From: Phaeosaccion multiseriatum | Taxonomy: Eukaryota; Protista; Ochrophyta, other classes | Reading direction: 5' to 3' | Assembly (NCBI GenBank): GCA_965112735.1 | Contig: OZ218958.1 | Location: 1,674,001 to 1,738,000, forward strand | Length of the DNA: 64,000 nt | Shown: piece by piece, positions 1 to 64,000 of the stretch | Position numbering within the stretch: position 1 is the first letter of the stretch | How the letters are laid out: each line of letters begins with the position of its first letter | Made by a program: the position numbers and the translations under genes | Notes under the pieces: generated by a model | What the model saw: the letters and a program-made list of their open reading frames with translations, nothing else | What the model was told of the DNA's origin: nothing | Databases searched by the model: none

Positions 1-643
1 TGGACAGGGTGGGGGTGTACGGATGGAGCTACGGAGGGTACCTCTCCGCCATGTGCATGAGCAAGTGCCCAAGGCTGTTTCAGGTAGGTGGGACCGCACT
101 CTCTCTCTGTCTCTCTGTCTCTGTCTGTCTCTCTGACGCTCTCTGTCTCTCTCTCTGCCGCGTTCTCTCTGTGTCTCTGTGTCCGCACTCTCTTTCTCTC
201 TTTCTCTCTCTGCCTCTCTCTCTCTCTGTGTGTTTCTCTCTGCCCCTCCTTCTCTCTGTTTTCTCTCTTACCTTTCCCTGTGTGTCTCTCTTTCTCTCTG
301 TCAGGTCGGGGTGGCAGGGGCACCGGTGACCTCGTGGGACGGGTACGACACACACTACACAGAGAGGTAAGCCTCAAGAGTAGTCAATAAGTCAGCGAAT
401 GCGTTCGGCGAATGCGTAACGTCAACAACTTGCATCATTGCGTGGCATCACGCATTCACTCATCTTCTTGTTCCCTTCTGTCCTCATGTCATGTTGCGTC
501 AGGTATATGGGCACGCCTGTGGACAACGAAGCTGGCTACTCGGACGCGAGTGTGCTCTCTCACGCACACCGCCTGCAAGGAAGGCTCATGCTCGTGCACG
601 GTAAGTGGGGCAACATCGGACATGCATACCTGCGCTGCCACAC

Positions 644-695
<52 letters not shown>

Positions 696-1126
696 ACACA
701 CACAAACACAGCCACTCACACGCACACACACTCCCTCTCACTCTCTCCCTCTCTCCCACACACACACACATACACACGCAGGCCTCATCGATGAGAATGT
801 GCACTTCCGCCACACGGCCCGCTACATCAACGCGCTCATCTCCGCTCGGAAGCCGTACGACTTGCTGCTGTTCCCCGACGAGAGGCACTCGCCCCGCAAG
901 CTTCAGGACAGAGTGTACATGGAGCAGCGGATAAGCGACTTCTTCGTCAAGGTAAGTAATGTTACGTAATGTATTATGTGTAAGCTAGAGTGCTTGGCTG
1001 ACTCGCTGCCCTTCTCTCTCTCCCTTTCTCTGTCTGTGCCTCCCCTTCTGTCTCTTCCTTTCTCTCCCTCTCACCCTCACCCCCTCCCTCCCTCTTTCTC
1101 TTTCCCTCCCTTTTTCTGCCTCTCCC

Positions 1127-1215
<89 letters not shown>

Positions 1216-1262
1216 CTCAGTATCTGATGACCGAACCTCCCGCGAAGGTCTCACACCTCTGA
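1..1262 (+). CDS. Dipeptidyl peptidase IV-like serine peptidase (S9B, DPP8/9-like), 3' part; exons ~1-83, 305-366, 503-600, 782-951, 1221-1262
   Basis: Spliced translation gives GWSYGG nucleophile motif, [33 protein letters not shown] (Asp) and FPDERH (His). All introns GT-AG and in phase. Ends [13 protein letters not shown]. Confidence 0.93.
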
Positions 1263-1574
1263 CTGCTAAGGAATAGGTGTTGACTGCGAAGGAAGGGGTG
1301 TTGCTGCCTGCCTACCTGGCTGCCTGCCTACCTGGCTGCCTGCCTGCCTGCCTACCTACCTACCTGCCGTGCTTGCTTACTTGATTGCGGAAGGAGGAAC
1401 GATTGATTAGTTATTAGCAAAGGTTGTTACCCTGGGATGAACTTAGTAAAGTACTGACGTAAGGGGGGGGGGCTGCTGAGGCGGCTCCTCTTCGATAGCA
1501 TGCTAAGCTAATCTAATTCAATTTGAGCTTACAATTGGGGGGGCTCGGGCTGATAATCCTGCACACACACGCAG

Positions 1575-3947
1575 CTCGACGCTCTCGGCGAGAAACGACG
1601 CCCCATCGCAGTAAAGGAGACGCTCACCCGCCTCTTTCACTCCACCCACGGCATCCACTACAAGCCCGCCTACCAGGAGGCATTCGAGAGCGTCGGCCAG
1701 CTTGGCGTCGCGACGAAGAACGGCACGGAGAAAGTCGCCAAATCCGCCCAACTGCTCCACGACATGGGCTACTGGGTCGCTACCAGCGACCTCCGCAACG
1801 CCCATAACGAAGTCACAACCGCGGCCACGCTCACGGGAACCGCCCTCGTCGACCCCCGTGGCATCGAGCACAACATCGCCGCCCTTGGGAAGGACCGCGA
1901 CCTCATCTACCTGTCTGACGACGGCAACCAGCTGCTACGCACCAACCGCGGCAGCGGCGGACAAGGCGACCCCGAGGCCAGCAAGAACTTCTGCTGCGCA
2001 CTCTACCCCCTCCAACAGAAGTGGACCAACGAGGCCCGTCAGGAGGGCATCCCCGCACCCCGGGCCTACCAGGGCGACTTCGTCCACCCCTGGCGCGGCA
2101 ACCTCGCCGACTTCGAGCCCACTCTCGACACCTTCACCACCGACCTCGCCTCCATCGGCCTCACCCGCCGCACGGACAAGCAACGATACCTCCCCCCCCC
2201 GGGCCACCACGTCACCATGGAAGAGCGCGCCTTTGTGGACCGCACCGGCGGCACCATCATCGAGGACGGCGGCTTGAGCATTGTCGGCCTCCCAATCGGC
2301 CAAGACGACTTCATCAGAGGTTACCTCTCCCAACTCATGGTGGACGGACCCGACAGACACGCCTTCCTAAACCTCGCCGAGCAGATCGCCCTCATGCAGG
2401 AGACACAACCCGCCCTCCTCCTGCTCACGAAATCACTCTCGCCAAAACTCCAGCACTATCTGCGCGGTGCCGCCCCCGGCCAGACGACCAACACCATTGC
2501 CTCCCCCGGCGACGCCCTCAGCCTCGCCGTCGGAGAGGCCCTACTCCAACTCCCAGGAGCGGACACCATCGGAGACATCATCGCCAGCGCACCCTCGGAC
2601 CGACTGTCGCACCTTCAGCTCGCCTCACACCAGCACCAACAGATGTTCCTTCCCCAGTCCCAAGGAGGTTGGGGCTCCCTCTCCCTCACCAACACCGCCA
2701 TACCAGCCTACCTGGGCGCAGCTGCCGACACCCTCCAGTCAGTGATCACACCGGGAGCCATCTGGCCAGAGGCGGACCTACGCGACCTCGCCCCAGCCCT
2801 CCGCCAGAGTAGCTCCGTCCAACACATCCTCACCACCATCCAGGCCGCCGCCGAAGACGGGACCCTCTCCCGACAAGACCTGGAGATGAATCTCCCCCTC
2901 CCCCTGGTCAGCCTCGCGCTCACCTCAGCAGCGGACCGCCAACGAGCCGAGGACGCCTTCGACACCAGCCTCGCCCAGGGCAACTGGGCCCCGCAGCAGC
3001 AGACGCAGCGCGCCCTGCAGAGATGCCTAGCGCCGCAACGCCGGGACAAGTACCGCGCTTCACTGGACCGACTCCCCGACGACGCTGCTGCTGCCGATAC
3101 CGGCATGGAGTCTCGCCGACAGGCCAAGTCTCGGCACCTGAGCCAGAGCAGCGACGGGGCCATGGGCTTCATCGCCACCTCACCTGGACAGGTCTCCATG
3201 CCGGCCCAAGACATGGTAGGGGCCCTACGACGCTCCCTCGGCATCAACTGCCTGTACAGCCCTGGGGAACCCGACGCACTAGTCTGCACCCGCTGCAACA
3301 CACGCGCCGACTCCTCTCACGCCATCCAGTGCCCCAACCAGAGCACCCTATACCACACCGGGATGCTCTCCTCCGTCGAGGACATGTTCAAGCAGAACTA
3401 CGTCTCCCGCGTCGGACACGAGAGCTCGGAGCTCTTCAACCCCCCGCACAACATCGCCCGGACCTTCCGCATGGACGCCACCCTCCCCCGAGGCGCCCTC
3501 TCCGGAGCCCGCGACCCCACCTTCGCCCACCCGGCGCACATGCTTGACCTAACCCTGAGTAACAACCTCTGCAGGACGGCCTTGAATGTGCTCCGCACGG
3601 ACATTAGACCGGGAGCGGCAGCCGCCAACAGCGAGACCCGCAAGGAGCGACATTACAGGGGCACCTACGACCGAGAGCGTGTTCGCCTCACCACCTTCGC
3701 CATCGAGACCCACGGCCGACTCGGCGCACAGGCGCAATCGCTCCTGCACGCACTCGCCGAGCACGTGGTCACCCGCACTGGCCGCACGGGCTCCTCCACC
3801 ACCAAGGGCCACGTCCTGACACGACTACGCCGCCTCGTCAGCTGCAGCCACCAGATGTGGCTCTCGGAGCGGGAGCGCGCCTTCCTGGGTCGGCTCAACC
3901 GCGGAGCCGGTCCCGCACTCCCCCTCCCCGCCCTAGAGGGGGAGTAA
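1575..3947 (+). CDS. RT-RLE polyprotein fragment, about 790 codons, N-truncated, catalytic YxDD read as YQGD
   Basis: The frame of ORF 1764-3947 stays open back to the TSD. Motifs: RPIAVKE, QLGVATKNGTE, DLRNAHNEV, QGDP, AYQGD, LPQSQGGWG (thumb), CTRC-x7-H-x3-C, RMD...LDLT...ETRKERHY...FAIETHGRLG (RLE). Confidence 0.88.
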   Translation, partial: LDALGEKRRPIAVKETLTRLFHSTHGIHYKPAYQEAFESVGQLGVATKNGTEKVAKSAQLLHDMGYWVATSDLRNAHNEVTTAATLTGTALVDPRGIEHNIAALGKDRDLIYLSDDGNQLLRTNRGSGGQGDPEASKNFCCALYPLQQKWTNEARQEGIPAPRAYQGDFVHPWRGNLADFEPTLDTFTTDLASIGLTRRTDKQRYLPPPGHHVTMEERAFVDRTGGTIIEDGGLSIVGLPIGQDDFIRGYLSQLMVDGPDRHAFLNLAEQIALMQETQPALLLLTKSLSPKLQHYLRGAAPGQTTNTIASPGDALSLAVGEALLQLPGADTIGDIIASAPSDRLSHLQLASHQHQQMFLPQSQGGWGSLSLTNTAIPAYLGAAADTLQSVITPGAIWPEADLRDLAPALRQSSSVQHILTTIQAAAEDGTLSRQDLEMNLPLPLVSLALTSAADRQRAEDAFDTSLAQGNWAPQQQTQRALQRCLAPQRRDKYRASLDRLPDDAAAADTGMESRRQAKSRHLSQSSDGAMGFIATSPGQVSMPAQDMVGALRRSLGINCLYSPGEPDALVCTRCNTRADSSHAIQCPNQSTLYHTGMLSSVEDMFKQNYVSRVGHESSELFNPPHNIARTFRMDATLPRGALSGARDPTFAHPAHMLDLTLSNNLCRTALNVLRTDIRPGAAAANSETRKERHYRGTYDRERVRLTTFAIETHGRLGAQAQSLLHALAEHVVTRTGRTGSSTTKGHVLTRLRRLVSCSHQMWLSERERAFLGRLNRGAGPALPLPALEGE

Positions 3948-3982
3948 CCGGCCCCTCGCGGGCCCCGGAGACACAGCGACAC

Positions 3983-4028
<46 letters not shown>

Positions 4029-4075
4029 TCACACTTTCAGTTTCTTAGGTGATTCCTATTAAGTCAATAAAGGCC
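1575..4075 (+). mobile_element. 5'-truncated non-LTR retrotransposon, CRE-like clade (RT + CCHC finger + restriction-like endonuclease), flanked by 14-bp TSD GCACACACACGCAG
   Basis: Identical 14-mer at 1561-1574 and 4076-4089. One intron-free, C-rich reading frame begins abruptly inside RT (KRRPIAVKE) with no start codon. The 3' UTR holds (CA)n and a terminal motif. Confidence 0.9.
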
Positions 4076-4276
4076 GCACACACACGCAGGTGCTCACAAA
4101 TCAAACATATCACCAACAAGCTTTCCTATTTTTTATTTCCCCCTGATTTCCCCCCCCCGCCGCCTCCTCTCTCTCTCTCTCTCTCTCTCTCCCTCCAGTC
4201 CTTTCCATACCCTCGCGGATACAGAGCTCGGGAGGGAGACAAAACAAATTCGGGATCAATCTTTCCCTCCGCCTCC

Positions 4277-4838
4277 ATGAAGCGCTGGCTGCAGGGGGGA
4301 TCGTCTGCCTCTGAAGGCAGCGATTCGTCTTCGGAAAGACCTGCGAAGCGCGGGAGGGACGAAGGCAGCAGCAGTAGCGGCAGCAAGATGCCAGTCAATT
4401 TCTTCTCTTTCAATGTCAACAGCCTGAATGCACGCTGCAAGAACGGCGACGGCCGGAACATTGCGAAGACCATCCTCGAGAATGAGTACGATATTGTCCA
4501 ACTGCAAGAGGTGTGTGGAGGAAGAACGGCTGTGGATGCTGGATGTGCAGGGGTCTTGCCATTGGTCTGACGGATTGGCTGTGCATCTGGCTGTGTTTTT
4601 TGCAGGTCAAGCTCAAGTCTGAAAGGGATGGTGCGCGCGGGGTGGTGTGCGAGAAGCACAAAACTGCCGTGAGCGTGTTCGTCGCCAGCCTAAAGCCGCA
4701 TTATCGCCTATACTGGTCCCTGTGCCACGACAAAGGATACGCAGGTGGGAGAGTCGTAGCTACATGTACTCTGTTGGCAATGCTCACAGGCAGACGGTCA
4801 GGCGCAAGAGCACGTTAGCTGGGCTTGAGAACAACTTC

Positions 4839-4900
<62 letters not shown>

Positions 4901-7087
4901 GTCTCTCTCTCTCTCCCTCTCTCTCTCTCTCGCTCCCCCTCTCGCTCCCCCCCCCCTCCCCCCTCTCTCACACACACACTCGTCACTAGCGCTCACTCTG
5001 TCTCTCCCCACCGCCCGTCCCATCTCCGACGAAAAGGCACACTGACCTTGCTGCATAGAAGCCTCGGGCCAGTAGCGGTGCGCCACTGCCTCGACGAAGA
5101 AGAAGAAGAACAACAAGATGGCGTCAAAGCCAAAGTACACGACCACGAAGGGCGCATCACGGTTATTACCACAGAGCGGCTCACGGTGCTGTTGACGTAC
5201 GCCCCCAACAGTGGCATGGATGACCAAAAGGGGCTGGAGCGGAGGGCAGCGTGGGATGCCAAAATGAAGGACTTTGCGCAGAGGCTGCACGCGAAGGGTA
5301 TGCCCCTCGTCTGGGGCGGAGACCTCAACGTCGCCCCGCACAACGTGGATATGAGTCACGTGGCCTTCTTTAAGAAAAAGAATCAGCCGGTGAGGCAGAG
5401 GGGAGCGAGCGGAGGGAGGGAGTGAGGAGGGGTACAAAGAGTTGATTCGTAGGGGCGCGTGGCAAGGGCATGGCAGCGGTGCTTCTTCTGTTCTGCTCGC
5501 GTAGGGAGCGTGTGTGGAGTGTGTGGAGCGAGAGTCGTGACAGCTGAAGCAAGGAGGCCGAGTGGGAGGCAGAGAGGGAGTGAGGCTGGCATGGCATGGT
5601 ATACGAGTTTGCAGCGGAGACACACACGCCTGCCCTGCCCGCCCTCGCGTCTTACGCTTGGCTGCTTGCCCCAAACTACCCCCCCCCCTTCGCCTCCTCC
5701 TCCTCCTCCTCCTCCTCCTCCTCCTCCTCCTCCTCCTCCTCCTCCTCCTCCTCCTCCTCCTCCTCCTCCTCCTCCTCCTCCTCCTCCTCCTCCTCCTCCT
5801 CCTCCTCCTCCTCCTCCTCCTTCTCTTCCTCCTCCTCCTCCTCCTCCTCCTCCTCCTCCTCCTTGTCCTTGCGTTCACTGACTTAGGGGTGCACCGATCT
5901 AGAGCAGACAAGCCTCCTCGACATTATGAAGCACGGTAAGTAAGCTGCAGATGGCAGCCCATGTATGTAGGGCATGCTGCAGATGGCAGTCCATGTAAGA
6001 GCATGCGACGAGAAGTGAGCAGGCCTGCAATCCTCCCTCTCTCTCTCTCTTTTGTGCTGCCCCACCACTCAAGGTGCATCTCTCAAGCATTCCTAATTTA
6101 AGTGACTTCCTTCGAAGTACTTCATAGTATGAGTTTTGCTTCTTCCTCCCCTGGGCCGACACTCGCCTTCTCTCAATGCCAGTGAAATTGAAGGGCGGAG
6201 GAGACTCTCCTCGTTAATCCTTGTTACTCCTCGTTAATCTTTTGTCTTGTACTTAGTACATCACAGGGGTACTGCGGCGTGGCATGGGATGGGGTGGTAA
6301 TGGGTCGCTGTTCGTATTATTCCTTTTCTTTTTCTCATCCACTCGCCCTGTGCATCCCTGCCTCCACGTTCTTTGCCATCATCATCGTCATCAGGTCACT
6401 TGGTGGATGCTTATCGCTTTCTTCACCCCACCGACCACTCCGACTCGGCGCCGAGTGACACCCCGGGGCACACGTGGAGAGGAAACGACAAGGGAATGTA
6501 CAGAAACATGACCATGAGGATTGATTTGTTCCTTGTTAGCGAATCCCTCAAGGACCAAGTGAGTGGTCCCAGGCAGATGGAGAGACGGCTTGTGCCTTGC
6601 TTTGCTTTGGTGCCAGCGGGCGTTCACCCCACCCCCTCCCCCTCCCCCTCTCCTTTTCCAATCACCGCTTTAGTCTTACTTTGTGCCTTTCGCATCAGTC
6701 GCTGCCTCCTTGGCTGAGCGAACGCTTTCTTTCATGCTTTCGTTTGGTCCCGTTCTTGTCTCCTATATTGCAGCTGCTGGAGTGCGACACGGAGGGGCCC
6801 AGCCACTGGGCCCACTTCATGGGCAGGTGAGTCAAGCACTTGGGCATATCGAGCACCGGATGTTTGATGTGTGATGTGTGTGGGTCCGATTAAATCAACC
6901 AGTCGACTCAGTCAGTCAGTCAGTCAGTCAGTCAGTCAGTCCAACTCAACCCCCCCGTGCCTTTGCCTTGGTTGTCCCCACGAGCAGCGACCACTGCCCT
7001 TTGCGGCTGAAGCTGAAGCCGTTTCCTCCCGTGGCTTCTACCGCTTCCCGAGAGGCTGGAATGGAGCACGCGGAAGGCGAGAAGTAA
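4277..7087 (+). CDS. AP endonuclease / exodeoxyribonuclease III family (EEP), 7 exons
   Basis: SFNVNSL, DIVQLQEVK, KGYAG, DHEGR, TYAPNSG, WGGDLNVAP, LVDAYRFLHP, HTW, RIDLFLVS and SDHCP motifs join across GT-AG introns. Confidence 0.92.
5693..5862. repeat. (CCT)n microsatellite, intronic; a similar (GGA)n tract lies at 17575-17790
   Basis: Read directly. Confidence 0.95.
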
Positions 7088-7141
7088 TGATGCGCCGCCG
7101 GGAAGTCATCGTGTTGGGGTGGGGGAGAGGTTTATATATTA

Positions 7142-7168
7142 CACCCTTAAGTGCCATCTATGGTTGTC
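7142..7168 (+). promoter_or_regulatory. Candidate upstream motif CACCCTTAAGTGCCATCTATGRTTGTC (copy 1)
   Basis: 26/27 identical to 48421-48447. The core is also present reversed at 23333-23349. Confidence 0.45.
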
Positions 7169-7311
7169 TAAAAGTGTTGGGGGAGGGGGGGAGGAGACCC
7201 AAGCAAGGCAAGGCAAGGGCGAATACGAATTTATGTTGGCGCTCCAGAGTCACAGCTGGTTGCTCGCGCCAAAGAAAATAAAATGAAAAAAACAAAAAAC
7301 TGAGAAGGGCG

Positions 7312-8217
7312 ATGAAAGAAGAGGTTTACGCCCGATGTGTGGAGCTGTGCAACAAGAGTGTGGCGAAGCAGTTCGAGCTGACCCCTCGGCATGCACAGAC
7401 GCTGGGAGTGAGCATGGACTCGCTGTGCAGCCTACGCGGACAAGCCTTTGTGAGGCACATCCGGAGGACAGATCACATACACAAGCAGAGGAGGCGGTCC
7501 TACGTGTGAGTATGCGGATGGACCGGTGGAGGGGTTTGTGTTGCTGCTTCTTCTTTTAGAGCAGAGAGGCCGTTTATAGCGGATGACGTCCGCCTCCCCT
7601 GACGGAAGCAAGACAAATCCCCACCCCCCTCTTCTTCGTGCCCAGGAAGAAGTACATGGAGGGCATGAATATCGTGGACATTGCTCGGCAGCCTGAGGTT
7701 TGCTACTCCCCCTACCTCCTGGCGAGAATGCTGGTGGAGGATCTATGCCTTGCACCAGCTGCTGCTGCTGCTGCTAGTGCTGCCGCCACCGCCAGTAGCA
7801 CTGACCGAGTTGATGGGGCGAGAGGGCCCCAATACCAGAAGCCCCTTTCAGTGACTGCCTACATGCGAGACCCAAGCCTTATCTCAGACGAGCGCCTACA
7901 AGCCCAAGTGCGAGAGGTTGGTGCCACACTGATCTCTCTCTATCTCAGTGTGTGCTCATGTCTGCCCGTCTACCTCTCTCCCTCTCTCTGTGTTTTGTTC
8001 TGCCTGTCTCCCTCCCTCTCTGTGTTTCTTTCCCTCTGTCGCTTTCTCTCTCTCGGGGTGCGTGTTTTTTTCTTCCTCTCTCTCTTTGCGCCTGTCCCTC
8101 CCTCCCTCCCTCCCTCCTTCCATCCATCCCTTTCTCCCTGCCGCCCTCTCTCTCCCTCTCTCTCTTCTGTTCTCTATGTCTCCCCTCTCTCTCCCTCCGT
8201 TCCTCTCTCTCCCTCTC

Positions 8218-8251
<34 letters not shown>

Positions 8252-9857
8252 GGTTTGTGTCGATGCCCATCAGTCTCCCCCTCTCTTTCTTTCTAGCGCC
8301 GCCCGCGCCCCTGCTTTTCTAAAGCCCCTTTTACCTTGGTGTTCACTCACTCCTTGCTGAATCGTATTCCACTCTCCGTTCACTCTCTCATTCATCTCCC
8401 CCTCACCCCCCCCCCCCCATTCATTTACCACCACCACGCAATCACAGGTGGTAGAGAGCGACAAGGACTATTCCGTGTATGTGGACCGCGTCAAGCACGC
8501 CGTGGGCTTGGAGTATGAATACATTCTGCAGCGCAAGCTGAGGGCCAGGTAGGTGCGCGAGGGGGGGGGGGCGAGGGGAGGGAGAGCCATGTTGACGTAT
8601 GGGCAAGCATATGGGCAAGCATGTGGGCAAGCATATGGACAAGCATATGGATTAGCACACAGGCAGCCACGAGAAAGGCAGCGGGCTGAGAAGGAAGATG
8701 AAAGCATCCGCCTCGGGCTATTTAGCACCCCTTGTTCTGCCTTTGTTGTCCTGTCTCTTCTCACAACTCTTCCAGTGACTCTCGTCCTCCCATTCACTCT
8801 CGTCGTTTAATCCTTTTATCCTTTTGATCCACTGCTGATGCATCAGGGGAATCGCCTTCGAGGCAGAGGCGGCCCTCCGCACCAAGGGCGCGTATAAGAC
8901 TCCGGACGTGCGTCTGCTCGTGCCGGTGGCCGTCCAGATCGGAGGAGGAGGAGGAGGTGGTGGTGGTGGTGGAGGAGGAGGAGCAAGGAGGGGAGGAGGA
9001 GGAGGAGGAGGAGGAGGAGGAGGAGGAGGAGGAGGAGGAGGAGGAGGAGGAGGAGAAGGACGAGGAGGAGGAGGAAGAGGAGGAGGAGAAGGAGGAGGAG
9101 GGGGGGCTCCGGCTGGAATGAAATCATCGCTACCTTCAGGCGCGCCTCTTCCTGCTGCTGCTGCTGCTGCTGCCCAGCGCTGGCATGTGGTGAATTGGAT
9201 CGACAGCAAAGCCATGTTCGGAGACAGACACTCGTTCGAGCAGCATGTCGAGCAGGTAAGGCAGGACATCGGTCCTCCGTCGTGTGGATGAGGGAGGGAG
9301 GGAGGGAGGGAGGGAGGGAGGGGTCTTTTACACAGACAGGACGTGTGTGGTATGTGTAAGTAAGCCTGTCATTGAGCTCGGTCGTCGACATCTGTCTTCC
9401 TCCTTCTCCCTTGCAGTATTCCTACCCTCCCATCGCCACTCTATACCTGACCGTTCCTTGTGCTCCCCCCTGGGGCGCTGCTCATCCCACCCCCTCTTTG
9501 TGGTGTCTTCTGCTACTGCTGCTCGACGCGGTCATGTCGCACGATGATACATGCATCACTCAGCTCGTGGGCTACGTCAATCGGCACGGGCCAGGTATGG
9601 TGATCTACTGGTTTGACTTTGTCGAGTCTATCAACGACCGAAACTATAAACACCACCACCAAGACATTCTGGCCGTGAGTGCCTTTCCCGATCACATTGT
9701 TCTCCCCGGAGAGTGGGGGTCTGACGACGGTTACGACGACGACAACGACGACGAAGAGGGTGACAGTTACGACAGTTACGGGAGTTCTGGTGGCCGTGCT
9801 GCTCAGGGTGGCATCAGTGCTGCAGCTTGCCAAGACGTCCCCCCTCCCCCAGGGTAG
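7312..9857 (+). CDS. CDIN1: CDAN1-interacting nuclease 1 (C15orf41 family), multi-exon
   Basis: SPYLLAR, GLEYEYIL, KTPDVRLLVPVAV, WIDSKAMFG and YVNRHGPGMVIYWFDF motifs. Contains a poly-Gly insertion from (GGA)n. Confidence 0.87.
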
Positions 9858-10949
9858 TGAAGATGGATGACAGCCTCAAGGTACCAACAAGCAGGAACTA
9901 GTACGAGAGATTCCTAGAAGGGCAGCTTGGGAGCCTCTATGAGGCATCTGCTCTCAACAGTCATGAGGTCCGGCACGATCACACGGCCTGCGGAGACCCC
10001 TGGCAGTTCAGCGGCCAATACCTGTAGGGGACTCAGTGTGTAGTACGTGGCGGGTCTTGGAAGCCACTTTGATCTTACGGTGGCACTGTGTCACAGGGCT
10101 GCTTCGGCCAGACGCCCTTGAACAGGCCAGGGTGGGAAGTGGAGCCTTTCCCCTTCCTCCCCCAGTGACAATAACCATCCTGGGAGGTACTGCATTGGAA
10201 GAGATTGTGACCCAGGTGGCGCTGGTGATTTGGGAGAGAAGAGGGTCACTACTCTCCAGCTTCCCGCGGGAAAGACTTGCTCCCACTGCCTGCTTCATTC
10301 AAGCCGATTGTAAGTGCGCGACACCCATGGAGAGAGACTATCTCTCTATCTAGCCCCCGCCGTGCAGCTACACGTAGGCAGTGCCTCTCCGCGTCGTGCT
10401 GCTACTGTCCTCACGTCCTTCCTCACTCCTCTTTCTTTCCATCTTTTGCTTTCAGATGTGACTGCCAACAGGAGCTTTGAGCCTGGCTACTAGGACTTCA
10501 TCAGCAACAACCCCAGCCAGCTCCTGCCTGTGGAGCATCAAGATGTGAGTGGTGGTACTGGTGCGTGTGGGTGGCAAGCGGCAGGTAACCAGCGCCGCTG
10601 CGCGGGTGTTCTTGTTCTTGCTTCGTTCTTGTCTCCTGGCGGCCCCTCCCTTTCTTCTTCTGCTGCCCGTGATGCACCCCCTGCCCTGTTTGCTCCCCCC
10701 GCCCCTCGGATCCTCAGACGCAAACCTCAGTCCATGCTCCCAGCCAAGTCCCTACTGCGGAACACTTGTGGAACACTTGTGGAACACTTGTGGAACTGTG
10801 GTGGCGTTTCCATTATCGAAGGAGGGCATCCACACCTCTTACTGTGGCACCTCGCTCCCACTATGGAACCTCCCACACACCAGCCCGCCCATCCATCCAT
10901 CCCACTTCCATCTTCTTCACACTTCTATATTACTGCTGATGGAAGAAGC

Positions 10950-11200
10950 AAAAGGGTACTACTTGGAGCATACGGCCATCATGCAGAACCAAGGGCACCC
11001 CGTTGTCTACGAGCATGGAGTGGCGCTGCTAGCATGCCCCCCCCCCCCCCCGGGAACCTGGTACTGTACGACGACGACAGGAACGTCCACTGGGCTGCTC
11101 ACGACTACATGGCGCCTGAAGATCGCCCCACTCGACTCCACCTGCACGACAATGGCAACCTCAAGACCTACGATGCCAAGGACAATACACGCGTTGGTGG
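10950..11200 (+). pseudogene. Bulb-type (B-lectin, QxDxNxVxY-like) domain remnant, frameshifted at a poly-C run
   Basis: IMQNQGHPVVY lies in one frame; GNLVLYD..VHWA and LHLHDNGNLKTYD lie in another, separated by the C run at about 11036-11050. Upstream sequence looks like degraded coding DNA with stops. Confidence 0.5.
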
Positions 11201-12015
11201 TCCATGCACACAGCAGCCTGAGCAGTTTCCGAGTGGAAAGGACATTGATGAGACAGCCAGGCTCGGAGCGGCGCCTTCTTGGCATCTATGGCAGGCAGTG
11301 AATGGCGCCTGCCTCTCATCAAACGAAACGAAGCGTCATTTACTTTGTGGGCAGGATATGGGGCATTCCGATTATTTTTCCCTTCAGTGGACCTAACCAG
11401 ATTGAAATGGTCATTAGTCCTGCCTCTGTAGTGGTCATCTATGGTAGGAAGACATGCAATTCAAGATGTAACTTGAAGTATTCAAACCAGACTACTATGA
11501 ACATGAGGGCCCCCACTGGCCAATAGGTCGAAACCCTGCTGCTGCAGCCCCTCCATCGCCCTCACTCCCCCTTTGGCCCTCGCTGCTGTCGTGGGCAGGC
11601 AGGACCAGGGGGGCCGCAAGGAGCAAGGATGGAGTCCTGAAGGGTCTTGTGTCTTGGCCAGGCCCTGGCTGGCCTGCCTGCTGGACCTCATTCGCTTGCT
11701 TGGGCGTCAAGTCGTAAGGCAAAGTCCGAACGAGGCCCTCTCAAGGCAAGCACCTCCCGCTCCTCTTCTCCTGCTCCCGTGCTCCCTTCCGCTGCCATCG
11801 CCGCTGCCGTCGCCATGACGCCATAAAGAAGGAGGAGGAGGAAGGCTTGTTTTGTTGGCAGTGTCGGACTCGCTGCTGCTACTGACTGCCGGCTGCGCCG
11901 GATGTCCCCTCCTCTTCCCCTTGGCTGGGCAACGCGGCAGGGGGGGGATGCTAGAGACACAAAAACACCTCCAATGTACTTCCGCCGGAGCGAAGCAAAC
12001 ACCCTCCCCCCCCCC

Positions 12016-12952
12016 TCAGCCGGAGCAAATCATACAGTCCATTGGGGCTCCCCTGCCCTTGGTGCGGATACTCAGCAGCGGCTTTCTGCGTGGCCCTTCC
12101 CTCCCTCCACCACCGCCACCACCACCACCGCCACCACCACCACCGCCTCCGCCGTCGTCCCTACCCCCCACCATGAGGCAATGTGCGTGGAAGCTGTGCC
12201 CGCATTTGAACACGTAAAAGCCTTTCCGTCCGTCCGTCCCGACGTACGTACAGAGCAACCAAAAGTATTTTGTGTGTCAGTTACGTTGTGTCAAGCATTT
12301 CGTCAAGCAGGCAGAGGGGGAAAGACAACACAATGTCCACTGCGATAAAGAAGGGAAAGGGCAGGCAAAGGCTCTGTGGATCGCCTTACATACTCAAAGC
12401 ACACTCACAAGTCACCCACACACGCACCCACACACGCACCCACACACGCACCCACACACGCACCCACACACGCACCCGCGGTTTCATTCTTGGACAGCTT
12501 CGTTCCCAAGGGCCCGCGAGAGAGGGGATTTCGGCACATGTGGTAACAGCACACCGCTCCGTCGCCCACGCGCAGGGCTTTGCGTTGTCCCTACGCGGAT
12601 AGGCACAAACAGAGGAGGTACAGACAATGGCATCGATATCGATGTCGATTTTTGACATGGACGTCGACGAAGACATCAACACAGCGGAAGCAAAGGGGAG
12701 ACAGAGATGGGGTCAGGAGGGGAGAATCGTCACACGTTCGGTTGGAGAGAAAGAGAGATAGAGCAGAGAGCAGAGAGAACAGAGAGAGACAGAGAGACAG
12801 AGACAGAGAGAGAGAGACTGACAGAGAGAGATAGAGCAGAGAGAAGAGAGAAATAGAGCAGAGAGAAGAGAGAGAAAGAGAGATAAGAGCAGAGAGAAGA
12901 GAGAGTGTGTGAGAGAGAGAGTGAGAGCGAGAGAGAGAGAGAGAGAGAGAGT

Positions 12953-12984
<32 letters not shown>

Positions 12985-15900
12985 GTGAGAGAGAGAGAGA
13001 GTGAGAGCGAGAGAGAGAGAGAGAGAGAGTGAGAGCGAGAGAGAGAGAGAGAGTGAGAGAGAGAGTGAGAGAGAGAGTGAGAGCGAGAGAGAGAGAGAGA
13101 GAGTGAGAGCGAGAGTGAGAGCGAGAGAGAGAGAGAGAGTGAGAGAGTGAGAGCGAGAGAGAGAGAGAGAGTGAGAGCGAGAGAGTGAGAGCGAGAGAGA
13201 GTGAGAGCGAGAGAGTGAGAGAGAGAGTGAGAGCGAGAGAGAGTGAGAGAGAGAGAGAGAGAGTGAGAGAGAGAGTGAGAGCGAGAGAGAGTGAGAGCGA
13301 GAGAGAGAGAGAGTGAGAGCGAGAGAGAGAGAGAGAGAGAGAGAGAGTGTGTGTGAGAGAGAGTGAGAGCGAGAGATTCCGATGGTACCTGAGTTAGTCT
13401 TCTCAGCTGCGCGAGGGAGTCCTCCTTGAAAACGTTGGAGCACTTCTCGTGCTGACTCAGTTGGACCGCCAAGTCACTGGGGCCAGCAGGGAGGCATATG
13501 GGCATTAGGGTGTGAGGGTGTGAGGGGGTGAGGGAGAGGGAGGGAGGGGGAGGGACAAGACGGGGGCAGGCTTTACTTTAATTGATCTGCTTGACGGTTG
13601 CGATGGGGGGATTCGGTTGGGCACTGGTTTCTGACAAAGGGAAATGGAGGTCGAGCAAGAGGGGAGGGAGGGACCTGCGCAACCACGGGTGACTGGAAAC
13701 CCCCCTCGAAGAGTTGCTTCACATCAACCAACTACCCCTTGCGTTCCCTCTGTGGGTCAGTGTATCCATCCATCCATCCCCAGCGTCTAGTTGCTTCAAT
13801 CACCGTACTCCGAGCTCAGAAGCTCTTAGTACATACACGTCCATGCAGAGTGTCCTTTCATCAAACTTGCCCTCCTTCCCCACCCACCCACCCAGCCCCA
13901 GCCCCATATGCTTGCAATCTTATCATCTGCTAACCTGGTGATGTGCATGAGTTTAGTTTTGAGCTCGCTAATGTTCATGCCCTCCGGTACTCTGCCGATG
14001 AGCTCCCCCACGTCGACGTCGTAGTAGCCCGCGTACTCCAACAGACCACTCAGAAAGGCCTCGTCCTAAGGCCATGTTAGACATCCAACGTGTCGTTTGA
14101 GGAGAGGGGGAGGGAGGGACGGAAGGGAGGGAAGAGAGTAACGGAAGGGAGCAGCACAGCACACAGAGAAGAGTGGTAAGAGACCGAGACAGAGAGAGAC
14201 AAAACAGATGGATAGATGGATGGATAGATATATGGATAGATAGACGGATGGATAGATGGATAGATGGATAGATGGATAGATGGATAGATGGATAGATGGA
14301 TAGAGAGAGAGGTGTGACGCGCGAGGGGAAGGAAGTGCCCAAGTAAGTCCCTCACCTCACCTCACCTCACCTGGAGAGAGAATTCAATGAGGCGATCCCA
14401 CAGCCTTTTCTTGGAGCTGAGCTCACTCTGACTCTCCACGAACTCCATCGCACGGCGGACGTTTCGGACCTGGGCACCCCGGGGTTAGGGGGGGGAGCGA
14501 AGGAGAGCGAAGGAGAAGGAATGGGAGGGAAGGAGAGGGAAGGAGAGCGAAGGAGAGGGAAGGAGGGGGAAAGAGACGGAAGGAGAGGGAAGGAGAGGGA
14601 AGGAGGGGGAAAGAGAGGGAATGAGAGGGAAGAAGGGGGAAGGAGAGCGAAGGAGAGCAAGGAGAGGGAAGGAGAGGGAAGGAGACGGAAGGAGAGGGGA
14701 GAAGGGGGAAGGAGAGCGAAGGAGAGCAAGGAGAGGGCATGAGAGGGAAGGAGAGCGAAGGAGAGCGAAGGAGAGGGAAGCGTGTAAGCCAATCATCTAT
14801 CCATGCCATTGCCCTGCCTGAGCGAACGCTCCATCAGCCGTGTCTGCCTGCCTGACTCCCTGACTCACTGACTGACTGACTGACTGACTGACTGACTGAC
14901 TCACTGACCCACTGACTACTGACTAACTGTGATTGACTGATTGACTGACTCACTGACTGACTGACTCACTGACTGTCTGACTACCCGACTGACTGACTGA
15001 TTGACTGATTGACTCACTCACTTAACGACTCACAGACTGATTTACTGACTGACTGACCCACTGACTCACTGACTCACTGACTCACTGACCCACTGACTGA
15101 CCTTTTCCATGAGTATGAACAGAGCCCTCTCCGCTCCGCCAAGCTTGCCCAGCAGATACACCATCTCGTCGTAAAGGGGCGGCGTCCGCGCCTCACATGC
15201 CCTGATTCATTCATGGAAGGATGGCAGTGGATGGGGGCAGCAAGCAAGGGCGCAGGCCCGCCACGGCGGCACGGAAAACGTAATTATATATATATTAACG
15301 TAATTATATATATATATTATAATAATTAAAATAGTTAGGACTCGACTCGAGGGGGGAGGGGGAATGATCTCCATTCTTTGTTACGGTACTCCCATCCTCT
15401 CCCACCGGGCCTCATCCACTGCCATATCTGAGACATCCATTCCCATCCTCTGCCATCCCTCTCTCTGCCCTGTCCACAGCCACCCCTCTCTCCGCCGCAT
15501 CCACTGCCATCCCTCTACCCTCTCATCTGATAGGTACCTCCCTCCCCTCCTCTGTATCACCAACTCTCTCACCTGAGGGCGGCGTCCAGTGGGGCGTGGC
15601 TGGTGCCCTGCAAGAAGCTCAGTAAGGCGCTGCGGTAAGGAGGCTCCCTGCCAGGTCGGAAAGAAGGCGCGAACTCTGCGAGCAGGCTTGCGTGCAGCGT
15701 GTGGACCGAGGCATACTCCTGCGGGGGAGGAGGAGAGGGGAGAGGGGAAGTTAGGAAGGAGGAGATGAGAGAGGCCAGCAAGCAGCAAGGTAGGAAAGGA
15801 AGAAGGAAGCACAAAAGGAAGCCAAGGGAGGAGGCAAGGAAGCACAGCATAGGCGGAGTGATGAGAGGGAGGTGCGGCAGGCAGGCAGGCAGGCAGGCAG

Positions 15901-16410
15901 GTAGCCAGAGAGGGAGGGAGGCAGGGAGGGAAAGAGGAAGGGAGGGAGAGAGGGATGGAGGGTCGGAAGGAGGGAGAGGGGAATGAAGGGAGGGAGGGAG
16001 GGAGGGAGGAAAAGAGAGAGGAATGAAGGGTGGAAGGAGCGAAGGGGGTTTCTCGTTTGCCATTAACTCGCCGGCAGAGGCCAGTCATGCTCAATCCCAC
16101 TCCGCCGCATTTCGGTCCGGTCGGAGAAAGAGAAAGAGCAAACTGTCTCAACTGGCCCCTCCCAGCCCCCCCTCTTTCCATTCCCTATGCTCTATCAAGA
16201 CAAGCTCTATGCCCATTCGCCGCCTTTACCACTGACCTTCGTGTTGTAAAGCTCCGGGACTTGTGTGGACAGGAGGTTGAGGTACCAATGTTGGACATCT
16301 CTCCTACCCGCCGTCGCCAACTATGAGTGGGTCGTGTGGCGTGGGTAGCACAGGCGTGTGGGGATCGGAACACGAGAATGAAATGATTTACAGCAGGATG
16401 GAGACGTACA

Positions 16411-16452
<42 letters not shown>

Positions 16453-17761
16453 GAGGGAGAGAAATGAGTTTTGAGTTCGAGTGGGGTGGCGACCACACGA
16501 AGGAGAGAAAAGGCTCTGACGGTATCCGGGTAGGGCGTTCGTTGACAGTGCGTTACACACCGTACATAAGCTTACGTACCTGCTTGACGACGGAGGCAAC
16601 GGGGATCTTGTCCACGTATCGGACGAGAAGCCTGCCTGCCCGCCTCCTGAGGGGTGGAGGAGGAGAGAGGGGAGGGGAGGGAGGGGAGGGAGGGAGAGAA
16701 ATGAAGGGAGGAAGGGAGGAAAGAAAGGAGAAGGGGAGGTAGGTAGGTAAGGAGGAAGGGAGGGAGGGAGGGACGGAGGGAGGGGAGGGGGTGAGGGAGG
16801 GGAGGGGAGGAAGAGGAAGGAACGAAGGAAGGGAGGGAGGGGGGTTGGAAGGCAGGAAGAGAGGAGGGAGGTGGTGGTAGTACAGCTGTCAACAGCCGCT
16901 GGAAGATGTTGTCAAAAGGTAAGAAGATAAAAGGGTCTGGGAACGCAGCACCAGAAGGAGGAGTAACCCTAAGGAGCGGGAGGGGTAAAGGCACACACCT
17001 GCCCATACAAACACACGCAAACATATACACAAACACACACAAACATACACGCAAACAAACGCACGCACACGCACACGAACACCCACCCACCTGGAGAGCT
17101 GGATGAGTCGCGGAACCTGCCCTACCACTTGTGCCCACAAGCTCTCCCTCTCTATGAGCTCAAACACGTGCCCAAACTCAAACTGCTCCTCCTCCTCCTC
17201 CTCCTCTCCCTCCTCCTCCTCCTCCTCCTCCTCCCTCTCCTCCTCCTTTCCCTCCTCTCCCGCCCCCTCCCTCTCCTCCTCTCCCTCCTCCTGTCCCTCC
17301 TTCTCTTCCCCCTGCTTCCCCTCCTCCGCCCCCTGCTGGGCAAGGAGCAGGTACACGTCAACTGCCCTGCTGAACTGGCGATCCAACATGAGCAACTCCG
17401 CTTGTGCGGCGAGGAGGTGTGAGTCTTCCTTGCGGGCCAAAGCCGCCTCTATCCTCGACACTATCGTGGAGAGACTGTACAGCTCCTTCTGTCCCGTCCG
17501 TACAGGAGGAGGGGCGAGGGAGGGGGAGGGAGGGGGGGTGGGTGGGTGGGAGGGTAGTGGGGGGGGTGGAGAGGGGAGGAGGAGGAGGAGGAGGAGGAGG
17601 AGGAGGAAGAGGAGGAGGAGGAGGAGGAGGAGGAGGAGGAGGAGGAGGAGGAGGAGGAGGAGGAGGAGGAGGAGGAGGAGGAGGAGGAGGAGGAGGAGGA
17701 GGAGGAGGAGGAGGAGGAGGAGGAGGAGGAGGAGGAGGAGGAGGAGGAGGAGGAGGAGGAG

Positions 17762-17792
<31 letters not shown>

Positions 17793-20700
17793 AAGGGGGG
17801 GGGGGGTCGAGAGTGGGGTTCTCAGCTCTCCGAGGAGTATGGGTCACAGATGGGTTGACAGATAACAACGACCGAAGGAAGGACCTTGCACGCATGATAC
17901 TCATACGTGTAGGACCAACACGCGTACCTCTGTCCCCGGCTGTCTGTTGCCCATACCACTACCGCTCCTGCTACTACTACTGCTGCTTCTAATGCTGCCA
18001 AAGGAGGCATCGTCGGGTTTGGGATGTCCCCACTTCTTGACGGTTCGAAGGAAGAGGGGAGGGTGTTGCAGCAACAGGTGCTCCAAGATCATCTCGTACA
18101 CCGCCGAGGGAAGTAGCTGCAGCAGTTGGTGATACAGCAGCAAGGTCGGCAGGCAGGCAGGCAGGGAAGAAGGAGGGAGTGAGGGAGTAGGGAGTGAGTG
18201 AGTGAGTAGGTGAGCGAGCGAGCGATTGAGTGAGTGAATGAGTGAGCGAGTGAGTGAGTGACTGAGGCAAGCAAGCAGATGTTTGTGTGCAACGCTTAAA
18301 TGAAAAGGGCCCAACACAACAAATGATAGCCCCCTCTCCCCCCTACCCCCTCTCTCCCCTCCCCCTCTCCCCCCTACCCCCTCTCCCCCCTACCCCCTCT
18401 CCCTCCCCTTTTATCTTACCGGCGTTCCGTGCGCCTGTCCCACAGGAACAAAGGGTGTAACGGCTTTGAGCTGTCGGTGCTGCGCAAAGGCGTATATCCA
18501 CCTCTCCCACGCCGTTGAGTCGTCAAGGAGGAGGGAAGGGCACAGTGACGCGGCCTCGTCTGTTACAGGGGCAGCAAGGAGGGGGGTGGAGATGGGAGTG
18601 GGGGGTGCAAGTGGGAGTGCGGGTGGGAGGAGGTGAAGCGGGCAAGGAGAGAGAGAGAGACAAGAGGCCGGAGAAGAAAGGACGAGTGAGTGAGTGAGTG
18701 AGTGAGTGAGTGAGTGAGTGAGTGAGTGAGTGAGGGAAAGAGTGTGGAATGGAAGGAAGGGAGGAAGGAAGGACGGAGGGAGGAAGGAAGGAAGGAAAGA
18801 GGGAAGGAAGGAAGGAAGGAAGGAAGGAAGGAAGGAGGGAAGAAAGGAAGGAAGGGAGGGAGGGAGAGGAAGGAAGGAAGGAAGGGAGGAAGAAAAGGAC
18901 GGAGGGAGGGAGGAAAGAAGGGACGGAAAGAAAACCACACCACTCGAGGCTCGTACGTACCAAATTTGCCCTGTGCGAAGAGCTGGCCAAGGTAGGATTC
19001 CACAAGATCTTGCCACACAAAGCGCCTGTGGAGGCAGAAAGTGGGGTGAGTGGGCATCCAGCAAGTGGGGGTGAGTGGGTACCCAGAAGGTGGAGGTGAA
19101 TGGGTGGTGGTGAGTGGGTACCCAAAGGACGGAGCGTCAGCAAAGGTGCAGTTCAGTGGGCGTCTCCAGAGGGCAGGAAGGTGTGGGACAGACAGACATG
19201 GTGCAGCGCTGCTGCTGCTGCTGCTGCTGCTGCACTATTTCTGCTGCTGGTGCTGCTGCTGTATCACCAACTGCTGCTGCTGCTGCTGTAAGTAAAGTGG
19301 ATGGAATTGTCTGACTAATCCCAAATCACCGCACATGTGGAGGATACGCATGTGGAGGATGCCCATGGTGCAACCAGAGCCGCCCTGCCTGCCCCTGCCC
19401 TGTCCTGCTCTGCCCTGCGCTGCCCGGCCCATATGCCTGTCCTGCCCACTAGATTACCACTGCTCACCTCAGGAGCTGCCTGTTGGCCGCCGCCGCTCGA
19501 ATGGCTCCGGCAAAGTCGCCCTTGGCCACACTCCACGCCACTCTGTCGTCCGCATCTCGCCCTCGAGCCACGACGATCTCACTCGGCGACGCAATGAAGA
19601 TAGCAGGAGGGTCTGCCTTTGTAGAGCTTGTATCACCACCACGACCACCAGCACCAGCACCACCGCCACTCCCATCGCTGCTGCTGTTGTTGTTGTTGTT
19701 GTTGCTGTTGTTGCCGTTACTTTTGCTGTCGGTCAGCCCTCTCCTTGCCCGTCTTTGGTGCGTGGCGGAGGAGGAAGACCAGGTGGAGCTCCGGAGCATG
19801 TAACTGTTGACATTTGAGGTACGCCAGTGGGCGAGGGGAAGCTGATCTGCCGACCGCAGCTCGCCTGAGCACACACACACACACACACACACACACGCAA
19901 GGACACGTAAGGGCACATAAGGGCACTCAAAGGCGTACGAAGCACGCACCCACGCACCCACGCACACACGCACACACGCACCCACGCACACACGCACACA
20001 CGCACACGCGCACACACCCAACCACGCACCCACGCACACACGCACACACACACACACACACGCGCACAACCTCCATTCCATTTACCGCCCCATACCGAAC
20101 GAATGCACACGGGTGGTAGAAGCAGGCATATCAGCAGGCACAAAGTAGGCAGGCATATGGGCAACACGAGCAGCCATATGGGCAACAGGGCAAGGGGCGG
20201 GGATCGCGATGGGACAATCGAGCAAAGCGACACAAGAGCCTGCCTATATGCCTGGACTAACAAGAGTCTAAGCTGTGATCTCGACTGGACTGAGTTGAAA
20301 CTGAACTGGGCTTGGCAAACTGAAGCGATATGTATGTATGTGTATGTAGTGCCCTCAAATCTTTCCCGCCCTGGAGCGCAGCCGCACCCACACAACACCC
20401 ACCTGTCGCCCGACCTAGCAGCTGTACCTCCGGCTCCAGCACCTCAAACGCCCCCCCCCCCCCCTCCTCCTCCTCCTCCTCCTCCTCCTCCTTCTAGCGT
20501 CCGCCTCCCCCCCACCTCCTCCTCCTCATTCCACACGGTGACATACCCCAGCACCACAAGTGTGTCGGCGTCGAAGGGCGACACCCCACACAGTTGGCAA
20601 TCCGTTCTCCATTTGGCGACGATCTCCCCTACTCGCACGGCTCGAACCGCCGCACTGGGTCTGAGGTGCAGGGAATGGGCTGCCTTGTGAGGGAGGTCCT

Positions 20701-21703
20701 TGCCGGAGGAGGATAAGGACGAGGAAGGGGGGGGGGGGGCTTCCCGCAAGACCTGCTGGCCCAAGAGAGAGAGAGAGTCAGGGCGAGAGGGAGAGGAGGG
20801 GAGAGAGGGAGAGAGAGAATCAGGGACGAGAGAGGAAGAGAGCGAAAGAGGAGGGGGGGGGGGAGGAGGGAGTCAGAGAGAGGGAGGCAGATGTACGCAA
20901 GCCGGAGGGAATCACAGCTGCTAGGCAGCTGACAAGCAGTGTCCGACTTGTTCCACTTTTCCGCACCGCCTCACCTTCCAACTGAGATGTCTGCTCTCGC
21001 TGCTGGGGTTGCAGCATACCGGATCCTCCTCCTGCTCCCACTGCCCCTGCTCCTCTAATGCCCATGTGTGTGGCCTCGTCTTCGCCGCCCAGCGTGCGGA
21101 TCTGTGTTGCACACATACATGCACATACACGGCACATACACATACATGTATGGGCATGAGAGAGCTGGACAACGCGTTGGTGAGGATAGACTGAGGGCTG
21201 GTCCGGCAACCAACCAACCAACCCACCAACCAGCCAACCATCGAACCAACCAACTGATCAACCCACCAACCACATGACCCAATCCGACCCAACCCAACCC
21301 ACCCACTAAACCAATCTTCCTCCTCCTCCTCCTAACCTGAACCAGCATCACGGTGTCTCCCCATGCGATGATGAGTTGGTTATCGTCCTCCCACAACAAA
21401 TGACAGCGACACTGCTCCTCCCCCTTTGGGCCTGCCCCCGCTCCACCTCCTCCTCCTCCTCCTCCTCCTCCTCCTCCTCCTCCTCCTCCTCCCCCTCCAC
21501 TCGTCCCTTGGCGTGCTAGGCTCGACTTTGGCCGATCGATGAAGCAGATACGCTCCTCAGACTCCACGTCGATGACCTTAACAAAGTGCTCGTTCGACCT
21601 GTGGTGTTGTCGACAGAGAGAGATGCCGGAGAAGGAGGAGGGAGGGGGGGAAGTTTACTGCTCCGGTGTGTATTGCTCGATACACACAAACACACACACA
21701 GAC

Positions 21704-21740
<37 letters not shown>

Positions 21741-22911
21741 CCCACACACCCACTCACCCACTCACCCACTCACCTACATACCCATCCATCCGCCGCCCAC
21801 CCACGCGACCTCCCCCACAAACGCACCCATGAACGCACGCACCCACCCACCCCGCCCGCCCACCCACCTTTCCATACCCACACACCACGCCCACCCACCC
21901 ACCCACCTATTCATACCCACCCAACCACCCACCCAACCACACTCACCAGGCCACGAGCGACCCCCTCCACGCGATGTCGCCGATGGTGCCCTCTCCACTG
22001 TGCAGGACTTGGGACGCTTTGGAGAAGAGACCCTTTCTTTGGAGCACCAACTGCCCTGCCTCACCCCCACATAGGAAGCTCCTCTCTCGCTTGCGTCCGT
22101 ACAGCGGGTCGAGGCGGACGGAGTTGATCGCGCCTTCGTACTGATACAACTGCTGACGATCGGTGGTGCCTCCTGTCGCCGCCCCCCCCGCGCCCCCTCC
22201 TCCTCCTGATCCTCCTATCCGTCCGCTGGGTAAGCTTCGCTGACTTGCTGACGAGACGAGCCTTCTCTTGTCAGCACCACTGGTCACAAAGCCCTCTCCG
22301 TATTGGTCCTTGCTGCTGCCCGCTACTCCGTCGCGTCGCAGGCTGGACACAACTACTCGACCGCCCTCGCAACAGCTGCCCATGTACTCCCCCGACGCGT
22401 CGATACTGATGCAGTTGATGGCACTGGTGTGGGGGTGCAGAACCCGTTGGATGTTGCCTCGCATGTCAGACAAGAGAACTCTTCCACTAACCGTCCCGAT
22501 GGCAATAAAGGCATCGTTGATGGCAATGTGCGTGAGAGAGTCTCCTCCCTCCGCAGTACCTGATACTTCCGCCCCTCCTCCTCCTCCTCCTCCTCCTCCT
22601 CCTCCTCCTCCTCCTCCTCCTCCTCCTCCTCCTCCTCCTCCTCCTCCTCCTCCTCCTCCTCCAGCTGCTGCTGGTGGTCTTGTACCATAGTCTTCTGTAC
22701 CTATCGCCTCACCTACGCCCGAGCGCATGCGCTGATACTTTAGCAAAGGCTCCTCTTCCTCCTCCTCCTCATCATCCTCGTCATCTTCATCCTCCCCATA
22801 CACTTGGCCGCCGTCTTTCCCTTCCACATGCCCGCCTCCCGCCCCGAGCTTTCTTTCCTCATCACGGCGCGGCTGTGGAAACTCTCTCCCAACGGCCGTC
22901 GCCATCCCCAT
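12016..22911 (-). CDS. VPS41: Vacuolar protein sorting 41 (HOPS subunit), many exons
   Basis: EPLLKYQR, WD40-like GEGTIGDIAWRGSLVAW, CHLLWEDDNQLIIAWGD, IASPSEIVVARGRDADDRVAW, YEMILEHLL, PLYDEMVYLLGKLG and C-terminal RING-H2 (FKCGHSFHAHC...CMIC). Start codon approximate. Confidence 0.9.
12750..13376. repeat. Compound (GA)n/(GAGT/GAGC) microsatellite in a VPS41 intron
   Basis: Read directly. Confidence 0.95.
14860..15100. repeat. (ACTG)n microsatellite at the donor end of a VPS41 intron
   Basis: Read directly; the sense strand reads GTCAGTCAGT from the donor. Confidence 0.9.
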
Positions 22912-23392
22912 CTGATGCCTTCCCAATCAGGAGAGGCCACCCCCCCTTTTCTCGTCGTACGCCTTCTTCTGCTGCCTCTGCCCCCCTTGCTGTTGCTGCT
23001 GCCTCTCCTTGTCCTCGCCCTCCTCGTTTTGGAATCCCACCATCACCTCTCACGTTGTATGCATCCTATCGTGCGTTGGATGGGTCCACTTGAGGGAGGG
23101 TTCGCCTGGGGGGGGGAGCGCCCTACCTATCTTGACTGTCTTCGCTAGCCGCAATCTCCGACTCTCAAAGTAAGAGAAAAGGTGTAGGTGGTAGAGATGC
23201 AGCGAACATGCGGTAAGCAAGCGATCTAGCTCGGACAGGAGAGGAATAGCCAAAGGAGAGGGGGGAGATGTTGGGCGAGAAGGGAAAGCGTCGCCAAAAA
23301 GTTGGATCATCAACAGTTCCTCCTGTGGCACTCCATAGATGGCACTTAATGATGTAATAGGCTCCATTACTTGCTTTTTTTCTCTTCAAGAG

Positions 23393-24493
23393 ATGACTAC
23401 GGGCTGTCCAGTAGCAGCAGAAGAAGCAGCAGCAGGAGACGTACATGAAGCTCACTTTAGTGTCGCCATGGTTTTGCTCCTCGCTTTTTTCTCTCTGTGG
23501 ATGTCCCTGGCGATCAATACAATGTTCGCCCATTCCACGTCCGTGTCTCGCTTCCCCTTCACCTCCCAACCACTTCGGCTGGCGTGGAAAGTAGTTTCAA
23601 GGAGGTGGGAGGCAGTGCGGAGGGGGGCAGGAGCAAAGGGAAAGAAGGGGGAAGGACGGGGCGGCTGGGCGGGCGAGAAAGATGGTAGCGGCAACAACAG
23701 GAGCAGAGAGAGCCGCGAGAGCAGCGAGAGCAAAGGGAGGGCGGGCTGTGTGCCATGTATGATGGATGGAGGAGAGGGGAACGAGCTCGGTGGAGACGCT
23801 GCGAGTAGAGTGCTTTGTCTGCCAGAGACTTGGTTCGAAGTGTGCCTTTTTCTCAGGGCGGCGGACGTGGTTCGCTTGGCGGCAACGTGCTCCGCGCTTT
23901 GCTCTGCGGGCAGCCAGAAGAGACTTTGGAAGAGGCTTGAGGTCAGAGACTTTGGCCTCCCTCGGGGGGAAACTTCTCTCTTGGAGGCGGAGGGCTGTCG
24001 TAGCCGAACTTGGCCAGAGGGGGAGGCTGGAACAGAGACAAGGAGGGGCGGCGTTGGTACGACTCGCTGGCGAAACGCTTACCTGGCAAGAGCCGAGCAG
24101 TGGCCCTTGGAGCTCTTGCGGCGCCTTCAAGGGGGGGAGAGTTTGCCGCTACCCCGTCCCCGCGCTGCAGAGCCTCCTGCCCCGGCCACAGGAGGAGGAG
24201 GAAGAGGAGGAAGACGTGGTGCTCTTGCTGTCGTAGGAGGCGAGGAAGGGGAGGAGGAAGAGGAGAGCGTGTCTGTGTCTCCAGGAGCAGCTGGTGATAC
24301 AGCAGCAGCAGCAGCAGCAGCAGCATCAACAACCAGAGCAGTTGGTGACACGGTATCCACAGCAACAGGAAGGCCCTGCGTGGTAGTGCTACATGGTGAC
24401 GTGTACGATCTCAGCTCTTTCTTGCACGACCACCCGGGGGGGGCAGACATCCTGCTGGTGAGTGTGACGGGCGCACTCACATGCACATACACA

Positions 24494-24556
<63 letters not shown>

Positions 24557-24782
24557 GCGCGCGTTTGACTTTCAACACCCCCTCCTCCGTCCACTGCCAT
24601 CCCTCCACTGACGGCAGGACCACGCCTTCAATGACTGCACTGCCGTGTTTGAGGCCTTTTCGCACTCCCCTGCTGCACTCCGAACGATGGCCCACCTCGC
24701 ACATGGCTACAATGGCGAGGGGGGACGCTTCAAGTTGTGGGGGCGTGCGAGAGCCCTGGGTCTGGGCCCTGTAAGTCAGTGA
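23393..24782 (+). CDS. N-terminal TM + F-box-like + cytochrome b5 heme-binding domain protein; exons 23393-24457, 24618-24782
   Basis: Hydrophobic VAMVLLLAFFSLWMSLAI. F-box-like LPETWFEVCLFLRAADVVRLAATCSAL...LWKRL. b5 motif VLHGDVYDLSSFLHDHPGG|..DCTAVFEAFSHS with both His ligands. Confidence 0.8.
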
Positions 24783-25155
24783 TTTAGGCAAAACTGAGCC
24801 TGTCTGATGCCGTGTGGTAAGCATCGTGGCCCACTCAGTCTTTTGTATTCTTTTTTTTTTTTTTTTTTAACTTTGTAGTATACTACTTAAGGGGGGGAGG
24901 AAGAAAGGGGGGGGGGGGGGGCGCCGTTGACTTATGACTACGGGACGGGGGCGGGCCCGGGGGGGGGCGGTAGCGGTAGCAGCAGTAGCAGCAGCGGTGC
25001 TCGCACTCCTCCCCTCCAGGGAGTCCCCTCCAGGGAGTCCTGTCCAGGGAGGGAGGAGGACGTGGACGTCACTGCAACCACGCCCCAACTTGGTTGCAAG
25101 TTTGATCTGATCTTGATCTGTCGAACAAGTTGGGTCGCATATCTACGTACCATCC

Positions 25156-25314
25156 CCCACCTGGAGGGTCTTGGGCACCCACCTGGAGGGTCTTGGGCAC
25201 CCATCTGGAGGGTACTACTACTACTACTACTACTACTACTGCTACTACCACTACTGCAACTACTACTACTACTTCTACTACCACTATTACTATTACTCCT
25301 ACCGCTATTACTAT

Positions 25315-25362
<48 letters not shown>

Positions 25363-25381
25363 CACACTACTACTACTACTA

Positions 25382-25416
<35 letters not shown>

Positions 25417-25619
25417 GTCACTACTTCTACTACCACTACTACTACTACTACCACTACCACTACTATACTACTACACTACGACTACTACTACTACTACCAC
25501 TACTACTTCTACCACTACTATACTACTACACTACTACTACTACCACTACCACTACTACTGCTACTACTTGGGCACCCATCTGGAGGGTCTTGGGCACCCA
25601 TCTGGAGGGTCTTGGGCAC
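25156..25619. repeat. 22-bp minisatellite (CCCAYCTGGAGGGTCTTGGGCA x5) interrupted by a ~350-bp (TAC)n microsatellite
   Basis: Units are read directly at 25156, 25178, 25200 (split), 25575 and 25597. The TAC tract spans about 25214-25566. Confidence 0.9.
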
Positions 25620-26199
25620 TCAGATTTCGCGCCTGCTGCTGCTGCTCCCCTCCCCTCCCTTGTAAATAGATGTACAAATCTAAACTGGAAACTGGAAAGC
25701 AATGAACCTTCCCTCCACCACTAAGGGGGAGTGATGACGTGGATACAGTGTGGATAGGTGGTACGCGATGTCTTTCACCTTTCACCCCGCTTGTGATGTC
25801 TCTTCTGACAAGTGGAGGCGGAGCTGTTGCTGTGTTGCTGTGAGGCTGTGAGGCTGTGAGGCTGTGGGGGGCGTAGCTCCCTCCCTCCGGATCACCAACC
25901 CTCTCACATTACAGCTCCAAGCCCACAAAATAAACCCCTCTTTCGTATTATGAAATATTACTTACAGTCTTTACATGCTGTGTGGAGAGCGCTGCCCACC
26001 CTTTCTACATGATGGTCCGTGTGCGGGTTTCTGCCTCCTCATCTCTCTGTACATCTCTCCATCCCCCCCTCTCTCTTGCGTACTTGTGTTGTTGTCTCAT
26101 CCTTTCTCTCTCTCTCTCCCTCCCTGCCTCCGTCCCTCTCTCCCCCTCTCTGCCTCTCTCCCTCTCTCTTACTCTCTCACTCCTGTCTGTTGCCTGTTG

Positions 26200-28784
26200 T
26201 CATAAACTCATGAAAGACGCCCCCTGTGCAGCTGCCCCCCCAGCTCCACTCCCACCCTCATCTCCACTCCCTCGCTGCTGCTGTATCACCAACTGCTGCT
26301 GCTTCTGCTCTCGCTGCTTCCACGTCTCCATCTCTCTTGCCAGTACCGCAGCCACCGAAGCAAAGGTTGGGCGATCCTCCGGCCTCTGCGCCCAACATTG
26401 TTGAATCAATTCGGCGATGACGGAAGGGCAGCACTGAGTAATTTCAGGCCGCCCCCCAGCCGCCACTGTGTCCATAATATCAAAGCGACTTGTCATGGCT
26501 CCAAAGGGCCTCTTCTCCTCCCACAGCTCCCACAGCACCACCCCAAAGCTGTACACGTCCACTTTGGAAGAGTAACGCATATCACCTCCCATACCTCCTC
26601 CTCCTCCTCCTCCTCCTCCGTCGGGGGAGGAGTACATCTCCGGCGCAGCCCATGCCACAGTTCCGAGGTTGCCCGTCATATGAGGATCTTCACCCATCTC
26701 CCGCCATTCCCCCCCACTGCCGCTCTGGCTGGGGAAGGAGGCGGACGAGTAGGAGGAGGAGGAGGAGGAGGAGGGCTGCCAACGACTCATACCAAAGTCC
26801 GCAATCTTCACTCTCCAATCCTCGTCCACAAGGATATTGCTGCTCTTCAAGTCTCTGTGGCAAATGGGTTCACCACCGGGGGAGTGGGTGTGAAGGTATT
26901 GCATCCCCTGCGCCGCTTGGAGCGCCACGGACAAGCGCCTTCCTTCCACTGCCATCGCCCCCATCTGCTGCCATCCCCCCCTCTCGGCAATGTCCGCCAG
27001 GCTTCCCCGCTGCAGGTACTCTGTAATGATGCACAGCGCCCTCCTCCCCCTCCGCCCTCCTTCTCCTCCCCCTCCTCCTCCTCCTCCTCCTCCTCCTCCT
27101 CCTCCTCCTCCTCCTCCTCCTCCTCCTCCTCCTCCTCCTCCTCCCCCTACTCCTCCCCCTGCGGCAGTGCGGGTGCCGACAGCACCGCACAGAGGCTGCC
27201 AGCCAGGCGGGGCGAAGGTTATTCCCATCATGAGGACAATGTTAGGGTGGCGTAGACGGGTCATGAGGTAGGCTTCACGCATCATACTCTCCACATCTTC
27301 GTCGGACAGAGCTGCTGCTGCTGCTGCTGCTGCTGCTGCATCACCACCATCAAATGCTGCTGCTGTATCACCACCTGCTGCACCACCGTCGCCAACACCA
27401 CCACCAACGCCGCCGCCGCCGCCGCCGAACGCAACGGGCTCTGCAAAGAGGGGAGGCGGAGTGAGTACCTTCACCGCCACCACCCCTCCCCTCCACTCCG
27501 CCCGATACACCACCCCCATCGCCCCACGGCCGACCTCTTCCTTCACCTCAAGCTCGCCCCAGTCTACAAGCACGTCTCGAAGAGCAAGGTCTTGCTGCAA
27601 GTCGCGCAGGTACTCGGGGAGGAGCAGGTCGTCGCCGTGCGCGTGTTGGTTCTTCGACTTCAACTTCAACTTCAACTTCAACTTCTTCTGCAACCTCTGC
27701 CTCGACTTTGCGAGCAGCCCAGTCGCACCACCCTTTGCACTACTGCTGGCGCCACCACCCATGCCATCACCACCACCATCGGCTGCCATCTCTCCTCCTC
27801 CTCCTGGCGAAGCTCCGGCCTGTTCTCGGAAAGACACGTACTTGGTTGTCGTCGTCGCCCCCTCGCCCCTCCCCCTTGCTCGCATCGCAGTGTAGCCGCT
27901 GCCATGGCCCCTAACCCCCCCACCATCTCCATTCCCACTCCCACTCCCCGGACCCAAGTCGGAATCGTGGTCATAGGTGGTGTACTTGTTCTCGTTCTCA
28001 CCCCGGCCCTCCCTGTACTGTCCCTCTCCCTCGCCCATGCCTCCTCCTCCTCCTCCTCCCCCTCCTCCTCCCCGCCCCCCCATGCCAATCCCCCTACTGC
28101 TCACATTTTCCATATTCCTGCCGTTCAAAAGCCCCTCTCGCAGCTCCGCCAACGTACCCCGGACCACCTCCCTTCGCTTCCTCGGCAGCACCCACTTCAC
28201 GTAAGTCAGTGAAAGAAGGCCCATCGCAACGAGGGCACACACCAGTGACAGCACCACCGCCCCCCACGGACTCACGTCGCCACACGCGCTGCCGGCGTAG
28301 AACCAGGGGCACTGACAAAAGCCCGTGTGTAACTCGCAAATCCCCACTCCGTGGCAATTGGCAGGGCAGCAGTTGCCCACCCGACAGTAGCCAGGCAGCG
28401 GAGACGGCGAGGGCGAAGGGGAATGGGAAGCCTGCTGCTTCTGCTTCTGCTTCTGCTCCTCCTCCTCCTCCCCCCCCTTTTCTTCCTCCAGCGTCTGATC
28501 TTCCGTCTTGGTAATGGTGATGCAGCCATCCTTCGCTCCACACCAAGCACATGCGAGGTTGGAGAGGCATGCTTGACAGGAACCCCCAAAGTCCGTCATG
28601 TTGCCATAGGTCAACATCGAGGGGCACTCAATGAAGGACGCTTCGACCACCAGTTGCAGCCATGCGGTTGCTGAAGGGGGGGTACAGGGGGGTAGAGGGG
28701 GGTGGATCCATTGAGAGGGGCGTTAAGAAGAGAGAGGCAGAGACAGAAAAAGAGAGGGAGAGAGAGAGGGAGGGTGGGGGGGGG

Positions 28785-28825
<41 letters not shown>

Positions 28826-31800
28826 GAAAAAAAAAACCAAGCACCCAAACACCGACACCTACCCACACACCCCAGGCACACCCACCCACCCACCCACCTT
28901 GGTCGTTGTCGTTGTCGTTGTCGCCGTAACCAGTAAGCTGCTCTCCTTTGTCGAGCAAGCTACGCATGGTCACTCCGCTTGGGCCCACAAGCTCCATACC
29001 TTCCACATCCACCCCCTCCCCATCCGCGAACTTGATCATCGCCCACTGTCGATGCATTTGGATGTGCTCTTGCCCCTGTCCGCCCTTCTTCCCATCTGCA
29101 CCTCCCCCCCCGGGAAGCAAGGTCTCAAGAACACCACCCCATATGACTCCATCATCGAGCACGAGGGCATGGTTGGCAGCCGCTGTATCACCAACTGCTG
29201 TGGCAGTTGCTGCAGCCACTCGAGGTGCTGCCGACGTCCATCGACCTTCCTTCTCCTCGATCAGCAACTCCTTGTCCTCCTCCTCCTCCTCCTCCTCCTC
29301 CTCCTCCTCCTTCTGCTGCTGCTCCTCCTCCTTCTGCTGCTGCGGCTGTTGATACTGCTGGGGTTGATGAAAGAGAGGTTGCAGGGGCAAAGGGATACGC
29401 ACCGTGCCCTTTGCCTCTACAAGCAGAATACCGCCCCGGATGTGCAGCTGGACCCCTGCAGGCAGCTCCATCGCGCCCCTCACCGCCAGCACCGGGCCAA
29501 CAGTATCACTAGCACTGTCAGCATAGCCAACCGCACCACCTCCCTCTGCCACCGCCACATCAGCACCATAGGGGTTAGCATTGGGCAGGTGAAAGGCGCT
29601 TCGTCGTGTGTCGCGGCTGCTGTCTCCTCCTCGTCCTCCTCGTCCTCCTCGCCCTCCTCCTCTTCCTCCTGCTCCTGCTCTTTCTCCTCCTTCTCCTGTT
29701 CCTCCTCCTCCTGCTGCTGCTCCTGCAAAAGCGGCGACCAAAGAGGCAGGAGGAGGCCTGGGGTCCTCTGTCCTCATCACAGACGCCGACTTGCCAACCC
29801 CAAGAACAGCGCTCGCCTCCACAGAGAGGGAAGATTGGCCCCCCTCAAGCTCCACTGCGCCCCCCAACTGGCCCTCCTTCTGCAGCGATATCACAGCACC
29901 GGAAACCCTCATCGTCAACTTGTCACTCGCTGTTGCCCGTCCTCCTCCTCCTCCTCCTCCTCCTCCTCCTCCTCCTCCTCCTCCTCCTCCTCCCTCTTTG
30001 CTGTGGCGGCTGCTGCTCCTACGCCCATCGGCACTCGCAGCAGCTACAGCAGTAGGTACTTCCAGCAGCCGAGCCAGGAGCGTTCCTGTGAAGAAAGGCA
30101 TGCATTCCCACGACGCCGCACCCACAAAGCCCTCTCCCTCCACGCGAATGGCACTGCCGGGCCTTGCTCGCAGCAGGCCGGAGTGAAGCTTTGCCGTTTG
30201 GGCCACCGACAGCGCCACTTCCTCCTCCTCCTCCTCCTCCTCCTCCTCCTCCTCCTCCTCCTCCTCCTCCTCCTCCTCCTCCTCCTCCTCCTCATCGTCG
30301 TCGGCGTCGGCGTCGTCGTGCTGTACTTGCACACTGCCTCGCACCACGAGAAGGCTCTGCAGCTCCAGCCCCTCATCCAGCACCACCGCAGCTCCCACAC
30401 TAGCGACGCTCAGTTGGCTTGTTGCAGCTCCTCCTCGTACTCTGGAGGCGGCCTCGCCCCCTTCTAGACGAAAGGTGGTTCCACCACCACCAACACGCGA
30501 AGGATGGGCACGAAAAGGAGGAGAAGGCGTGGAATCACCGACCCATCGAGGAGGGGTGGTCGTCGTCGTGTCCGCCACAAATACAAAAGTGGAGGCCTCA
30601 AAGCTTGGGCGCACCATTTCCACGCCTCCTCCGTTGAGCAGAAATACCGAAGGACTGCCCTCCACTTCCCCGGCCCCTCCGCTCCAAGGCAACGGCCCCG
30701 GTTGGTTGCTGTCATCCGCCGGAGAGAAAGAGCAGGCGCTGAGAGAGAGTGTCTGAGCCGTCAGAGGAGCCGCGCCTGCTCGCTCCTCCTCCTCCTTCTC
30801 CCCCTCCTCTTCCTCCTCCTCGTCCTCATGCAGCAGACTACGCCCACGCCCCCCCTCCGACGGCAAGACGGCAACATCTCCCCCTACACCACCCACCGCC
30901 ACGTTGCCCACAAAAGTCGAGTTCATCACCTCCACCCCTACACAATCGGACGCCAGATACAGCGCCCCTCCAAGCGAGGGCGTTGCTTCAGAGAGCATCA
31001 TGGCCCTTCGTTTCTGTCTCTCGCGTCTCTGTCGTCCCTCTGCCTCCTCTCCCTCCTCTCCCCCTCCTCCCTCTCCCGTCGGAACCTCCTCCTCCTCTTC
31101 AACAGTGCCGTCGTCGGTGGAGGAGCGAGAGCGGCTGCTCCCACCATAACCAACAACATCACCGTAGTCATAATCATAGTCGTAGCCAATGGCATAGCTG
31201 CTAGAATCCCAAACCCACCCACCCCCCAACATGTTGTACATGTATCCGGCGACGGCTTGGTTCCGCTCGAACGCGCATCGCCGAATGATCGGAGAAGAAG
31301 CGACGGCGGAGATTGCCCCTCCCAGGCCCACTCCTTCCGTTGTTGAGAAGTGTGGACCGGTCGAGGGGGAGAAGGGGAAGGAGGAGGAGGAGGAGGAGGA
31401 AAAGCCTGTACCGCCTTTCGCCCCCCCCTGCCCCTCCTCCTCCTCCTTCTCCTTCGCGTCGTCTCCGTTACCAATCAGCCCTCCAGCAATGTTCCCCATG
31501 AAGGTGCAGTCCTCAAAAGTGGGCGGAGCAACCACGCTGAAGCCTGTGGTAGAGGGGTGGTTATCGTCGTTGCTGCCCGTGGCGTGAAATAGTAACACAG
31601 CCCCACCCGCGCTGGCGGTGGACCTGTTGGTTGGGTGGTTGGGTGTTTGGTTGGTTGGTGCGGGGTGGTAGGACAGAGAGAGAGAAAAAAAGAGGAGGAA
31701 ATCGCCAAGTGAGATGTATGTCGGCCCCTTTCCTCCCTCCCTTGTGCCTCTCCTGCTCACTCCGCCTCCTCCCTCCTGCTCCCCCCCGACCCTCCCTTCC

Positions 31801-34013
31801 CTTCTCTCACTTACCCTCCTCCATTGACATAATTCCCCTCAAACGCACATTCCTTGAAGCGCGGAGAGGCAAACTTGACCCCCACCGCCCCCCCCTGCCC
31901 GGTGCTCCTCGAACTACCCCCGCCTCCTCCCCCACCCCCAGAGGAAGCCGCGGCGGCATTGCCTCTGAAGACACAACCCTCAAAGGAGATGGTACTCTGC
32001 TGTCCCGTTAGACTCGCCCCTCCCCCGATGGCCCCTGCGTCATAATGACCTGCTATGGCCGAGTTCTGCAGAAAGGAGCAGTTGAAGAAGCGCGCAGAGG
32101 AGGAGGACAGAAACACCGCCCCTCCTTCTCCGGACAGGCAGTCGTCGCACACCTCAAGACTGCCACTGCCACTGCCACTGCCACTACGAAGAGTACGACC
32201 CAGCCCTCCTCCTCCTCCTTCTCCTGCACCACCACCACCTCCAAATCTTCCCCTCTCATCTGCGTCGCCTTGCCGCTCCCTTCTCCTCCTCTGCAAGTCC
32301 GCTGCAACCACATCCACCTCCACCTGCGACGAGGCTGTATTGCGGCTAAACTCGGTGTCTGTCACTTCACACACACCGGCCGCACTGATGGCCAATGCCC
32401 CCCCCGAGGCCCGATGTGTGTAACTCGACGACACGGCATTCCCTTCCATACGCCCCCCCTGAATCACCACTCGAGCGTGATCCTCCACACACAGCGCACC
32501 ACCCGAGCCGCCGTTCTCTACCGAGTTGGTGGTATACGACACATCTGTGAGTGTGAGGTTCGTGTTGAACCCCTTGGCGACAAAGCCCCCCCCGAAGGAG
32601 CCCAACTGCGAGAAGGGAGAGCTAGAGGCGACGCTGTTGTTGACCACGTCGCACGATACTAAGGAGCAGCCCATGCAGTCGTCAAGATACGCCGCCCCGC
32701 CCAGGCCCGCCACCTCCACAGACACCGAGGACAGCAACACAGATGCCCGCGCATCAGGTGCGTCATCACCGTCCTCCTTCTCCTCCTCCTCCTCCTCCTG
32801 CTGCTCCTCCTTCTCCTCCGCACTACCACCAACGCCTACCTCCTCTTCAGCAGCAGAAGCGGTGGCGGAGTTGGACGAAAACGTCATCCGTTCCGCCTGG
32901 AGGGAAGCCGCCCACAGATAAAGCCCTCCACCTTTGGCGTAGTTATCATCCCCCCCGTGCACCCCGCCTCGCTGCCCTCCCGCCTCCGCCCGGTTCATGC
33001 GTATCGTCACGTCGGTCATCGCCACACTCCCTTCCGCAACAAAGAGCCCGCCACCCTTGCCACCAGCACAGGTGGCGCTCTCTCCCGGCCCTGCTTCCCC
33101 ACATCTTTCCCCGGCCCCTAGCACTCGATTCTTCACCACCTCGACGCCGTCGGACAGAATCAGCTCCGAACCGACCGACCACACCCCACCCCCTAGACGC
33201 TGGGCAACGTTGCCCTCCACTCGGAGAGGAGCCTGAGCCCGAGTTTGAGTTTGAGTTTGAGTGTGAGTGTGATGAGCCCCGGGGGGGGCTCCCGATCCCC
33301 CTCGTAAATGCCCCACGAGTGCCTCATCAAGGGCAACCCCACCTCCCTTCTCCATGGCCACGTTGGCGGCGATTATGGTCCCACCACTTCCAGTTTCAGT
33401 TCCGGTTTCAGTTCCGGTTTCAGTTCCGGTTTCAGTCCCGGTTTCAGTTCCGGTTTCAGTTCCGCCCTGCACCCAAAGCGAGGCCCCCCGTCGGGCATAG
33501 ATTCCTCCTCCGCTCACCGCTGTATTGTTTGTGATGCTGCAATGGGTTACGTTGACGCCCACTCCAGCGTGCAGCAAGAGTCCACCACCCTGCTCCAGGT
33601 CTACGCTTCCGCAGTGGGAGATGTGGACATTGGTCAGCTGCACCACTGCCGCTGCTGCCTGGCTCGGTGTCTCTGTCTGTGTGTGTGTGTCTCCTCCCCC
33701 CACATTCGCCCTTGCTCTCGCACTTACTGTTTTTGTTGTGGCGGTTGCTGTTGTTGCTCTTGCTGCTGCTCTTACTGCGGCATCCCCCCTCTCTCCCCTC
33801 TCCGCTATACTAGTATCAGCCTGCACGACCTCCACCCCTCCCCCCGGGCAGCTCTGTATGGCCACGTCTTCAAGGGAGAGGATCCCGTCTGCTCCCAGGA
33901 TGAAACCTCGTGTGTGGTTTCCGCTCTGACCTGTGCATGTGGAAGGATGGATGAAGGAGCTGAACCGTTATCACGAGTCGTTACCACGGACGGTCAAAGG
34001 TAAGAAGAGAGTA

Positions 34014-34049
<36 letters not shown>

Positions 34050-34585
34050 GGTGCAGACAGGAACCAAACACTCTAAGGCACTCTTCTTTGGACTCCCTCC
34101 CCCCCACCCCCTCCCCAGGGCAAGCGGAAAAGCACATCCTTCGACACAGAGACCACGTACTTGTACCTGAGCAGGAAAAGACAGGCATCTCCACTCCTCG
34201 TTCGCCAGCAGCGTGTCCAAGTACAGAACTGGAGGAAGAGGATGGTGGCGGCGGCGCGCCTCTGACCCTCACAGCGACCCCTCCGGTGAGGAGAGAGGCA
34301 TCGAGGCCAACGTTATCAACCCCGTCATATACGCCCCCCAGTAGCTCCACCACCGGGATCGGTATCAGCATTGGCACGTGTGGTTGCCCTGCCTGGCCCT
34401 GCCACCGATCCTTGTCATTGAGGCCGAGCGCCCTCACGGCCGCCAAGGCGCTGTGAGTGGTAAGAGGACCAACCAGGGCCGGGGGAAGAGGGAATGGAGT
34501 CGTTTACCATCAATTCACATGGGGTTCAGTGGGGAAGAGAGGTGCTGACAGGCTCGAGAGGGGCCAAGTCCAAGTCCAGACCGAC

Positions 34586-34626
<41 letters not shown>

Positions 34627-35140
34627 CGTGCGTGTGAGTGTGCGTGTGTGTGCTCTATAAGGCACTGCGACCACTGTCTTTTTATGAATGAGTGGTGCTT
34701 TCTTTCCGCATTCTGAGTGCTCTCGTCATCCAAGCCAAGCCCACCACGTGGACTCTGACTCACCTCCGCAGACTTGGACAGGGGGAGCTCCGGTCTGCAC
34801 CGCAAGTCTTGCCGCTCCTCCTGGTGCCGCTGTTTCCCCCATCATCATGAGGATTGCTTCCCCCTGCCAAGTCTCGGTCATTTCTGCTCCCTTCCGCTTC
34901 TCCGACGTGGGGCGACACGAAAAATACCACCTCGCGCTCCCTCTCCTTCGCCCTACCTACCCACCATCCCTCTCCTCTTACGTCGACGGCAGAGGTTTCC
35001 TCCCCTTCGCCGCCGGCTGCTTCACCGCGCTGGTGGAAGACTGCCCGCTGAGGCTGTACGCCAGAGCCCACTCCTTCCGCCCCCCCAAGCACAACGAGTA
35101 GGGGAAGGACCAGGACAGAGAGAAAAGGCGTCAGCATCAT
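26200..35140 (-). CDS. Large single-pass receptor-like TKL kinase: signal peptide, right-handed beta-helix/PMP-like (GGA[ILV], FxxN) ectodomain, PSI-like and EGF-like modules, TM, kinase; about 5 exons
   Basis: Signal MMLTPFLSVLVLPLLVVLGGAEG and many GGAL/GGAV/FxxN repeats. CQAC..CAWCG (PSI), CHGVGIC..GFCQCPWFYAGSACG (EGF), TM AVVLSLVCALVAMGLLSL. Kinase GRGAMG, VAVK, HRDLKSSN, DFG, GTVAWAAPE. Confidence 0.87.
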
Positions 35141-35469
35141 CTACTTCTCTCGTAAAATCCTCCTGCCTCTCTCCTCCCGAGTCTATCGGGTCTTAGCCCC
35201 CCACTCTGAGTTGCTCCTCTTGAATGTGTTCAACCTCCATTTTGTGGCAGCTCTTGCTCTCCCTACTTTTCGTCGCTTGTCCTCTGGACAGTACGGAGCG
35301 CCATTCCGCACACCAATGAATCCCTCACTACCTCTTAGCCTTTTTTGGCTCTTTCCTTTCCCCCCACCTTTATCGAACCGCCCCGGACAGTCGCCAAACG
35401 GTGGATGACCAACACAGGCTCCTGCGGAACCCCCCCCCCCCACCCCTCCCCCCTCAACAGTTCTTTTCT

Positions 35470-35680
35470 TCCCAATTACCTGGCGATGTACCACTTGGTA
35501 CCCTTCGCCATGGAACAATACGGTGCATCAGGGCCGTCAGCTCGGATGTTTGTTAAAGCACTCGCCACCCACATTGCTGGGGGGTCGCAACACCTGGGCA
35601 TGGCAGTCTATGTGCGGCGGCGGTTGGCTGGGTCTTCAGTGGTCCATCTACACACAGGACATAAGGCATAGGACACTCGC
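35470..35680 (+). mobile_element. Degenerate relic of a second RLE-type non-LTR retrotransposon C-terminus
   Basis: LVPFAMEQYGASGPSARMFVKALATHIA...VRRRLA parallels LTTFAIETHGRLGAQAQSLLHALAEHV...LRRLVS in the element at 1575-4075. Confidence 0.55.
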
Positions 35681-35882
35681 AGGCATCCACTGCTCCTTAA
35701 CTGTGTACCTTTGCTTCGCTCGGAGGGGACTGATCGACCCCTGACGCGCCATCGACGCGTCGACGCATTCTCGATGGCATGCTATGGTGCCCACGCACAT
35801 GCTATCGGCCGCCGGCGATAGCAGATAGCACACCGGCTGGCGACGGTGATAGCAGATGCCTTTGCCCGGGGGGGGGATGCTA

Positions 35883-36043
35883 GGCCCCTGACATGCTTCT
35901 GAGACAGGCCAGCCCAGAAGAGGAAGCAGGCCGGCTGGCGCCGGCCAGAAGCAGGAAGCAGCCTTGGCCCTCATCATTGCCTTATTACATGGCTTTCCCC
36001 CAGAAGCAGGAAGCAGGGTCGCCTCAGAAGCATGTCAGGGGCC
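35883..36043. mobile_element. MITE-like element with perfect 21-bp terminal inverted repeats
   Basis: GGCCCCTGACATGCTTCTGAG (35883-35903) and CTCAGAAGCATGTCAGGGGCC (36023-36043). Internal CAGAAG(C)AGGAAGCAG x3. No clear TSD. Confidence 0.6.
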
Positions 36044-36494
36044 GACGAGCGAGGCAAGCTTCCGGTGGCAGGTGATCGGCAGTTGGTTGGACGCGAAGGT
36101 TGGAGGAGACTCTTCCCTTCAAAGAGTACATTTTTTTTTTCTTTTTGCAAACTTTACACTTAATTCAAATTTAGAATAACATTGCGTGGGCTGTTATGCT
36201 TTGTAGTTTGTAAACAAGCGAGAGTCTCCTGCGGCGGGGAAAGTGATGATGAAGGGGAAGTGGTTCCTTCCATGGTGAGAGGGCAGGAGGAGTGGGCAGT
36301 GTGTGAGCCTCTCTTCAGCGCTGCGGAGGGAGGGACGCGGTGCTGCTCGATCAAGCACTTCGCATGGTGAGAGGGAAAGCGCCAAATCTGGTTATATTAC
36401 TACGAAGTAAGACATTAAGCCGCTATCTATGGCACCGTGTGCGAAACTAGGCGGTTCTTTACCCAGGAGGGGCCGCGCTGCCTGCCCTGGTCAC

Positions 36495-37562
36495 TCAGTC
36501 CTCGCAGTCGCAGGGGTGACCATTGGCGTGCACCCACTGCTTCATCTCCTCAAAGGCGGCAGGGGCCATATCCCATCCACCACCGCCATATAAGTTTTTC
36601 ATGACTTGTGGGCATGCCATCCTGTTCCAGGGACACATGACCTCCTCCGATCGGAGCCACTTCAGCATAGAGAGGCTCTTGGTGCTACGGACTGCAAAAG
36701 AGCAGACACCTGCACTCCACCTGCACAGCTCCCGTGCGTTTGCATGGAGCCACTGCAGCACTTCCAGATTGCCTTGCTCGGCCGCCAAGGCAGGCCCAAA
36801 CCTCCACCCGCTACTGATCTCTGCCGCCTCCATCTCAGCTCTGACCTTCGGATGATGCAAAAGCATGTCCAACGCTCGAATGTGCCCCGCCATTGCAGCC
36901 CCCTCCCACATAAGATAATTAGGAGGGCCCTCAAACTCGTCGGACAGCAGCCACGTAAGAACCTCCACATTGCCGCTCATGCCAGCTTCGCCACAAATTT
37001 CGCTCAGATCCCACGGGCACCGCTCCTTGTCGGGCAGGTCCTCCACTCGCAGCCATTGGAGGATGCTCAGTCCGTGCTTTTCATTCCTCACCGCAGCCTC
37101 GCAAACGAACCAACCCCAGGCACACCCCATGCTGTGAAGAGCCTTGCAAATACGCAAGTCTCCGTACTGTGCCGCAAACCAAAACGTCTCCACACTCAGC
37201 TCATATCCGCACTTCCTGGCCCACCTCAAACGCTCCACAGACTCAACCACACTCCTGATCCGCGTTGTCTTGGCGGAATGGAGACGTCTGTAGTGGCCCT
37301 TCCACTTCTTGCTCACCGCCGCTATAAACAAGTCCTGGCCCCCACCAGTCCACTTCATCAAACGGGTGAGAAGTTCAGCCTGGACCAGGGCCTGCTCACA
37401 AGCTTCGAAGGTTTGAGCATCGCTTCCCTCGCCTCCAGCAAGGGCAGCGGGAACGGGAGAAGCTGCCACGGCGGCATTGCAACCTTGCGCCTCCATCGAG
37501 GAGTCGATGGGTGAGGCTGGCTTGAGGCTATTGCCACCCTGCTTTCGGCTCCGTCCGTCCAT
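36495..37562 (-). CDS. Intronless ankyrin-like repeat protein (AAxxGxLxxLxWL..CxW type)
   Basis: Repeats FAAQYGDLRICKAL..GCAW, AGMSGNVEVLTWL, AAMAGHIRALDML, AAEQGNLEVLQWL..CRW, MLKWLRSEEVMCPW. N-terminal LFIAAVSKKW motif. Start uncertain. Confidence 0.8.
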   Translation of the reverse strand: MDGRSRKQGGNSLKPASPIDSSMEAQGCNAAVAASPVPAALAGGEGSDAQTFEACEQALVQAELLTRLMKWTGGGQDLFIAAVSKKWKGHYRRLHSAKTTRIRSVVESVERLRWARKCGYELSVETFWFAAQYGDLRICKALHSMGCAWGWFVCEAAVRNEKHGLSILQWLRVEDLPDKERCPWDLSEICGEAGMSGNVEVLTWLLSDEFEGPPNYLMWEGAAMAGHIRALDMLLHHPKVRAEMEAAEISSGWRFGPALAAEQGNLEVLQWLHANARELCRWSAGVCSFAVRSTKSLSMLKWLRSEEVMCPWNRMACPQVMKNLYGGGGWDMAPAAFEEMKQWVHANGHPCDCED

Positions 37563-38580
37563 ATCTTTCGCGGCCCCACTCTGGATGACTGCTTGACACG
37601 TATGATGTGCCGCGCTCGGCACGGATCGGGGGGAAGAAGCGCTTTTGCTTTCCTCAGCGAAGCCTGGTACGACGAGGGAAGGGAAGGGGGAGGGGGGATG
37701 ATAGGAGGTAAATGCCACGCAGTGTGAGCAAAAGGCGGTATCGGTACCTCCCCTGCTGTTGAGCCTTTGCCGAGACCCCCCCCCGAAGAGTTGAAGAGTG
37801 CGGAGGGCAAGTTTACTTCGATGGACTCGATCACCATCTCCCAGCACGGCCTCGACTGCTCTAAGCCTCCTCCAACCTCCTTTCTTCAGCGCCACACTCC
37901 TACCTGCTGCTTGGTGAAGGAGGGACGGAGGGATACTTAATGGAAGGGGAATGAAAAAAAGAAAAAAGATAAAAGATCGAAAAAATAAAAATATTGCGGG
38001 ACGTACAAGCAAGTTGGTTGCTCGGAGTCGGCCCTGTGATCCCAGAGCGCGTCTCACTCTCAACCATCATGCATCATATCAGCGCCGCAAAAAAACAAAA
38101 CAGAGGTTGAAAGGCAGCCGCCGAAAAATTTAATCACCTTTTCGATAGCTCCATTTCTTAACTCTTCCATGCCCTCCCCGCTCCATGTTGCCCATGTGAG
38201 TTAGTTACCCCTGATCGTGTCTCTCTCTCTTCTCCCTCTCCGCCCCTCTCCCTCTCTGCTCTGTCCCTATACCTGTCCCTCTCTCCCTCTCTTCTGTGTC
38301 CCTATACCTGTCCCTCTGTCCCTCTCTTCTCTTCTCTCTCTATACATATCCTTCTCTCTCTTTCTCCCGTCCCATGCCCTACGATAACTCACGATCTTTC
38401 TCGACCTTTCCTTGTTTGTTTCCCCCTTCCACGGGTTTGCAGATGAACTAGCCCTTGGAAGGCCCTAGGGCGAGAAAAGAGATTGGGGGGGAAGAGACTT
38501 GGAGAAGGAAGGGAACAAAAGGGCTTCCAGACAAGATTCGTGGGGGGAAGAAAGACCTTGAAGTGGCAGTAGAGTAAATA

Positions 38581-47554
<8,974 letters not shown>

Positions 47555-48420
47555 TGGATGGATGGCAATGGATGGATGGATGGATGGATGGGGAAAGTGG
47601 GGATCGGATTGGGCCGGATCGGATCCACGGCAGCCGGCCAAGGCAGCAGGCGCATCCGGGCGGGGGCTTTGATCACCACCATACCAGTACCAGCACTACA
47701 TGGAAGATGAGGAGCAGGCACTCCACGCCGAATGAGCGTGGGAGAAGAGGGGAGAGAAGAACGATACGACATTGTTGTGGGGGGGGGGGTAGATGGGGGA
47801 GAAATGTATCACTACTTGGACGAGAAGATTTTTATTTTTTTCTAGTAGGAGTCACCTAAGAAACAAGAAGAGGGAAAAAGGGGAACTAGAGACAGAGAGA
47901 GTAGGGCGTAGGGTGCGGGAAGACGGGAAGGGGGATGGCAGTGGAAGGCTGGGTGTGGTAGATGGCAGTGGAGGGGTCGGAGTGTGCTCGCTATGGAAGC
48001 GGGAAACACTCAGACTTGCGACGTGATGGGATGATGAGACACCACATTGTTTCAGGCAGTGAGGGAGGAGAAGGGGGAGGAGGAGGAGGAGGAGGAGGAG
48101 GAGGAGGAGGAAAAAAACACGGTTCCTTTCTGACTTTTGTCTACTACTGTATCCATGTGGCGGAGGAGAAGGCAAAGGAAGAGAAGGGGAAGGGAAGGGA
48201 AGGAGACAACGCAAACAGCATGCACGACAGAGAGAGGAAGAGAAACTAACAGTAACATCGACGCGCGCGATTGTTCACATTCTCGATAGCACGCTATCGC
48301 CCCCCCCGATAGCAGATAGCTGATAGCACGCCCCCACGACCCTGCCCCCCCCAAAGCCGGCTGACGCTGGCGATGATAGCGGATGGTGCGCCGGCGCTGC
48401 GCCGATAGCGCGTCAGAGGT

Positions 48421-48447
48421 CACCCTTAAGTGCCATCTATGATTGTC
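48421..48447 (+). promoter_or_regulatory. Candidate upstream motif (copy 2), upstream of GSII
   Basis: Its TTAA lies 165 bp before the ATG, the same spacing as copy 1 before CDIN1. Confidence 0.45.
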
Positions 48448-48590
48448 GAGGTCGAGTAAAAGAGTAGAAGAGACTCACAGCAGGCTTTTGACTCGTATAA
48501 CCACCCCTCCATGTTCTCTGCAAAATGCTGATCTGGTGTGTCATAATTGAGAATTGAGAAACCTCCCGCTTTTTTTCTCTTCTTTGTGCA

Positions 48591-51500
48591 ATGAAGTCCA
48601 CTGTGGTCTCTGCCTTGCTGCTGGCCGTGTGCGGCACGTATGTCGAGGGGTTTGCCTTTAAGGTGAGAAGGAGGGGGCAAAAAATTAAAGCAGCGAAATC
48701 TGTGGTTTAGCACGTACGCGAGATCTATGGTTTGGGACTGAAGTCCGCTGTGGTCTCTACCTTGTTGCTGGCCGTGTGCGGCGTGTGCGGGAAGTTTGTC
48801 GAGGGCTTTGCCTTTAAGGTGCAAAGGAGAGGACAGAAAATTAAAGTAGCGAACTCTACGGTTTGGGCCGCACACAAGTACGATAGCGAAATCTTTAGTT
48901 TGTGCCGCATAGCTGGTACAGTTATTGGCGGCTCTATTTCCCCGTTTGTTCCTTGCCATACCCAAACACCTCCGCATACGTCGTCCGCCACCTGTTCTGT
49001 GTTGCGCCTTGCTAAATCCATTTCTGTCTCCGCCCTCGTCATCTCTCTCGTTCGCTTGGATCTGTCCCTCTCCACCATGCCACAAACACCCACCACGTAT
49101 GCAGCCCGCCACCTCCCTAGGGCCCGCGAGAAGGGCAACTGGCGCCTCTCGCTCGACACCAGGAGCGACCTCGACGACGACGAAGATGGTGCTCAACCCC
49201 TTGTTCACATCAACCACTCACCTGAGTGATGAGGTGCTGAACCGCTTCGTAGACTTGCCTCAGCACGGGAAGATCATGGCGGAATACGTCTGGAGTAAGT
49301 GATATAGTGTTCACAGACAGGAGGAGGAAGCAGGGACAGGGAGGGGAAGCGGGGAAAAGAGGAAGGACAGGAGCAGGGAGCAGGGAGAGGGAGAGGAGGC
49401 TGGATCTTGCCTTGGGGTCGAACTTGTCTCCCTTCCTTCTCTTATTGTTTGATTAACTTCTTCTTCATGCTTGTGTGCTTCCCCCGCTCGCCCTCTGGAC
49501 CGAAAAACGTTTTGCCGACGGCTCGTTGGGTCTGTGATGGCATGAACAACTCCACTCGCCAACAGTCGGGGGATCAGGTACGGATCCACTCCACCCTCCC
49601 TTTGGTCCTTCGGAAGAGGGAGGGAGGGAGGGAAGGAGGGAAGGGAGGAAGGACGAGCAAGAGTATTCCATCGGCGTTGTATCTCAAGAGCTTGGCCTCC
49701 GCTCCCCCCCCCCCCCCCAAACCTCCCTACCTTTGCACAACAGGTCAGGACATGCGCTCCAAGACCAGAACACTGAACAAGGTGCCCGAGGCCGTGTCTG
49801 ATCTGTGAGTAGGAGAGGGAGGGAGGGAGGAGGCGGGGGGGGGGGGGGGCACAGCAGGGCAAAGCACAGCAAGTGATGCCTTATCAGTTGTACTCAGTCC
49901 TGGACTTTTCATTTGTGACCGTGCTCGGGGAGAGTCTGGAGGAGGCGGTCACAACGGGACGGACGGAGAGGGGGGGGGAGGGGCGGAAGGGCGGGATCTT
50001 TCTGTCAATGTCTGGCCCCCTATGTTGCTGTTCTGTTGTGAACGTATGTACAGAGAACTATACTCTCTTTCTCCACCCTTGTTTGGAACTGAATCAATTT
50101 TCTGTTGGTTGTTACCTTTTCTTCTCTCCCGTTTTCTCTCTGTCTGGCCCTTAATCTATCTATCATCCACCTACCTACCTGTCATCTGTCTCTCCATCTA
50201 TCTATCTATCGATCTATTTTAGCTTCCCACGTCTCTCCCTCCAACCTATCTATCTATCTATCTATCTATCTGTCGGTCCATCGATCTATTTTATCTTCCC
50301 CCGTCTATCTACCTACCTATCCACCTATCTGTCTATCGGTCCATCCATCTGTATATCCATCCATCATCGCTCCATATCTCTCTTTTCGACATCTCTCTCT
50401 GGACTCGCAATGCAGCACACGCCTGAGTAAGGTCCAACCCACCCACTCACTCACTCCTTCATCGATAAACCTCACACACACCTCACCCTTCCCCTCGACT
50501 CTACACCCCCTTCCCCCCCTCCCTCCTCCTCTACTCCTCCTCTCTCACTCTACAGGCCAGATTGGAACTACGATGGCAGCTCAACGGGCCAAGCCCCTGG
50601 AGATGACTCGGAGGTGTTGCTGAGGCCTCAGGCCATCTACAAGGATCCCTTCCGAGGAGGAGACAACATCATTGTGATGTGCGACACCAGGCTGCCCACC
50701 GGGGAGCCCATCCCCACCAACACCAGGGACAAGGCGGCATCTGTGATGGAGAAGGTGGAGGACCAAGTGCCGTGGTTCGGCATTGAGCAGGAATACACGC
50801 TCTTCGAATCCGATGGAGTAACCCCCTTTGGTGAGCAATCTTATGTGTACAGTGGGGAGGGAGGGAGGGAGGGAGGGAGGGAGGGAAGACATTGGCACAA
50901 GCACAACGAAGCGTGGGCGAGGGACAGAGAGAGACATGTATAGAAAGAGGCAAAGAAAGGAAGAGAGAGAGAGAGAAAGGAGAAACCCGACCCTCTCTGT
51001 CTATCTGGCTCCGATGGCTCTTTGTTTGCCAGAATCACAAGAGTGCCAGGTGCTGACCACCCGTACTCCTTCCCCTTCTCCTCCATCTGTGTTTTCATTC
51101 ATGTCGCTTCATCTTGCACCGCCCTACCCTTCCCTATCCTACCCTACTCTACGCTATCCTACCGTACCCTGCCCTACCCTACCCTACCCTACCCTACCCT
51201 ACCCTACCCTACCCTACCCTACCCTACCCTACCCTACCCTACCATACCCTACCCTACCATACCCTACCCTACCCTACCCTACCCTACCCTACCCTACCCT
51301 ACCCTACCCTACCCTACCCTACCCTACCCTACCCTTCCCTACCCTACCCCACCCTACCCTACCCTACCCTGCCCTACCCTACCCTGCCCTACCCTACCCT
51401 ACCCTACCCTACCCTACCCTACCCTACCCTTCCCTACCCTACACCACCTTACCCTGCCCTACCCTACCCTACCCTACCCTACCCTACCCTACCCTGCCCT

Positions 51501-53107
51501 ACCCTACCCTACCCTGCCCTACCCTACCCTACCCTACCCTACCCTACCCCACCCTACCCTACCCTACCCTACCCTACCCTACCCTACCCTACCCTACCCT
51601 TCCCTACCCCACCCCACCTCTTTACCCTGCCCTGTATCACCAACCGCCTTACCCGGACTTGCTCCCCCCACGCAGGCTGGCCCAAGGGCGGCTACCCCGG
51701 TCCCCAGGGCCCCTACTATTGTTCCGTGGGCACGGAGAACTCGTTCGGTCGACACATCATGGAGGCCCATTACAAGGCGTGTCTGGCTGGAGGACTCAAC
51801 ATCTCGGGAGTCAATGGAGAGGTCATGCCCGGGCAGTGGGAGTACCAGGTGAGTCGGGGGGGAAGTAGTCACAAGACAGGACGGGGGAATGGGCAGTGGA
51901 TGGGCAGGGGATGGCAGTAGATGGACAGGGAGAGTCAGGAGAGGGGATGGCAGTAAATGAACAAGAGCATGTCAGAATAGTAAGTATAGTGCGTCCCTCC
52001 CATCCCTCCCTCTCTCCCTCTCCTCCCAGATTGGCCCCTGCGTTGGCATTGCCGGTGCCGACGAGGTGTGGATGAGCCGTTTCTTCCTGTACAGAGTGTG
52101 CGAGCTCTTTGGCGTTATTGTGTCGCTTGACCCCAAGCCCATCCCCGGGGACTGGAACGGAGCAGGTATGTGTATCACCAGCATGTGTGTGTGTGTGTGT
52201 GTAATAGAGAGTGTGTGTGTAAGAGAGAGTGTGTGCGTGTGTGTGTGTGCGTGAGTGCGTATCTGTCTTTACGTTGAAAACGTTTTTGGTTCCTTCATCC
52301 TCTCTTTCATTCATCTCACCGTTTTTTCCTTCACTCCTTTCTTTCAATCCTTTCCTTCTCTCTCTCTCTCTCTCTCTTACAGGCTGCCACACCAACTTCT
52401 CCACGAAGGAGATGCGCGAGGACGGCGGTTACAAGAAGATTGTCGAAGCCGTCGAGAAGCTTGGGGAGAAGCACCAGGAGCACATTGACGCCTACGGAGA
52501 GGGTAACGAGAGGAGGCTCACAGGTGAGAGGGAGACGGTGAGGGGGGGGAGGGAGGGAGAGGAGGGAGGGAGAGGAGGGGAGAGAGGGAGAGAGAAGGGG
52601 AGAGACAAGAGACAGAGGGAGAGGAAGGGAGAGAGGGAGAGAGAAGGGGAGAGACAAGAGACAGAGGTAGAGAGAGGGAGGGAGACGGGGAAGGAGAAAG
52701 GGAGGGAGGGAGAGACGGAAGGGTAGAGAGAGGGAGAGAGAGAGAGAGAGAGAGGCGGAGCGAGGGAGCAAGCGATAGAGCAAGAGAGAGAGGGAGGAGA
52801 CGGAGAGGGACAAAGAGGGAGAAAGAGGATAGCGCTGCTTAGAGAGGGCCAGGTGGACCTTCACATACGAACCGCACCCCGCCACCGCTGTCCCTAAGCT
52901 GCAAGTATGCAATGCTCTCTGCCCCCCCCCCCCCCCACCCATACGCCTTGCCTTGCCTTGCCGTGGATTGCTTTGATGCTTGCTTACCCCCTCTCTCCCT
53001 CTCTGTGTGTTACTCTCTCCCTCCCCCCTCCCCCTTTTATCCCTTCCTCCCTCCCCTCCCTCCCTCCCTCCCTCCCTCCCTCCCCCTCCCTCTCCCTCCC
53101 CCCCTCC

Positions 53108-53149
<42 letters not shown>

Positions 53150-53544
53150 GCAAGCACGAGACGGCTTCGATCTCGAAGTTCTCGTACGGAGTCGCGGACA
53201 GAGGCGCATCCGTTCGCATCCCCCGATCGGCGGAGGCGGACGGCAAGGGGTACTTTGAGGACAGGAGGCCCTCCTCCAACATGGACCCTTACGTAAGTGT
53301 GTGTAATATGTGGGGTACTGGGGGAGGGAGGGAGGGGAGGAGGAAGGCAGTCAGTCAGTCAGTCAGTCAGTCAGCCCTTCAGTCGTTCGCTCGTCACTCC
53401 CCCTTCACGACTTCTTTCCCCTTTTTTCTTATTCTTTGCTCCGGTCCTCCCCTCCTCTTGCTCTATTTCCTCCCCTCCTCTCCCTGCCCCTTCCTTCCCT
53501 CGCAGGTGGTAACGGGCAAGATCTGCGAGACTTGTCTACTGTGA
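48591..53544 (+). CDS. GSII: Glutamine synthetase type II with bipartite plastid presequence
   Basis: Exon 1 [24 protein letters not shown], then an S/T/R-rich transit peptide. Motifs [83 protein letters not shown]. Confidence 0.96.
49566..49577 (+). other. 12-nt microexon of GSII (TCGGGGGATCAG)
   Basis: Flanked by AACAG and GTACGG. It restores the conserved W-IGGSG-QDMRSK, which is otherwise missing. Confidence 0.88.
51122..51608. repeat. (CCCTA)n pentanucleotide array in a GSII intron
   Basis: About 95 near-perfect units read directly. Confidence 0.95.
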
Positions 53545-56019
53545 GAGTGCGTGAGTGAGTAAGTGACTGAGATAGAGAGAGAGATAGATAGAGAGACGAC
53601 TTTGCGGTACTGCGCGCAATAGACTTTCCGCCGGGAGGGGCAGGGGGGGAGGCCTGAAGCCTGCTTTTTTACACGATGTTGCTCTAGTCTTAGGTAGTAA
53701 GTCGGATGCACATGGACAGTGTGTGTGTGCCTCCTCTACTCATCACAGACGACATCCGTCGCGTTGCTTGGCTTGAATCGCAAACAAACAAGCAACCAAG
53801 TGCGTATCATAACATCGGCTGTAATATAAAACTGAGATTCAGCCCATGAAATAGTGAGACGATGCTGACAAACGTCCTTTATCATACGTTTTTAAAACAT
53901 TGTTGTGTCTTTTCACTCTGCCTCTGCCTCTTGGGGATTGGACTTATTTGCTCTATCCTATCTGTACCCAAGCGGTAAGGGGGGTATTCTATACCGATGG
54001 CCCCAAAGACCACGTAGCCCCCCCCCCAGCAATTGAATCGACTACGCTCCTCTCGTCACGCAGATGCTCTGGCAGTCTTTCTTTTCGAATGCTCACCCGC
54101 AGCTCCAGCTTCGAGGAGTGCTGTGTGCGTGTTTTCAGTTTTCAGTTTTCAGTTTATTCTCCCTTTTCTTTGGAACACATACAACTGTAAATGGAATCGC
54201 TGTCGAAGCTTCTGTGGCTGCCAACTCCAGAGGAGCGCACACAGAGCAGCGTCTGATGTGTGTGTGTGCGTGTATCTTTGACAATAGGAGTAAGTTCAAA
54301 GCACTACGTGTTAGAGACACCCAAACGACCCCCCCCCCCCCCCACCCCCACAAACTACTGTTCTGTACAACAGCGAGTTTGGACATGCGCATCGTGTTGC
54401 CCTCGTCGAGACAAGTCGAATGCCGGCATCGTTGCCTCCTACAACCCCTATCAAGTTCAGAAGCTGTGGAGGGGAAAAAAAAACTGAAACTCCTGGTCCT
54501 TACGTAAGGGCCATTGGGGTCTTACATAAGGGTGTCTTGCAGCCCAGAGGGCCCTCCCTCCCCCCCCCCCCTAAAGTGCCTCTATCGCCGAGTTCAGCAA
54601 AGCAGTTTTGGTTACGCGTCCCAGATAGGGTGAGTACAACAAGACCCTCATTTTCTTTTTTTTTCCCAACAGTGGCACTCCACTACGCCCCATTCGCCGT
54701 TTAGGTGTCTCGGAGGTGAACGAGCTCTCTTGGGACTGTTTGAATCTGTAGGTAAGAAATAAGAAAAGGATTTTTTTGGTGTTAAGTCACTCTTATAACG
54801 GACGCAACGCCATAACCCCCCCCCCCCCCCCCAGTATCAGTACTTGGTAAAGATTGAAAAGGATGTCTTTCAAATGCATTTTTTTTCTTTTTTTCTTTTT
54901 AATTAAATCAAGTAAAATTACGCAAGATTGTTTCTGAAATGATAGACCATTTCCTCTCTTTATCATTCCTTCCATAATTCCAATTAAAATAATGAAGAGG
55001 AAAAGGCTTTTTTCTTTTTTGTGTGACAATTGTCAGAAGAGGATTGATAGAAGATAAAGCCGCCCCCTTGGGTTTGTTTTGCTTTTGAAAGCTCTGCGGG
55101 GCCGATCACAGCGCGCGCGGGAAGGATTACGCAGGTGGGTGGGATCTGTCTCATGCTTTGTGCTGTGTGTACTGGGGAACGCTCTCCGCCAGGGACATGG
55201 GCTTTTCTGATCTTTGGCTGTTACGCCGCTACTTGTGCTGCTGCTGGAAAGGCTCCAAGCTTGACGGGCACGCGGCACTTTCATCCTGATTCAGAGAGTG
55301 CAGGGGCATGGGTGGGCTTAGGGTGGCATGTGGATAGATGGTACGCTTGGTCATTTCAGCTGATACACGACAAGCGTCGTCAGGCACGTACCGGTTCTCT
55401 GTTAAGCTGCTTTACGTTATCCCTTTTGGTGGCTTACTCGTCTCTTGCGGCACTGTGACACCGTGAGACGCTGGGCGCTTGGCGTGAAGAGGTCGTGGTA
55501 TCCCTCTTGTGTGACCACGTGTTGCGAAGGCAGGGAAGCATGCTGACATTGTTTGGACGCGCAAGGATTTTGTCTTCCCCCCGCCCTTCCTCCCCCCCCT
55601 TTTGTCTCTCACTGATGGTCCCTCTCACTGATTGTCTCCGCAAGCTTTACGCTCTGAACAATGGTCTGTGAGGAAAGGATGCCAGTAGAAAGAGAAATGG
55701 CCGTCGAATCGAGCTTGCAAGGACAATTAAGCTCACCAGACCTTGAACCCCCCTTCCCTGCTGTCCCTTCCCCTTCCCCCGCCCACCCCTTCCCCGTCCG
55801 TCTATCTCCCCCTTCCCCCGCAATGGACCCCGACGACCTCTACGTGGATCGGCCCTACCGTTCCTTCAACGCCACGCTTGGCTTCGTCTGTGTTCTTCCA
55901 AACTCAGCACCTTGTTCCCTGAGACCTTTGCGCCCACCTTGTTCAACTACAGCACGCCAAAAGAGTACACACTGCAGCCGAGCGTCAGTTCAAGGGCAAA
56001 AGAGGGGGACTAGGGAAAG

Positions 56020-56780
56020 ATGGAGGGCGAGACGAAGCCAGCAGCAGCCGTGGAGGGCGGCGAGGGGGGGGAGCAAGCCACCATCACTCTCCGAGTACGC
56101 GACCAAACAGGCGAGGAGACGTTCTTCAAAGTCAAGCGATCAACGAGAATGGAGAAGGTGAGTATCACAAGATGATCGTTATGCAGTCCAGTGTGAAGGG
56201 GCTCAAGTCGATTGTGCTCGTGTGCGCGTGGTGCTACGAGTGAGATGAAGGATGGCAACGGCTGCAGGGGCAAGACATCAGGCAGGGGACCTGCTCAGGA
56301 TGGGATGATTTGGGACGGGGAGCCTTACCCATTGGTACACCGAGCGCGTCTTTAAGTGTTGTGCCTCGTCTCTTGACGCTCACAGTGCCATTTTGCGCCT
56401 GGAACACATTCTCTGTCTCTCCTCTTATGTCTCTCTCTCTCTCTCTCTCCTCTGACTTGATCTCCCCCCCTCGCGTCCATCCATCTTTCCGTCCACCCAC
56501 CTACACACCCACCCACTTACACGACCACCCACCCTCCCCCCCACAATCACCCACTCACCCACTCACCCACCCCCGATACGCTCTCACCGGCCGCTTTGTC
56601 CTCTGTGTGCAGGTTTTCTCAACGTATGCGCAGAGAAAGGGTGTAGAGGTGGGCGCGCTTCGGTTCTTGCTGGACGGAGAGCGTGTCAACCCTGACAACA
56701 CGCCTAAGATGCTCGACTTAGAAGACCAGGACCAAATCGATTGCATGCTCGAGCAGCAGGGCGGCCGCGGCTGCTGCTGA
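56020..56780 (+). CDS. SUMO: Small ubiquitin-like modifier; exons 56020-56157, 56613-56780
   Basis: ITLRVRDQTGEETFFKVKRSTRMEK|VFSTYAQRKG..LRFLLDGERV..TPKMLDLEDQDQIDCMLEQQGG-RGCC*. Confidence 0.95.
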
Positions 56781-57937
56781 GAGGCTGCTAGGCTAGCGGA
56801 GAGAGCACTTCTTGATTGGTTGGGTTGGGTTGGGTTCGGTTGGTGGGTAGCATGGCTGCTTGCTCGCTAGCTTAGTTGGCTGGCTGGTTGGTTGGTTGGT
56901 TGGTTGGTTAGGTTCGGTTGGTTGGTTTGCTGTGTGGTGGGACGGGTTGAAGGTGCTGGGGTCAGGATGCAGCACAGGGTTGTAGTGTTGGAGAGCGAGA
57001 AGGGGACGGAGGAGGGAGGAGGCGGACGATGAATTGGAGAGGGGAGGAAGGGGTGTGGCACTTGCTACTTTTGCTGTAAACGAGAGCTCATTTCTGGGGG
57101 ATGGCCTTTTGTCCGTGCAGAGAAAGAATGAAGAAAGAAAGAGAGAGAGAGAGAGAGAAAGAGAAAGAAACGCTCGCCACATATCAAAATCCTCTTGGCC
57201 CGGTGGTTGGGGGAACGGTAGGGCCAGAAGGGGAGGGATGGAAGGGGGAGGATAGGCCACTTGTCTGTAGATAGGAAGGATGGATGCCTTGAAAGGAGGG
57301 TCATGCCTTGAGTATCGTAAGACCTTTGTAAACGATTCACTTTAATTTCAACTTCCCAAGCCATATGATACAACTTCTCGTGTGCGTATATGCGCCTGTA
57401 TGCGCCCCCTCTTTTAATTAATTGCTCCGAGTGGCCTTCGACTCTGACGCGCTTCTCCCTTCTCTTCTCTTGTCGATTTCAATTGGTGGATTAGAAATTT
57501 GAAAAAAAAAAAAGGGCAGGGAGAGGGGGGGTGAGGGGGGACTAGGGCTCTGTGGCTCGTTATCTGCAGCTAGCTCCAGTCAATCAGTCACTCCAGCTAC
57601 AGGCTGACTAATTTGCCGATTGAGCTTTGTCTGCTGCCATCGCTGTCACCACAGCAGCGCTTGTTGACTCGTGCCCGCTTCTATCCGCTCCTAAGGATAC
57701 TTCGTAACGGCGGCCGGGGGGATGGGGGGCGGAAACATCGCTTTCATCCGTGATGGAAGCGCGTGGGTGGGGCAGGGGTGTGGAAAGTGTGGATGCACTG
57801 TGTTCTCTCATCGCCGCTGCACCTTGCTTGCTTCCTTCCCTGCCTTACAGGCCCACCACTCTCCCACCTCTATCTATGACATACACACATTTTCTGTTTC
57901 TTAGGAGACTACTATTAAGTCAATAAATATCCCCCTA

Positions 57938-59686
57938 CTACGTAAAAGTAGTATCAAATGCCTCGGACCCTGTGTAGGCCTCTCCATCGAGGGGAGGAGA
58001 GAGGGAATTCTCTTCCGTCATATCGTACTCAAACGAGGCAGACAATAGAGAACTCGGGGCCGCTGCTGCTCTGTCGCTGTTGTCATCTTCTCGCAACCCA
58101 TCATGCCCCACTTGCGTGCCCGTTGGATGATTCGCGTATTGTCTTGTTGCTGGCCTCCCCTGCTGCCTCTGCTGCTGCTCTTGATGGTACTGCTGCTGCT
58201 GCTGCTGCTGCTGCTGGGCAAAGGCATAGAGCTTCTCCTGTTTAGAGAGCCGGCGCACCCTCGGCACCTCCCTCCTCTTCCTACGCGTCCGCTCCACCAC
58301 CACAGCCGGCGGCTTGCGGGCGAAGATCTGAATACGAGGGAGCGCTCTCTGCTGGGCCAGTTGGTGCTCCAAGTACATTGCTGCTGGCGTACACGGAGCC
58401 GACCGCACGGCCGCGCCCGTGGCTCTTCCTAAGCTTGATCCGATGGCGTTTGCGCGCCGGCCCTTCCCTCCGAATACGCCCCTATTGCGGCTGGGGCCCT
58501 GCTGCTGCTGCTGCTGCTGCTGCTGCCTGCTCAGAGCCATCCCTGTGCTCACAGACTCCCCTCCAGTGGTGTATGTACCACCACCACCACCGCCTCCTCC
58601 TCCTCCTCCTCCTCCCCCTTCTCCTTCCCCTTCTCCAGCATCACTCCCACGTCCTGATGCCGCTGCTGTTCGTGCCTTGCGTGCTGCATCCACGCCACCG
58701 TCCCTGAGGACGGTGGGGGGACGGTAGTCGTACCGAGAGCCCGCCCCTTTGCCCCCCTCGGCATTCTCCTCTTCTGCCTCCTCTGCCCCGCCTCCACAAG
58801 CGGGTTCAGGTAACCGTCCAGCTGAACCTCTGTGTGTCAGAGGCAGGGGCAGCACTCCTTCTCCTCCTCCTCCTGCGCCCCCTTCGCACCCCCTCTTCTT
58901 GTTCAAGAGGCGATTCGTGTAGAGGATTCGGTGGTAATTATCCCCACGGAACTTCGCCAGCGGGTGGCTCAGAGGATTCCCCCTCCGCGCCGCGAGCTTT
59001 TCTTCTAAAAGCTCCTCATAGTAAGCGAAGGGCCTTTCCCTTTTCTTCCGTTCTTCGTCGCCTACTCCCACTGACATCTCTGCGCCGCCGCCGCCGGACT
59101 CGATACTCGCACTACCGCATCTGCTGACGGAGGAAGAGGCGTGCAGAGAAGCGACTCCCCCACCTCCTTCCCCTCCAGTCGGTGAGCGGGGCCTACGCCG
59201 GCCCTTCCCAGTGGCGAGTGTCTCGACCACCCGCTCCCTGCCCGAGTGGTCCTTCCATCTGCCTCGCGGCGCCTTACTTTGGTCAACGGGCAGTGCTGCG
59301 TCTTTCCAGTGCTCCTGCCCGTGAAGCAGCAGAGACCCCGCCGTGCTTGTCGTCACCGAAGCACTCTCGCCCCCTCTTTCCCCTCCTCCTCGGTAGGAGT
59401 GCTGTCTCTCTCCGCCCCCCAGCTCATCGAGGGCCGCAAAATCGTCCCGCAACACGCTACCGCTCACCGCGCTCTCGGTGCCCGTTCGCCGATTCAGGCG
59501 CCGGGCCCGAGGTCCTTCGAGCTGAGTCCTCAAGATTCCCTTGAGAAGGTGCCGCCTCTCCCACTCTCTCTCTGTGAGCGCCCTGGGAAGAATGCGGGAG
59601 GGGGGCTGTTCGTGAAAGGCGCTAATGGTGATGGAGCCCCCCCCGCCCCCATCCCACTGCTCGTAGTCATCGAGCTGATATACCAT
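57938..59686 (-). CDS. Hypothetical low-complexity protein, 582 aa, single exon
   Basis: Long ATG-initiated ORF with mixed composition, divergent from the ABC1 kinase gene. No recognised domain. Confidence 0.55.
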   Translation of the reverse strand: MVYQLDDYEQWDGGGGGSITISAFHEQPPSRILPRALTEREWERRHLLKGILRTQLEGPRARRLNRRTGTESAVSGSVLRDDFAALDELGGGERQHSYRGGGERGGESASVTTSTAGSLLLHGQEHWKDAALPVDQSKAPRGRWKDHSGRERVVETLATGKGRRRPRSPTGGEGGGGVASLHASSSVSRCGSASIESGGGGAEMSVGVGDEERKKRERPFAYYEELLEEKLAARRGNPLSHPLAKFRGDNYHRILYTNRLLNKKRGCEGGAGGGGEGVLPLPLTHRGSAGRLPEPACGGGAEEAEEENAEGGKGAGSRYDYRPPTVLRDGGVDAARKARTAAASGRGSDAGEGEGEGGGGGGGGGGGGGGTYTTGGESVSTGMALSRQQQQQQQQQGPSRNRGVFGGKGRRANAIGSSLGRATGAAVRSAPCTPAAMYLEHQLAQQRALPRIQIFARKPPAVVVERTRRKRREVPRVRRLSKQEKLYAFAQQQQQQQQQYHQEQQQRQQGRPATRQYANHPTGTQVGHDGLREDDNSDRAAAAPSSLLSASFEYDMTEENSLSPPLDGEAYTGSEAFDTTFT

Positions 59687-59956
59687 TCTTCCTCATGGCA
59701 TTGCTCCCTCTTCTCTCTCACCCCCTCTTTCTCACTCTCTTTTCTCTCTCTCTCGCTCTCTCTCACTCTCTCTCTGACTTGCCTTCCGTCTCGCACATCC
59801 TCTTCTCCGACGACGCCGAAACAGCTTCCTTGACATAATTTTTCCCTCCGGCCCACGTTTTCCGCCTGCCTCGTCACACATCGAGAGGGTGAGTTTCCAC
59901 GCACAGAGGAGGGAAAAGGGGAGGAGAAGCAGCAGCAGTCAAGTTTACAGTGCGCA

Positions 59957-61432
59957 ATGTGTGGATGCCGAAGCAGAGGTAGTAGCAGGCAGTCGTGCTT
60001 TGCTCTTTGCGTTGGGGTGGGCATGCTCTCCTCAGCGGGAAAGGCTCTGGTGGTGAGGCCTTTACTTTCGCAGAGCCTCGCCCGCAACATCAGGCCCCAA
60101 AGCAGCACTACTCGCAGGATCTTTAGCGGTGGCGCTGGTGTTCGAGGTCGGCAGTGGCCTGCGTCGAGAGTTGTGGGATCGTTGGCCGCACAAGAAGGAG
60201 GAGCCCGCGATGGTGAAAGAACAACTGCGACTCTGACCAAACCCACCACGGTGACAGTGGAGGTCGGAGAAGAGGTGGCGGCGTTGTTCCATGACGAAGT
60301 AACGTGGAAGCAGGAGACAGCGGCGGGGACAAGAGCTCCTCAACCGGCACCCGCAGCTCGCCCCCCCTCCAAGGCTGCTCCAAAGCCGCAGTCGGTGGTG
60401 GACCAAGCTAAGACGGCCACTGTCACTGCAGCGGCAGCAGCGGCAGCTGCGGCGGTCAACCAGGCAGTGAGCATGCGGAAGCTCGAGGCGCCTGACGTCA
60501 GCGTCAAGTCGTTCGTGCAAATGTCCGATGATGATGATAGACTGGGCAAGGTTGACGACGTGGGTCTTCCTCTGGTGTACGACAAGGTGCGTATATAGCG
60601 AATCAATTTATGTGCTATATAATTGTATATAATTGTAGGGGGGAGTGTTACCATGTCGGCGCCTCTCTTGGGGGCTCTTATGCTTATCAGATATGTCGCG
60701 CTTCTGGACCCAAGGCATTGGGAGGGTATGGCCACTCGACCTCAAGGCATTGGGAGGGTATGGCCACTCGACCTCAAGGCATTGGGAGGGTATGGCCACT
60801 CGACCTCAAGGCATTGGGAGGGTATGGCCACTCGACCTCAAGGCATTGGGAGGGTATGGCCACTCGACCTCAAGGCATTGGGAGGGTATGGCCACTCGAC
60901 CTCAAGGCATTGGGAGGGTATGGCCACTCGACCCAAGGCATTGGGAGGGTATGGCCACTCGACCTCAAGGCATTGGGAGGGTATGGCCACTCGACCCCAA
61001 GGGCTACCTCCCGGCTGCGACTGGCGTTTGCCCCTTCCCCCCCACACCCTCGCGCGTGCTTCCCTTTGCCTTTTTATCGACCTCCCCTCAGTCCTTCTCA
61101 AATCCTTTCCTATCCACTCCGTCTCTCTCTTCCTCATCGTGCTCAACCCCCCCCCCCCCCCCCTTCTTCCTGCGCTATCCGCCTCAACTCAACACACGCT
61201 TGCTTGTAGAATCTCATTGAAAAGTACTGGAAGGACCAGAAGGGCGCCCTCTCGCAGCGCTGGAATCAGTTCCTGGGCTTGAGCGTGCCTTTCCTCACCA
61301 AGATTGCGGGTAAGGGGCGGAGATGAAGCCATCATCATAGGCACCAGTATGTGTGTGCGCGCGCGCTGCGTGTGTGTGCGTGTGTGTGCGTGTGTGTGCG
61401 TGTGTGTGAGTGTGTGTGCGTGTGTGTGCGTG

Positions 61433-61470
<38 letters not shown>

Positions 61471-63452
61471 CCCGTGTGCAGGTGGCACATAGCCCTATAC
61501 CTTATGTGTGTGCTCAGCGAGATAGGAGGGGAAGAGAGAGGGGGAGACTCTGACGGACTCTTCTGTGGTGTGTCGCCCCGCACAATTCCATGTACTTATT
61601 CCTCCTGCTGCCGCTGCTCCTCGCCCCATCCATCCCCTCCCCAGCGATGCTCGTGACGGGCGGTGTGGAAGAGATGGGCAACAACGACAAGGCCCTCGCC
61701 AAAGACGCACGCATCATCCTCGAGAAGCTCGGCCCTACGTACATCAAGCTCGGCCAAATGATGAGCGTACGGCCGGATGTGCTGCCCCCCGGGGCTTTGG
61801 AGGAGCTCGCCAAGCTGCAAGATGCAGTCAAGCCCTTCAGCACTAAGGTTGCTGTGGCGACCATCGAGGAGGAGTTGGGAGGCCCGCTGGGGCAGTTCTT
61901 TTCGGAGATTAGCGAGGAGCCGGTGGCGGCCGCGAGTCTGGCGCAGGTGAGGGAGAGAGGGAGGGAGGGAGGGAGAGTGGGAGAGAGAGAGGGAGGGAGA
62001 GAGAGAGGGAGGGAGAGAGGGAGGGAGGGAGGGAGGGAGGGAGGGAGGGAGGGAGGGAGAGAGGGAGGGAGGGAGAGAGGGAGGGAGGGGAGGGAGAGAG
62101 GGAGGGGAGGGAGAGAGGGAGGGGAGGGAGAGATAAGAATTGGGGGGGGGGGAGAATGGTTGTGAACGTCAGTAACGTATCGGTACTCTTTCTCTCGCAC
62201 ACACTCGCACACTCGCACACACTCGCACTTCCATAAACGCACACAGGTGTACAAGGCCACGCTCCTGACGGGCGAGGAGGTGGCAGTGAAGGTGCAGCGA
62301 CCCGACGTACTGCAGGCAGTCAGTAAGGACCTGTACGTGCTAAGGAGAGCTGCCGAGGTTTATCAGGGGCTGGTGGAGCGCCTCGCGCCTCAACAGAGGA
62401 CCAATTATGTCAGTTTGCTCAACGAGTGGGCAGTGGGCTTTTACACCGAGCTGGACTTTGTGAACGAGATGAGGAATCAGCAGAGGGTGAAAGAGATGAT
62501 GGAGGAAGGCCCGGAGAAGGTGCCGGGGGTGGTGGTGCCGGCGGTGTTTCCGGAGCTCACCACCAGGCGTATCCTTGTGTCGCAGTGGTTGGAGGGGAAG
62601 AAGTTGGGCAGTTGTGATCCGGAGGAAATCAAGCGGCTCACACCCATCGCACAGGTGAGAGAAAGAAAGGGAGGGCGTGTGCATCTTTTTTTAAGGTTAC
62701 GTAAGTTTGGCGTGAGGCATTGTTCAGATTCCGTGACCAGCGAAGATTTGGAAGAGAGGGAGATGACTAGCTTTGAATGTGTGCCTTACATGTTCCTCAC
62801 AGATGGAGGAGTACATGGGTATATCTCTAACCTCTCCTGACTGCGTTTGGGCTACTCCTTCTCACTTCTCACCCCCCCCCCCTTCCCCCAATCTATGCTC
62901 TCCCTCTCTCTCTCTCTCTCCCTCTCTGCCTCCCCGCCTTCCAACACGAGTAGGAGGCTTTTCTGGTGCAGCTTCTCCAGGTAAGGGACCGAAGTGAGGA
63001 ATAGTCGGATACTCCTCTGCAATAGCCGATACTGCTCTGTGTAGCCCGATACTGCTCTGCAATAGCCGATACTGCTCGAGAGGGGACTGAATTGAGGAGC
63101 AGCTCGATATTGCTATAGAAGGGGCCGAATTGAGGAGTAGGGGAGTAGCCTGACACTGCTTTTACGATAGCCCGATACCTGCTCTTGTTGCTTTTCCAAC
63201 ACCCCCCCATACGCTCCTTTGTCTTTGTCTCTCGATACCTATAACCCCGATACCCAACCTCGATGCCCAACCTCGACACCCAATCAGGTGGGCTTCATGC
63301 ACTCCGACCCTCACAGCGGCAACATGCTCGCTCTGTCCGACGGCTCAGGCCTCGGCATTATCGACTTCGGACTGGTTGCCACTGTGCAGCAGGAGGTAAG
63401 ATTACATGTGGTTAGGAAAGAAGATCCATGATGGGGAGGAGGTGTGGTGTGT

Positions 63453-63493
<41 letters not shown>

Positions 63494-63727
63494 CGTGCGT
63501 GCATTCCTCTCTTACACCCACCTTCGTCCCCCCCCTCCACGCCCCCGGGGACACACACATACCCACCACTTCCCGCACACACACCCACACACCCATTGAC
63601 TTAAAACCTATAGGACATGGACACGATGGTGTCAGCGATCATCCACCTCGCCAACAAGGACTACCCCTCCCTCGTTGATGACTTCATTGCTCTGGAGATA
63701 CTCCCCACCGATACAGACCGGGCCAAG
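59957..63727 (+). CDS. ABC1/UbiB atypical kinase, probably plastid-targeted; continues beyond the window
   Basis: [62 protein letters not shown] and DFGL across GT-AG introns, including a 27-nt exon near 62953-62980. Confidence 0.92.
60711..61000. repeat. 32-bp minisatellite x9 (CAAGGCATTGGGAGGGTATGGCCACTCGACCT) in ABC1K intron 1
   Basis: Head-to-tail near-identical units with no spacers. Confidence 0.95.
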
Positions 63728-64000
63728 GTAGGGAGGGGAGGGGAGGGGAGGGGAGGGGAGGGAGGAGAGGGGAGGGAGGAGAGGGGAGGGAGGAGAGGGG
63801 AGGGAGGAGAGGGGAGGGAGGAGAGGGGAGGGAGGAGAGGGGAGGGAGGAGAGGGGAGGGAGGAGAGGGGAGGGGAGGGAGGGGAGGGGAGGGAGGGGAG
63901 GGGAGGGGAGGGGAGGGAGGGGAGGGGAGGGGAGGGAGGGGAGGGGAGGGAGGGGAGGGAGGGGAGGGAGGGGAGGGAGGGGAGGGAGGGGAGGGAGGGG

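Follow-up and report, generated by a model that had tools for sequence, protein, structure and literature searches.

Does a retrotransposon that sits between two CA-like repeats and carries a CA tract of its own select CA repeats as targets and add to them with each insertion? The question is raised by an insert in the window, the whole 64,000-nt stretch of DNA that was analyzed, and a preliminary description of the sequence had suggested that it does. Our analysis leads to a different reading, to which we assign a probability of roughly 0.87: positions 1575 to 4072 contain a dead-on-arrival, 5′-truncated copy that made an off-consensus landing and whose (CA)n tract is unlinked to target choice; the parent element is a young and dispersed non-LTR retrotransposon with a single ORF.

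The 14-mer GCACACACACGCAG is present as two exact copies that bracket the 2.5-kb insert (Table 1). The body of the insert aligns with positions 2879 to 5366 of a reference locus that comprises a full-length copy and its flank (L061), where the element ends at position 5367, and the canonical 3′ end of the family, ...AAGTCAATAAAG, is reached in the window copy at position 4072. The GCC filler between this end and the downstream duplication is atypical for the family. An open frame of 790 codons extends without a stop from 1575 to 3944 and is closed by TAA at 3945 to 3947; because its first codons sit six residues ahead of reverse transcriptase (RT) motif 2 (KRRPI), the ORF was cut off at the 5′ junction. 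The perfect duplication, the uninterrupted frame truncated at its 5′ junction, and the CA tract followed by a terminal motif inside the duplication-defined boundaries are thus as the preliminary description had them. The insertion is probably recent, as was also proposed there, a dating supported by the 98.8% sequence identity to the full-length copy. The pre-insertion site contained only about four CA units and was not a real microsatellite; it is located ∼180 bp upstream of an AP-endonuclease-like gene. A search with the 5′ flank, which is single-copy, found no empty-site paralogue in the assembly.

Table 1. Features of the window copy and its boundaries (window positions).
Feature	Positions	Strand	Evidence
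Upstream target-site duplication copy, GCACACACACGCAG	1561..1574	+	Exact match to 4076-4089; family homology begins directly after it (junction offset 0)
5′-truncated element body, 2,498 bp	1575..4072	+	blastn, 98.8% identity to the full-length copy
RT remnant, motif 2 (KRRPI) to motif E (GLPIG)	1575..2300	+	Motif columns invariant when aligned with 14 relatives; profile matches
RT motif C, YQGD in the window copy	2067..2078	+	GGC codon at 2073-2075; YQDD in 5/5 other distinct same-family copies covering the site
CCHC zinc knuckle, C-x2-C-x7-H-x3-C	3285..3332	+	C, C, H, and C columns invariant in alignment A1; codons checked
Restriction-like PD-(D/E)xK endonuclease domain	3420..3944	+	Invariant E/D/D/K/Y columns
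Stop codon and proximal 3′ UTR with GC-rich near-palindrome GGCCCCTCGCGGGCCCC	3945..3984	+	Conserved in eight subfamilies
(AC)21 tract inside the 3′ UTR	3985..4026	+	Same place in other copies
Terminal box CTTTCACACTTTCAGTTTCTTAGGTGATTCCTATTAAGTCAATAAAG, 46 nt; true 3′ end and start of reverse transcription	4027..4072	+	Counts of the 22-nt end; box-only copies
Filler GCC, 3 nt, between element end and duplication	4073..4075	+	Most copies have 1 to 9 extra nt, mostly T/C
Downstream target-site duplication copy	4076..4089	+	Exact repeat of 1561-1574; starts 3 nt past the canonical 3′ end

An exhaustive HMMER search recovered 331 relatives of the element protein. In an alignment with 14 of them (A1), the RT columns KxRP, D..A, QG, DD, K, and G.P.G are invariant; RT motifs 0 and 1 are missing from the window copy, having been lost by truncation. 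A profile built from the alignment matched the RT domains of L1 ORF2p and R2 with E values of 2e-13 to 1e-9, unlike a phmmer search of the PDB, which returned no match. Pfam did not detect RVT_1 in either the window ORF or the full-length ORF, the family protein falling below the threshold, and the RVT_1 cutoff was passed by two relatives (P0002 and family B). The RT assignment therefore rests on the profile matches, transitive homology, and the motifs. Of two word-index protein searches, the first gave two matches and the second gave only hypothetical proteins from a sponge, a charophyte, and a dinoflagellate. One relative from another assembly (P0001) is 84% identical. The window copy alone, in comparison with five other distinct copies of the same family, carries G in place of the first catalytic Asp of motif C; YQGD is a private change in an already dead copy.

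C-terminal to the RT and upstream of the nuclease lies the CCHC knuckle. The residues conserved in the nuclease are E (codon at 3420), D (3474), D (3546), K (3642), and Y (3654). An AlphaFold model of the C-terminal 328 aa, taken from the equivalent region of the full-length copy, had a pLDDT of 88.9, and its seven best structure matches in the PDB were R2 retrotransposon proteins without exception; viral PD-(D/E)xK endonucleases came next. The model thus supports an R2-like predicted fold for the region spanning the CCHC knuckle and the restriction-like endonuclease (RLE). Pfam found no apurinic endonuclease (APE) domain (Exo_endo_phos) anywhere in the 1,666-aa full-length ORF, whose N-terminus carries RING-like fingers with sub-threshold Pfam matches. 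The family combines an RT of the LINE type, a CCHC knuckle and PD-(D/E)xK nuclease after the RT without an APE, and target-primed footprints, which are the traits of RLE-bearing non-LTR elements, and its identity as an RT-CCHC-RLE non-LTR retrotransposon is supported.

A protein search of the organism’s own 67-Mb assembly gave 67 matches, among them a series at 97 to 99% identity with a common 3′ end and staggered 5′ ends. The full-length element is ∼5.4 kb long and encodes the 1,666-aa ORF (L061:4753-9750:-), in which N-terminal zinc and RING-like fingers are followed by the RT, the CCHC knuckle, and the C-terminal restriction-like endonuclease. With ≤2 mismatches allowed, the genome contains 195 matches to the terminal 22 nt of the element and none to the reversed control. 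Copies are dispersed over all large contigs at unrelated sites. Many are stubs of 22 to 60 bp, the shortest of which (22 to 43 nt) consist of the terminal box alone, and some copies have 5′ inversions (L008, L009, L014, and L022). Target-primed reverse transcription is supported by its footprints: the copies have a common 3′ end, are truncated to different degrees at the 5′ side, in many cases show target-site duplications, and lack LTRs. The preliminary description had classed the window copy as an RLE-type element inserted by this route, and its 5′ truncation and genuine duplication agree with that classification.

The 3′ UTR follows a fixed plan, in which the GC-rich near-palindrome precedes a CA-rich tract and the tract precedes a box of the form TTTCAG..GATTCCTAT..AAGTCAATAAA. 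The plan is common to eight subfamilies, including ones at ∼70% and ∼52% protein identity, and the CA-rich tract is kept down to the latter level; its recurrence in diverged subfamilies makes the CA tract an old lineage trait. Within the family, a tract of 11 to 31 units occupies the same place in all 26 copies of at least 110 bp and is absent from the 22- to 60-bp stubs, so that the (CA)n that the preliminary description ascribed to the element is its own in the longer copies and no part of the short ones. Because the stubs hold the box alone, reverse transcription starts at the box and not at the CA tract, and because the tract ends 47 nt short of the element’s 3′ end, it cannot pair with the target. 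The predicted RNA fold of the whole 3′ UTR was no better than those of shuffled sequences (z = −1.2), and we therefore claim no structure for it.

To characterize the target sites, 46 unique copies of the ∼195 were read with their flanks. Duplications were found in 33 of the 46; 28 of these are at least 9 bp long, with a median of 12 bp and a family range of 9 to 16 bp. Several of the 13 copies without a clean duplication have 5′ inversions or are nested. The range bears on whether the 14-bp repeat of the window copy is a genuine target-site duplication or might have arisen by chance from low-complexity, CA-like sequence. CA-like 14-mers are indeed common: nine matches to GCACACACACGCAG at ≤1 mismatch occur in the whole window, and there is one further exact copy, with a chance expectation of 0.07 at ≤1 mismatch. 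However, both copies lie exactly at boundaries set independently by homology to other copies, and a length of 14 bp fits the family range, which makes a coincidence very hard to credit. The duplication also gives the idea of CA targeting its starting point, since the window copy sits in a CA-like sequence and holds (AC)21; moreover, (TG)n-specific RLE elements are already known (Togen, of the NeSL clade; PMC4640811). According to this idea, the nuclease recognizes CA repeats, each insertion adds CA, and a feedback loop drives the microsatellite load of the genome. The observations speak against it. The window copy alone among the 33 has a CA-like duplication, and CA/TG runs appear in the 3′ flanks of 2 of the 46 copies, compared with 2.1% at random positions drawn from the one window (p = 0.25), which is no enrichment. 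Across the whole genome, CACACACA lies within 12 nt downstream of an exact terminal box at only three loci and TGTGTGTG at none. The internal tract cannot anneal to a target, and most short copies do not contain it. Finally, of the 6,414 perfect CA/TG tracts of at least 10 units that were counted genome-wide, only 44 (0.7%) are element-borne in that the element’s own upstream UTR sequence precedes them. With so small a share, and with many copies that are stubs without a tract, the family does not account for the microsatellite load, to which it adds nothing meaningful, and a feedback loop is absent. The preliminary description had named non-CA sites at other copies as an observation that would speak against it, and the other copies do sit in non-CA sites. 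The family thus does not target CA repeats, neither the supposed habit of inserting at them nor the expected enrichment of CA at target sites is borne out, and the notion of targeting and reseeding microsatellites, to which we give next to no weight, is wrong here and should not be carried forward as a finding.

The sites are instead rich in C. In 32 of the 46 copies (70%), a C-rich motif (CCCC/CCTCC-like) occurs no more than 14 nt from the 3′ end, versus 13.5% of random positions drawn from the one window (p = 5e-18), and C occupies duplication positions 0 to 3 in 16 to 20 of the 28 copies with longer duplications against a background of 30% (p = 2e-3 to 4e-6). Genome-wide, YCCC is found within 8 nt downstream at no fewer than 54 distinct loci, and CCCC also adjoins the 3′ ends of diverged subfamilies. 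These values could reflect essentially random insertion if the C-rich starts of the duplications simply mirrored genome composition, and such an account would suit the diversity of the targets, their spread over all large contigs, and a genome rich in GC and pyrimidine tracts. Against it, the motif is enriched 5-fold over random window positions, the enrichment is position-specific, at duplication positions −3 to +5, and at several loci (L021, L072) a site was used twice in tandem after the duplication had regenerated it. In these tandem arrangements a mini-copy and a long copy share one regenerated target, which fits re-cutting of a preferred motif. We consider random insertion improbable, if a little less so than CA targeting or a chance repeat, and conclude that the family prefers loosely defined C-rich sites of the CCCCTGAC type, not CA repeats. 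The window copy, whose duplication does not begin with a C-rich stretch, is off-consensus in this respect.

A plausible course of insertion can be outlined from these observations. At a loosely defined C-rich site (CCCC/CCTCC-like on the top strand), the RLE would nick the bottom strand, and the RT would begin at the precise 3′ end of the RNA (...AAGTCAAUAAAG(U)), in most cases once a few additional nucleotides had been added. Reverse transcription would mostly abort early, and a staggered top-strand cut ∼12 bp away would yield the duplication of ∼12 bp. The anatomy, the copy series, the duplications, the target composition, the RT and RLE homology, and the tract counts are observed; we infer how priming proceeds, whether the CA tract has a role, and, by analogy with R2, the order and strand of the nicks. 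A bolder proposal is that the internal (CA)n, which separates the GC stem from the terminal box, acts as a functional element of the RNA, that the nuclease has a real C-tract preference (CCCC/CCTCC), and that the family is intermediate in its loose specificity between random and site-specific RLE elements; we regard this combination as possible but on balance doubtful. The tract might serve as a single-stranded spacer or as a binding site for the element protein or a host CA-binding factor.

Among known elements, R2 (R2Bm and R2Tg; PDB 8gh6, 9dou, and 9nl3) shares with the family a single ORF with the order RT, CCHC knuckle, and C-terminal PD-(D/E)xK nuclease, and it supplies the best structural match to the predicted C-terminal fold. 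In both, a defined 3′ UTR end without poly(A) starts reverse transcription and leaves a few extra nucleotides at the 3′ junction. R2, however, occupies one site in 28S rDNA and has C2H2/Myb domains at its N-terminus, whereas the copies of the family described here are dispersed, with duplications of ∼12 bp, and its protein carries RING-like fingers at that end; sequence similarity is limited to the RT domain. CRE1, CRE2, SLACS, and CZAR share with the family an early-branching RLE architecture, in which a single long ORF places the CCHC knuckle and RLE after the RT, but they insert in spliced-leader RNA genes, and site-specific insertion of the CRE-clade kind is not seen among copies that lie at unrelated sites on all large contigs. 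A literature search for CRE-clade elements in algae yielded nothing specific.

Dong, Kibi, and Koshi are microsatellite-specific RLE elements; such elements are located inside repeat arrays, and their 3′ end equals the target repeat. The family has in common with Togen that it is an RLE element associated with a simple repeat, and the Togen target is even the same dinucleotide. It differs from all four in having the CA tract inside the 3′ UTR and targets other than CA. Its copies do not reside mostly in the cognate microsatellite (1 of 33 duplications; three loci with a CA run and none with a TG run), and its 3′ end is not the target repeat, the tract ending 47 nt before it and being absent from the 22- to 43-nt copies. 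A parallel is provided by HERO-type RLE elements, which are mostly not site-specific (PMC4640811) and whose non-specific behavior the family shares. Seeding of microsatellites by LINEs is known from snakes, where CR1 LINEs have this effect and a LINE adjoins 41% of ATA loci in the copperhead (PMC3157835). There, as here, the 3′ region of a LINE includes a simple repeat that is deposited at each insertion, but the 41% of copperhead loci contrasts with ∼0.7% of long CA tracts in this genome.

The outcome is a young family of the RLE type, well documented in a stramenopile alga and marked by a loose preference for C-rich targets, very frequent abortive insertions of 22 to 60 bp, and a 3′ UTR plan kept across diverged subfamilies. 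Both (TG)n-specific and non-specific RLE elements have already been described, and the family resembles the non-specific kind. It is useful for the repeat annotation of this genome and gives a limited clue to the way in which RLE elements recognize their own RNA and choose their targets. The mildly novel point is the possible function of the conserved internal CA tract.

At the N-terminal end of the full-length ORF, a 779-aa region carries a C2H2-like finger, a CxxC...CxxC ribbon, and two RING-like motifs; its matches to Pfam zf-C3HC4_2 and zf-RING_11 fall short of the cutoffs (E of ∼1e-3). RING fingers are not known as a usual component of RLE elements. Variant copies were also observed. In four of them (L008, L009, L014, and L022), the 5′ segment is inverted, resembling the twin-priming inversions known from L1; for an RLE element, inversions of this type are unusual. 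In another copy (L055), a poly(A) run of ∼21 A directly follows TCCTAT and replaces the normal terminal box; copies whose 3′ terminus deviates in this way are rare.

A second RLE family, with 29% identity and a canonical YADD, is present in the genome and passes RVT_1. Its dozens of near-identical copies are clustered in two regions (G000:C1, 0.6 to 0.78 Mb, and G000:C8, 1.5 to 1.74 Mb), and a 32-bp satellite (GCGCCGGTCATAATCAGTAATCAGGCCGGCTG) is located ∼1 kb downstream of its stop codon.

Across the whole genome, terminal boxes of the main family were found 110 times on the reverse strand of the assembly versus 85 times on the forward strand, and the 3′ UTRs carrying internal (CA)n tracts were found 34 versus 10 times, respectively. 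This reverse-strand excess may be due to chance or contig orientation. The copy in the window lies in the 5′ flank of, and in the same orientation as, a gene that begins ∼180 bp downstream of the insertion and resembles one for an exonuclease III/AP endonuclease. The introns of this gene appear to contain (CA)n and (CT)n tracts.

Coordinates of the features discussed
Feature	Location	Strand	Remark
Exonuclease III/AP endonuclease-like gene	window 4268-5425	+	exon piece matches Exo_endo_phos, E = 0.003
Second RLE family, example copy	L029:25-3894 (G000:C1:615665-620968)		
N-terminal 779 aa of full-length ORF	L061:7414-9750	-	
Copy with poly(A) 3′ end	L055 (G000:C2:4847456-4850616)		
Short terminal-box copies, examples	L073 G000:C1:6316600-; L074 C1:6747171-; L080 C2:5630716-		
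Mini-copy plus longer copy	L021 G000:C5:1528677-1532162; L072 G000:C1:5962553-5963974; L032; L057		

In a fresh sample of the main family (L065 to L084), 6/19 unique copies comprise just 22 to 24 terminal-box nucleotides, the sequence beginning at GATTCC or slightly upstream of it, and all six are flanked by clean 12- to 14-bp target-site duplications. Such copies suggest that reverse transcription has a favored point, very near its outset, at which it aborts or switches template. At four loci, the target-site duplication of a longer copy is directly preceded by a terminal-box mini-copy, so that one target is present three times (e.g., CCCCTCGAC). This arrangement points to a regenerated site that was hit repeatedly or, alternatively, to a productive insertion that came after an earlier attempt had aborted.
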